A stretch of DNA of 64,000 nt from Blasia pusilla (Eukaryota). The position numbers were made by a program, and so were the translations under genes. A model generated the notes under the pieces. The model worked only from the letters and a program-made list of their open reading frames with translations, had not been told where the DNA came from and did not search any database. This document shows positions 1 to 64,000 of the stretch, one piece after another. The DNA is taken from positions 6,324,001 through 6,388,000 of the forward strand of contig CM114271.1 in the NCBI GenBank assembly GCA_050084515.1, written 5' to 3'. Every line of letters begins with the position of its first letter. Position 1 is the first letter of the stretch.

Positions 1-17
1 TCTTATGTTGAACCTTT

Positions 18-757
18 TATCACATCTTTGAGCATGGATCGACATGTATCCATAAAGCACCTTCGAGGAGATCGAAAGATAGCCTCACGAGGTCCAAGAT
101 AATCTGCTTAAGCCTCAATTACCTTGAGAGAGCGAGTTTCCCCTTCATTTTGGCTCATTTGGAGCTATATTGAGGAACTTTCTATTTCACATAAGTTCCT
201 ATAATGATCATATTTGACTTTTCTTTGATCCCCTGTAGTAGGTCAAAAGCCAAGAAGAGAGGGAAGGAGATATACCCAAAGAGGGGATCGGAGCTTGAAA
301 GCTCATTCTCTCTTCTTTGAACCTTTTGGCATGAGGCGGCGGAGCTATGATCCTCCTTCGTCGCAAACAAAAAAGTCTATAGTGCCCACGCTAGCAAGGA
401 CCTAGGAAGCGAGTCATGATCATGAGTCCAAGAAGGGAAGATCGAGAGTTGCAAAAGCCGCAAGAAACCGCCACCAAGCCATTTTGATGGATAGTTAATC
501 AAACACCAGTATGTGGGTCAGACACTACATTTGGGTTCAAGGCCAAAATCAAGATGTGGCTCGATTCCAAAAAATTATTTGCATTGTGAACCGTTTTGAC
601 TTCGATTTTACATGAGAAAGATGGGTGTATGGTCTTGGTGTACATGTGTGAGTGCATTTGTGTGTGCATTTGTATGTGTGCGTGTGGATGTACCCATGTG
701 TGTTGTGTAGATGTGAGCAGAAATATGGATTGTATAACAATGTGTATGCACGCAACA
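18..757 (+). repeat. Degenerate LTR of the local gypsy family (probably solo)
   Basis: Starts TATCACATCTT (cf. TGTCAC LTR starts at 7531 and 14467) and ends GTGTATGCACGCAACA (cf. GTGTGCGCACGACA at 7528). Positions 140-350 align by eye with the LTR segments at 7620-7837 and the reverse complement of 7960-8230. No clear TSD. Confidence 0.5.
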
Positions 758-768
758 TCATACAAAGA

Positions 769-1143
769 TGTCGTGCGCATACACATCGTTGTCATCAAAC
801 ACATACACAAACACGCACGATCCCATGTTTACTCATGGCATCCAAACAACGACACAAGAAGTACCAAAATATCTCTAATAAAATAAGATCCAATCTCTCT
901 CACAACACCATAATTCTCATATGTGTGCACTCTCACATGTCTCTCTCAATGTCAAACCAAACCCACTCTCCTAATGAGAGGTTTGGGTTACACACACAAG
1001 GCAAGCAAGACCATAGCTCCGCCGGCTCATGCCAAGAGGTTCAACAAAGAGAGAATGAGCCCTCAAGCTCTCTCTCCTTGAGGTATATCCCTCCCCTCTC
1101 CCAAACTCTCTCCATGGTAACCTATGCTCCCAAGTCACCTCCC
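769..1143 (-). repeat. Partial LTR in inverted orientation relative to the coding region
   Basis: Begins TGTCGTGCGC (reverse complement of the LTR 3' end). 879-1143 is a direct repeat of 7837-8100, and 769-880 is the reverse complement of 7401-7528. Confidence 0.88.
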
Positions 1144-2480
1144 AAGTGTGACTATTGTCATAGGTATGGTCATACATGCGCCACGTATTTCATTTTATAT
1201 CCTGAGTTAACGTCCGCACCGAGGGCCAAAGAGGGCACCAGAGCGAGTAGCCGGTCCAGGTGGTCCCGTTGGGGGACGAGGAGCTCGAGTTACTTGATAG
1301 GGTAGTGGAGCTGCCCGTGGAGGAGGTAGAGTCCCACCATCTAGACACGTTGAGGGAGATGTCAGACGTGAGGCTAGGATGGTTGCTCACATACAAGAGC
1401 TACAGGAGCAGATTGCCGTTGTGGCATTGAGGTTACCCAATGCTGGATCTGTGGCATCGACATCATATGGAGCAACCTGAGATACGGAGGATCGTGGTTG
1501 GATGTGCAAGGTTGCCCAGATGAAGGCATCCGCAGTTGTGATGCGTGGAGCAACCGTAGAGTTGGATCCAAAGCAAGGAGAAGCCATGAAACAGACCAGG
1601 CTTCCTCAGTCTTTCACGTTGTCCGAGGCGATGAGGACCCCATTGATGGGTCTTGATCAGAGTTCTTGGAGAGTTGGTGATGTTGTTGGTGTGTGGGCAC
1701 GGATCGCAATGGGAGAAGCGAGTGCAAAGACTCCTATTCCTCATGCTCATTAGGAGCATGTGCTGAGCACGTTGTTCGGGGCGGCCACCGTTGTGTACAG
1801 CGCTCCTTTACTTTCAGCTTTCGATGTTATGACGTAAGGAGATACATCCGCCGAGGTTTTTTGGCTGGCCGCTATGCTATGTGATCGTGGAGTTGGAGTT
1901 CCTGCATCACGTTCAGAGGTGATTGCAGAGGAGGTGATGGAGATGCCCTCGGAGGTGATGCTCGGGCCATCCACGTCAGATTCATGGCAGGCTGCGGCTG
2001 CTAGGATGGTGGAGATACCCGCTAGATCCGCGATACAGCGTGCCATGGCTTCTCCTCATGTTGTGTTGGTGGATAACAGGGGAGAGATCTTCCAGTTGGT
2101 GAGTCTTGGAGGTAGAGCTTTTAGTCCGCAACGCGTCTTGTTGGATTGAGGAGCGCAACCCCTGATGTTCGGGAAAGCGTCATTAAGAGGATTGGGCTTA
2201 ACGAGAGCCGATGTGGAGCGTTGTCCATTCCGGATATATACATCCTTGGATGGAATGAGTATCACACAATATATCATCCGTCAGGAGCTCGCAGTGAGCA
2301 TTCGCCCCGGACATCCTACAAATGAGTCCATAATGCGAGCCTAGGCGATAGTGATTGAAGTAGAGTCCTACGACGTCTTGGTTGGTGGAGCAATGTTATA
2401 TTTGATGGGTTTTTCCCTGGATTACTGGGAGGAGTCAACGTCCTACAGACACCAGGATGGCAGTCAGGTGATGGGTGCCT
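1144..2480 (+). pseudogene. gag C-terminal region and aspartic protease of the gypsy element
   Basis: CCHC-like knuckle CDYCHRYGHT at ~1147, and RVLLD*GAQPLMFGK at ~2131-2175 (intact LDSGAQP in the sister copy at ~11240-11285). Confidence 0.8.
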
Positions 2481-2859
2481 TAACTCATTACCCGTTCGAT
2501 TCACAAATGCACCGATCGAGCGACGGCCAGGAGAGATGGTGACCTTAGCAGCATTTAGCAGTGCCATCACTTGGCCTAGTGATTTGATTGAAGGACATGT
2601 CCATGCAGAGGATACTTCCATTCTTGACATTTCTATGGATATGAGTGTCATGGTAGCGGCATCAGTCTGTGGAAGAGAGGTGCCGCTTTGGGGCTCGACT
2701 GAGGAGAATTGACGCTTAGCCACTCAGCATGTGCTAACCGCGTGGAGCGAGACGTTTGCACCAGAGTATGACGGGTCAGAGGACCCCAAGTAGGCAGGAG
2801 TGTTGCTATGACCCCTTTGGACATCACCCCGATTGTGTGGTGCATCCTAGAGAATTTCA

Positions 2860-3860
2860 GCTGACACTTGGTTCTCCAGCATACATTTTGGAGAATGTGC
2901 CAATTTTGGGCGATTTGAGATCTCGTGTGGTGATGAGTTTACATCAGGTGCGCACATGGATTGGTTTGGCAGTGTTGTTAGATGCAACAAGTGTGGGTTC
3001 ACGAGCACATTGACCGCGTCTTTGGTGGACCAACTTGGTACCACACGAGGTGTTACGGAGGGCATATGCGAGAGTGAAGCGCCCCTCCGATTTTTTGGGG
3101 GATTCTATATTGGATCCGGATGGTCGATCATAGGCATTGAGGCCAGATGATCGACCGCCGTTGATTGTGGTCAATAGGATCAGTGCCTCATTCAGTTTTC
3201 ACAGTAATTGTTGTTGGGATTGGAAGAAGAGAGAAAGCAAGGAGTCTGTGAAGCCTGTAGACTGGCGTACAGGTTTGATAGCTGGGTTCTAAAGCCTTGG
3301 GTCTTGAGTTTTGATGATCAGAATGAGTGGTCTTCTTGTTAAGGAGAACTGAGCCCTGAATTTTGTATCTCAGAGTTCAGATTTATAATTGAAAGTGATT
3401 TGAGTGGTGAGTGGCGCGTGGAAAAGTGCTTTATTGCCAAAAGTTTCAATTTTGTCAATAGTGGTCACCTGATTTTGGCGTTTATTCTCACTCCACTTAT
3501 TTGTGATCCTCGGCTTTTTGAGCTTTGTGTGCTTATGTCATTGGGGATTGGTGATCATCGAATTTGTGGACGGTCGTGGCGACCTCCGCGTGGGACAAGG
3601 AATCGACCACGTGCAGCTTTTTCCACATTGGTAAGTTTTCTCGCTTCCTATGCATTCAAGGAGGCCAGACCTAGCTTGGTTTGGGATGACCAAGTACAGA
3701 GGTTGGTAGAGCCCAACACCAATGAGCGAGAACGAGTGATGGGATTCCTCACAAGAGTGACGGCAGTACCGTCATTATCAAAGGCATCACGACGTCATGT
3801 ATTGGGTCAGGAGATGGACCTCAACTGCTTGACATGGACTTTTAGCTTAGGAGTAGATTA
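2860..3860 (+). pseudogene. DNMT3/DRM-like cytosine-5 DNA methyltransferase domain (C-terminal part) inside the gypsy pol
   Basis: Motif VI YILENVP (2882-2902), motif VIII LDATSVGSRAH*PRLWWTNL (~2978-3037), and motifs IX-X EPNTNERERVMGF...SLSKASRRHVLGQEMD (~3709-3820). Motifs I and IV are not seen. About 0.4 kb of unrelated sequence interrupts the domain at ~3180-3600. Confidence 0.82.
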
Positions 3861-4329
3861 GCAGCGTTGTTTGAAGATGCAACAGATCACAATTGTTGCG
3901 TTGGTGAGTCCCATGCCTACCAAGACGGTTGAGGCAGCGGTTGGGGGCGAGACCCAAAGAGATCGAAACACCAGGGGTGATTGGGAGAGACACCCTTGGA
4001 CTTCTTGGGATGTTTTGCAAGTACGCCAAGAGATGATAGCCACAGCATCGAGTGTGGTTTCAAGTACTACACGTGGAGATGAGAGTTCTATTGTCCGAGA
4101 CGGGGTTGCACCATAGCAACCACCGACACCCGCGTCATAGAGTCCTACCGTAGTCACGATGGAGACTTGGGAGCCATATATAGACTCTAAGTTAACAAGA
4201 GGAGAGCGGCGCCGGATACACCAGTTCCTTAGGAGTTATAGGAGTTGTTTTGCATTTAGTTTGCATGATTTGGGTACGCTAAAGGGTCCACGCATCCGCA
4301 TTGAGTTGTTGAGTGACACGCGGATCTTT

Positions 4330-5600
4330 TGACGACCCTACAAGTACATTGACATGGAGAGGGCTCTGATTCAGAGTAGGAGCCAAGACTTGGTTGGAGC
4401 AGGACTAGTGGAGATGTCGCATGGAGAGTATGGATCTGTCACTGTCATGCCCACCAAGAAGGATGTGCATGGTAACTGGACAGATAGGCGGATGTGTGGA
4501 GATTATCGACCTATCAATCGGCAAACGAAGTCTGATAGATATGCCATGTGCACTCCTGAGGAGATCTTTGATGCGATTGGGCATGCAAAGGTCTTCAGTT
4601 CATTGAATTTGCAAGCCAAATACCATCAGCTGCCTATCAAATTCAAAGACATGTAGAAGACAGCATTTTGGGGCATTGATCATCACGGAAAGGATTGTTT
4701 GTACCAATGGCAGTTCTTACCATTCGGGCTAAATAATGCCCAGCCTGAGTTTCAGAGGGTCATGGATAGGATCTTGGAAGGTATGGATTTTTCAAGGTGT
4801 TATATTGATGACATCGTAGTCTTTAGCGCCACGATTGAGGAGCATGAGCGACATCTAGAGGAGGTATTTTGACGATTGCAGTTCCATGGGCTGAAGCTAC
4901 ATCCAAGCAAGTGCAAATTCTTCTATGGCCAGATTTTGTACTTGGATCATACGATATACCCAAGGGGCCTTCGTATGCAACAGACGAAGGTAGAGGCTAT
5001 TTCACGCATTCCACGCCCTACAGATGTGAGTCGAGTTCGTGCATTCATGGCATTGGCGAACTTCTATCGACAATACGTCAAGGGTTTCAGTTCGATTGCG
5101 AAGCCGCTAACCTTGATGACCAAGGTGAATCAGAAGTGGCATTGGAGGGATGAGCAAGAGAGAGCATTTCAAATGCTCAAGGACATATTGACGTCCGCGC
5201 CCATATTTAGGAGATCGATTAGGGGGCGTCCTTTCCAGTTGCATGCCGATTGGAGCATGTTGGGGCTTGGACCCGTGCTCACCTAGCATGACGATGATGA
5301 TAGAGAGTTCCTGGTGGATTACGCCAGTCGCTCGAACAACGATATAGAGGCGAAGTATAGCTCGTATGAGGGTGAGTGCTTGGCTGCAGTGTGGGTTGTC
5401 GCACATTTTAGATGTTATCTATTTGGCAATCCTTTTACCATCATTATTGATCATCAGCCACTTAAGTGGTTGATGGAGTCCGACAAGCTTATAGGGAAGC
5501 TTGCGAGGTGGGCTCTTTTGTTGCAGGAGTATGACTTCCAAGTAGTGCATAGACCTAGGACGCTCAACCAAGATGCAGATGGTTTGAGACATAACCCATG
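4330..5600 (+). pseudogene. Reverse transcriptase and RNase H of the gypsy element
   Basis: RMCGDYRPIN, LPFGL, YIDD (4801-4812), KLHPSKCKF, FQLHADWS, YASRS...YSSYEGECLA, DHQPLKWL, NQDADGL. Interrupted by stops. Confidence 0.93.
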
Positions 5601-5979
5601 CCCGAGTCAACGTGATACGACTAGAGCTCATTCGCATGGTCAGAGTGATGAGGAGTTGGTGTCAAGATGGCATGCGTCAGCCTATTTGGGCTTGTTGGCT
5701 ATGGAGAGCCAAATTGTTGAGACTTCGATGGCGAGGTCTGATGGAGAGTCCTTAGATCCAGAGGCCGTTGAGGAGACATCAGGTGGCCGAGATATTCACG
5801 ACGATGGAGTGGTCTTGGAGTACCTGCGTATTGGCAGCGTCGCAAGTACAGTGGGTGTTAGAGAGCGGGATCGGATCCTACAGCGAGCCAGACGGTTCCT
5901 GTGGGAGGGCACACATGTGTTGCAAGTGCGGAAGGATGGTAGAATGTGTGTAGTGCCTCATCCTTCACAGACAGTATGT

Positions 5980-7220
5980 TTGGTGCGTCATGCCCATGAG
6001 GAGTAGGGTCATTTTGGAGTGAAGCGGACGTACAACTTGCTCTAGATTCAGTATTGGTGGCGAGGCATGCAGACTGACGTTCAGCAGTTTGTTGCCAAAT
6101 GCATGGTGTTTGATCAAGTCCGAGCATCGTTCAATGCTCCGACTCCACACCTGCATCCATTTTCGATCATGGATGAAGGTTATAGATGGAGTTTGGATTT
6201 TGCAGGACGTTTGCCTTTGACGGAGCGCCATTGTTGTTATATGTTGGTGATGGTCGAGCACTTCTCAGAGTGGATAGAGTTCATTGCATTTCCTAACAAA
6301 GCGAGTGAGGGAGTAGCGTATGCCTTCCTAGATTGAGTGTTGAGTCATTATGGCGCACCAGCAAAGGTGTTGACAGACCAGGGTACAGAGTTTCGCGGGG
6401 AGTTTCAGGCCTTGTGTGATCAGGCATTGATCGACCACCGCACAACTTCGCGAGATCATCCTGAGGTGGATGGACTAGCGGAGCGGCTTGTGCGGACGGT
6501 GAAGAGAGGACTACGTAAGTATGGCTTTTAGAGAGGTCACCTAGGAGATTGGGACCTTCAATTGCCGTGGTTGGCGATGGGATACAGATTCAGCAAGCAT
6601 GCATCCTTAGCGTCTTTCTCACCGTACTTGTTGCTTTATGTTGCTTTGCGGCCATTCGTCGAGATGTTGGTGAGGTGTTGAACCTTGAGGACCCTAATGT
6701 ATGGATGCAAGCATGTTCTCAGAGAGCTGAGTTATTTCGGAGAGTGATGCCCATGGTGTTTGAGAACTTGGCGATTGCGCAACATCGGGATACGTTGAGG
6801 TATACGACTATTCGGGGAGGTGGTTATCGACCTACTATTTGGAGGTTTCATCAAGAATACTATGTCTACTTGCAGCAAACGGCATCCACGACCTTGGATG
6901 TGACTGCATAGCGCACCATCTTGAAAGTGCATGAGGTTTTGCCATCCGGTGTTCCCTTATTGGAGGGACGCGATGGTATGGTTTGGAAGGACCATATGCA
7001 TAATTGTGCACCATGTCATCTTTCGAACATTGACGGTACAGTTGATCCGAGCTTAGCAATAGTTCCTGCAGGCTTGTGGTGTATGTTGTGTGCTTCCGCT
7101 CGTGGTGCAGCCACTATGCTAGTCTGTGATGGGTGTTTGAGAGGATGGCATATAGCATGTTTGACGCCACCTCTCACTAGGGTTCCTCAAGGACGATGGA
7201 TGTGTCCCAGATGTACATAG
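5980..7220 (+). pseudogene. Integrase with C-terminal PHD finger
   Basis: HHCC-like HAHEE*GHFG, catalytic core WSLDF / LTDQG / GLAER, and terminal C4HC3 CMLC...VCDGCLRGWHIACLTPPLTRVPQGRWMCPRC (7080-7217) followed by TAG. Confidence 0.9.
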
Positions 7221-7400
7221 AGTAGGTAGTTCTACATTCTGACTTGTGTCTGTGACATGAATGACAAGAAGGCAACTAACAATTGGGCCACATGAGCACC
7301 CAACATTCTTTCTCTAAGCATCCGAGATATGTATGTCATGGTAGGTAGGGATAGATGGCTATCTAGAGTTAGAGGGACCTAATCACCAATTGTGGGGGCG

Positions 7401-7837
7401 ATTGGAGATATTTTGGTACTTCTTGTCTCGTTTTTTGAATGCCATGAGTTAGCATGGGATCGTGCGTGTTTGTATGTCTGTTCAATCATATTGATGCATG
7501 TTGTGTAGTGATGTGTGTGCGCACGACAACTGTCACTTCTTTTAAGATAGATCGGTGAGATCTAGTAGAGCATCTTTGTAAGTAGTAGAGGACAGGGTTA
7601 GTAGGTTGAAGATGACTTTTCGGCTCATTTGGAGCCATATTGAAGAACTTACTATTTTATGTAAGTATTTTGAGTATATGATTGACTTTCTATTTTTGGT
7701 AAATGACCCTTGACTTCCTACATCAGGTCAAGAGCCAAGGAGGTGACTTGGGAGCATAGGTTATCATGGAGAGAGCTTGGGAGAGAGGAGGGGTATACCT
7801 CAAGGAGAGAGAGCTTGAGAGTTTATTCTCTCTTTGT
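7401..7837 (+). repeat. LTR 3' end (7401-7528) joined through AC to an LTR 5' part (7531-7837)
   Basis: Junction reads ...GCGCACGACA-AC-TGTCACTTC. It follows the PPT-like TGTGGGGGCG at 7391-7400. 7531-7837 is the reverse complement of ~8000-8354. Confidence 0.8.
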
Positions 7838-8354
7838 AAAATAAGATCCAATCTCTCTCACAACACCATAGTTCTCACATGTGTTCATTCTCACATGTCT
7901 CTCTGAATGTCAAACTAAACCCACTCTCCTAATGAGAGGCTTGGATTACACAAACAAGGCAAGCAAGACTATAGCTCTGCCGCCTCATGCCAAGAGGTTC
8001 AACAAAGAGAGAATGAGCTCTCAAACTCTCTCTCCTTGAAGTATTCCCCTCCCCTCTCCCAAGCTCTCTCTATGGTAACCTATGCTCCCAAGTCACCTCC
8101 TTGGCTCTTGACTTGATGTAGGAGGTCAAGGGCCACTTACCAAAAATATAAAGTCGATCATATACTCAAAATGGTACTTACCTAAAATAGTAAGTTTCTA
8201 AATATGACTCCAAATAAACCGAAACGAAGGGAAAACCTACTCTCTCAGGTTTCTCGGGGCCTCAATAGGTCATCCTTGACCAACTGAGCATGTCCTATAC
8301 TACTCACGAAGACGTTCTACTAGATTGCACCGATCTGTCCTAAAAGACGTGACA
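7837..8354 (-). repeat. LTR (5' and middle part), inverted
   Basis: Ends GTGACA at 8354 (TGTCAC on the minus strand). Direct repeat of 879-1143 and inverted repeat of 7531-7837. Confidence 0.85.
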
Positions 8355-8359
8355 AATAG

Positions 8360-9190
8360 TAGAAGTGACTTTCAAGCATGATATGATCAAATATTGATAA
8401 ATCATCATATGAATTTTGGGGATTATTTAGAGGCCTACTTTTTGGTAGAGGAAGTGGTCTATGTGATGAAGGGAGTATTGCGTAAGTATGAACTCAAATA
8501 TAAACATTTAGAAGACTAAGATCTCAAATTTCAATGATTCGTTATGAATTATATTTTAAGTCCATAGTCATAACTCTCACCATATTTCTTGCTTTATGGG
8601 AGAGAGAAAAAATAATTGTCACATATTTTTCACGATTCAATCATATGAAAGTATTTTACCTCAATGACCTTCAAATATGAAAGAGAGATTATTCTTAATT
8701 GGTAGAGATATTTCAACAATTAAGAACTTGTATACCACTCAACATCAAAAAACTTTGAGATATACAACCATTCAAAGAGTTGATTATCAATCAAGTATTA
8801 AGAGGATTTATCCTTAAAATTATGTCTATCACCATCAAATAGTTTTTAAAAATTTGGAGTCGATGGTAATATACATCATTTTACATATGCAAGAGCTTGT
8901 GCCCTCATAAGTTTTTGTGTGGGAGGATCGGTATAGTATTATTTGGAAGGATCATGTGCATAATTATGTGTCATTTTGTATTCTAAACCTTAGACATAAT
9001 ATTGATCTAAGCTTGATAGTGATTGTGGCAACCTTAAGATGAAATTTTATAGGTTTACTAGAGGACCAACCATGGTACTAGTTGGTAATGAATATTGAAA
9101 AGAATGGCATACATTTGCTTGAGGAATTTTAATTCTATCTCTAGACTCCCTTCCTAGGCATATTTGACTTATTCCAACTATACATATGAT
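8360..9190 (+). pseudogene. Older, heavily decayed integrase-PHD remnant of the same gypsy lineage
   Basis: Collinear similarity to 6400-7200, e.g. GGAAGGATCATGTGCATAATT (8945) vs GGAAGGACCATATGCATAATT (6985), and GAATGGCATACATTTGCTTGA vs GGATGGCATATAGCATGTTTGA. Confidence 0.7.
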
Positions 9191-9494
9191 TGAATTAGTA
9201 GATTTTAAGATAAACCTTGATTTAATGGATTTAACGAAGATAACTAATAATGGGGTGAGATACCGCCAAACCTTTTTATCTTAGCTTCAAAAATATCCAT
9301 AATCTTTATTTTTGTGGCTATCTTGAGGAAGGGGTGTGCACATATACATCACTATCACTATCTACACATAAATAAATATAAAACATCATACTCACCCATA
9401 GCATCTTCATACAAAGATGATCGTGTACCAAAATATCTCCAAGAATATAAGTCACAATAAAGCTCTAACATACACTCGATGTCTCTCTCATGTC

Positions 9495-9498
<4 letters not shown>

Positions 9499-9552
<54 letters not shown>
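9499..9552. repeat. (GA)n microsatellite
   Basis: Direct reading. Confidence 0.97.
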
Positions 9553-9553
<1 letters not shown>

Positions 9554-10752
9554 CCTACTTGCTAAAAATATGCATAGTTTCATGAGATGATTGGATCTTT
9601 AACATGTAAATGATAGCCAATATATCATGGTTAGTGATGTATATTCACATAAACTCAACAGACCTTCACTTTTTCATCTAAAATTACCCTCAACCATTAA
9701 TATTTGGCATATTACCATCCAAAGTTCAAACATTTCTCAATCAATCATTCAAAGTTCAAACACTTTTGATATTTTTAAATTCCATACCTAGGGCCACATC
9801 CCACTTCTCAAGATACAATCCTATCCCACCCCACCCTCATTCCTGCAGGATCCCACAATCATCCCACCTTTCCAACCCCGCTTTGATTCATACCTTCCCC
9901 TCTTTATCTTGCCTTGTGGATCACTTTCCCTTTAGATACCCCCTCCCACTCTAAATTCCCACCTCGCGCCTCTTGGTTTGTGGGTCTATGATATATGCAT
10001 GGGAGACTCGAGTTCAAAAAATCCCATGTTTGAGGACAAGATTAGACATCTCTCCATATGTCCACACAAATTTTTGTTAGATACGCATTGATCCCTTTTC
10101 TTGCAACCATGTTCTAATAACCCTCATGATCTCAATTCAACTTATGAATCATCTTGATATATGCCTTCAATCTCTATTCTATGATGTATTTCCGCATAAA
10201 TTTTTTGTATAGCCCTGAAGGAATTCAATACAACCCTAAACTTGAGAAACAAACAAAAAGTGAATGTAAATTCAATGCATTGTATTCAAAAGTCACTTAC
10301 AACTTGCAATTACTTTTCGAGACCAAACTTATCATTTCGTGTAGAAACTACTAACCATACAAGATATTTCAAGATTATCAACACATCTTGACTAATCAAG
10401 GTTTCACACCGTTTCACCCATAGCATGGATCTAGTTCTTCTAGATCTTATTGTCAATATCACTACTTGTACAAGTGGATCTATTCTTGCTCCAACGACAT
10501 GTTTCATGGCTCTTGTGCCCATCTTGACTACTACTATAACTAGTTTAGTTTAGGTTTTTCCCTATTACTAACTCCAAATTTTCTTCATCTCTTACCAGCA
10601 ATCACGATTCATTTCTTGGGTCCCAGCATATGCATCTTAGGCTAAATTATTTTAAATCTAAACACAAACATCTTGAATTTCTTGCTTGCTAGCTATGTTG
10701 TTGATTCAAACATACAAATGCATACCAAAATATCACTTCTTATAATAAATTA

Positions 10753-10922
10753 CTAATGTAAAGCTCATGCCATACACAAGAGTGAAGGGACTAACTATAC
10801 TGCATATAAATTCAAACAAAAACTCCCGTAATTTGTTAAATATTTTCTTGTTGTTCAGATGTCAAATGTCAAATAGAAAGGTATTTGCAAATCAAGAAGG
10901 CATTCTCCAATAATAATATAGA
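10753..10922 (-). mobile_element. Short non-autonomous Helitron-like element
   Basis: Minus strand reads A|TCTATATTATTATTGGAGAATGCCTTCTTGATTTGCAAATACC...TCCCTTCACTCTTGTGTATGGCATGAG...TTAG|T. Same family as 14527 and 20103. Confidence 0.65.
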
Positions 10923-11039
10923 TTATTTTTCATGGGAAGAATTATGAAAGGTTGGTCTAAAAGAGAAGTTGCATTTCTTCCACTCCAATTCCTTGCTGCA
11001 ATCCAATTTTTTGGAAAAGTGAGCGACATTTCATCGGTG

Positions 11040-14000
11040 AGAAGCTAAGATCCACGTATAAGTGAACAAGAAATTTCACCTCGGCACAAGATCACTAGCG
11101 CTCACTAGTTATCATCATTTTTGTTTACCACCAACTCCTGTCGAGTCATGTACTGCGTGGATGATACCCAATAGAGGTCTGTATCTGAAAGGGACAACGC
11201 TCGATGTTGCCTTTTCGTGACCCCAATGCCAAACATGTCGTCTTCCCTAACATCAAGGGTTGCGCTCCTGAATCAAGTAGGACGCGTTACGGTTGGTACA
11301 CCGTACCTATGGGACTAACCAAGCAATGAACTCTTGTTCGGTAATCCAACAACACCACACGTGGTGTGATCATGGCTCGCTCTATCGTTGGCCTAGCTGG
11401 CATATCTACCAACTTCGCCACCGCAGCATGCCATGACTCCGTGGGAGACGTCCTAGCACTTTCTTTGAGGTCAAGTCCACCACCTCCTCAACTACCTCTA
11501 AACGAGAGGCATTCACCTCTCCACGCTCACACAACGTGGCGGCCAGTCGAAACACCTCCGCTGGTCCAACTCCCAATGTCGCCAACTCCATGGCGGAAAA
11601 CCAAAAAGCATGGCTGCATCGACATTGGCTCCTCCCGAGCAAGCATAGGAGTCTTCTCCCCAACTCCTCATGACGTTAATGCACTTGCCTCATCCGTTGG
11701 TGTCACCGGTCGTCGAGGCACCATCGACAGTGTATGAAGTACCTCTGACAATGTGAACGACTCGGGATCCCTAACCTGACCCCCATCGGTCCCCTCCTGT
11801 GGGTCAATCTCAACCCCACCTCTCGATGGCTCGGTTACTCTCCCAGCATCCCGAGTCACCACCGCAATAGCCTCAATCTCAGCTGCACTACACATAAATC
11901 CCATCCCGAAAAAATCCTCACAAGCATCGTGGTAAGATATGGAGGTTGGCGACACACTAGCTACTCTAAGCTCCGAGCTTGCCTATAGTTGCATCATCAT
12001 CATGGCAGCAATCCTCTACTCCAATTGATGATGCGCAAAAGGAGCGTTGCATCGGATGCACGTCCTCCATCTCTTTTGACTGGTGATGGCACTCTACCAC
12101 CACGATCATCCACCACTCGATCTCCACCAACTCTCTCGCCCCCAAGTCCTTTGCCTACCTCTGGACGTATCTCTTGGCAAAGATCATAACACCTATCCCT
12201 AGTGTGACCATATCGGTGACAATGATCATACTGCAATTATGGTAGGGCCATCCTCTATGGCTCTTGAGCAATCGAAGGCGCCCGTGGCCCTCTTCCATGT
12301 TGTGGGCAGTCCCTCTGCCTATGTGACCCACCACACGTTCAACAAGCCAATCCTAGTCCCTACCGGAAAACATATGTTGGTACAGACCATTGCCTCATCT
12401 GCTCACAATACCCACCCTCCTCTCTGGGCCCATCGGCCCATTCCTGTGGTACTGGTGCATGTTGGGGCACCTATGGGTCTACTCCTACTCGTCAACGCAT
12501 CGAATCTTGCAAAAATCCCACTAACGTTGTCACCACCTGCTCCTTACTTATGTTGAGCTCTACCAGCTCAGATACTCCACCTTCAATGTGGGCTTCGTCG
12601 TGTGAAGCAACATCGCAACCCGAACTCTCCTCTGTAGCTCCTCAGTCATCCCATATACTGTATAGACTGCGCCTCAGTCATCCCATATGTGGCAACAATC
12701 AAACGTCGCATGTGCGTGAATGCCTCTCTCAGACTCTCACCCGATCTCCGCTGAAAATCTTGTAGACTCTTCAGCTTGTCGGTCCGGACGCCCTGGTAGC
12801 TCCTCCCCAACTATCGGAAGAACTCCACTGTAGGACTGAAACTCTGTGATCCTCTACCACACTTCCTCCATTCTTGTGGGCACACTGCCCTATGTACTGG
12901 CTTTCCCGATCATCCCTCACTAGCCAACCTTTGTTGTCGCGCGGTCTGACGCCCCCTTCTCTTACCTTCATTAAGGACGCAGATTGACACGCGTCCCTAT
13001 GGAGGGACTCTCCTAACTTGGAGCCATAATGGCTCCTCCTTCCATCCCGGAGCGCCCATACTTGCCCTTGTCTCCCCACACTTGGTCCGAGGTCACCACG
13101 TACACGGCTTCCTAAGGAGACCGTTTTTCTCTCCCATCTTCGTCTCTTCAACCCCTATGACCTAACTCCGTTACCTTGCGACCGAGCCATCTTTACTTGA
13201 GAGCCCCCCGGTAGCTGCAAGCCCTAAAGGTGCTCTTCTCCTATCTCTTTCTCGACACTTGCCACTACATCGATGCTACTCTCTACGCGCTACACTCTAC
13301 TACTTTCCTTCATCATCTTGTACCAACAATATCTAAGAAAAACGGACAACGCTCCCGCGCACAACCTTCTAAACAGAAAACAACACACAAAATGCCACAC
13401 ACGCGTCTCCAAGGGCTTTCCTCCGAGGCAAATCGCTTGCCTACCTGCAACCAAAAAATTCCCTACCCACTCACATCTTTCTCATGTAAAATCAAGAGTA
13501 GTAAAAATGGCTCATCAGGTCTAAAACTCCACTCATGAATCTACATCGGCATATCGAACCACATCCACCCTCTACTATGAGGGAATTCGGACGCTAGCAC
13601 CCTAACTCCTACACACCCACATACGTCTATGCAAGAGAGGCGCTCCTAAGGCTCAACATGAAAAAGATGGCTTGGGAAAGTCATCTTCCTCACTCTTATA
13701 CCCTTGAGAAGATGTCGTGCAATCCACATCGTCATACAACATACATCGCTGACATACCATACGCACATACATACATAACATAGACGAGAGTATCCACAAA
13801 CGCAAGTGTACCACAACTTAAGTGTACCACAAGTGAAATCCGTGAAAGACCTACTGTCATAAAACACGTTTACAATCACATACAATCGAGCCAAACCCAC
13901 TCCACGATGGGAGAATCCAGGTCGAAGCTTGCGGGAAACACCATAGCCAAGAGCTCTACTCACTACCAAGGGTAACTCCCAACGCAACAGGCTCAACTCA

Positions 14001-14467
14001 AAGAATCGATCGTTCTTTGAGGGCAAGCCACCTTATATCCTCCAACCTAAGAGCGGGCCCTACTAGGAAAGTCACCCCCAAGTGAGTAACCCCCAACCCT
14101 ATGTATGGAACCACATCTCTACCAAGCCACTACGGTCCTACATAAGGAATGGCCTCTACCAGCACACCATACTCTACGACATAATCCGTATGGTCATGAC
14201 AAAGAGCCAAAAGGCTCTTCTCCCAAAAATAGCCCTACCAATGGTAATCTGCGTGCACAGGTTACGAGGTGATCGTTGACTCGATCAATGGATCACTTGA
14301 CGGACTAAAACCAAAATAGGGAAATCGCATAAATGACGTTCCCGACACAACAGACCTGTCGCAAACCTCATCCGACATCTCGGGACGAAGTTACACCCGA
14401 ATCGCCAGTTGACTCTGTATGTCGTCGACCTGATATAACTCTATCTATGTGGAAATAAGATGTGACA
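11040..14467 (-). mobile_element. 3'-truncated Ty3/gypsy element (5' LTR, gag, protease), sister subfamily of the 0.8-8.4 kb element
   Basis: Minus-strand QYDHCHRYGHTRDRC knuckle, SFTLSEVL, and RVLLDSGAQPLMLGK. LTR at 13713-14467. No RT downstream. Confidence 0.85.
13713..14467 (-). repeat. 5' LTR (TGTCAC...GCACGACA)
   Basis: Inverted termini TGTC/GACA. 13713-14203 is closely repeated at 43873-44348. TATA-like TATAAG on the minus strand near 14035. Confidence 0.85.
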
Positions 14468-14526
14468 CCTTCCACAATCAACCATCTTAAGTCCCCTCTC
14501 TATTTTGGTCTACTTTCAACTTTAAA

Positions 14527-14693
14527 TCTATTATTATTGGAGAGTGCCTTCTTGATTTGCAAACACCTCTTTGCTTGGCAACTTGGCAACAAGAAATGAT
14601 TTCCCATACTACGGGCAGCAAGAAAAAAAAATTGAATTTAAGAGCAATATCATTAGTCCCTTCACTCCTGTGCGTGGACAATATGCATACTAG
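14527..14693 (+). mobile_element. Short non-autonomous Helitron-like element
   Basis: A|TCTATTATTATTGGAGAGTGCCTTCTTGATTTGCAAACACCTCT...CTAG|T. Confidence 0.7.
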
Positions 14694-15310
14694 TCTTTCA
14701 TTATTGTTCAATCGCTGGATGACTAATCGGATAGTTCGTAAGTAACAGCAATATACGCGCTATACACATTTTGCTCCCATTATGTAATGGATGGGAAGAA
14801 TCCGGAGATGAGCTCGGATTCCACGAAGAGAACGAATCCATGGGTTCAATCGGAACTGCAATTCCATTTTCAGAAGGAACTCTTCACCCCAACTCGACCT
14901 CAACGCTGATGACACATTTTGCACTTATGTGACGGTTGTGGCAGTAGCATCGAGTGAGTGGCAACAATAGATGGCAACGAGTATCCCACGAGGAAATCAT
15001 TGCATAAGAGCGGACTGACTTTCGTGCCTCCCGAACACAATTCCTTACAATCTTCCATGAGCAACGAGTTGGGGCAAGTGTTCTCCATCTTACAGAGCTG
15101 CTGCAGGGCAGCTTCTCTGTAAGATGGGAATGATAGGGAGCAGCTGTCACTGATAGCAATTTCTTGTTGCTAACTTGACAACAACAATGATAGGGAGCAG
15201 CTGCCACTGATAGCAAGTGGTTCTGCTGCAGGGGTGGACGGATTTGGCGCCAGAAGGCAACGGTCATAGCGATCCAAAGGGCGGAAATTTAGGTGGAACG
15301 ACACGCATGT

Positions 15311-15621
15311 TAGGGGGTGTCATTTTACCCACTATCCGGGGTTTTAGGTTTCCCCCAAATTTTTTATCCAGGGACTCACCCGATCCCACACGGGTCGAGC
15401 TACCTATTTTGGCGCTCCCGAGAAGTGACATTCCTCACCGTTTCGAGTGCTTCCTCAATACTCCCCATGGAATTAGGGATGTTGCAGGTGAAGGATGGTT
15501 CCAAGCAGGATGTTGTTGTAAAGCTTCCACCCCCTCCTCTTCCGGAAGTAGCCGGATGGCTTTCCAGGTCAACCCCCAAAATCCGGGCGATTCCGAACAG
15601 CCGATAAAATGACACCCCCTA
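15311..15621. mobile_element. MITE-like element with 17-bp TIRs (hAT-like TAGGG terminus)
   Basis: TAGGGGGTGTCATTTTA (15311-15327) and TAAAATGACACCCCCTA (15605-15621) form a perfect inverted repeat. No matching 8-bp TSD. Confidence 0.7.
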
Positions 15622-18512
15622 TTACCACACTTTGATAATCATGTGTCCTGCAAAGGAGAGTGAGACACACGGCCATTACTTCCTATTACCAAAATGGAAG
15701 AGATGGAAATGTATCACCTCTTTCTTTCGTGCAGTCATTGAAGCTTGCTTGGAGGGGAGGTTGAGAACAGCGAAAGATATTTCTGATGAGGCCAAAAGAG
15801 GATGGTCTGGCAGACGCCATTGGTTCATGGGAAAACGAGCTGGGGCAGGAAAGAGGTGATACAGGGAGACAAGTGATAAAATTGTCCACAAAGTGTAGCA
15901 AAGACTTTTTGAATCTGCAAATGTCTGTTACTGGAGGGAAGACTCCAAAAACCCAATCCAAACAGAATACTACAAAGTGGCATCAAGCAAATAGCTTTTT
16001 TGCGTTCATATGAACACATCACAAACCTAGTTTACTCCAGAAACCACTTGCTATCAGTGGCAGCTGCTCCCTATCGGCAGTAATTACCCAGAAAAACCCT
16101 TCAATGTCTAATAAGCGATTGTACTGCAAGAGTGAATAACTGCAGGTCACGGTTCCAAACACAATATTTAACATTCCGGCAGAGAGACCATCAGGCTCAT
16201 GCTGGTTGAACATCTCTATTCCAAGCCACCAATTCATCGAGACTTTTGATAGGCTTTAGGTTAAGTTGAGACTAATTTTTTCATCGCCACAGAATTGGTT
16301 ACACCTCTTCCACTCGAATGCTGATTTGCCTGTACCAGACACCTTCAGGTGAACATTCTCGAAAAGTTCCTGCGCCAGTGTCATAAGAATTTCATCTCTT
16401 TACAAACCTACCCAGGAAAAGGCTCGAGCATGAAGAAGAAAATATAAAAACGCAAATGGCGATCAAGTTTCATGTTAAAAAACCCTCGAGTGAGAACAAG
16501 GTCACCATCCAAATTCTGAGTGCTATATAGATAGACTAGCATGAAGGGCACAGGCACAACACACGAAGATCCTGTCTGGTGCAGCTATTATTGGACTGCT
16601 GGGCAGCAAGATAAGAGACGATGCTAATGGAAGGAAAAAGTTCAAAAGAGGTAGGCCAGAGGCACGCCAGGCATAAGATTCACCAGAATCTTTGTCTACC
16701 ACTCGTGATTTCCTAAGAGCGAAGCAAAGCTCCTATCCGAGAACCGGAATGCACTCAAAACCCTGCAGGTTGGAGATCGCAGCACTTGGATACGAAAGGG
16801 TCGCGACAACATGAAGGCTCATGTCATGTCGTACAGTAGACTGGCTGAAGTCAGGTGAAGATTGCTCAGGGGACTACCCCTTAGAGACCTACACAAAACC
16901 TTCGTGTAGGTCTCTAAGGAGACGGAACCCTAGATCACCAACTCTCACCGCGATCTCCCATTTCTAGTTATCTTCTTACAACCACTCTTACAGCATCATC
17001 CTCCCAGTGCTACATCCTCTTTACCACCTACTGCCACAATGAACAGGCTAGCACTGTGCCTTCCAGAACCAGCAACATGGAAATGGTGAAAGGCAGAGCA
17101 GCATTGCCACAAAGCCTGCTGCCCTTTCTGAGGCGATGTCAGCAGTTGGATATTACTACGACCGAACAAACTCGATCTACCAGGACAGCAAAACACTGGC
17201 TGTTGCATTCACTTCCAGATCCTCACAACGTCTAGACTTCACAAAGCACTTTCCTTCAATGAAGAGAGCCTTCAATCGTCCCCTGACATCCTTTTCTTCA
17301 TAGCGATTCTCTCGTTTGCGCCTTCCTCTCATGGCGTTCGTGCAGTTTTTACGCTGCGTCGCCGAACTTCATAGATCATTACCGACACAACATGAGGCTC
17401 GACCGGAGTCTGCGAAGAAATAATCCAAATGGAGCCAGACCTGAGTATAAACCTTTCAGAGCCAGTAATGAGGCACATGTAGTTCTAACTGGCAAATGAA
17501 GACGTAGCATCCAAAGGGCATTCTCATAGGACAAACTCATCTAACCTAACCAGTTGGCAGTTGTAGTCGTTAACTGATGTGCGACTGCTGAAACTTCAGA
17601 CCCGACTCACGACCAGAGACGACGGGTTGGACATGTGAAACAAGACATAAGCAGAGATTCCGAGCAGAGGCAGATGCTTTCAAATTCAGAACATCCCTCT
17701 TATTCCACAGTATGAGAACCAAGTCAGCGCCAGAGGCAGGAAGAGCCTCGAAAGCTCACGCGATCGTGATAAGGGGAGCCAGCAAAACCAAGGACGATGA
17801 TCCTCGTTCGTATCAGAATACCCTAGGGACTAGTTGGGTCTACCAGAATTTCCCTCACTGATGAAGAATCACTAGCATCTCTTACATAAATTACACTTGC
17901 ACAGCGGAGCTCCGTTACATCGCCCAAACTGGAATTTTTAATACTCGGAACGTGGCGACCTAAAGCTAAGATAGGAAAATACTGCTAAGGTGTGTGAGTC
18001 CGTGCAGGGTGCTCAGCCAAGCCGGTGAAGAAAAGGCGTGGCTCCGCTTCAACCCTGAGTAGAAGATAGGGATTGTTCTGAACACAAGCCGTAATGCCCT
18101 CCACGTGCTCCAGCTCCAGTTTCAAGTAGAGGGGGTCAGAAGCGGTTGCTTATGACCTCTTGACGAACGCTAACACAAAAGGGGGGTGTGATGGGGGAGA
18201 CGGAAAAGAAAAATAACCACAAATTTGCAGATCATATCCTTCCATGAGCCTCAATCTAGTTTCATTTCCTGCACCCATAACGTGGAACGGAAATTTACAG
18301 CACTGAGTACCAGACATTCGGCAATTACAGGGAAAGTTGTTTTGGTGTCTGTTCTATCATCTCATCTCAATTCAACTTGATTCCACCTCTGGTTTGCACC
18401 CCTCATGATATCAGTCTTCAATCCGGGGCCACCAACATCATGGAATCCATCCGAACAAAGGCTGCTCGCTCGCTTGAATATCCATACTATATAAGGGATA
18501 AACCATCCCACT

Positions 18513-18848
18513 TCACTTTTTCAGACTGCCCCTCACGCCCGGTTTAGGTTTCGATGATTCCGCAGTGACAGCAGCGGAAACAGATGGAGTAGACGCGTGC
18601 AGGTTGATCAGCTTGTCCTCCTCGTAAGGCAACTTCGGATGGCGAGCCTCGTGGTGAATCAACATGCTCTTGGAGTCCGGAGCTGTCGCTCTACAGACGG
18701 GGCACGCCAGCTTCGCGTGACCGCCTTTGTCCAGCGCCTTCCGGTCCTCCACTCCGGCCTTGCCTCCACCTCTGTTGGTCGTCGCCGCATCGATCTTGGC
18801 CGCAATTTCCTTCGCCGTGTGCTTCTTTGGCTTTGCCTTGCCCGTCAT
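18513..18848 (-). CDS. MBS1: METHYLENE BLUE SENSITIVITY (MBS1/MBS2)-type small C2H2 zinc-finger protein, 111 aa, single coding exon
   Basis: MTGKAKPKKHTAKEIAAKIDAATTNRGGGKAG...GGHAKLACPVC...HHEARHP...KPKPGVRGSLKK matches the MBS family pattern. The GA-rich upstream extension is interpreted as 5' UTR. Confidence 0.92.
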   Translation of the reverse strand: MTGKAKPKKHTAKEIAAKIDAATTNRGGGKAGVEDRKALDKGGHAKLACPVCRATAPDSKSMLIHHEARHPKLPYEEDKLINLHASTPSVSAAVTAESSKPKPGVRGSLKK

Positions 18849-19892
18849 TGTTCTCCTTCCTTCCTCCTCCTCCTCTCTCTCTCTCTCTGTGTCCCCTCTC
18901 CCCCCCCCTCTCCCTTTTTCTTCCTCTCTCTCTCTCTCTCTCTCTCCCTCCCTCCCTCTACCCTCTCCTCCCTTCCGTCCGCCTCCTGAAAAGCGCACTT
19001 CGCGCTCCCCTCCCGCTCGCACACTCCCCCCGCAACCCACCTGAGACCATCTATCTGAAAGCACCTTGACGACCGATTTGCTAACTAATGAGCGATTCGA
19101 GCCAGCCGCTGCAGAATCCGACAGACCTCGACTGCAAACCTAACCGCGCGACCGGTCGATCTGCCTAAAGCCCAACTCCTCTCGGAAGAGATGTCTTTCA
19201 CTCCTCCTCCTCCTCCTCGAGCTCCTCGTGGCTCGATGGCTACTGGTTCGCTCGCTCGCTCTGGCGGGAGGTCCTCGAGTCGTCGACTGCTGTTCGGAAT
19301 GGCGAGCGCATAGGAAGCAGAGATGCGGTGCTCCGGAGGACGGGAGCGAGAGAGAGAGAGAGAGAGAGCGGACGCTGCGGGGGGAGGAGGTTAGGGTCGG
19401 CTGTGATTGTGAGGGCGCCAAACGCGTACTCGCCGACGCAAACCCCTTCCAAAGTCGGCCCTTCCGCTCCGGTGCGGCGCGACTCCCGTCCAGTCACCTA
19501 AACCCTGTGCTCCTACACGCCGCGACCCGATGGACCATTCTTTCCCGTTTTTCCCCTTCTTTTAGTGGCTGTCGATCCAAAACCACGTGGGCGATCATTA
19601 TTTGTTAACTTTACGGGGCATGTGACCTACTAATTAGCAAGCAAATTCTTTTTTCTAAAGATTTCTTAGAGTTTAAAAATATTTTTATTTCAAATTTAGT
19701 GTATATTTTTAAGCGTTTTAGATTGTGATTTCGGTTTTTCTGATTTTATGGAAAATTATTTTCCGGAAATTAAAAAAACTATAAGAACGGAAGAATTTGG
19801 AGTTTCCAATGGGGCCATTGGTTGTCGAGAACAAGCTGACTGGGTTGGAGAGTCTGCTCCAACTATGAGTCCCAGCTCGATTTCTACTTCCA

Positions 19893-20103
19893 CTAGTAAG
19901 GTGCCCGTGCTATGCACGAGAAATAAAAAAGTGTTTAAGAGCTAATGTATAGCCTAGGAAAGGAAGAGATTAATGATGGTGCACACAAATTCAAATTTTT
20001 TTCTGCCCATAGCATGTGAAACATTTTCTTACTGCCCACTTGCCATGTGTCAAACATAGAGGTGTTTGCAAATCAAGAAGGTACTCTCCCATAATAAAAT
20101 AGA
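19893..20103 (-). mobile_element. Non-autonomous Helitron (211 bp)
   Basis: A|TC 5' end, 3' hairpin CTCGTGC-ATA-GCACGGG followed by CTAG|T. No TSD. Confidence 0.82.
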
Positions 20104-23100
20104 TGACGTTTAGGTTGTACCTTGTGTCATGTTAAGTCCCCTCTATCATGGGATCTTTTTGTTGTGTTATTCGACTCTCCACTACAACACTCTCATGAGT
20201 GATCCTACACGCCGCAATTGGAAGGTAATTGCTTGATAAGCAGACTCAAGAACTTTTCTTTTCTCTTTCTATGGATTTCAAGAACTGTAAGAATATATTC
20301 CATCCCTTATGGACAAATATTAGTTACCTCCCTTGTCAGCCCCGGCTCGATTTGTAGCTCTATGAAACTCGGGTTCAAATTAAACCAAAGTCATATGAAG
20401 TCCCCTACACCATAGGATCTTCTTGTTCTTGTTGTGCTATTCCACTCCCCGATACTTCACTTTTACCACACGAGAGTATGGAGGCACAATAATCTCTCTT
20501 TTAGAGGGTTTGAAGATTGTAGGTATTTTCTTAATGGGCTTCGTGGGCAAATAGCATTTTCTATTTTATTGGATTTACGATTGGCAAGTATTTGCTTGAT
20601 TGGCCTTAACACGTATTACTTATTGTTTTAGAAGGTTTGAAGATTATAAATAAACTCTAATAAAGAAATTAACATTTAACATTCAAATAAACTCCCAAAT
20701 AATAGACAAAATTATTGGATTTTCCAACAATTTCGTATATTATTTGGGAGTTTCTTTGAATCTGTCTAAGTCTAGGTTTCAAGGCATCCATTAAGCTCAA
20801 AAAATCTAGAATAAGTCAAATATCAACATAACCCTCACTCCCCAACATAAGAAAATCATTCAAGACTTAAGAGTAACTTCTTTGATAGTAGAAGGACCTT
20901 AAACGATGCTTATAGGCTTAGTGGTCCCAATTACCCAATAAACCTCGAATAGGTCTCTAATCGTTACTTAAAACCCGAGTCATGGATCAAGATTGAAAGT
21001 TGCCATTCATAATTTGACTTGGCTTCATGTCAAAAAACCCTAAAGCCAACCTCTAGTTCCATCATGTGCTCTTGGATCAGCCCCATGGTTCCAAACGTGG
21101 GGTTCATATTCCAAACATACTTTGAGACTCTTCCCTTTATATAGAGTTTTAAGGGAATTTATCCACCTCCTTTATCTAAAAGATTCCTCTTTGCCTATCC
21201 CTTGTGGCCCAAAACCTAAATTATCATTTCTTCGAATTGGGGACTTTTTTTTTACTTTGCTCATGCATTTGTATGGATCTTTGGTGTGTTAGAATCAACT
21301 TTTCACAAACTTTCTCATGTTACCTTATTCGTCTCAAACACACCTTGATTCTAGCCCCTATGACTACAAACACAAAGAATCACAAATGTTTAACCTCAAA
21401 GTTTGAAGTCTCCTTTGAGTCTAACACTTGTGGGACTTAGATCTTCTCAGAGTTTGCCCATCATTTCGTCATGTTCCCCCTGTCCACAACCATCATCTTC
21501 TGACACATTGTAATCTTTCCACTTATGTTTTGCTCACGAGATATTGAAGTGTTTCTATCCTAGAGTTTTATTAGTACGTATTGGGATAGTTATGATGGTT
21601 CGTGACATTCATGGTTAGTAGGTTACTTTTAATAAGTCTCATGACTCATCCCGCCCATTTTGACTATTCCAATTCTCTATGAGGTAGCTCCCTCTTGTTT
21701 CATCTATTCCCATGCTCTATGTATAATGGTTCGTCTCGCTTCCCATCTCTCCTCCTAAGGAAGAAAAGTGAAAAGAAAACAACTTTCTTTTCCTCAACTA
21801 GATGCCCAACTTGACTTATCTTGGTGGTTTCCTGTCCATTTGCCCATAACGTGGACTAAAACTCCAAATTGTTGTATTATTCTGTTTCATCCTTCTATCC
21901 ACAAGTTGATCCACACGGTGATCCCAAGAAAAACCTTAGGACACTCAATCCCATATTATCTATCTTTTTTTTTATGACTCGCCTTGTGCCCTTAGATACC
22001 TTGAGATAATCTCCAAGTTCTCTCTCTTTCTTAATTCAACAACTAGTTTTCTTTTAAATTCCATCTAGGTATTAAAAGTTTGTCCACCTTTGAATGATAG
22101 TCCGCCTCTCGGTTCCTTGCTAGCATGTGAATCTTAAACTAAGTTATTTACAACCATCTACCATTATTACCTTGCACGAGTATTACGTTCGTATACATCA
22201 CATGGACAAAAGATTTCAGAAAATAATTGAGAAGATGATTTGAAATAAATTCGTGTTCTCACTTATGTTGCAAAAATCTTGCAATCTCCAAAAAATTTGC
22301 CTGTTAAAAGAGGCCCTTGCCTCAACTTATGAAAAAATATTCTATCGACCTCAAATTTGAACCCATAGATAAATTTAAGGTGGATACACAAGACATACAC
22401 ACTTTGAAAAAGGAGCCCACATGGACTCACTTCTCTATCCATTTGATACATCTAGAATTATGAGATAAGAAATGGTAGATACTCACTTAGGGTTCAAATC
22501 GAAAAGGTCATGGAGCTTCTTGTTAAGCATCAATCCATTAAAAAATAGTTGGGAGGAAGGTTATAATGATTCTCACAAGAAAGAAAATATATCTAGATGA
22601 AAAGAAAAGTCCTAAGGGGATAAAAGAAAAGGCTTGCTTTTACCTTTCTAGAAAAAATCCATATGCTAGGTCTAGCAAATCTCAATAAACATATAGTGAG
22701 TGAGACATGTTACAAGTATGATTATGACAAATCTACCCTTCCCCAAGATAATATTTCCATCCTCCATTTGATGTTTATGGGAGCGTAGTAGTCATGCACC
22801 AAGAGGGGAACCCAAGAACACAAACAAGTAACCCCTAGTGAATAATAAATATAAACAGCTTATAACAACCAACAACGTATACCAAATAACCATTTATTTT
22901 CAAGTAAGTTATTAATAGCAATATATAGATTTGAACCTTGGCACAATTGAGACGGTTCGGATCTTGCTCACGATCTACAATAAGTTGTCTACTTCTCAGC
23001 ATCTAAATGGGCTACTTAAGAAAAAAAAATGCTAATTACGGCCACTCAAAATGGTTAACATTAGAGAAGGGTGGATGTTTCCATTGTTAAAAGTATTTCA

Positions 23101-23594
23101 TGAATTGTCCTCTTCCTTATCCTAAATTAATTCTCTTGGTACTTCTCGTGTTCCTCACCATATTGTCTGATTCACTAGTTGCCTCTAATCATGTTATGCT
23201 TAGAGGCAATGAAACAAGTCAAAGTTAACCACAATGTTTACGCACGCAATTAACCTCCTAACTATTGCATTATTGCATACGACTAAAAGAATCTATGCAA
23301 TGCCATAGAAGCGCTAAACTCTAATATGTGTCTCACCTAATTTTGTTTTTCACTTTTATGATGGAGTTTCCGATCGATGTTCAAAGTCAAGTATTATTAG
23401 AATTCACCCGGCCGCTAGAGGAGGCATAATTTGACAAAGGCGATTCTCCATGCATATAGAGAATCCATTCTAATCTTCACAAGTACATCAAACCTAATCT
23501 TTTGTGGGACCTTCCCTTTCCATTAGAACTTCAATTCTTTAGAAGTGAAAGTTCCCACAAGAGTAACCCCTCCCCATTTGTCCCACATAAGACA

Positions 23595-23834
23595 CTAGCA
23601 TAATGCATGTGCTATGTACGGGTGAAAGGAAATTTATTTCACTCGCTCATTCAAATTTAATTCTAACTCTTCTGTCAGGTTATTTTAGTTTTACCGCTTC
23701 ATGTGTGGGCCAAATTGTACCCTAAACCCAATCCTCTTTTAGTTATCTACATGGATGAATGGAGCTATATAAGTTGCATGAATCTTAAAGCATTATCTTA
23801 TATGGATTCCCAAATCCGTGCTCTATTATAGGAA
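23595..23834 (-). mobile_element. Degenerate short Helitron-like element
   Basis: Minus-strand 3' end CCCGTACATAGCACATGCATTATGCTAG|T resembles the other copies. The 5' end is only weakly similar. Confidence 0.4.
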
Positions 23835-26623
23835 TGGTGGGAAAGAAAATCATGGGACGTGATCTTTCATTGGGGTTATTACGCGCCCGTAGGATCGGGA
23901 TCATTCGGACACGCAAAGTCTCACTTCTCTGGAACTTCAAGGCACTAAAGAACACACTGATCCATTACCTCCACGCGAGCCGTGGCACTTTGCACATAAG
24001 AAACGACACTGGAGTCGGACTGGCAAAGTTAGCCGAGGCGCTTTCCGGTTGCAGGTAGGGATCGAGAATCGCAATCCGCAAGGCGAGGAGATGCGAAGGA
24101 ATCCAAACTTCCTAGAGCTTTCAAGACGCCAGTGCGGATGAGCTGACATACCGTTTGGATTGCGGACGTTTCATGTCGGGGATCAGCGCGACAGGTATTG
24201 TATGTCAGTTATATCTGCAAACCCTGCCGAAGGTCAATGTGTGTGCAGAACACGGAACGATCTGCAGCACGTACCACGTAACTCTAAAAAAGTTCGCCAT
24301 TCAGTTCGCATGCGGAAGTTTGGAACTGCAATGAATTGCCGACGCCATTTCGACTTCATCTGTGTGACTAGGGGTCCTGTTGAGGACTACTCTTGGACAC
24401 TTGAGCTACCAGATAGGCAATCAGTGGATAGTCCATGATATATGTGCAATTCTGTTACCGCAGACTAGATGTCACTGCCACTGGAAAGAAGCCCGTTCCT
24501 TTCGCCACAACATGGGCAGATTCAGAGCCGCGAAGCCTTGGTGACCTGATTCACTCTTATGGATGAAGAAACCCCTAGTAATGTTTGTACTGGTTCCCCG
24601 CATCGGGAACCATGGAATACAAGCAAATAGACAGGGTGGGGACAGTGGGAGAGGTAGAATTCTCCTCTGGCCAAATTCTATGATTATCCATGCGAGAAAA
24701 TTTACAGGAGCATGATTTCAGGATTCTCTGGCCATGCCCATTACGAAACTCAAACCTGTAACCACAAGGAAGCAAGTGTACTTTACTTCCGCACGGCTGA
24801 GATTGATATCTTGAAGAAAACGTGTGGATCTCTTCCCCACGAGAAACCACGAGATTGATGGAGTTACAAAGAAACTTCGAAATAGCTGAACTGCAAGAGA
24901 ATGACCATAAATCAAACAAAGACGAGTAATGGAGGTCCAGGACGTCCCAGCCAAATAAAGTCTGTTGATCCACCTCCTCTAAGTCTAACTTATCATCCTT
25001 GCATCTTTCATGCTTATCACCCTTGCATCTTGTTTGCAGGTAAAACGTTGCGCCTGAAACTTCCATCCAGCCAGAAACCCCATTCCCAGAAAATTGAGAC
25101 ACTCGCGGAAACATCCAGACCCCAGCATTTCTGACAATGGACCTTGAGGTTTGCTTTCTTCCTCAACTGAAAACACAAATTTTCTCGTACCAGCCAAGTT
25201 TCCCCTGTCATCAACCACCATATTCCCACTTCATCAGACAGTTTAATTTATAGTCTTCTGGACCATACTCTTAATTTGTGTAGGACAATTGTTGGAGTTA
25301 CCCTAACGGATTAGAAAAAGGAGGTTCAATAGTTAGTTGTATCGACCCAGTGTCCAGCCAATGCATCACGCTCAAATAGGCACGCTCTAGGGAGGAGCTT
25401 ATGAATCCAAACAATATCAAATAATTCCTTTCACTATCTCCGACTCCAAAGTCTTGGTTCTGGCTGTGGATCTCTTCAAGAGACGAGCTCTTACTTATCA
25501 TTCACTCAATATGGCTGAACTCTTCATGTAAGTACACTCATCACCCAGGAAACTATGGCTACACTTCTACAGACCCTCACAGATTATCCCTCCAAGGAGA
25601 GCAGAATAAATGAAGCTAATGGCTCTGGGTAGGGGTCAGACTGTGTATTCTTGTAGGATGAGCACTTTCCTCAGTTACCATGAGGCATCTGATGGACAGA
25701 TAGTACAAACTGTCACTGCGGTCACAGGGTGATCCGTGTCTTCTTGAGTACTGCGGGGAGGATTTCAAGGACACACGTTCTTGACTCTTAATACCATACG
25801 AAATGGGTCTTCCATTGTTATTTTAAGTGTGATCTCAATCTCAGCCGATGCCTTCTTATGTTCACAAGACAAGATATGTCCAGGCTTACTTAAGTGATAC
25901 ATTAAAGAAACAACAAGCCACCAGCAAAAGGTGGAAGTCTGACCACAAGAAAATTGAGATGATGGGTTACTGTTTGGTTTCCAGCTAGCAGCTTAGTTAG
26001 CAATCAATGAGCTCGGCCCCTCCCCCGTGCGGGATGCCGGTTTTTAATGTCTCTTCATCCTTAACTCTGTTGAACTCTCCGTGGAAGCTACGCTTGATTG
26101 ATACCTGATGGCAGCATTTTCCAAGCTTCTCATGGGAAGTGAAAATTCACCAATACAACACATCTACTAAGACAATACCGTCACAAAGCCATTCTTTCCT
26201 TCAAATATGGATACGGCTACATAATTAAAATGCTAGAAAGCCAGAGTGGCTGAAAACTAGCTTGCTTCATTAATATCTTTCCCGCCCAGGATAGTTTACC
26301 TCTTGGCCTGACAGCTTCAATGTACATGACCCGGAATCGAGGCCTAAGCAGAAATTAGATTAACACCATGACTTCATGTGGCACTGGAGAACTTAATGGC
26401 TGTCTCCAAATCTTCCAAAGCTTCGAAATAAGCGCTTCCTCATACCATAACATTCAGAAGATCCTGCATATGCCACACTACTCTCCATTATCATTGGCAC
26501 TCATAAACACAATGGACTGACTCATACACAAGTCCAACTAAAACCCATCTAATACAGACACAAATCACATACCACCTTGGTGCAATCATGTAGTCCATTG
26601 AAGTTAGGAAATGCAACCACCTC

Positions 26624-29600
26624 TAGTGGGAAACTATATCGTCCACAGATCCCTCTCGCAAGTAACTCTGTATCACTACATACTGCATATAGGCCATACC
26701 TGAACAACTAGTAAATTCCACAATTTAAAAATATGCAGTGGGGATCACCAGCATTGGCCCAGGAGTCTCATCACGCAGGCAAATGTGCATCTCATTATGA
26801 TCATCTTCAAAGTGTCAACATTTACTAAAGAACCATTCATGTTCATGCATACTTTCGAGAATAGTTGGCCACGACGCAAGGATGCCAGCAAAATCTCAAT
26901 TTTTTTGATTGATGCAGTAAATTGAACAACATTAGTTTAGTCACTTAAAGTCAGCAGTATACCAAGATTTGTCTTACGAGCAGCACGTGTCATGCATGCC
27001 AATCTGGGCAATGAGTCAAGCCTTGCATTCATAATCCCATCCAATTGCGTTTTAATTCGCTGCGAAAAGCGTTTCCTGCAGGAAGTATTCAAAACCAGCA
27101 TGAGGATTCTTTCCACAACATACCATAAGAATGGGTCAATACAAGTGAGTAATGACACAATATTCCGGTAACCATAAGTACTGGACAAAATAAAGTTGAA
27201 CACCCTCAGCACTGACCACACCATTAAACGAAAGTTCCTTGGGAACTCGTTTCATGATGTACAAACTACTAACCAAAAACTATTACTTTCAACAACCCTC
27301 AGGGATCCAGAGACAAAGAAAAAGAAGAAATCCCACTTCTGCTGACACAAAGATGAGGGATAAGTGACTGGAATCTATTTCTAATTGACTTTAACCACAT
27401 ACCAGGATTAAATGAACTTTGCAGACATCTAAGGTGCCATTTACAATCGATACGTATGTATGTATACAGGCACAACGATGGTATACTAGGTTCACTTATC
27501 TACTTTCAGTCCGAACGAGCTGCACCATTTCACTTGGAGACAGTCTGTGACTAATGCGAAAGAGTTGAATGACAAAGACATGTAACAGCTAACACACCTG
27601 GTACTCAGATAACGCTTGCATATCATGCGTGACTTGCCTCCCTTCCGCTGCAACATAGATTTTTTTACTGCTTTAAGTAGACTCACAACAATAAGTTGGA
27701 ACCAAAGTTTATAGCCACAATTGAAACAGAAATATACACATAAAGTGAAGGAAACTGTCTTTCTTAGATTCATGTGGGCTCCAAGCTCCACATAACTCTT
27801 TACAACGTGAAAGAATGTGCATTAGAAGCTTCTTACATGCAGTGGAGAAGATCTCTCAACCTCCCACCTCTCTTTGTTCATCTGAAGATCCTCCTCCTCC
27901 CCATCATCATACATGATCTGCAAGAGAGATGATCATATCAAATGAAGCTTCCCAAAAAATTCTTCACTGCTACAAAAGAGGTTGCCTACGTCTCACATCA
28001 TCTGGCTACAAGACATACAGCAACGCTGACCTTAAAGGTGATAGCCCCATGACTATAGTAACTTAGCTAACAGAAAGTGCAGCATAAAATCTACTAGGAA
28101 AGTATAGATGGCTCAAGTTATGTACCTGATGTTTGCCAATTGTTGCATCATAGCGGACAATTTTTCCATGGTAAAACCTATAAGGTTTCAAATGATAGTC
28201 CATTAGCATAATATTCCATGATGGGAAAGCTTCAAGATGAGACCCGCTTAATTCAGGAGAATAGTTATGCCCTTCATCCCACACAACTGTAAGTGTGCCC
28301 TCTCAAGTAAGGTCTGCTCATGATTTTCTCCTAAACCCACAATCTCTTATTCTACCCGCCAGCCCAAACACTGGATTTATGCCTTCAAGTCTACAGAACA
28401 CACTGCTTCATCCATAAGCTTACAATATCAAAGATTAGAGTTTCACTGAAGATTAGCATGTACAACCCAGCATGCACACTCAATACGTGAGCTAATTCTG
28501 AATACCATGACTCCCCACTTTGAGCCACTCATTGTACATAATAGTGAAATGTCTTGATTGCAACTTAAAAGCAACATTAATACCCCTACTATACTACTGT
28601 CTGACGTGAAATGCACCGAGGGGAGTCATGGTATTCAGAATTAGTAAATGTAGCAAACCTTACATTTGAACAAAAAGTTAGCTCGGATGAAACACTCAAC
28701 ATTGTCCTATCCGAGGTCTCCTGACTAGATGACATAATCAACCTGTTCTAAAACTTGAATAACTGCTTGCACTTGAGCACTCAGTTTTATGAGTGACTTT
28801 TCTAACAGAAAATATGCTTTGCGAACTTTTATTTAGATTACGCAGATGGCCTAAACTATGCCTCTATATGCAGGAATTATATGGGGAAACCTTCATAATG
28901 GCTTGCTGTGAATTTCTTCAACAAATGCCACAACAACACCAAATGTCTCTCTCCTAAATTTTCAAATGAGTTCGATCAATAGTCTCAGTTATAAATCACC
29001 AGTGGTGCAGGTGCTAAAGCCCAACAGTTCAGGTATTTACTTTTGATCCAGCGGCCACCACACTTTAACACGAAGGCCGACACAATTCTCCCCTCTTCTG
29101 CGTCGATAATGGAGATCTGCTTGGACCACTTTGAATGAAACAAGGAAACAAAGTATTATGACATCTAACTATTTGAACTGCAAGTCACCAAGTTTAGAGC
29201 AGTCTCCGAACCTTATATATATTCCAAGACCGGTTCAGAAATCATACATTGCAAACAAAACCTCAACTAACCGAACCCAGAGTTCAATGCTTCCCCGAAA
29301 CATCATACTATATCTGTGCACCTCACTAATGATGCTACGGCAGCAAATGTGTCTCCTTATGGTGACAGGACTTTGTTGACGAGAAAGGCGCTGGACTACA
29401 ATTATAGCTCTTACTTCTTAACAATGGCCTCTTGTTAGTTTAATAACCAGGAAGAAGAACTGACTCAATTAAACACAATGAAGTCTTCTCAGACAGTATA
29501 TAATTTGCTGAAGCCCCCAGATTCCCTTCATCTGTTAACTTTCAACCAAATATGTACAGCTCACAAACCTCTATTTTTCAAGGCCTCACCAATGGGGGTT

Positions 29601-32600
29601 TTCCGATGGTGGAGTACCTCGCCGATCTGATTACACATGACATCAACAGTAAGAATCACTTACAGCCCAACAAAATCTCAGTGCTGAGCAAGAATTTTAA
29701 AACATTAGAAGGTGAATCTAACAACCCAAGCAGGATTTCAGACCTAAGTTGTTAACTTTCTGGACCACAACTCCAAGACTAAGCATGCTTTTGTAGCAAG
29801 TAACCTAATACCTAGTGTGAGACAGCATGTGATCAACTAGGTATTTTCTGAATCGCCTTCAAACCCACACAAGCTCTGCAGTTGATAGTTGAATTCAAGA
29901 CTACATGGGTGGGATGTAAAGAAACATGTATCAGGTGAGCTGAACTACGATAAGTGAAAATGAAGGAAGACATACAGGAGGATATCCATGCTCCAGGCTC
30001 AATCTTGCACTCAACAGCTTTGACCTTTTCAGAGATCTTGAGAGTATAAGGTCACTGCTTATAGCGCTCACTGAGTTATCTGCACAGGCTTTCTGCTTTT
30101 GGGGCTTCCCAAGCTGCCCTCTACATGAAGCAGATCCACAATGGCACAATTGGTTTGTTCCAAACTGAATAAACCTGTTAAGAATTGTACAACCCAGATT
30201 CTAATTAATCCCCTACACACATTCATACTGTCCACACCTCACAATGCATCAGGTATAGACCGTACAGACCATCTCAACAAGAAGAAAACATCAGCTGTTT
30301 ATAAACTGCGAATACTCTCAACAACAGAGCAATTTAGTCTGTTGATAATGAATTTAAAAGGTAGTAACCTCTGAGTATTATTCTTTTAGTTATCTACTTG
30401 GTGCATGCACTAAAAACTGACTCAGCAATTAAAACAAAAATCTAAAATTTGAGTTTTGTACTTGTAGTCATAATTGATGAACTCTCCCTTCTTGATTTCC
30501 ACAGTGGAAAAAACACCAATCCGAATTTCACCCTCAATCTGCCTGTGGTATCACAGCAGTACGTATCTACAAACAATCAGTTCACCCAAATAAAATACAG
30601 ACAAGTATGGGACAAACAACACTACAAAGGTTGACGCTGCAAAACTCCCACACCGTAATGGATGCGAAAGTGCGATCATACTACTGATCAGACTAAATTG
30701 AGCAGAAACTCTTCTTAGTATATCCTTAGCTGTGTCCAAAGACTAATTTTTCAGAAAATGATAAAAGGCTACCTTAGTAAATTACACTTCCACGCCACTG
30801 GAATGAAAGAATTCACACCAAAGCTCAAAAGGATTCATAATCATAAATTCCATGGTACCTATGCACTGCCTTCTTATGAACGAAATAAGTCCATGGTACT
30901 CTCATCTCCAAAATTCCAAAGTGGGCCCTTGTACATACCACTTTTGAAGTTCACAGTTAGGAGTGCAGCTGTGATTGATGAATCGTGACAAGTTGCCTTT
31001 GAAGGTTGCATCGATGACCATTTCCCGAGTTATTTCACACATGTAGAAGTTACTCTCACCTTGCTCTTTCATTGCCCACAACCTTTTCTCACATGTTTCA
31101 TCATCAATCACTGAATACCAAACACACACACCGTCAACTCAGTTATGGACAGTTTTCCACTTCTTTGTAAAGTTCAAAGTCCCGTTCCATACCCTCTTCT
31201 TCTCTGCCCATAGGAGCTAGTAGACATTGATATCTTCTATGGACCCTTAGTAATGTCACTGTTCTTCCTACCAGTATAAACATTTTAGGCCATGCATGCA
31301 AACAATTCACTTCCAAGATTATTTGCAATCACATCAATGAGTTCTGGGGGTCCCCAAATACACACCAACAAAGCATTCAAGCACGAAGACTGAAAAACAG
31401 TAGTGCACAGTTGGGTATTTTCCTCTGTTCCTCACTTTGAAACTAGGAAGTATCATTCAATTGATGTCCAGGTCACTCTCTTCCTACATGAACTACAGCC
31501 ATATTTGCACCCATAATTCCTTCCTCCTCCTGTAAATCTATGTAAGAGGACTATTTCCCTTACCTTCTCCTACATATTCCACCAGGAAGTCACCTGCCTT
31601 TATGTCTTCATCTGCCTTCAAACCCCATCCACATCGCTCTGTCTACAATGAAAGAATTGTACAAATCTCAACCAGACGCCACAAAGTTCATCTACAGCCT
31701 CTTTGCAGATTGTCTGATGGAGAATAGCTATACTAAAAATACATCAAATACACATATATCATCAAATTGTGCCACTTTATTAGCACCTTCACCTTACTAC
31801 ACTAAGTGATTTCTTAAACTAGTTCTCTACAAACTTTGTGGGATGACGAGCAATATACCAATATCCAGCAATATCTTCAATATGAGATCCAGATAAAACA
31901 GTCAGTGGTTTCACAGTTAGGGATCGGGGCTCCTAAACACTACAATTAAGAATATAAACCATTGAACAGATTCAATCCATACTTCCCATGGTTTGAGACA
32001 GTCCGTACTTGAAAACCAAAGCTGACTCATGAGTTGATGCAACTAAACATAACTCATCGGGTCCTCAGGTATAAACTACAAGAGCACAACAATCCTCTTG
32101 AAGACCTCAACTCTGCAATGATACTTTCATTCTAAACAGCATACTGGACTACCCCATCATAAGCCAGACATTCAATGTCAATCCTAAAATCCGTATGCTT
32201 GTGTCCTCTGCACACAAAACTCAATACAATCTCTTCAACAGGGAGGTAAAAGAACCTTGACTGCCTTCATCTTTCGGCCACGTCGCTTTTGGAAAGGTAG
32301 GTTGGAGCATGAATCTCCACATTTGCAGCTTGATGAACAGCTAGTCAGGAGCATTCTGTACACAGCCAAGAAATAGACTGTGACTATGTTTGAATACAGT
32401 TCCTGAAGCACAAACCCCGATGAACTTGCTTGAAATTGAAGAATCGACAAGTTATTTCAGAGTCTGGCCATGAAAATCGTGATAGAACTCAGGAAAAGAT
32501 GACACATTGTGGGAATTCAAATAATGATATACAACACAAATAAAAAAACGACTCTTTTAATGTGACAAGTAAGCAAGCAGAACTTACCCACACAAACAAT

Positions 32601-34216
32601 CCTTGTCACAAACATCACTCGATCCACTGGACTGTTGGCAGGAGCACTGCATACTCTCATCCTCTGGTCTTCTTCGTGGCTTTTTGACAAGGTAAATATC
32701 TGGTTGTTTTGCTAAGGTTACCTTTGATTCATTTCAAAACCGAATCCCAGCAGAAGAATGGGAGGCGCTTTGCATTCAGTGTACCATTCATGCGTTCATG
32801 CCATTTGTTTACTCTGTACAGCATTCCTCGTAATAACTGACCTGACTACCATGAGATTTTCTTCCAATGACTTGTTGTATATCCAACAGCATTCTTTGAG
32901 AATGAGTACAGTTGTGTGCTCCACAGCATTCTTTGATAACCATTGACAGGTAACATTGCTAAAAGCAAAATCCTTCAGCCATTGCTCAACTATCCTCATT
33001 CATCTTTTACCACCCTTTATAGGCTCATCAAGAGAGAGTAACAACAGACTAAGTGATTGAAGGTAAAACATCAGGACAGCTAATTTCAACCCTGTTCCTT
33101 TCCACAGGTGGGGGATACTCCGCCGGATGTGCACATATGGAGATGGCCTATCTTTGAGACGTTTGACTGCCAGACGGAGAGAGTGAGGTAGTTTAAAATC
33201 TTGAGATACGCCTGGAAGAGGAAGTCTTTCAAAACCGGTCTTCACATCCTCAGTTGGTTCAGTATCCTGGGACAGAGACACAATAAAAGGCTCATGAGAG
33301 CACACCACAGTCAACCTGAATTCCCACCATTCAAAGAAGTTGCGTTTCTCAAGAGCACTGTTTGTAAACAATTAACAGGGAACATTCTTGATGCAAAATC
33401 CTTCAACTATTCTCAATCTAATCTTACCACCCTGGATGGACTGAGCAACAGAGAGTGACAACTATACGAAGTGATTGAAGGTTAAACATCAGAACTTTGA
33501 TCGCTAATTTCAACTTTGTTCCTTTCCACAGGATACTCCGCCGGATGTGCACATATGGGGATGGCCTATTTTGGAGCCGTTTGACCGCTGCACGAAGAGA
33601 GTGGGGTAGTTTAAAATCTTGAGGTACACCTGGAAGAGGAAGTCTATCGAAACAAGTCTTCACATCCTCAGTTGGTTCGTTATCCTGTGAGAGAGAGCCA
33701 ATTAAAGGGTCATGAAAATACACCACAGTTTACATTGGACAGAAAGGATTGTTCATACAAATTTTGGGTAGTTCAAATCCCATCCAAATAAGAACTAAGC
33801 AGCATACTGGCAACAAGAGACACATCAACACACAAGTGGGGTGGTAAAGAGACATAGCATGTATTCAAAACACCCTTTATCCACTTTGACACGGATTTTT
33901 CCATACAACCCTGCCATGTTTGCCTGATTGATTTCCGCTCATACCTGGTCCACAAGCAGAGGGGCAAAGCAATCCTGCTCTAAACTGATAGGAGGGGAGC
34001 CCCCTGCATAGCTTCTGCTCTGATAGACCATAATGAATGGGTTTACCCGATAAGATAGCATCATCCCCCAAAAAAAAACTAATCCTTTCTATACAAGGAT
34101 ACAATGATTTTAGGCTTTTTGTGGGCATTGTTGGCATCAAACTAGGTCAAGAGGGACGTGTCAACCGGTACCTTGATGAGAACATTGTCATCCCTCAAAA
34201 GCTGCAGCTTATCCAT
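26624..34216 (-). CDS. ASHH3: ASHH3/SDG7-like (ASH1/Set2 class) histone lysine methyltransferase: AWS-SET-postSET plus C-terminal Tudor-like domain; multi-exon
   Basis: Phase-consistent GT-AG exons: 33537-33684 (or 33119-33266), 32588-32699, 32256-32355, 31564-31642, 30939-31110, 30462-30542, 29976-30174, 29590-29626, 29041-29128, 28126-28177, 27837-27917, 27598-27647, 26978-27075. Motifs GWGL..EYVGEVID, DAT..GNLSRFINHSC.PN, YDY, CHCGSASCRG, and VGLRVKVWWPLD..FYHG..YDDG. The start (34216) and last exon/stop (26624) are inferred. Confidence 0.88.
28492..28644. mobile_element. Intronic MITE-like foldback with 25-bp perfect TIRs
   Basis: CTAATTCTGAATACCATGACTCCCC (28492-28516) and its reverse complement at 28620-28644. 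Confidence 0.75.
32930..33730 (-). repeat. Tandem duplication (~420-bp period) of an exon plus flanking intron in the SET gene
   Basis: Two 148-nt exon copies (33537-33684, 33119-33266) with alignable flanking intron sequence. Confidence 0.93.
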
Positions 34217-34322
34217 GGCAGTGACTACTGAATTGTCGTCATTGACAGCCTCATCCACAGTCAGCCCATAAGGGTCTTTTCTATCCAAAATAGGAGGAGA
34301 ATAGTCTTTCTTCCCTGCTTTA
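34172..34322 (-). other. CDC48/p97 N-terminal exon fragment with intact splice sites
   Basis: cag|T-KAGKKDYSPPILDRKDPYGLTVDEAVNDDNSVVTAMDKLQLLRDDNVLIK|gtacc, compared with CDC48 [31 protein letters not shown]...MEKLQLFRGDTILIK. Confidence 0.85.
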
Positions 34323-36429
34323 CTGTGAACATGACACAACAATCACACAACTACGTCATCATCAAAACACAATTTCGAAGACAACAATGCCCCATACCGG
34401 AGCCCATTGTCAGGATAAAAGCCTCTGAATATCGATACAGACAGAGAACTAATCCCAAAGATGCAAATTCAGACATGACTCCATCAATAGATAACTAGCC
34501 GAAGATGATGGCTTAACGAAATCTGTTTTTCTACTCCACATCGTCCGTACAAACACACGCCTGTGTGTAATGAGTAAAGTACAGCATGTAAGAATACATG
34601 TATTGGTAGACCGAATTGGCGTAAACAAGTTTCACTACAGCCCAAGTCCACCACAGAGTCGCAATTTCCCATTTTGATGGGTCGCGCCAATACATGCCTT
34701 CAAAGGCAGAGACCTCAGATCCTTTGATCAGAAACTTGACCACCTTAAACGCTTAAATCCTGAGACTTAGAGACCTCAAACTTTGCGCCATCTTAAATAA
34801 CCTTATCCCAGCTGCCCACGTAGCTGCATCCATCCGCGCGGTCCTCATAGTTCAAAATTACACCCCTCGAACTCGCCCGTATATTCGCAAGTGCAAGCAC
34901 AAGGCTACCAGGCACAAGGGGTGGGGGAAAAACGTTCTTGGTGCTGGGAATCCCCAACCTCCACATATCTCCACAGACACTACTAGTAATACACAGCCAA
35001 GAGTTTAGGAAGTCCAGTACCACGCTTGCGCAGGAGACTCCCTCCCACTTCTGACAGACTGTTGTCGCTCTGTGTACACAATCCTGTCGAACCAGCACCC
35101 TTTCATATTCTAAATCTCCCTATCATCATCCTTGCAATGCAGGCCACAGTTTCATATGCGCTGGAAGACAGTACTTTTCATTCAGGGAGGTCACGTACGG
35201 GTCTGATTCTTCGCTTAGAGTTGCCATAACAAGCCCCCTCGACCAACTCCTCTTCTCCAACAAGCACAGTCCTCTATACAGTGGTCCGCGCCTCCTGCAT
35301 TGCCCAACACCATCAAGAAACCAGAGATCTCATGTTACAAAAGTCTCTCCAGCGGTGACGCAGACAAGTCCGCCGAAACACCAATTTTAAAATAACGATC
35401 GCTCAGAGCGGGAATCTCACGTCGGAGGAATTGGAAGGAAATTTTGAATCCCTTACACAACACAGAAACCTTATCCCCTAAAACTTCCATCACAAGCGTC
35501 ATCATAAGCACAGAGATCACCCATGACCTGCATCCTACCGACTGCCGTTTCTCTCCTGTCCTCTCCCGAGAAAGAGGTCAGCGTATGACACAGAGATCCG
35601 CCCTCTTCTACTTCCCCCGACACCCCACACCCACACATTCAAAGGAAGACAGCTCTCCACACCTGACGAGTGACTCCCGCCCTCTCTTCAGGAACATCAC
35701 AACGAAATCTGTCCTCTGCTATTCATGTTCAGTCTTCCTCTTATATTCTCCCCTACCAAAAACCCTACCTGCACCCCCCTTCCCCGCGGCATTGCCTTCT
35801 CAAACTGCCGCGCGCAAGGCAAACACCAATCCACCAATAATCGCACAATCAAGCGTCCAATTCCTGTTCACAAACAACCGCAACGCACGCCGTTCAAAAT
35901 ATCGGCAGTGGATACCCCGGCTCTCCCGTATCCAATCTGCATCCCGAGCAGCAGCGACGCCAAGTTTCAAACTCCTACGATCATCTGCCAGAATTCGTTC
36001 GGTGATTTGACGAAGGAGCACACCTGAGAGTTGTTGTAGGTGGAGTCCCGGGCAGGCAGGATCTTTGAAGTCTGGCGACGGCATTCGGAGGCGTCGACTA
36101 CATGGGACTGATTGTGATGGTTGTGCCGTCCATCCGTGGCTGCAGCAACGGCGGGTTCCGTCCGTGGCTACCGATCGTATTTGAAATGCACACACACGGA
36201 GAGTCCTACCCTTCTCGGCTCTACCCTACACACGTACCCCTCCCTCCATACAGACTCCTGCTAGGACTACTACTGTATCGAGCGTATGGTTCGGACGGGG
36301 CTAGTCAATGTTCTAAACGGGTGACTCCCGAAAACGTCAGTTATGACGACTCGCCGTAACTCAAACGGGTACATCCAAGATACTAAGGATACTTAAGGAT
36401 ACTAGTTTTTTTTTTCTTAAGGATACTAG

Positions 36430-37700
36430 TTTCCGCTCAAAGCTTGATCGAGAGAGTAGAGCGGCCATCCGGCTCCATAGAGTGACCCATGGGAGAGTGA
36501 ACTTATCTCTCGACTTGTTTAATGGCACCTTCCGCATTCTTAGGGAGGTTGGCCACTCTAGCGCCCCCTCTTTGCTTTCAATTTAGGGTTAGGGATGGAC
36601 CACTCCATCTACAACACGTCTTTGAGGTTGATGATAGCCTTTTCCCACTACAGTCTTCCCTCGCATGTAGAGATTCCCTTCTAGTTGAGTCTCGAGCCGT
36701 TCTCCCACTTTCTCCTCCTTAGTTACCTTCGGTCGGTCTGGGCTCCAATCTTCGTTGATGGAAGCCCACTTTGAGGGAGTTTTTAGAGGCACTATGTCAA
36801 ATGGGGATATCCCAATGGAGGTTCGGACCCGTATTTGCTCTTGCTCTATTAAGGGGGCAAGCTCATGGATGGGGGGTCGCCCCCTTATTCCAGCTTTTCG
36901 TATCACATCACTTACCTACACCATAGCAATGCGACTCCGATTGGCCCTCCCCCAACCATCAGTGGTTGGTTTGACACATTATGAGTATCGCCAGAGTTTG
37001 GGTCCACTTCATGTGCATTTGGCATGTTGTCTAGATGGGGGTGAGAGGATTCCACTCACGATGTTGTGCGGGATATCATGTTCTGTATTGCTCACGAGAG
37101 CAACTTCCATGTGCACTAAGAGAGTCACTACTCCATGAGGAATACCCTTATTCGTGTTGATCGTTATATAACGACTGAGGCTAAGGTGGTGGTGGCGCAT
37201 GTTGCAGTGACGGATCCTATGCAGGAGGTTGCGCGAGCCCAAGTGGTGATACAAGGGAGATTGCTACAAGGAGGGGCGGTGGAGAAGAACCATCTATATA
37301 GTCAACTTCATGATGGACATCGATTCGTCCCGCTAGCCGTAGAGATGTGTGGGGCTATGGGGGAGAGGTTTGACTCGTTCCTTATCGATTGCGCTCATCA
37401 TCTCCAGTCGAGAAATGGGTTTTCCTTAGTTGTCACGGTTCTTTATTGTAGGCAACGGGCCTCCATAGCTTTGCAGCATGTCCAAGCTAATGGGCTTTTA
37501 CAAAGGCTCATACTATGGGAGACATCCGTGCTAGGAGGCCACTTAATGGTAGTCATAACTCTCTAGGTGTTACTGATATTGTCTCTATTTTTGTGAGTTT
37601 AGCTGGTAGGGAGAGTGCCCCTCTTCTTTTTCCGTACCGGTTGTGGCCTTCACGTACTCGGCTCTTTTAGTTCCCCATTTTTGTACACTCGATGGATTTT
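36430..37700 (+). mobile_element. 5'-truncated non-LTR retrotransposon, C-terminal zinc finger and restriction-like endonuclease region (CRE/R2-group-like), decayed
   Basis: AMRLRLALP...H...C..GGER..HDVVRD, R.D...V.V..P, EK..Y..F.P.AVE..G..G, RQRASIALQ motifs typical of RLE-bearing retrotransposon C-termini. Frameshifted. Confidence 0.7.
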
Positions 37701-38038
37701 CCATCACCAACTATTCATTGAGGCTTCACTTTTCATTTGCTAGATGTGAGTTATGGTTGTTATAGCGGGTGGAAACAACAAGCCAAACTTGCTTGTTGTT
37801 GGTCATACACGGGAATAGTCTTGTGTTGTAGTATTGTTTGTTTGAAAGTCAAAAAATAACTTGATGGTTTTCGACAAACTTGATCTCCTTAGTGTGTCAA
37901 TTGTATTGTACATGCTTATTTTGTATCCTAATTTTGAGTTCCTACGGTTGAAGTGGAAAGTCGTGAGAAGTCGGTCCGCACTTGCTCGCCGAAGGATTCA
38001 CAAAGTGCTCTCTCACTCCCCGTAAGAATGTTTAATGT

Positions 38039-38155
<117 letters not shown>

Positions 38156-40310
38156 CCATCTCAACTCGTACAACAACAATAGAAATTATTAAGGAGTTAC
38201 ACATAACTTGGTCAAAATTGAAGATGTATGTTTGTTGAGAGAGAGTCATCTAGAAAGTTATATGAAATGGCTTGAGGGGCTAGTTTGAAAGGCACCTTTC
38301 TTCTTTTTCGGAAATCTTTCCACATATCATGGTAACCATAAGACACTTGCAAAATTTTCAAACTTCAAAACCTCCGATTATAAACGCCACATATAAAGCA
38401 TAATCACTAGCGGCTATAATTCAAATCAATTTCCTAGCGCGCCACCAAACCTCTCTCAGTTTGGCTCTACTTCAAACCTCTCAACTCTATGATTCTATGC
38501 TCAATTTGAGCGTAGTTCTCCCCTTTTGGGCCATCAGGATGACCGCTCTCATATTTCATCCAACAATTGAGAACTGAACAACACTTCCGCATATCTCGTG
38601 GCAATCACCAAACTAGGAACTCCTAGCTTAGTCCACCTTGGCTAACCCGAGCACGAGCTAACTCTGATCCAAAACATAACTCTCAAGCCACACCTTATCT
38701 CACTCTATGTGGAGCTCGAAAATCTTCCTCACAAGCTCAACGGCACTTGATTGGCCTCGCCGCGGTCCACTCTCTTGCACTCACGATCTCATATACCCTC
38801 TTGTATTCTTAATCAAACCTTGAATGATCTACTTCATTCCTCACTACGTGCAACCACTCAAAAGAAGTGACTAATTCCAAGCTTCCTTGTCAACACTTAA
38901 TGGAATAATGGAGCGAGGAGTGACGAAGGCCTCTATCCCTCCCCATGAGAATATTTACTATTTAAAGCTCCCTACCGATGGGGACATTCTAATTTCTTAA
39001 TGGCTAGACTTTGAAATATACTATCCGTAAGTGAAAAGCCTCCAATTTGACAATATGTATGTGTATATAACTCACATATCTCTACCTCAGTTGTAAATGG
39101 CATGTCTACTATAATCCTGTAATTTTGACTGTATATAAAATCTTTATCATAAAGTATGAATTAACTGCATTATTTAGGATTAAAAGGTTCCATCACTTAC
39201 ATAATTGATATTGTCCAAGGTCAATGAAAGTATATATATAATGTAGTAGCCTTACACTCCTTCAAAACTAAGGCAATTGTCTCATACTTTATGTAAAATT
39301 TTCTTTTATCACACCCTCTTATTGAATGTCCATGACAAATAGAACGGTTGAAAGAGGTTTCACTACAAAGTATTTCTAGTTGCCTACTAATAAGTGTCTT
39401 GCATTTCGGATTTTGAAATTTGTGTTTATCTTAAGATTGTGATATGTGAGTGCAAATCACGTGGTTGTTGTATGACTACTGCAATAATATGACTATGGTC
39501 TCGATTGCAACTTCTCACAATTGCATTTTTTTGCGAGTCCCCATAGTTGCAAGACACTTGCAAGATACCTTCTAGCCACTGATTCTCACATACTAGTTGC
39601 AAGAAGATTGCATAAACAATGGCGGCACAATCTAGGTGCAATTCATAATATTGTTGTGACACAATTGAAAGAAGCCGTAAGACAGTCGCAACGGACTCAC
39701 AAGATAATCGTAAACCAAAAATGGTGGACTTAACCCTTCACCATAAGACCATTTTGAGAGTGGTTTCAAGTACCCACCATGCGGGAATACATTTTTTGGA
39801 GCCATTGCTGAAATGATCATTCCTTATACTTAGAAGAACAAGATGGTGGCGGTGCAACGCAACTTTTGGTCCTCAAGCCGAAGGAGATACATTCCTTTGG
39901 CCAAGGTAGGGAAGATACATTCCAGTATGCCTTTCTAAGGGCCAGGTCCCATGGGCATTTTCTTGGGGTCGCTTGCGACCTGAAGAAAATGCTATTTGGC
40001 TATAATTTCCCGCTTGCGACGACTTTCCAGCCTGTTCCAGGCCGATTGCGCTCCACTAATGGGATTAGTTTTCAGCTATGGAATTTTCCCTTCGTTTCCC
40101 TCTGTTCTATTACCCCTCGCATCCTATCCCTTCTTATTCCCTATAAATGCTCTCTCCATTTGCTTTGTTCCATCCTCTCTCCAAGTTTGCTCTAGTCCTA
40201 TTTCCAAGTTTGGTCCCTATTCCAATTTTGTTCATAGATTTCCTCTCCATCTAGTTTCTTTCTTGCTTTCTTTTTATTAATTTTTCTCATTTTTGTTTCT
40301 TTTTTTAAGC

Positions 40311-41707
40311 ATGGATATTTTAGCTCAAGAGAGAATGAATAATTTAATAATCATGTGCTTCTTGACTCTCTAATTTTTTTACTATAGTTCAAATCATTTC
40401 TACTGGTTGTTATTTTCTTGAAGTTAGACGTAGGAGGTCCCTCCTTCGTTATCATGCTCTCTTGTATTTCCAATTCATGACGAATGTTAGTGCAAATACT
40501 ATATCACGTCGGGTGTCCTTTCCTTTGTATATTTTACCATGATCTATGGCATTTACATGTCTTTTCATTGACGATGTTATAGTAAGAAGAGATCATCTAG
40601 AGCGATTAGATCATTCTTTCGTGTTACAGTGAATACACTTGACTTCATTTGTGATTTGTTACGGAATCAACTAACTACTAATCCTCCCCATTATCTATAA
40701 GTCTTAGCAAACAGGTTTTTGAGTGTTGAGAAGCAAGTCGCTATCACTCTCCGACGTCTTGCCACATGGGATCAAATGAAGGGGATTGGAGAGCTTCAAT
40801 GCCAAAAATCTACAATTGTGTAAGTTGTCTTCAAAGTCATTAATGCACTTGTGGAGAAGGCACGTGGGGCATTGAGTTGGCCAAGAGGACAACATATGCA
40901 GAGGGTAAAGTTAGATTTCAAAGCACAACATGGTTTTTTGAATTGTTGCAGTGCAACTGATGTCACTCATTTCCTCATGGAACTACTTGCGGGTGCAAAT
41001 TCCATAATGTGGTATAGTCATAAAAGCAAATCTTATGCTTATGCCATGCAAGCTATTGATGATTCAAGACCAAAATTCATATATGTGTTCATTGGATATC
41101 CCAATTCTATTCGTGATTCTTGAATTCTTCAAAACTCCCAATCCTACAAAAATGCCACTTCCAACCAAAGTGTCCTAGATGGACATTCACTTCCATTGAT
41201 AAATGGTGAGAGGATTCGGGAGTATATTATTGGTGATGCAGGATATCCACTCTTGCCATGGCTCATAGTTCCTAATCCTAAAGCACCTATCGGACAAAAG
41301 AATACTTTGAACTTTTATCATTCTTCCATGAGGATGTGTATGGAGAGAGCTTTTGCCCGACTAAAAGGACATCGCGCATATTCAATCGAGTCATTTACAA
41401 GCCAAACTTACAAACGCTACCAAAGATGATATTTTTTGCATGTGTTCTTCATAACCTCACGATAGATAGAGAAGATCTTATAGGAAATTATCTCATAGAC
41501 CCCTTCTCCTCGACAAGGACGCATGAAGCACAAGGTCGTAGCAATCCTCCAAACAATGAAACAACACTTCAAGGAAGGAGAAATCACGAGGCTCTTTACA
41601 AGCATGTTATGGCAATAGATGAATCGTGTTTTCAACATACCAATAGAAGTACATATACCATACAAGCAGATGTACATCATATATCCATGTATATATTTAA
41701 CATATAA
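40311..41707 (+). pseudogene. Harbinger DDE transposase (HARBI1-like), disrupted
   Basis: NCCSATDVTH, MQAIDD..KFIYVFIGYPNSIRDS, YIIGDAGYPLLPWLI, NFYHSSMRMCMERAFARLK, ACVLHN. Confidence 0.88.
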
Positions 41708-41777
41708 GTACATTTCATTTGCATATTTTTGTTCACCGTATCCTCAATGAAGTTCAATTATTTTTTAATGTAAAATC

Positions 41778-43110
41778 TCAAGATATCCCTTGAAACCTCT
41801 TACCAAAAGCATAACACAAGGCTCTGGATATCATTTTGAGAGCATTTGCATTATGTTGTAGGACTTGTAGTTCTAATTGTCGTTGTTCAATTTCCTTTTT
41901 TGGATCATCATGCATAATTTTTATCACGAAATGAATGGATTCCTTTATGGTATCTCCCATGGAGCTCTTGTGTCGCCCTCGAGACATCGTCGTTTGGCTT
42001 TAATCCTATCCTTGAGTCTCTTCCTTTTTGAACTTTTGTTTTAAGTTCGAGAGGGGTTGCTAGTGCAAAAATCTATATTACTACATAGCACCATCATTAG
42101 CTAGTTGGGATATCTTCTACATCCATTGGGATCTTAAATGAATCCACCTCTATATAAACAAACGATAAATTAGTAATAGTGTATGTGCATTGTATCTGAT
42201 ATTAATAAATAAATTATTTTTTCTCATCATTTTCATGTACTTGGAGAAGAGGATGGAAAGAAGACTGGCTAGATGGGATCTCAAATGACTCCATCTCTAT
42301 ATAAAAAAACAATAAGTTAGTAAAAGCCTCATAGTGATATCAACAAGCAACTGAAATTTAATTCTTCTAGTTCATATTGATGTACTTGGAGGCACGATTG
42401 AAGCTATCAGACTCATGGGAGGAGAATTGAAGTCAACATTAAGATCAGGGAGAAGTGAAGTACCAAAGCTTGACATTCCCATGCTCTTCGAATCCACATA
42501 TTGTCGCTTAGGAAGCCATTCGACAAGACTCTAGTAATACACTTCATCAATATTCCAAGGCAGACCTAAAGCTTTACGATCCTTTTTGGACATGCGAGTG
42601 TCAAAGTAAGACATCTCGCCACTTTTTGCCTTCCACTCCAAATCATAAACCTGTACTCAGAACTTACACGAGTGTCACTTGTAAAATAAAGAAAATTCAT
42701 GTTGTGCTCACATTATAGCATTTTGATACCACCAACTTAACTTACATGTTTGAACTCTTTTATGAGAGAGTTCCATTTTTTTTAGGCTTGGCCATCACGA
42801 ATGGGTTGCTTCATCCCGTTTTCGAAACGAAACTCATCCACTTTCTTCCACTTTTGTTTTAACTTGGCAATCACGAATGGGTTGCTTCATCCCGTTTTTG
42901 AAACAAAACTCGTCCACTTTCTTCCACTTTTGTTTTAACCTGGCCATGGTAGATTGAGTAGTATAATTCAGTTCTAATATTTCCATTTCATCTCGTTTTG
43001 CTGTAATCAAATTTTGGATCTCGAAAGGCGTCCATGGTATCAGCTTTGCATTCTAAATTAGTATTTAAGAGTCGATGATAACACACTCATCGTCCATTTG
43101 ACTTCCTTCC
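41778..43110 (-). pseudogene. Harbinger Myb/SANT-like (trihelix) accessory ORF, disrupted
   Basis: Minus strand W..FE...LI.AK...KQKWKKV...RDG...KKWNSL..EFK at ~42740-43050. Contains a 76-bp tandem duplication (42788-42945). Confidence 0.7.
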
Positions 43111-43872
43111 TACAATGGGAAACAATTAGTGAAATTTCATTGCAGGAAATTATAGACTATTATAATGTTTAAGAAGATTGTAGAAAGAGAACCCATGAGG
43201 GAAGGCTTGACTCCAACATTTTCAACAACGGTTGATATGCACTTATGATTCGAGGAAGCAGTGGCTTAAAAAATATGAATATAATTAGGGTGTCTCTATA
43301 TGTCTCTACTGGATCAATTAATCTATCTGGATCAACGTACACACGCATTTGCCTAACCTTTGCACTCCCACTACATTTAAGGCATCCTTGGGTTTCATGC
43401 ACTTATGTACCTACCCCTGAGACTCTACATCTAGCACAATATCTTACAGGCTTGCCCTTGTCTAAACTTCCGTGAGATAGGCATGAAGATTTATTTTTGT
43501 CATAGAAGGCCTCTGAATTCTCCCCACGTAAATTGCCCACTAATGCAATAGACACTCTTCCGCCAACATGTGCCATTTTTTGTGATCTACTTTCACTACT
43601 TTCCTATGAGTTTCAATGATAAAAAATTCTCAAATGATCAATCAGATCTGTACAAAATTTTAATTCGAAACTCTCTACTATCTCTTATATCTTATAGAGA
43701 TGTTAGAGGGAGGATTTGATCATGTTGCAGGTCGCAAAGACACTCAAGTCCCCAAAGAGATAGTAATGGGTGACGAGAATCAGTTCACATGAGAAATCAA
43801 ATGCTTGTGAATAGTTTACAGCTTTATGGTTTAGAATTTCCATCGTGCTCAAGTGAGATCGGTGCAGGAATA

Positions 43873-44348
43873 TATCGTGCGAATCCACATCGTCATACAA
43901 CATACATCGCTGACATACCATACTCACATACATACATAACATAGACGAGAATATCCACAAACACAAGTGTACCACAACTCAAATCCGTGAAAGACCTAGT
44001 GTCATCAAACACGTATAGAATCACATACAATCGAGCCAAACCCACTCCACGATGGGAGAATCTAGGTCGAAGCTTGCGGGAAACACCATAGCCAAGAGCT
44101 CTACATACTACCAAGGCTAACTCCCAATGCAACAGGCTCAACTCAAAGAACTGACTGTTCTTTGAGTGCACTCCACCTTATATCCTCCAACCTAAGAGCG
44201 GGCCCTACTGGGAAAGTCACCCCCAACTGAGTAACCCCCAACCCTATGTATGAAACCGCATCTCTACCAAGCGACTATGGTCCTACATAAGGAATGGCCT
44301 CTACTAGCACATTATACTCTACGACATAATCCGTATGGTCATCACAAA
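43873..44348 (-). repeat. Solo/partial LTR of the 13713-14467 family nested in the Harbinger element
   Basis: Near-identical to 13713-14203. Confidence 0.9.
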
Positions 44349-44477
44349 TATCACATGGAACTATGGTGAATTGGTCATATTTCCTAGTTTGCTTAGCCTC
44401 TCATTCGTCTTGGAGTTATATGTGTGGTATGATATTTGATGTTGATGATTGTTTTATGACTTCCATTTTTTTTTTCG

Positions 44478-44790
44478 GGTCTTCTTCCGAGCACAATATA
44501 TTACATTCTGTGCGGAGATAGTTCATCAGGAATCATAAGTGAAGAGGGCTCCTTCCAAACCCTTCCCTTGCCCAATCCAGTACGCTACCCTACCAGAATT
44601 ACTGTGATGGGAGACCTGGGCTTGACTTACAATTATAGTTCTACTATGGACCACGTAATCCAAAACGATCCATCTATGCTTTTGATGATCAGAGACTTGA
44701 GCTAAGCCAACAAGTATCTCACCGATGGCACTTGAGCAGCCTTGTGCTATAACTAATTTTTTTCCCAACAATCCTACATGAGAAACCTTC
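44478..44790 (+). pseudogene. Purple acid phosphatase (PAP15/PAP23-like) exon fragment
   Basis: GLLPSTIYYILCGD...FQTLP..YPTRITVMGDLGLTYNYSSTMDH...DPSMLLMIRDLS*ANKYLTDGT: the GDLG and GDxSYA metal-binding motifs, with stops. Confidence 0.85.
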
Positions 44791-45156
44791 ATTAGCACTT
44801 TTTTGATCATCCGCAATGAACATTTATGGGACAAAGCTCTAGAATTTCAACCCGAGCGCTTCCTAGGAGAGAACCATAGCGTGAACTTTTGTGTAAACAA
44901 CTTTAGACTACTTCCTTTAGAAGGTGGGAGGCAGAATTAATTTTGAAGAACAAACACATTCATGAATCTGGGGTTGTTGCTGTTCAAACGCTTGCTCATT
45001 TCAGTGCTATATAATGTTGACTGGACTCATCCTGGAATGGATTACAATGACATCTGCTCAACGGATGGGATTGGTTTTGTCATGCGTGAGGAACGGCTAC
45101 TCATACTTGTCTTGAGGTTGCAGCTGCCCAACCACATCTATGAATTTGGAAATTGA
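44791..45156 (+). pseudogene. Cytochrome P450 C-terminal fragment
   Basis: LWDKALEFQPERFLGE...FRLLPLEGGRQ (decayed PFGxGRRxC)...MNLGL...YNVDW...RLQLPNHIY*. Confidence 0.82.
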
Positions 45157-48100
45157 TTTGTCCTAGCATACACCTGGAGGGTAAACAAAGTTTGGATGAG
45201 ATTGGATGCTCCATGACTACAAGTTCTTAGAGCATAATCCGTGAGAGTTTACAATACCTGTCCACGGCTTGAGAGTTTTTTACGGATTCCAAAGTAACCA
45301 GGTTGCAATGTGCCGTCACGAAGGCCGGGGTAGTAGTTGCAAATTTTGGAGTAAAGCTTCTTGCCCCTTGATGGATCTACAACATAGTCAACTATATGGA
45401 AGCAACACGTCGAGATCAATTTTGTTTGTTTGGTCTCAAAGCCCTCATATGTACAAATTTGTCATGGAGTCTCTACATATTACCACAAGGGGCAATTGTT
45501 GTGAGGAGGAGGTGGAACTCCGACAAGTTCAACTGGCACTAGTAATTATATCATCAATTAATCACTTCGAATTCTTCTTTAACTTCTCTCGTACTCCAAA
45601 ATCAACAATTCCTCGAGACTTTTGATTGTGTTCAGCCCGTTGGAATTGGCTCAACCCATATGGAGTCTTTTGGAAACAGTTATGTGCATGAAATTCAACA
45701 AAAAAGAGCTTCTCCAAGTAATTCTCTTGAACACATCCAACATTCAATCGATTCTTCTCTAGAGATGCAGGCTACTATAGACATCGAGCTAGGAGCGACT
45801 GAAATGTCATTGAACACAAGATGTACACCTAAACACGCTCGACTCAAGGCCACTCGCATTCAGTTTGGCTATATTTGAACATCACTCGCTTCCTTTACGT
45901 TTTGTCCGTGACCGCTTGCAAGAAACTATTCAGGTCCCTCCCAATGTCCATAGAAGAAAGCGTTTGAATGGACGAAACTGACCGGTTATTTCGAATATGT
46001 ACCCGCCCCAACAAGTTCAAAAGGGCGCAAGGACGCTAAAAAACATTTTGCGCCCAAAAAAAATGGGGGCAAGAAAATCAAGACCACGTGTTGATACCAC
46101 TGACGTTGCAAACCTCAGACGACAACCATCTCAAAAGATTCTAGACTATCCGATAGGGCTTGACTGTAAAAACAGCCAACCTTGATGCTCGACGCTGGCC
46201 CATGGGACCCGGCCCTAAGTATTCCATATATGCTAATATTCTCATAATGTATGAATTAGTGATGTTTTAGAATGTTTAACTAACTATGCGGGCGCAACTC
46301 ATGAAGTATGGCGAGTATCCCACTACCTAGGTCATGGAGGATATTTGAGGAGGTTGAAGGATGCAAGAGGACGTCTTCACCGATCAGTATATCTTAATAT
46401 CCTTGGTAAGTTCCTAACTTATAGAGGGTTCCTACATTTAGGGTGTTTTCATATTATTTTATATTACAAATGCAAGTTAGTGGAACTATGTGCATTGGGC
46501 ATTTCTCATGTCGATGGGAAACATCCTCCAAAAGGACTTGGGTTAAAACCAACTGTGAAATCCAACACTTTGGATGATAACGCCTTTTACAACTAGGAGA
46601 AGAAGGAGGAAAGAACAGTTGATGCTGAGATGTTTGAGGGGCATCTCATGGGGGATTTGTTTTCCCTTAGATTGAGGATGTCATCCTCAAGCAACTGGGC
46701 TAGTGGGTATGGAGGGCCCATTCAGAGCAAGCACTAGAGGGGTAGTTATAGGGGAGTTATTGGGGGTTATAGTCGCAAGCAGTTGCATATCTCGAGGAAA
46801 CTCATGGGACCTTCTAGTCATGATGGACCTTCTATAGGTCCACCACAACCATGTGGGCATGGTACGTTACGTGCACAACTTTGACTTAGATAATATGAAT
46901 ATTTCCGTCGCATGTTAATATGAAAATTAGACATATTATGTATAAAGATGAAATTTTAGAGTTTTTAGAATCTCACAAATGAAATCAAATTGGAGAAAAC
47001 CATACTATTTGAAATTTTAAATATTTGCGACTCTTTAATTTTAGTTGTTATGGGAGTCATAGTTGCGAGATGGAGGCAACTTTATAACTATTTTTCAAGT
47101 ACTTGATGGGGTATCATGTGTTTGTCTAGTGGCTAGTAATAGTGTCATACAACTATATTGTAGGAGTAATAAAAAAACACTTTACATCCACATAGTAATC
47201 ACATAGTGCAACTCAAGATCACAATTATGTAAGTGTCTTGCAACTACCATGTGGTTGCAAGACACTTGTTGGTGTGAAAATATAGAGCAACTATTATGCA
47301 ACTCCGTGCACTCGCGAAGTTACTTCAATTGTAGTAGTGGCTACAACTATTGCTTTTCAAGTATATTAAAAATAATTTTTTGGACTCATAATCCTACAAC
47401 TATATTACAAGTTTGTTGCAAGTAGCGGGAAATTTATGAGGAATTTTACTTTGCAAGTATTAAGTTTTGTGCGAGCGATGGGAACTGTAAAGCACTCCCA
47501 AAAATTTGAAAAAAAACTAAAAGTAATGGCTACAAGTGTGAGAAGACTCAAAAGTTACTCATATGTCTACAACTATGACTCGCAAGATTCATTAGATACT
47601 TTCTCTACTGCTTTAAAGGCGTGTTGGTTTTGCTTTACCCAAATCGTTTCAACACTCTTTCTTCCCAACATAGATGATGCCTTGAAAGGCAAGTAGAGTG
47701 TGGTGGAGCCTCATTTTAATTTGGAGGACATCATGTGGGATTATTAGGATGTCAAAGATATTTTTTTCTCTCTAGTTACGATAGCAAAATAAATATCAAG
47801 GTTGACTAAAGATGTTAGTCGTCGTGACAATAAGGTAAAACATATATGATGATGCAAGAAGTGCAAAGAGTCATGTTGAAAAGTACGACATCCAATTTTG
47901 GGATAAACTTCATAGCAAAGTTATCATTGGTAGATTGAAAAAAAAGGATAGGGGATTCAAGCTAAGTGAATACATGCCAATTATGGATGAACCTCAAACC
48001 CTAAAGTAATATTTCCAACAACTCCAAATTAATAACTAGTGATAATTCCATTTAGACCTCGTGTTAAAACCTTATGAAGGGATGAGGTTATGAAAATTGA

Positions 48101-50244
48101 TGAGAGACTAAATGAAAGGCATATATAGGAAGGTGAGATGATAGACCATGACGTAATTGAGGTAACTCAAGTATGTCATAAACAATGGTGTTTGTCATAT
48201 GTACAAATATTTTCGCAAAAAAAATAATTTGATGCATGCCAGAATTTAGAATGAAAAATAGTTTATACTCTAGTATATCTTGGTCTACATCGAATTACAC
48301 TCTATCCACCACTTGGAGGGCATGCCAACAATGAGGAAGATACATCACAAAAAACTCCCATCCCTCTTAAGATGGATCTTCAACACAGAAGCACTACCAT
48401 TACTCCACTCGAGGCAGAAAATCAAATGACTCATCGCTCTCTTGATTATCTTGTTGATAAATTTGGGTGTTTATCTTAAACACTCCATGACCATACTTAT
48501 TATGAACAATGGAATAGGCATGCAATGTAGAGTCCAACGTCCACTCCTCCTTGCTTCACCCCAAAGCATTCCCAACCTCGAGCTTTGAAAGCGAAAGTCT
48601 TAGGTTGAGTCTTCAAGTCACGCATTCTATAACAAAATAAACCACCAAGTGCTAATGAGGTCGAGGCTTTCTATGAAGACCATATGCACCAAGTGCATGT
48701 TGTCTTCATAGGAAGCTTTATCCCCAAGCCTTGACAAATCTCCCAAGTTGCTTGCCTATATCGTAGTGAGTCGGTTAATCTCTAAAGGTATGTACCTCAC
48801 TGTGCCTTAGCTTAAATCCGAAATCAAACATGAAATACGACTACATATGAAGCTCGTCAAATTCTCTAATCCAAGAACGACGATCATCCTCTCATGTGTG
48901 GACAAAAGATCTAGTAGTCGTCGCCTCAGGCTCCAACACCTTGTCCCTCATGTGTAAGTTTTTTTTAGAATAGTTTTTAGTATTGTAATACCCCACCCAC
49001 ATTCATACATAATCTTATATATTAACCATAAAAAATTAACAACACTTAATATATATGGCACATGCATTTAAATTTTGGATGCATTGTACTTCAAAAGTCC
49101 ATCAATCTAAGTTATCAAAACCCTCTTTAAATTTAAGATTGTCTTTATCTTTTTCTTATACCATTTGTTCCTATTTTCATACTTTGTATATGTCATCACG
49201 ACTTCCAATGACAGAGTCATTAAAGGATAAAATAGAGTAGAACTTTCCCCTACCTTTCGCACTGCACTATCCAACCTTTTTTTGTATATTCCGTATAATG
49301 CACAATATTTGAAGTTGAAACTCAAATTTGTTCATTTAGTGGTAATTGTGCAAGAACATGTTCAAAGTGACATTCCCATGCAACATAATCTTGTCTTCAA
49401 TTCATCTACTTTTGCATGCCCATAGGATCGCCATTTGCACAAACGAGGACTCTACATGAGACAATGACCAATTTTTTATGTGTACAGGGAAACTGTACTA
49501 CCATAAATAGTAGGATATTTAGACAAAATATACACATACATGAGGCAACCATGCATAATATTGAGAAATTGGAAAAGAGGTGTTATTGAAACCAAGAGCA
49601 AATTGACATAATTAAGTAAATTTAGTCTCAAGATAAAATTTACTTTTATGAACTTTGAGCGATTTTTTTTCCACACTAAAACAGGCCACCAATGTACTAT
49701 TTTTGAGCAAACAAGTAATAGAGCAAGGCAAAACACCTAGAAAAAACAATCCTTTTGTTACTATTTAGATAACTCTTTCAAAGTGTAAGAAATTAAATGG
49801 AAGGTAAATGCATTTTTTGTGCTAAATTTAATAACATCCTACTTAATTATATTCAATTCTTTCCAAAAAGTTGAGGAATTATAACAGTCGCACTCAAACA
49901 TTTCAATTTTGAGGGGGTTATATACATAGTGGCAAGAGGATTATTTTTTCTAGGTGTGTACTATTTAGATATAGCTTTACAAAATCCCTCCTTCTTTCAT
50001 TGACACTTTTCCTTTGAGTATTCCTTTCCCATTGACACGTGTATATGACAGGAGAGAATATAACTAAGAAAAAAACCCAAGTTAACCTAAGAGAGAGTAC
50101 ACTTGAGAGAAGGGATATGTGAGGAAAATAAAAAAACAATTCCTATATTTTGGGAAATAAGAAAAAAAAATTATCCGTGTGTGTGTCATATATAATCCGT
50201 GCATGGCAAGGGCAACTAAGTAGGAATATAAATTAACATTATAA

Positions 50245-50667
50245 GGTCCGAGTCCCATGGGCATCTTTTTGTGGTCGCAAGTGAAGGGACTAACCATGCA
50301 GCATACAAAGCGACCCCAAGAAGATACCTTTCGGTTGGAGCTGTCCGCAGGTGATAGCTTTTCAACCGATTCCACGCCGGATCCACCCGAGAGCATTCAT
50401 CCAAACAGAAAGGTACAAAACAGGAACCAAAAGGACTAGTTCTTTCAAATTTGTACCGGCCCCAATGGGTTTGGAAGGGTGCGAGGACATAAATCCTTTC
50501 TTGCGCCCAAATTGGGCGTGAGAAAACCAAGGACTCCGTATGAAAATCACTGACCTAGCCACATATCACCAATGATAGCCATTTCAAAGGATTAGATACT
50601 GTCCGATGCAAATCGTCTTTCACAACGGTCATAACCGTGCCCAACGCTGGCCCATAGGACCTCGACT
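50245..50667. mobile_element. Tourist-like MITE related to the Harbinger element
   Basis: TAA TSD (50242-50244, 50668-50670). Degenerate TIRs GGTCCGAGTCCCATGGGC / GCCCATAGGACCTCGACT. Subterminal sequence shared with 39939-39975 and 46135-46215. Confidence 0.82.
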
Positions 50668-50779
50668 TAAGGCAAGCATACTACACGAATTATGATGTAA
50701 GCTCGCCAACATCTTATATCTACTTTCATAAACCGTCTTCCAAATTCATGCATCGTTTTGACCCTCACTTGACTCTAGT

Positions 50780-51280
50780 TACAACCCTACAACAATCGAC
50801 TCCAAATGCACAGCTTGCATAATGCAAGTTATTGTGCAAGTTCTTGACCCTAGGATATCGTTTTTTAACGATTAGATGTTAAGTTTTATAGCCCCTGCAA
50901 TAATCGACTCCAAGTACAAAGCCTAGGGAATGCAAATTATTTTGCACATTTTTTAACCTACGATATGAGTTTTTAACGGTCAGATATTAGTATCCATGCT
51001 AGTGTTAATTCTCCCATTAATACATAATAGAATATATAGAATCCATCCACAGTGCTAATTTATGGCCTTCTTTAGCCGTCCCCCAATTTTTTCCGTTACC
51101 ACTGCCGTGCTATTATTCTGATATGATTCGTGTTCTCCTACTCTCCAAACATACAACACGCCATGTTACCCCACTTTCATGTTACTCCGAACTAATTCGA
51201 TCCGATCTGACCTGATTCGAGTTCTCCTACTCTCCAAACATACGACACGCCATGTTACCCCATTGCCGTGTTCCCCGAAC
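50780..51280. repeat. Two adjacent imperfect tandem duplications (~115-bp and ~95-bp units)
   Basis: AATCGACTCCAA...TTTTTAACG at ~50794 and ~50902. TGATTCG.GTTCTCCTACTCTCCAAACATAC.ACACGCCATGTTACCCCA at ~51124 and ~51213. Confidence 0.75.
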
Positions 51281-53515
51281 TTCAAAGAATACATCGTATT
51301 GTGCTACTCCCTAATAGATTAGTTCTCACATGTATTGTTATAAAACTAAAAACCCTACACCAAAGCTGATTATAGTTTGTTGCGGCCCCTAATACTACTG
51401 CGTAAATTGCGCATTTAATCCTCGTTGCGACAAGTCGACTCAACGAGTAGAGGCTGGGTAGGGTATCCTCGCGGTTCAATTACCTACGTGGTAGACGGAG
51501 TACCGTATGATGGGATGTGCGTGAGTGTTCTGAATTAGGGATTTCCGAATGTTTTTTCGATCATCTCGTTGTCACCAAAAAAATGTTTATGGCCGGAGGT
51601 CGGACCTTCGGGCAATGTGCTACAATGTTTGAGACCGCATAATTCATTGACCCACGGGCGCCCAATTGAACTCTACACTTTCTTGATTTTGTGCCCTCCC
51701 GTAGCTAAATTGCTCATCTACACCACTTCTTTCTTCAGATGGAACTCGCGTTACGTTTGGCGGCGATAGTTTCATAACATCGTTCCTTCTTTTAGACTGG
51801 AACATTGGAAATTGGCTGCCACGTCAAGTCGTCCATGGAGGCAAGTAATCAATTCCCTTCTTGCCTATTGAAGCCGACATTTAGTTTTCTTGCTTATGAA
51901 ATCACATTACAGTACGTTCAAATTGTAGTTTTTCTCTTGCTGCAATTGGAAAACCATTAACGGTCGTTGCGGACGATACTGAAGGATTGATTGGTCAAGC
52001 ATATGCTTCTTAGAATTTAGTTGTTCTATTTTCTTAGCAACGCATTTTTCATTGTGGACTAGGCTCGTCAGAAATTGCCCTAGTGTTGTCAATCGATAGT
52101 GTCAATTTCCCTACATCTCAGCATACTGTTATTATTTTGAAGGATTGAACCTACAATCGTAGGAGTGAAAAAAGCCAATGGCAAGTGCAATTTGTTGTAT
52201 GTTCATTTATTTTATTTATGTTTGCACCCAAAAATGGTCTTTGATGTTGAGTAATCGTCAAGACATGCAGGGATTTTGCATATTGGGAATCATATCATTC
52301 CCGTCTTGGGAGTGTACACCCGCCACTACTTCCTCCCCATTGCGTCAGCCTATGCCATTATTGCATTTGACAGGTTGTCGAGGCTTTGTAATTGCTAGTA
52401 GTCTACCATACACTGCAATATTTTTGCTTTTCCTTCTCTATTACGGAGGGTTGGGTAAAGTGTTACAAGCGGTTGTGCCATTACAACACCTCTATTGAGA
52501 AAGAGACAGTTTCGTGATGCCATCTCTTTTGTTGCGCCAACTTTGCAATAGACCTTGTGCACACGCACTTGTGCATTGAGCACACCTTGGATTGCACGTA
52601 GAAAGTGTTCGGTTGCAATTGTAGCTTCTTTTCGATTATTTTCAATCTCCGGCTATCTTTGCTCGTAGTATTTCGCATTGGCTATATTCTCGACGGTTAT
52701 TCGGCTGCGAGCACGACTTAGGTAATATTTCCCACATTCCATTGTTTATGGCACCTCCTTCATCGTCCCAGCCGCCGATGGATAGGCAACAAAACTGAAA
52801 ATTCAGTTACAATTTAGCATGTTATTTAGAAAATTATCAGGAGTAAAGTACCTTGGTGAGGGAGTAAAGACATTAGTGAGCCCTTTTCTCTTGATTCTCG
52901 AAGTCCATATTTAGAAGCCCAATGATAAGCCACTTAACACTAATTTCATTATCTCGAGGGACCTATTTGTAGTTCTTCGTACTGATAATGAGTCCCTTGA
53001 AGTTCAATGTGGATAGCGCGACACAAAGATACGGGGTCAATCTGGTAGAAGCACGAAGTAGTAAGATATATGTTGGATTCTCAACATCCACTTCCCTGAG
53101 CACCATTAATCGGATTGGCCCTCTTTGTATGAGGAGAAGCCTAGATTGATGGCTCCGACTTACACGTCGAAGGAGTCATAGTAATATGACGTAGGTGGTC
53201 TACGGAGTAGCGTTACTAGGATTATCTAACCCTATATTGCATCAGGGTACCCCACACCCTGATGCAATATAGGGTTAGATAACCCTAGCAAAAATGTTCT
53301 ATTAATGGAAACGAAGAAAAATAGATAAAAACCCTAGTTTCCTGAGTAGTGAAATAGTCGGGAGCCGCAGCGGTAGCGTATTCTGGTATGTCAAATTATC
53401 TCCATGTTCAGGTTCCATCAAAGCTATTCCGTGAGCGCTTGGACGGACTAGGCCACTTTGTATCTCTAAGTTTTGTAAAAATTTAAGTGATCTTGTCACT
53501 TTCTGTTTTCTCACA

Positions 53516-53527
53516 TGGTATCAGAGC
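53516..53527 (+). promoter_or_regulatory. Primer-binding site complementary to tRNA-iMet
   Basis: TGGTATCAGAGC immediately after the 5' LTR. Confidence 0.92.
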
Positions 53528-53587
53528 AGTAGGTTTTCCAGTATTTTGTATCTGGCGATCTAGTGTGTTTGCACAAAATCTTGAGAG

Positions 53588-56500
53588 ATGGCTACTTCTT
53601 TGTCAGTTCGTGCTCGCCCTCCTCCATTGGGTGAAGGCAAGTTAGATGGGTCTAACTATATATTTTGGAAGTTCAAAATGAGAACTGTCCTCGAATCATT
53701 TGAGATCTGGGAGACGGCCACAGGGGTTGATTCGAATCCACAAGCTACTTTGAGTTCTGCATGTTCATCTTCATCTAAAGATATCGATTCTGTTGTATTG
53801 ATGGCATGGAAACGCAGAAACGATGATGCTCTATATACGATTGTCACGAATATAACTGATTATGTCATGACTCTCATTCAACATATAACCATTGTCGTTG
53901 AAGCGTGGAACATTATGAATAATCACTATGAAACGAGGAACGAGACTCAGATTTAAAATCTGAAGAATCAGCTTACATCCGAAAAAATTTCAGAAGGAGA
54001 AAGCACGGAGCAATTTTTGACAAGGATCAAGAATCTTCAAGACCAGATGGCGTATGTAGAAATTTCAAAGTCTAGAGAAGATTTGGCACGTCCGTGCATA
54101 AGGATTTTGCCTCCAAGTTATGACAGTTTGGTCATTGCATTGAATACTCAAGTAAGACCCACGCCGCTTACTTTTGAACGATTTAGTGCAATGTTGGTAG
54201 AAGAGGAAATGTGCTTCAAAGCAAGAGAGGGAAGTGATGCATCATTTACTACCAACGTACAAAGAGGTATAAATCAGGATTACATTTCAAATGTCAAGAA
54301 GAAATTTCCAAGGAAAGCCTTCAAATGCTTTTATTGTGGTAAGGTAGGTCATCTTATCAAAGATTGTAGAAAGATGAGTGAGGATGAGAAGAACGGTTGT
54401 TTAAGACCTAAGAAGGAGTCTGGAAATTTTGTAGGACTAGAAGAACATGAAGTAGATGCTTGAATAGCAATCAAAGATTTTTGCACGCAGGAAAAACATT
54501 CCACTAAGTTAAAGAGTAAAGATGCATGGGTGCTCGATAGTGGAGCATCTAGGCATATGACCAATCATAAGGATTGGTATAGCTCCTTACAGCCTCTACA
54601 AGAGCCCATCGTTGTTATTGTTGGAAATAATGCAAAGTGCCTTGTAGAAGGGAAAGGCAAAATTTCTTTAGTCTCACAAAAAGGAGATGAAAAGAAGTTA
54701 ACTGATATATTGTACATACCAAAGTTGAAGCAAAATTTGATTTCAGCTGTAGTATTATGTGATCGTGACCTAGAAGTTTGTTTCAAGAAAACTGGAGTAG
54801 TCATTGAGGATGCCAATATGGTGGGTGAAGGTATACGACGTGGAAATATCTATGAGTTGTATGGTTTCACGACAAGTGTAGGTACAGATCGTAGTAGCAG
54901 TAAGTTATGGCATGAAAGATTTGGTCACCTAAGCTTTCCCTTACTAAGTCAGATGCAAAAATTTGGCATGGTTGTTGATTTACCAACAATTTATGGAATG
55001 TCGGATATATGTGAAGCTTGTATGATGGGCAAGCAACACCGACAACCATTTCCACAAGAGTCAAGCAATAGAGCAAAGGCTCCTCTAGAGTTGATTCATG
55101 CTGACCTCTGAGGTAAAATAAGAATAGTGGCATTAGGTGGTTCTTCCTACTTCTTTTTAGTTATCGACGATTATAGTAGGAAGATGTGTATTTCCTTCGT
55201 GATAAGGCAAGTGCTTTTGGAAAATTTAAAGTATGGCACAAGCTGGTTGAGAATGAGACAGGAAAGAAGGTACATAAGCTTCACACCGATCGAGGAGGAG
55301 AATTCTTATCAACATAATTTAACAAATATTTGGGGGAGCATGGAATCAAGCGATAGTTAACCACGGCACATACACCACAACAAAATGGAGTTGTTGAGCG
55401 TCAAAACCATATAGTGGTGGAGATGGCAAGATGTATGATGAAAGCAAAAGATTTGACAGAAGGATTTTGGGCTGAAGCTGTTAATACTGCCGTTTACATC
55501 CTAAATAGAAGTGCTACCAAGTCAGTACATGCATGACTCCTCATCAATTATACTCAGGTAAGGTACCATCAGTCCAACATTTCAGGAATTTTGGTAGTGA
55601 GTGCTTTGTACATATTCTTGAAGCATCCAGAACCAAGCTGGAGTCCAAGAGCATCAAGTGCATCTTTATGGGATACAGTGTTGAGTCTAAAGCTTATCGC
55701 CTATGGTGTCTCAAGGCAAAAAGATGCTTATGAGTCGTGATGTGGTGTTCCAAGAACAACCTTGTCAAGTGGCAGATATCAGTGGTCCGTCCACACTATC
55801 GTCAAATAAAGAGATAACCCACTAGAGCACACCACCAATGCTTACACCAGATCATCAAAAAGAAGAATTTGGTGATGATTACAAAGAGCAGCCTGCTCTT
55901 CCACTACAGTCGTCATACCCTAACGGGATAAAGCAACTCTTGGATGGTAAGGATCCACCAGCAAGTGATGAAGTTGTTACACATCGAAGGAGATCCAAGA
56001 GACTAGAGGGGCATAATAGAGCTTCCGCACATCTCGTCAACATGGCCTTGATGATAGAGGTCTTGAAGGTGGAAGAGCCATCATGCTTGGATAAGGCCCT
56101 TGCTCATCCTCAATGGAGAGAGGCCATGCAGATGGAGATGGACGCTATTCAAAGAAATGAAACTTGGACTTTGGTTGAGAAGCCAAAGGACAGGAAGATA
56201 ATACGCACCAAGTGGGTATGCAAGACCAAGTACAAGTCGGACGGTACATTGGATAAATTCAAAGAGAGGTTTGTTGCACAAGGATGCTCACAAATTGAAG
56301 ATTTTGACTACTATGAGGCTTTTGCTCCTACTGCAAGGATGAAAACCATTCGAATTGTTCTAGCGGTCGTAGGAATAAGACATTGGCATGTATACCAATA
56401 TGATGTGAAGTTTGCCTTCCTGAACGGGAGTCTCAAGGAGGAGGTGTATGTATCTCAACCACCAGGTTTTGAGACATCCGGATCAGAAGAGAAAGTGTGT

Positions 56501-58667
56501 TTACTTCATCGAGCATTGTATGGGTTGAGGCAAGCCCAAAGGGTATGGTATCAACGAATAGATACATTCTTCTGAGAAAAGGGTCTCATCAAGAGTCTGT
56601 CCGAAGCAAATTTGTATGTGTTTTGTGAAGATGGGATGTATATCTTGATAGTCTTGTATGTGGATGATCTTATCATCACAGGAGACCATAGTAAAAAAAT
56701 AGAGGAAATGAAGGAAGTGTTGAAATCTGAGTTTGAAATGACAGGTTTAGGTCTTTTGCACTACTTTATAGGGCTGGAGATTTGGCAACAGTCAGATTCT
56801 ATTTTTCTCTCAACAAAAGTATGCTAGAGAAATCTTGAAGGCATTCGGGAGGACCGAGTGTAAGGTAGTGGTCTCGCCAATGGAGGTAGAGTTGATACTC
56901 TCGATGGAGGATGTTTCACTATTGGTAGATGAAAAGTTGTATAGATAGCTTGTAGGCAGTTTGATATTTTTTTGTAACACTAGACCGGATATTAGCTTCA
57001 CTATGGGAGTGTTCAGTAGGTTCTCAACTAAGCCTCGTGAGAACCATTCGAAGGAAGGGATGCGTGTGTGGAAGAACATCAAAGGCACTATTGAGTACGG
57101 CATCACTTATGGAGCGAGGACGGAAATGACAGGTTTTTGTGACTCGGATTAGGCAAGAGATTCAGATTCTCGAAGATCAGTTTCGGGTTATTGCTTCTTG
57201 GTAGGATCAAATATGGTGTCATGGGTGAGCAAGAAGCAACCTCCAGTAGCTCTTTCTTCTACCGAGGCATAGTACAAGGCGGCTTGTTATGCTTGTTGTG
57301 AAGCAGTATGGTTGAGATGGATATTGGAGGACATAGGAGAAGCACCAAAAAGTGCTACTATAATGAGGTGTGACAATCAGAGTTGCATTGCCATAGCATA
57401 TAATCCAGAGTTTCATGCTTGTACAAAGCACATAGAGATCCAGTATCATTTTGTTCATGAATTGATCGAGAGAGAGGTTTTGAAGTTAGTCTGGGTGTAT
57501 TACAGGTGGGTAGTGACCTGCTAGGAGGGAGGTGACCTGTGTGTACATGTCACCCATGGAGGTGCCCAAGGGGGTATACCTCGGATGAGGCTCATTTGGA
57601 GCTCATCTCCTTAGGATTGCGGACCCTTGTTGGGATCCGGGATACAACGCAACTTGCATGTATTGAGCTTGGATTCTCTATTGAACAGTGGGCTAGGAGT
57701 GATGAATAAAGAGATCACATATTTTGGGAATCCTTGTGTATACTTTCTCTTGCTGTTACACCAGTGTGTATCAAAATCATGAGAATGGCTGTTTGGATGA
57801 AGCACAGTTGATTGTAGATTTCATCAGAGCTTACAGTGCGGATTCAACTTTATATTGCGGTGGTCCAGTCGTTCATGTGTAGAGTATGTTGGCAGCGATG
57901 TGTATTCGCATGACACTATAATATTAAGCAAAAGAAAAATACTCAATAAAGAAAAAAATGACTAAGGTCCATTTAGGGTCCAAATTGGTTTGAGTGACAT
58001 ACACACATGAGAGGGAGTGGCATCTTAAACTCATAAATCCCAAATTGGCAAAATGGAGCCTCAACATGTGTGTATGTTGAGGCTGCATTTTGCCAATTTT
58101 GGGATTTATGAGTTTAAGATGCCACTCCCTCTCAGATCTATGAATCCCTCTATTTAAGAGTCCGCTCCACCCCACTTTTTTATGGTGAGGGGAAAGACAT
58201 CCATTAAGTTCTGAGGCCGCTTACTTAACTATTCTCTTAAATATTCCACGTGTCAACACCCGAAAAGAATTGAAAGGAAAATTATCATTTGAGAATATTT
58301 CTAACACCATCCTCTTTGAATTATGTACACTGGTTAGGACCCGTGAGGGAACAGTATAATGCACGGTCTACTCCACTCCACGATCTCGAAAGCCTAAACG
58401 GCCCGTTACGCTGCACGAATGCCCATGTCATACGTCATACATACTGGGTTCAAAGGACACGTAGTGATCTCTCCGGTGTCACCATGAAAATCAATCCTAT
58501 GGTAACTAATCTATATTATTATAGGAGAGTGGATTATTGATTTGCAAACTCCTCTTCGTTTCACACGTCCCCTAGACGATAACCGTGCAGACATCTTCAC
58601 GAAAGCTTTGAACGGAGATCAGCTTCACCGATATCTGAAGGATCTTGGCATAAGTCCAAGACAGTAA
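53588..58667 (+). pseudogene. copia gag-pol polyprotein, disrupted
   Basis: KLDGSNYIFWK, CFYCGKVGHLIKDC, LDSGASRHMT, LWHERFGH..CEAC, IDDYSR, KERFVAQG, YVDDL, FCDSD, KHIEIQYHF, ADIFTKAL (after a ~1.07-kb insertion). Confidence 0.93.
57492..58558. mobile_element. Unclassified insertion splitting copia RNase H
   Basis: RNase H stops after EVLKLV (~57491) and resumes at PLDDNRADIFTKAL (~58568). Contains a long palindrome and, at 58510-58555, the Helitron-family 5' motif. Confidence 0.7.
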
Positions 58668-59204
58668 TCCACATGAGAGTGGATATTGAGGGGGTGTGTT
58701 GGATTCTCAACATCTACTTTTATGAGCGTCATTAATCTGATCGGCCCCCTTTGTATGAGGAGAAGCCTAGATTGATGGTTCCGACTTAGACGTCAAAGGA
58801 GTCATAGTAATATGACGTAGGTGGTCTACGCAGTGGCGTTAGTAGGATTATGTAACCTAGCAAAATTTTCTATTAATAGAAATGAATTAAAATAGGTAAA
58901 AACCCTAGTTTGATGAAATAGTCGGGAGCCGCAGCAGTAGCGTATTCTGGTATGTCGAGTTATCTCCATGTTTAAGTTCCATCAAAGCTCTTCTATGAGC
59001 GTACGGACGGACTAGACCACTTTGTATCTCTAAGTTTTGTAAATATTTCAGTGATTTCTTCACTTTATGTTTTCTCACAATATATTGCGAGGTTTACGGT
59101 TTGTAGGTGAGGACCGAGTCATAATCAGAGATGTGAGCGATGAGAAAATAAGTCGACTCGATAATAGTGAATTATACAAAGGCCGGGCATGCACACAATG
59201 TTTT

Positions 59205-59862
59205 CCTATGCATGTACGCATGTATTATCAATCTTGCTTGTCCTTCCACTATCATGATAGGCTTTAAGAAAAGGCTTGCTGATTCTTGCTTCACTTACGA
59301 CTAGAACTTTTTAAAAGGCGTGATTTCTTATTCATATATTCAGGCCAGAGCACTTGCTAGGTTGACATTACAAATTGAAATAATGAGCATTGAGCAAGAG
59401 ATCTATGGATCAACCGCCTTATCTAATAGGCCAAGCCCATTGCTATAGGGATCCTTTAACCATAGTCAATGCTAATACATGCATGTACGCATGTACGATC
59501 AATCTTTCCTGTCCTTCCACTATCACGATAGACTTTAAGAAAAGGCTTGCTGATTCTTGCTTCACTTACAACTCAAACTTTAAGAAAAGGCCTGTTGATT
59601 CTTGCTTCACTTACGGCTGAAACTTTAAGAAAAGGCTTGCTGATTTCTTGATTTGGTTTCTTCACACACAGTTTGTGTCTTGCTCTTCTTTCTCGAGATA
59701 TCCTCGCGCTTGATTTCTTGTTCATATATTCAATCCAAAGCACTTTCTAGGTCAACACTACTAGCTAATTATTAGCATTGAGCAAGAGATCTATGGATCA
59801 ATCGCCTTATCTAATAGGCCGAGCCCATTGCCATAGGGATCCTTTAACCATAGTCAATGCCA
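59205..59862. repeat. Complex local tandem duplications
   Basis: CTTTAAGAAAAGGCTTGCTGATT occurs four times. GAGCAAGAGATCTATGGATCAA...CATAGTCAATGC occurs twice (59392, 59780). Confidence 0.85.
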
Positions 59863-61319
59863 TCCCTTTCTGGAGAACCATTTGGAACTAATGATAGTAA
59901 AATTCCAAAGATTAAATATGAATAGCAAGCGAGTACTACTCGCCTTCTCACACAAATCAAACGCTTTAAGTCTTGACCTATTTGTTCCTAAGGCTTCTTG
60001 ATCGATTCATGGAGTTTTTTGGATCAACAATCGATGTTTTTGGCATCTCTAGGCTGCAAATTGTTTCCATTGATCCAACTATGGAACTCCCTAGCCTTCG
60101 TGTGCGGACCCTTGCCTTGGATTTCAACCCCTCCTTCCGCCCAAAATCAAAACAACATGATTTGTAATGTCCCGTGAGGCACACAATTGTAGTTTGTCAC
60201 TCCATCTGCCATGAAAAATGCATTACTCTGGTCTCATAGCTTCTCCCTACAGTAGTTGCAACGACTGCTACTGCTATGGCCAAAGATGATGAGCCTCCAT
60301 AGCTATGCCTAGCACATTGCAGATGCATCCTAGGGGATGTGTTTTTAATGCTCTTGCATCTTCCCACATTGCAATGGATCCAAAAGTGTGCAGCAAAGAA
60401 GAGTCACATGATCAGCAACCTAATGTGAGCACCCATTGGTCAGGAAACCGGGGCTTTCTATACTAATGCACTCTTCATCTCTCCAAACAGGGTTTGCATT
60501 CACACATCTCCCCACAAATATGTCCACGTATTCATTGATATCTCATTTGGTTATTCGGTTGTGAAGAATGAGTTGAAAGTCGTATACTTCCAACTGAGAG
60601 ACCTTATTAATCCCCCAACTAAACTTGTCTTGCAATGGATCCAGAGTTCAAGGAGCTATCCATAGGGAAGAACGTTTGTCTGAGTCATTGCAGCTCACAC
60701 TAAAAATGTTCAATGTGGTACGTACATCCATCAAGTTTATGTATGTCTATTGGTCTCTATTTGTTTTGCAAATTCATTGTGTTCCCACACCATGTTCAAA
60801 GTATTGAAAAAATTGCCCTATGGCCATATTTATAAACAACCATTTTGCCAACTATGGTATAGTAAAACCCTATTGTTTACGTTACATGCTGTGAACTATT
60901 TCGTTTGTACAGGGCATCTAGTGTGATTCCCAAGACATGTAGTTATGATCGATACATTGCTACCTTGTGGCTAAACTACTAAATTACTAATGCTATATTG
61001 TCTATTTGTGGGTGAGGACAACATATTTCAAGTAGACTACCTATCAAGTACCTGCTCACCTTTATTTTTCTTGTTGTATTTTTTTATGGATTACGTCAAT
61101 TGCATGTCTTTTATGTCATACAATTATGTTACTAATAATGTTTTTATCCTTGTTGTGCTTACTTGTTGTATATCGCATGAGTTCTGTCTATATAGATATG
61201 TCTTTAATGTTGGTGTGACTTTGGATCAGTAGTTTAACCATATTGTTTTGGTCCAGTTGTGTAAAAACTTACACTCCTTGTAACAGATGGCTCGAACTAG
61301 AGAATCGGTTTGCCAAAGG

Positions 61320-63903
61320 AAGTCCACGTTAGGAAATCGGAGTAGACTTAGAGCATGGAGGCTACGCCCAACATTGAGATTAAGGCTTAGCGATAACATA
61401 AGAACCAATTAGTAGAATGTGACTTGATATTCACGCTGCACTACAGAGTTGGCACTAGCAATGCTCCAACTTTATAGGGAGTTGTGGTTATTGTGGGACA
61501 ATTTGCTATGGGAACACACATAATAAGATGGTCGTCGTAGAAAGTGAGACATATTCGCCTTATGCGTTGTGCAATGGTTACATGACTAAGCACATAATAC
61601 CTTCTCCTCACAAATTCTATGCATGTTCACAATGCAACAATGGTATACCCCAGACACAATATAATGTTTATATGACTCCTTCCTACACACGCGACGTGCT
61701 TAAGGTGAAGTCGTTGTATCTGCAGCTACTATCGCTCGTTGATTCTCACCTAGGGATTGAAACAAAGTTCAATGGATTTCATACAAAGGTTTTTCAAGTT
61801 GACTCCCTTCTTGATTGTCCACTTGTTGCATGGAATGTTGAGCACCCACTGTTATCTGATCCAGATTTCCTCTACCGCTAGGTAAGAAACGTTATATTGG
61901 TAAACCTGAGGCTGAACCAGTTATTCACTATGTATATATCCCTGGTTGAGTTACCCAGTCCTACACTTGGACTTGTGATTCTCCCATCGACTAGTGTAGA
62001 TGTAAATTTGAAATTATCGCAAAAGAAGGGTCAGCTTATCCATACTATGTCTGTATTGTACAAAAATTAATGTGCTATAGGGTTTTCATTACTCCTTTCC
62101 TATGAAACGTCGTAAATCTTATGATCTTTTTTGCAATGGCAGCATTTTTTTTCGGGAGCATACATAACTTAGGGAGCTATTTGTTAATGAGAGATATGGA
62201 ATTTCAACATATGCAAAACTCACAATTGAGACAATAAGTTTTCCTTTATTGTTTCCCTATTTGAGAGGGTTTTTTACTGGTCAATGTTCATTCAATGAGT
62301 ATTTGAGTAGCCGTACAAAGCAGTTGTTTAGTGTGTTTACACTATACCAGCCATATATGCTTATAATGGACTATCTTCGACAATATTTTGCCTTAACTTC
62401 TTCTAGTCATTATTTTCTTCTGAACAGAGAAATTGACCAGCTGAAAAAGAGATTTCCCCACCTTCATGACGAGGACCTTTATACACACCTATCTAGGTAT
62501 GTTGTTATTGTGCACATCCTTGGTAGTCCATCGTGGCACAGACGATATTTAAAGGATCTTAAGGAAATGGTGAAAAAGTAGGGTATGCCCGACGTGTTTC
62601 TCACCCTCACTTTTGATGAAGTATCAGATTCCAGATGGCATGAAATTGACGACATGGAAGTCATTCTCCGTAGGCTTAACCCATCTTTCACATGGAGAAA
62701 GATGGGTTATTGAGTAATAGAATATATTGACTCTAGTCCTCCACATAGAAGAACCATCATGTATAAAAATGCCAGTACGCTTTGCAAACATCCAACAATC
62801 TTATATTGCCATCAACCTGAATGCCTGTCAATTTGACGTTCTTTAAGTTATGGAGTTCTTATGAAATCCTTGCAATAGGTACAAGAAGCTAAAAGAAATT
62901 TGTGGCACATGACTCCATTGGAAACTATGTATATAAAATGGACAGACTTGTCTGATTCACTAAATATCACCCATTGCATTAGTTGAACGAATTCTTCTAC
63001 AACATACTCCTCATCCACATTACATTGAGGTTGAAAGGTGAGATTCTCTCCATAGAATCTCCTAATTGGACATATTTACATGAGTGCATTTGTCGAGATA
63101 TTTTTTCGTGATCCTTCATCCATAGTTGAGGAAATTAAAAAACATGATGTATCTAATCTATGGAGTGAAGTTCATGCGAGTGAAATTGTAACAAAAGTAA
63201 TTGACTTTATTGAACCATAGTTACTGTTTGATGTAGACCCCAATACATTTTGTATCAGCGAACCACATAGCAATGACACTACTAATATACCCCAACCACA
63301 TGGTAGCACGGCCTTACCCTTCAATATGTCGAACTCTGAACAACTATAACTTTATGAGACTATCAGTAGACTCTCAGCTGGTTTGGTAATGATAACTGGT
63401 CCACCAGGATCTGGCAAGACATTCTTTATCTATTTCATTCAAAAAAATTGGCTTGCTAATTCTGTGCCAACCATGTTGACTACAACGACAGGTATTGATG
63501 TTATAAGGCTTCATGAACAAGCTACAACAGTGCATTCTGCCTTTGCCATCCCTGTGAAAGGAGATCTACCTACAATGCACACTGCAAGTGATCACTACAT
63601 TTGCCTTTGGGATACTAAAGTAATAGTCATAGATGAATGCTCACCCCCGATTATTGCAGATAATTGCTATGAGATTACAGGAGGTTTGCCCATCCTCCAA
63701 TCTTAGTACCTTTTCAACAAAACTTGTTATACTTTTAGGTGACCTTTTTCAACTACCTCCAATTTGTTGGCATAACCTTGTTCCAATGTGCCTAGTGTGC
63801 CACATATCTTCATCCCCACTTTTCAGCTCACTGCACAAATATGAACTTTCTGCTATTATGAGACATGGTAGTGATACTCAACTACTCACATTCTTGTCGC
63901 AAA
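61320..63903 (+). pseudogene. Helitron Rep/PIF1-helicase remnants
   Basis: LFPYL..F, GSPSWHRRYLKDLKEMVKKYGMPDVFLTLT (Rep), and ITGPPGSGKT, TTTTG, TTVHSAFAIP, VIVIDECS, LLGDLFQLPP (PIF1 motifs I-III). Confidence 0.85.
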
Positions 63904-64000
63904 TGTCGTGCGCATACACATCGTTGTCACCGAACACACACACAAACACGCATGATCACATGCTAACTCATGGCATCCAAACACAGAGGCGAGAAGTACC
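63904..64000 (-). repeat. LTR 3' end of the gypsy-MTase family inserted in the Helitron helicase (runs off window)
   Basis: TGTCGTGCGCATACACATCGTTGTCA..., nearly identical to 769-865. Confidence 0.9.

Follow-up and report, generated by a model that had tools for sequence, protein, structure and literature searches.

The question raised by this locus is whether a Gypsy retrotransposon of a liverwort encodes a cytosine DNA methyltransferase of its own. Cytosine methylation is the main weapon of a host against transposons, which makes it paradoxical that a transposon should carry a de novo methyltransferase of its own. The initial annotation of the window (the whole stretch of 64,000 nucleotides of Blasia pusilla DNA analyzed here) had proposed such an enzyme, of the DNMT3 type, between the protease (PR) and the reverse transcriptase (RT) of a Gypsy element, and had called this copy dead. 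We find that positions 148 to 8224 (+) very probably hold one copy, dead and rearranged, of a Ty3/Gypsy LTR retrotransposon family of liverworts whose intact members have, in gag-pol order, gag (CCHC), a protease, a DNMT3-like C5 cytosine methyltransferase (MT), RT, RNase H, integrase, and a PHD finger.

Layout of the element and damage to its methyltransferase segment

The element was mapped by tblastn of three related proteins, P0007, P0014, and P0022, on the window (Table 1). The alignments placed the linker at 2452-2763 and methyltransferase sequence at 2873-3184 and 3601-4014; RT with RNase H followed at 4153-5925 and integrase at 6106-6528. The Ty3/Gypsy pol order, PR-RT-RNase H-integrase, is present in the window copy, as judged by tblastn and by pieces of Pfam families PF17917, PF17919, PF17921, and PF00665. 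The methyltransferase segment occurs once within the 64-kb window. A second related fragment, at 11167-12843 (-), ends before the methyltransferase in the tblastn alignments.

Table 1. Features of the Gypsy element in the window (an asterisk within a peptide marks a stop codon)
Feature	Position	Strand	Remarks
5' terminal-repeat region	148-1142	+	direct repeat 879-1142; 148-358 like left arm of 3' repeat; 359-878 extra sequence; abuts gag mid-protein
gag remnant	1147-2130	+	from ~residue 334 of relative P0014; CCHC-like knuckle; several stops
Aspartic protease remnant	2135-2449	+	VLLD*GAQPLM at 2135-2167; stop in active-site triplet region
Linker, protease to methyltransferase	2452-2840	+	two small frame-shifting indels; ends PLDITPIVW
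Deletion scar	2841-2874	+	motifs I-V gone; 34 nt vs 410 nt in locus L004
Methyltransferase remnant, piece 1	2875-3184	+	motif VI, YILENVP, 2882-2902; motif VIII, LDATSVGSRAH*PRLWWTNL, 2978-3037; start of short target-recognition region
Insertion, ~0.42 kb	3185-3600	+	P0014 residue 1114 matched on either side
Methyltransferase remnant, piece 2	3601-3858	+	motif IX, ERERVMGF, 3724-3747; motif X, SRRHVLGQEMD, 3787-3819; stop at 3859
Reverse transcriptase	4153-5283	+	YIDDIVVF at 4801-4824; P0007 residues 691-1190, 58% identity
RNase H	5287-5600	+	PF17917, 4.5e-24
Integrase, zinc-binding and core pieces	6046-6528	+	PF17921 and PF00665 pieces; P0022 residues 1097-1237
PHD finger, C-terminal end of pol	7080-7214	+	PF00628, 3.1e-11 (scanned piece 6912-7217)
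3' terminal repeat	7618-8224	+	inverted arms 7618-7837 and 8002-8224 round 164-nt center; 7837-8100 is direct repeat

An LTR had been placed at 769-1143. The part of it at 879-1142 stands, as a direct repeat of 264 nt that is 93% identical to 7837-8100, but for the remainder no direct repeat was found; the remaining terminal sequence of the element consists of inverted arms. A DIRS-like reading of these repeats was considered and is less likely than a rearranged copy, because the LTRs of the relatives at metagenome loci L006 and L073 are plain direct repeats (307 to 344 nt, ~8.7 kb apart). The gag region is cut as well: ~333 residues are missing, and the repeat at 879-1142 adjoins residue 334 of P0014 (at 1147).

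The four peptide strings from which a methyltransferase had been proposed lie on the + strand in the proposed order (Table 1), the first two in a different reading frame from the last two. They stand, as claimed, between PR and RT, with the protease remnant upstream and the RT motif YIDDIVVF downstream. They correspond in order to C5 methyltransferase motifs VI, VIII, IX, and X, with 53 to 60% identity to relative P0001 in an alignment that spans motifs VI to X. The conserved motifs of C5 methyltransferases are named, in order, I (cofactor loop), IV (catalytic Cys), VI (ENV), VIII (RxR), IX, and X.

The damage first described in this copy was also confirmed. Motifs I and IV were said to be deleted, and ~376 to 400 bp that held motifs I to V are gone at the deletion scar, with P0014 residues 847-1010 left unmatched. 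The loss is put at ~0.38 kb because the scar is that much shorter than the corresponding stretch of locus L004 (Table 1). The peptide PLDITPIVW, which ends the linker just upstream of the scar, stands before motif I in relatives. Farther downstream, ~0.42 kb is taken to be inserted because the same P0014 residue matches both sides of 3185-3600. A known transposon was considered as the source of the 416-bp insert, which has no Pfam match and does not recur in the window. Stops lie at 3011 (inside motif VIII), 3131, and 3859, and these 3 belong to the 20 in-frame stops found across the element in alignments to relatives. Of the motifs, the window copy thus retains VI, VIII (interrupted by a stop), IX, and X, and I to V are lost. 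It cannot make an enzyme: the cofactor-binding loop and the catalytic Cys are deleted, and the rest is broken by an insertion, frame shifts, and stops. The window copy itself is dead and without function.

Homology of the segment and two family architectures

A read-through translation of 2738-3292 (X at stops) matched 22 proteins in a collection of 5.8 billion, with E values from 2.9e-34 to 3e-7, and the best match covered 74% of the query. The C5 methyltransferase family PF00145 is present in the precomputed annotation of 18 of the 22 matched proteins. Sixteen of them come from liverworts or a moss, namely, Marchantia polymorpha (13), Calypogeia fissa (2), and Sphagnum fallax (1). The expectation that Pfam would recognize PF00145 held for intact relatives, with 5 of 8 scanned proteins scoring 34.9 to 42.7 bits (cutoff, 22), and failed for the window pieces alone, where the family appeared at an E value of ≤10 in none of five pieces. 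Among the other scanned relatives, P0009 and P0013 had no Pfam family and P0022 had the integrase core only. The window pieces alone likewise gave no PDB match at an E value of ≤10 with phmmer (0 of 2). If a decayed PR-RT spacer merely happened to resemble a methyltransferase in a few short motifs, this silence of the isolated pieces in Pfam and PDB would be expected, but an E value of 2.9e-34, reached over 74% of the query with proteins that carry PF00145, and the identity to P0001 across motifs VI to X leave chance a negligible likelihood. These comparisons indicate that the segment is homologous to the C5 methyltransferase domain, specifically to its C-terminal two thirds.

What the window copy has lost is present in its relatives. 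The 22 relatives carry motif I as LDLFGGISTG, a catalytic PCQ, ENV, an Arg-rich motif VIII, and motifs IX and X, in unpermuted order. In P0007, PF00145 at residues 460-529 is followed by RVT_1 at 833-919. P0037 is a single open reading frame of 2,188 amino acids (aa) that contains, in order, zf-CCHC, protease (below the cutoff), PF00145, RVT_1, RNase H, and integrase. At locus L006, a single frame contains the matches to both gag-PR-MT and RT. Relatives such as P0037 and L006 therefore have motifs I and IV in the reading frame of gag-PR and RT, where the initial annotation had asked for them to be sought.

The wider family is large. A phmmer search of P0001 against 1.84 billion representative sequences gave 4,268 matches at an E value of ≤0.001, 965 at ≤1e-10, and 269 at ≤1e-30, and many of these are proteins of 1,000 to 3,400 aa. 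Among the matches with names are proteins of Scenedesmus, Haematococcus, Chromochloris, Cymbomonas, Closterium, Marchantia, and Sphagnum; the named matches of the window translation and of P0001 included none from Klebsormidium. Domain probes on 245 proteins revealed two arrangements. Class A (PR-MT-RT-RNase H-integrase) holds all bryophyte members. Class B (RT-RNase H-MT-integrase-PHD) is complete in 65 proteins and partial in more. By these sequence criteria, the domain is part of a large family of green-lineage Gypsy polyproteins, which come in two architectures.

In a FastTree tree of 204 domains and the two window pieces, the split between class A (34 rows) and class B (120 rows) requires one change and has a local support of 99, a result that fits one relocation and two captures equally, because long branches join readily and the tree has no outgroup. 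The window pieces fall in a bryophyte-type clade of 15 rows (support, 96). A Protein Atlas search of P0001 returned PF00145-type clusters, the first of which is commonest in Streptophyta. The next two clusters in that search were mostly viral and were treated as no evidence.

DNMT3 likeness and catalytic residues

The methyltransferase had been called closest to DNMT3, and both sequence and predicted fold agree. P0001 (368 aa, essentially the domain alone) matched DNMT3A (6e-12), DNMT3B (1.4e-9), DRM2 (1.6e-4), and M.HaeIII (3.5e-4) in PDB; DNMT3C was also matched and ranked above the DRM and bacterial enzymes. The ranking became sharper with a profile of 32 diverged domains: DNMT3A (3.3e-25), DNMT3C (4.9e-23), and DNMT3B (3.6e-22) came first, followed by a plant "DNA methyltransferase" (4onj; 1.6e-16), DRM2 (2.6e-13), M.HhaI (2.7e-9), and DNMT2 (3e-5), and no DNMT1 chain in PDB was matched at an E value of ≤1 with this profile. 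An AlphaFold2 model of relative P0001, built on the 32-domain alignment, had a pLDDT of 90.2 and a pTM of 0.89. Foldseek returned 224 PDB matches for the model at an E value of ≤0.001. The best 50 were all DNMT3A, DNMT3B, or DNMT3C chains, and the catalytic-domain chains among these 50 had TMt values of 0.78 to 0.85. A methyltransferase fold with a DNA-binding lobe is thus predicted for P0001, not for the window copy. Among solved C5 enzymes, the family domain is closest to DNMT3 by sequence and by predicted structure, as a ranking of similarity and not as a phylogeny.

The animal enzymes DNMT3A, DNMT3B, and DNMT3C (PDB 2qrv, 6f57, 6u8p, 8tci, and others) share with the family the motif order I-IV-VI-VIII-IX-X and a short region between motifs VIII and IX. 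They differ in that identity is only ~20 to 23% and in that the family domain lacks PWWP and ADD domains and forms part of a retroelement polyprotein. Animal DNMT3 typically has a PWWP and/or an ADD reader domain toward its N terminus; Pfam found neither in any of the 13 polyproteins scanned, and a PHD finger stands at the end of pol instead. Motif IV of the family reads PCQ (or ECQ), and that of DNMT3 reads PCN. Plant DRM1/2, a de novo methyltransferase lineage related to DNMT3, formed the second-best group by profile. In DRM enzymes, motifs VI to X precede motifs I to V. DRM is described as rearranged in the text sections of PMC5890265, whereas the order in the 22 relatives is unpermuted.

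Column counts over the 204 domains bear on whether the domain is an active enzyme. The catalytic Cys is kept in 201 of 201 domains and the motif VI Glu in 204 of 204; the first and second Arg residues of motif VIII are kept in 201 of 204 and 202 of 203, respectively, and the motif IX Glu in 198 of 203. Such near-invariance of catalytic residues among clusters with less than 50% identity argues for selection on catalysis in the family. The residue before the catalytic Cys is less uniform: it is Pro in 96 of 202 domains and Glu in 95 of 202, and both occur in class A and in class B. A Glu in place of this Pro is unusual in active C5 enzymes. It would suit a domain that in practice is not a DNA cytosine methyltransferase and that either acts on RNA, like DNMT2, or is noncatalytic and regulatory, like DNMT3L, recruiting or blocking the host machinery. 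A precedent lies in one Symbiodinium LINE-borne DNMT that did not methylate DNA in yeast and for which an RNA substrate was raised, according to the text sections of PMC5890265. We nevertheless regard a role of this kind as unlikely. The invariant Cys and Glu and the nearly invariant motif VIII Arg residues point to retained catalysis, the match to DNMT2 is far weaker than that to DNMT3A, several of the DNMT3 chains that make up the best 50 Foldseek matches come from DNA complexes, and the same sections report CG methylation by a DIRS-borne Dnmt3. A DNA cytosine methyltransferase of the DNMT3 type is thus the reading that we favor for intact members of the family.

Other copies, known elements, and a possible role

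Contigs from JGI metagenomes contained 160 stretches that encode relatives of P0001, of which 80 were kept. A stop-free match over P0001 residues 50-355 was found at 2 of the 80 loci, and the other 78 had stops or split or partial matches. In 40 metagenome loci longer than 7 kb, no + strand open reading frame of at least 400 aa was found except one of 449 aa. Most copies seen elsewhere are thus also decayed.

Reads from the same species label give a view of the other copies in the genome. About 1% of a genomic run was compared with 1143-7300 at a likeness of at least 85%, and 84,676 of 12,434,590 DNA reads (0.68%) fell on this interval. Only 84 reads, or an ~2-fold depth, were at least 99% alike to the window copy. 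The summed depth was ~1,300 to 2,600 over most of the element and ~550 to 690 over 2791-3202. Since these depths are far above the ~2 of a single copy, we estimate roughly that hundreds to about a thousand copies are present. The methyltransferase pieces have about half the depth of their flanks, and some copies may therefore lack the segment or be diverged in it.

The reads also separate what is private to the window copy from what the family shares. Over the insertion at 3185-3600, depth fell to 21 to 29, compared with 1,300 or more beside it, and at least 162 reads skipped from 3174/3180 to 3607/3613; the insertion is private to the window copy and a few others. At the deletion, 571 reads had loose ends before 2871, and the consensus of these ends, read in frame, gives the stretch that stands ahead of motif VI in relatives. 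In other copies within this genome, the sequence thus continues through the deletion. Past the gag cut, 836 reads of other copies continue before 1145.

These counts bear on whether the segment is a one-off, either a fragment of a host DNMT3 captured by a single copy or the trace of an element that landed in a host DNMT pseudogene. The single copy of the segment in the window and its borders, a deletion scar on one side and an insertion on the other, would agree with such an event. The segment nevertheless has the same position between PR and RT in the protein models from Marchantia (13), Calypogeia (2), and Sphagnum (1) and in the 160 metagenome stretches, its read depth is hundreds of times that of a single copy, and the domain tree splits cleanly by pol position. 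We consider a one-off very improbable. The carriage of the segment by other copies, which the initial annotation had made a matter for family comparison, is a property of the family.

The family is also transcribed. Three RNA runs contained 4,023, 4,077, and 4,045 reads of it. Most were less than 90% alike to the window copy and so derive from other copies. The first mate was mostly on the - strand, which would indicate sense transcripts provided that the libraries were made by the common stranded protocol. Across the methyltransferase pieces, the RNA depth was ~7 to 19, lower than beside them. A separate index search for sequencing runs matched five runs, with shares of 0.16 to 0.19, and listed no RNA run among them. 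In runs of the same species label, then, the family is abundant and transcribed.

Retrotransposons with a C5 methyltransferase had been described as known from charophyte algae and dinoflagellates and as no standard feature of land-plant Gypsy elements, which fits the consulted portions of PMC5890265 and PMC6338049. In the text sections and term searches of de Mendoza et al. (2018; PMC5890265), a Gypsy-Dnmt3 is reported for Klebsormidium nitens only, and that text contains no occurrence of Marchantia or liverwort. A 2019 opinion paper (PMC6338049) states, in the portion consulted, that transposon methylases are absent from land plants such as tracheophytes. A 2026 preprint (10.64898/2026.05.21.726589), in the parts available, cites "streptophytes (Gypsy-DNMT3)" from PMC5890265 and mentions liverworts only for 4mC. 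In literature outside subscription journals and supplements, we found no retrotransposon with a DNMT described for liverworts, mosses, or any other land plant. The kind of element is already known from the Klebsormidium Gypsy-Dnmt3; the present analysis carries it over to land plants, with evidence of abundance and transcription.

As described in those sections of PMC5890265, KnitGypsy-Dnmt3 shares with the present family an unpermuted DNMT3-like domain inside a Gypsy pol, a streptophyte host, conserved key catalytic residues, and copies that are themselves targets of silencing. Its repeats have an unusual DIRS-like arrangement, according to the figure legend, and those of the window copy are nonstandard and partly inverted; the relatives L006 and L073, with plain direct LTRs, are unlike it in this respect. 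Compared by description only, its host is a charophyte alga, whereas the host here is a liverwort, with relatives in Marchantia, Calypogeia, and Sphagnum. SymbioDIRS-Dnmt3 of dinoflagellates also carries a DNMT3-like domain in a retrotransposon pol, and the same sections report de novo CG methylation by it and propose that it methylates cDNA. Unlike the window family, which is Gypsy with a DDE integrase, it belongs to the DIRS elements and has a tyrosine recombinase. The P0001 search gave only one Symbiodinium-labeled match, a weak one (P0245; E value, 1.6e-8).

In intact members, the methyltransferase would be translated within the polyprotein and packaged or released with RT and integrase, which would place it near both during cDNA synthesis and integration. 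There it might methylate cytosines de novo on the new cDNA, or at or around the integration site, a suggestion modeled on the proposal for the DIRS-borne enzyme in the text sections of PMC5890265. The PHD finger could tether the integration complex to a particular state of the histone H3 tail. Such tethering is suggested by analogy with chromoviruses, which have a chromodomain at the C terminus of integrase, where the window family has a PHD finger; both are chromatin-reader modules. Methylation could serve the element, by mimicking host DNA or choosing quiet chromatin, or it could serve the host, as self-limitation.

A broader picture can be drawn only tentatively, and we hold it to be doubtful as a whole. 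Gypsy elements with a DNMT3-like domain and a PHD finger would form an ancient green-lineage group, found in chlorophytes, charophytes, and bryophytes, that persisted when plants colonized land and that remains transcribed, perhaps even mobile, with about a thousand copies in liverworts. Their enzyme would methylate the element's own cDNA or landing site, would contribute to or subvert de novo methylation by the host, and could be linked to the plant DNMT3 lineage.

In the portions of the literature searched, such elements come from dinoflagellates and one charophyte alga only, and here they are found in liverworts and mosses. The wider family, with two positions in pol, a PHD finger, and 269 representatives at an E value of ≤1e-30, offers material on epigenetic modules in retroelements. 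Marchantia polymorpha is a model plant with host methyltransferase mutants, and the long open gene models found there make the role of a transposon-borne DNMT testable in a tractable land plant.

Elsewhere in the window, a small zinc-finger host gene lies at 18516-18848 (-), and its closest matches place the window in a liverwort. Its product is 91% identical to a protein of Marchantia paleacea, 86% to one of Riccia sorocarpa, and 84% to one of Calypogeia fissa, and among the matches listed, its identity to vascular-plant proteins is 67 to 79%.

Methyltransferase domain in the element and its relatives

The DNMT3-like methyltransferase (MT) domain occupies one of two sites in pol among the related proteins P0023-P0245, lying in either the protease/RT interval or the RNase H/integrase interval. 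On an unrooted tree of the MT domains, which included 34 rows of class A and 120 of class B (RT-RNase H-MT-integrase-PHD), the division by pol site required only one change. While the catalytic Cys of motif IV was invariant in the alignment of 204 domains, the Pro that precedes it in the "PC" motif gave way to Glu in 95 of 202 domains, a substitution shared by both architecture classes.

In the Blasia element, the MT remnant is interrupted by an insert, which had no match in a Pfam search and no second copy within the 64-kb window. Because the depth of genomic DNA reads over the insert was 21 to 29, versus about 2 expected of a single copy, the data suggest that it is a low-copy repeat.

Features of the element and of the surrounding window
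Feature	Window position	Strand	Remarks
MT remnant insert	3185-3600		416 bp; interrupts MT remnant
PHD finger	7080-7214	+	PF00628, 3.1e-11; terminal part of the element's pol
Inverted arms of 3′ repeat	7618-7837 and 8002-8224		89-92%; 164-nt centre between
Second related-element fragment	11167-12843	-	limited to gag and protease; matches polyprotein relative P0014 over residues 134-673
Host gene, single exon	18516-18848	-	small C2H2 zinc-finger protein, METHYLENE BLUE SENSITIVITY 1 type
Ty1/Copia element	53585-56575	+	Pol_BBD, gag_pre-integrs, RVT_2
PIF1-like helicase, typical of Helitrons	63350-63706	+

PHD finger and terminal repeats

In contrast with chromodomain-bearing Gypsy elements, the integrase of this element is fused to a PHD finger, a predicted chromatin reader that takes the chromodomain's place. 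The class-B polyproteins of green algae end in the same PHD finger. The element's terminal repeats (148-1142 and 7618-8224) differ from plain LTRs, and in this respect the element is unlike its metagenome relatives L006 and L073, which have ordinary LTRs. Direct repetition is limited to 879-1142, which corresponds to 7837-8100. The stretch at 784-879 matches 7401-7496 in reverse complement and occurs again at 63903-64000.

Decay of copies and RNA joints

Of 80 metagenome copies of the MT domain, 78 contained in-frame stops or gave split or partial matches; full-length single matches with any stops had 1 to 17. Where genomic reads disagreed with the window copy, transitions predominated (C>T at 308 places, G>A at 310, A>G at 230, and T>C at 192). 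Such a pattern would fit decay of methylated repeats.

Two joints in family transcripts were almost exclusive to RNA reads. The joint from 4280 to 5352 was crossed by 36 reads across three RNA runs and by no DNA reads, and the joint from 5370 to 5526, with GT..AG ends, was crossed by 27 RNA reads and 1 DNA read. These joints could represent spliced family transcripts or expressed deletion variants.

Other contents of the window

The 64-kb window is rich in transposons. The second related-element fragment breaks off ahead of the MT domain. The host zinc-finger protein, for which a Pfam search returned no match, is 91% identical to a protein of Marchantia paleacea.

Follow-up and report, generated by a model that had tools for sequence, protein, structure and literature searches.

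A PHD finger at the integrase C-terminus of a decayed Gypsy-Dnmt3-like retrotransposon copy in Blasia pusilla

A dead Ty3/gypsy-type copy and its ends

The window, that is, the whole stretch of DNA analysed here, comprises 64,000 nucleotides of Blasia pusilla (GCA_050084515.1, contig CM114271.1, positions 6,324,001 to 6,388,000 of the forward strand). It holds a decayed retrotransposon copy that includes a PHD finger, together with two further relics of the family. Their features are as follows; DNMT stands for the DNMT3-like DNA methyltransferase, and L029 is a nearly intact relative from a metagenome.

1784..2697, plus strand: decayed end of the Gag region and aspartic protease (tblastn with L029 ORF1, E 2e-23)
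2876..3187, plus strand: DNMT3-like remnant with motifs VI (ENV) and VIII; the family DNMT matches DNMT3A first
3511..3885, plus strand: C-terminal part of the DNMT3-like remnant, downstream of a ~330-nt insertion
4114..4122, plus strand: conserved in-frame TAG CAA CCA at the junction of DNMT and reverse transcriptase, a likely readthrough signal (motif as in PMC3542737)
4324..4950, plus strand: reverse transcriptase (RT) with stops (PF00078)
5230..5598, plus strand: RNase H (RH; PF17917/PF17919)
5941..6639, plus strand: integrase (INT) H2C2 and DDE core, frame +1, with stops (PF17921, PF00665)
6648..7079, plus strand: integrase C-terminal helices and SH3/Tudor-like barrel, frame +3, ending in H-x3-C-x2-C-H
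7080..7214, plus strand: PHD finger, C4HC3 intact (PF00628)
7394..7528, plus strand: polypurine-tract-like run (7394-7401) and B1 repeat ending CACGACA, as in relatives
7531..7616, plus strand: start of the A2 repeat (TGTCA...), the remaining ends being scrambled by other repeats
8337..9353, plus strand: second relic, heavily decayed (integrase end, C-terminal domain, PHD)
11149..12843, minus strand: third relic of the family (part of Gag and protease)

The element is assigned to the Ty3/gypsy type because RT, RNase H and the integrase H2C2 and core domains lie upstream of the PHD finger; its order protease-RT-RH-INT, with a DDE integrase, is that of the type. This copy is dead, and its value is only that of a witness of its family. 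Frame +1 carries the RT-RH-INT core (4162-6639) and has ten stops, the one at 4114 included. A frameshift at about 6640-6647, between the integrase core and the C-terminal domain, leads into frame +3, where the C-terminal domain and the PHD finger (6648-7217) are interrupted by a single stop at 6909. Near 2147, a stop has replaced the active-site codon of the protease. A deletion of ~340 nt has removed motifs I and IV from the methyltransferase, which is also interrupted by an insertion and so cannot methylate.

Relatives carry a repeat A (TG...CA, ~340 nt) at the 5' end and a polypurine tract followed by B-A-B at the 3' end. The split direct repeats A1...B1-A2-B2, a DIRS-like arrangement, are found in L013, L025 and L077, and the B repeat occurs twice downstream of the PHD finger in 30 of the 59 loci with at least 1 kb of flank. 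The full A...B-A-B elements span 1679-10805 of L013, 1841-11050 of L025 and 1690-11009 of L077, and the 4-bp target-site duplications (TSDs) of the three are AAGG/AAGG, CATA/CATA and AACA/AATA, two exact and one with a mismatch. The window retains only the polypurine-tract-like run, B1 and the start of A2; several other copies stop directly after B1.

The second relic aligns to 6367-7390 with a score of 432; the highest score over 100 shuffles was 95. The sequence-only reading, an earlier annotation made without database searches, had placed a decayed PHD finger at about 9050-9190. The homology does extend through the finger (115 identities in 187 positions; score 75, with a maximum of 35 over 200 shuffles), but Pfam cannot read it as a PHD, with zero matches in three frames. 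A separate repeat family covers both element ends (125-1142 and 7618-8354, with a 264-nt direct copy and several inverted copies), and more minus-strand B-repeat ends of the PHD element family lie at 769, 13713 and 63904. The segment 13721-14114 recurs at 43882-44259, and another pair of LTRs, about 5.6 kb apart, lies at 53071-59079 with ORF pieces at 53957-56575.

The methyltransferase and the stop before the reverse transcriptase

In the nearly intact L029, ORF1 encodes Gag, two zinc knuckles, protease and DNMT, and ORF2 encodes RT-RH-INT-PHD. Its DNMT scores 51 bits against PF00145 and has motifs I, IV, VI and VIII in order, intronless and unrearranged; the best PDB matches of this and the family DNMT are DNMT3A/B/C. 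Of 80 metagenome loci, 26 retain sufficient sequence ahead of RT to be informative, some of them near-duplicates; 24 of the 26 have DNMT upstream of RT, and none has it between RT and INT. This is the survey of co-occurrence among relatives that the sequence-only reading had proposed, and it bears out the pairing of a PHD finger with a methyltransferase at the level of the family, although the window itself holds only a methyltransferase remnant. The order in intact relatives is Gag, zinc knuckles, protease and DNMT3-like domain, one stop, and RT-RNase H-integrase-PHD in the same frame, all between the A...B-A-B repeats.

The wider clade is arranged differently. With home-built profiles (PF00145 was present in 11 of 22 proteins scanned), DNMT stands immediately before INT in 73 of 150 representatives, against two in which it precedes RT, and DNMT and PHD share one protein in 57 of the 150. 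Set beside the metagenome loci, in which DNMT lies upstream of RT, these sequences indicate that the domain has moved within the element over the clade. Used as a query for longer proteins of up to 2000 aa, the DNMT piece of the window gave two matches, both methyltransferase-only, a 2,400-aa fusion lying outside that range.

A stop followed by CAR marks 24 of 30 junctions between DNMT and RT (29 loci and the window), 13 times as TAG and 11 times as TAA; the remaining six are deleted, replaced or decayed. Ten of the 24 are exact CAR-YYA; the other 14 depart from the consensus by a single base (CAA CCC) and have an ATG directly behind. Exact instances include the window (TAG CAA CCA at 4114) and two relatives, L029 (5083-5091) and L081 (3489-3497), where TAG is followed by CAG TTA or CAA TCA and is the sole stop separating two long ORFs of the same frame. 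The stop is not universal, since in two of the representatives, P0099 and P0161, a single open frame covers both DNMT and RT. Many predicted RT-to-PHD proteins (four clusters) begin 45-72 residues before the RT motif, as expected with a stop just upstream. UAG-CAR-YYA is the type I readthrough signal described for tobamovirus (PMC3542737), and the conserved in-frame stop is probably read through. Folds of the 90 nt 3' of the stop, compared by eye and with no shuffles, have no shared hairpin. Among the sequencing runs listed as containing L029, none was of RNA.

Alternatively, the TAG could be a splice acceptor, or ORF2 could arise by re-initiation. We regard this as rather unlikely, and it would alter the expression step only. 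It would account for the pyrimidine-rich stretch that precedes the TAG in several subfamilies, and for the ATG two codons after the stop in the largest one. However, ORF1 and ORF2 share one frame, and L029, L081 and the window have no nearby ATG; moreover, although the second codon may encode Pro, Ser or Leu, its first two bases are invariably pyrimidines, which CAR-YYA demands.

The PHD finger, its distribution and its binding site

In the six-frame translation the finger at 7080-7214 (plus strand) is an intact C4HC3 PHD, followed by one codon further and a stop at 7218-7220. It matches PF00628 in the Pfam scan with 43.6 bits (cut-off 24 bits; E 3e-11), so that zinc ligands and curated score alike confirm the intact finger originally noticed, and the full C4HC3 pattern occurs only here in all six frames of the window. 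Against each of the 32 loci, out of 80, that have a stop-free finger, dN is 0.26-0.44 and dS ranges from 1.19 to saturated; the loci are not independent, many being of one subfamily, and this excess of dS in all 32 indicates purifying selection on the finger. Directly before the linker to the finger lies a conserved H-x3-C-x2-C-H (6990-7022), whose last Cys is kept in 40 of 40 and His in 39 of 40 aligned relatives; it could be an additional metal site.

A search with the C-terminal domain and PHD of the window returned 62 proteins, 50 of which contain PF00665 and PF00628 in one chain. Identity to the query is 74% and 71% in Marchantia, 71% in Calypogeia, 60% in Sphagnum and 47% in Klebsormidium. 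As such a query is biased toward PHDs, a second search took as its sole query the integrase core from an intact relative. Among its best 150 proteins, 112 run at least 200 residues past the core, and 108 of these have a PHD after the integrase. The conjecture that the finger is a lineage feature thus stands, and these protein sequences make the PHD a clade trait of the integrases. In intact relatives it terminates a single RT-RH-INT frame (1047 aa in L029). It had also been claimed that the finger ends the pol frame: this is so in these relatives but not in the window copy, where a frameshift and stops come before it.

No chromodomain (PF00385) appeared in Pfam scans of the window and relatives, which covered part of the 150 representatives and, in one case, 25 of 28 families. 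The description of the PHD as standing in place of a chromodomain is therefore apt as to position only, and does not imply that the element descends from chromoviruses. A quick integrase tree, with three long junk rows included, 31 of 59 branches open and no labelled outgroup, puts the window together with moss-metagenome loci in a group of 13 rows (support 96), and an integrase-PHD protein of Klebsormidium nitens in a separate supported group. As a lead only, an Atlas search returned PHD clusters labelled green-algal and streptophyte; scans of viral contigs gave zero relatives. Loci L081-L086, members of this eukaryotic clade, lie on short contigs within prokaryotic MAGs, likely as contamination.

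In 61 of the 150 representatives (P0042, P0043, P0047, P0070-P0203) a further C-terminal domain follows the PHD, with DPWSGTG-like and SPW/SPP-like motifs. It resembles an amino-methyltransferase (PF02086 matches only weakly, E 0.0035 and 0.033) and is often preceded by a Tudor-like piece (PF21743, weak), so elements combining DNMT, PHD and a DAM-like domain are possible in this set.

The closest solved PHDs are those of CHD4, PHF12, Lid/KDM5-PHD1, KAT6A, BHC80, BAZ2A/B, ATXR5 and UHRF1. The C-terminus of L029, modelled from 40 sequences (pLDDT 79.8, pTM 0.44), consists of helices, an SH3-like barrel and the PHD, which aligns over 52 residues both to ATXR5-PHD with H3 (Z 8.8, rmsd 1.4) and to ORC1b-PHD with unmodified H3 (Z 8.1, rmsd 1.7). 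As modelled, the fold is of the class that binds the histone H3 tail; a common fold alone shows no function. A second reader in the C-terminus was considered and rejected: Foldseek placed Tudor-PHD proteins on top, and a wide search gave Tudor, KOW and SH3 barrels at Z 6-7.5, but integrase C-termini are generally SH3-like anyway. No integrase C-terminus was among the 50 structure matches listed.

At the site two residues before the PHD histidine, which we take to be that of the marker tryptophan of methyl-K4 readers, the window has Gly, as have all 40 aligned relatives; Trp stands there in one of 104 representatives. Other residues are well kept in the alignment: the Asp after Cys3 (38 of 40), a Met (37), a Pro (38) and the final Trp (39), which presumably line the H3 A1-R2 site as in related fingers. 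A conserved Trp marks PHDs that read methylated K4 (PMC5415848), and this cage tryptophan of K4me3 readers is absent from the window finger. The same source holds an acidic wall to be important for H3 binding by BAZ2A/B. The corresponding site, aligned to an Asp of KDM5B-PHD1, is Ala in the window; in its branch (10 of 14 near relatives, those matched by pattern) it is Ala eight times, Thr once and Gly once, never Asp or Glu, whereas 34 of 104 representatives have an acid there. With the acidic wall missing, binding of the H3 N-terminus by the PHD of this branch is, on its residues, likely but not certain.

It is accordingly conceivable, if unlikely, that the PHD of the window's branch is no longer a histone reader and is retained as a structural or protein- or DNA-binding module of the integrase C-terminus. 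Besides the acidic wall, the branch has lost the acid three residues before Cys1 (Gly in 9 of 10 near relatives; Asp or Glu in 60 of 104 representatives), and its finger has a basic net charge (+1.5, against -3.9). The retention of the four presumed A1-R2 residues speaks against such a change.

Interpretation and comparison with known systems

We read the finger as the C-terminal integrase PHD of a dead copy of the Gypsy-Dnmt3 kind, which in active copies likely anchors the integration complex to H3 at its unmethylated start and so biases insertion; we give this reading a probability of about 0.6, with both histone binding and insertion targeting being inferred. A leaky UAG-CAR-YYA stop would yield abundant Gag-protease-DNMT and, as the minor readthrough product, RT-IN-PHD, from which the protease would free IN-PHD. 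The PHD would bind the H3 N-terminus but not K4me3, disfavouring active promoters, and IN-PHD would tether the integration complex to nucleosomes free of K4me3. The DNMT, packaged in excess, would work independently of the PHD, its likely target being the cDNA or a fresh insertion of the element itself.

The ADD domain is DNMT3's own reader arm, and the PHD might likewise serve the element's own DNMT3, as ADD does in DNMT3A, and aim methylation rather than integration. The deeper relatives suit this idea, with DNMT directly before INT or in one protein with the PHD in the proportions given above. In the window's branch, however, DNMT ends ORF1 and the PHD ends ORF2, with about 1,100 codons and the conserved stop between the two ends, and this separation of reader and writer weakens the DNMT3 analogy drawn by the sequence-only reading, which fits only the deeper relatives better. 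Some relatives, such as P0054, have RT-RH-INT-PHD with no DNMT between, so that the PHD travels with INT. We consider the reader-arm role improbable. Capture of a host PHD exon beside the integrase by chance, which the frame break at 6640-6647 of the window copy might suggest, is refuted by the intact relatives: 50 of 62 in the first search and 108 of 112 in the second have the same PHD behind INT in a single frame.

The standard example of retrotransposon integration guided by histones is the chromodomain. A PHD retained by integrases across about 100 protein clusters (defined at 50% identity) would add a second route, which could be tested in Marchantia or mosses, for which chromatin maps are available. 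A stop that makes DNMT as abundant as Gag would further predict a DNMT that is packaged and acts on cDNA, which is directly testable; the function of retrotransposon DNMTs has been called an open question (PMC5890265). More tentatively, one may picture a large, old green-lineage clade with a fixed PHD-integrase and a relocated DNMT3-like enzyme. Its bryophyte members would have a TMV-type leaky stop, DNMT packaged at Gag level and a rare PHD-integrase aiming at H3K4-unmethylated chromatin, and its deeper members, with a second, amino-methyltransferase-like domain, would be a third kind of EpiLTR. This broader picture is possible, though we would not favour it as a whole.

Much of this has published precedents: Gypsy-Dnmt3 with split direct repeats, PHDs in retroelements, and EpiLTRs joining reader and methyltransferase. 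The nearest is KnitGypsy-Dnmt3 of Klebsormidium nitens (de Mendoza et al. 2018, PMC5890265), described with gypsy domains, a Dnmt3 in Pol and DIRS-type repeats, and our elements share the Gypsy domain set, the intronless DNMT3-related domain and the DIRS-like repeats. The K. nitens integrase-PHD protein KFL_015960010, which need not belong to KnitGypsy-Dnmt3 itself, has 47% identity to the C-terminal domain and PHD of the window. The main text of that paper has no mention of a PHD; it reports that the K. nitens DNMT was inactive in yeast, a test its authors deem inconclusive. Unlike the DNMT in the Pol ORF described there, ours lies in the RT frame behind the protease but is split from RT by a conserved stop, save for the single open frame of P0099 and P0161, and among named sequences the close relatives come from liverworts and a moss. 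Among the titles and abstract openings listed in literature searches, none describes a clade with PHD-integrase and DNMT3 in land plants, or readthrough at the DNMT-RT junction.

Like chromoviruses (Neumann et al. 2019, PMC6317226), these elements have an integrase whose SH3-like barrel is followed by a C-terminal domain of the chromatin-reader type, but it is a PHD rather than a chromodomain, with no PF00385 match in any scan. PHD has been called a widespread accessory domain of retroelements, with targeting proposed (PMC6673714, PMC8557442, 10.1101/2021.11.30.470311), and occurs in CR1 LINEs, in REM1 and Chlamys PLEs of Chlamydomonas, and in cnidarian fusions; these descriptions name no integrase clade with DNMT3 plus PHD, and the REM1 integrase is described as truncated and reversed (PMC2774666). 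EpiLTRs (bioRxiv 10.64898/2026.05.21.726589) likewise combine a reader and one or more DNA methyltransferases in a single LTR element, but with a chromodomain, DAM and a DNMT4-sister enzyme, in Cymbomonas and Euglena, instead of PHD and a DNMT3-like domain. Compared by description, the Phygy clade (PMC6317226, PMC6911290) is similarly bryophyte, non-chromoviral and compact with 4-bp TSDs; its NCGN target preference is seen in none of our three TSDs, a small sample from other hosts. In stop context and in the in-frame polymerase downstream, finally, the junction resembles tobamovirus type I readthrough (PMC3542737), but it is known here from sequence, belongs to a retrotransposon and follows protease and DNMT. 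This DNMT-RT junction stop with CAR-YY is an addition to the published Gypsy-Dnmt3 picture.
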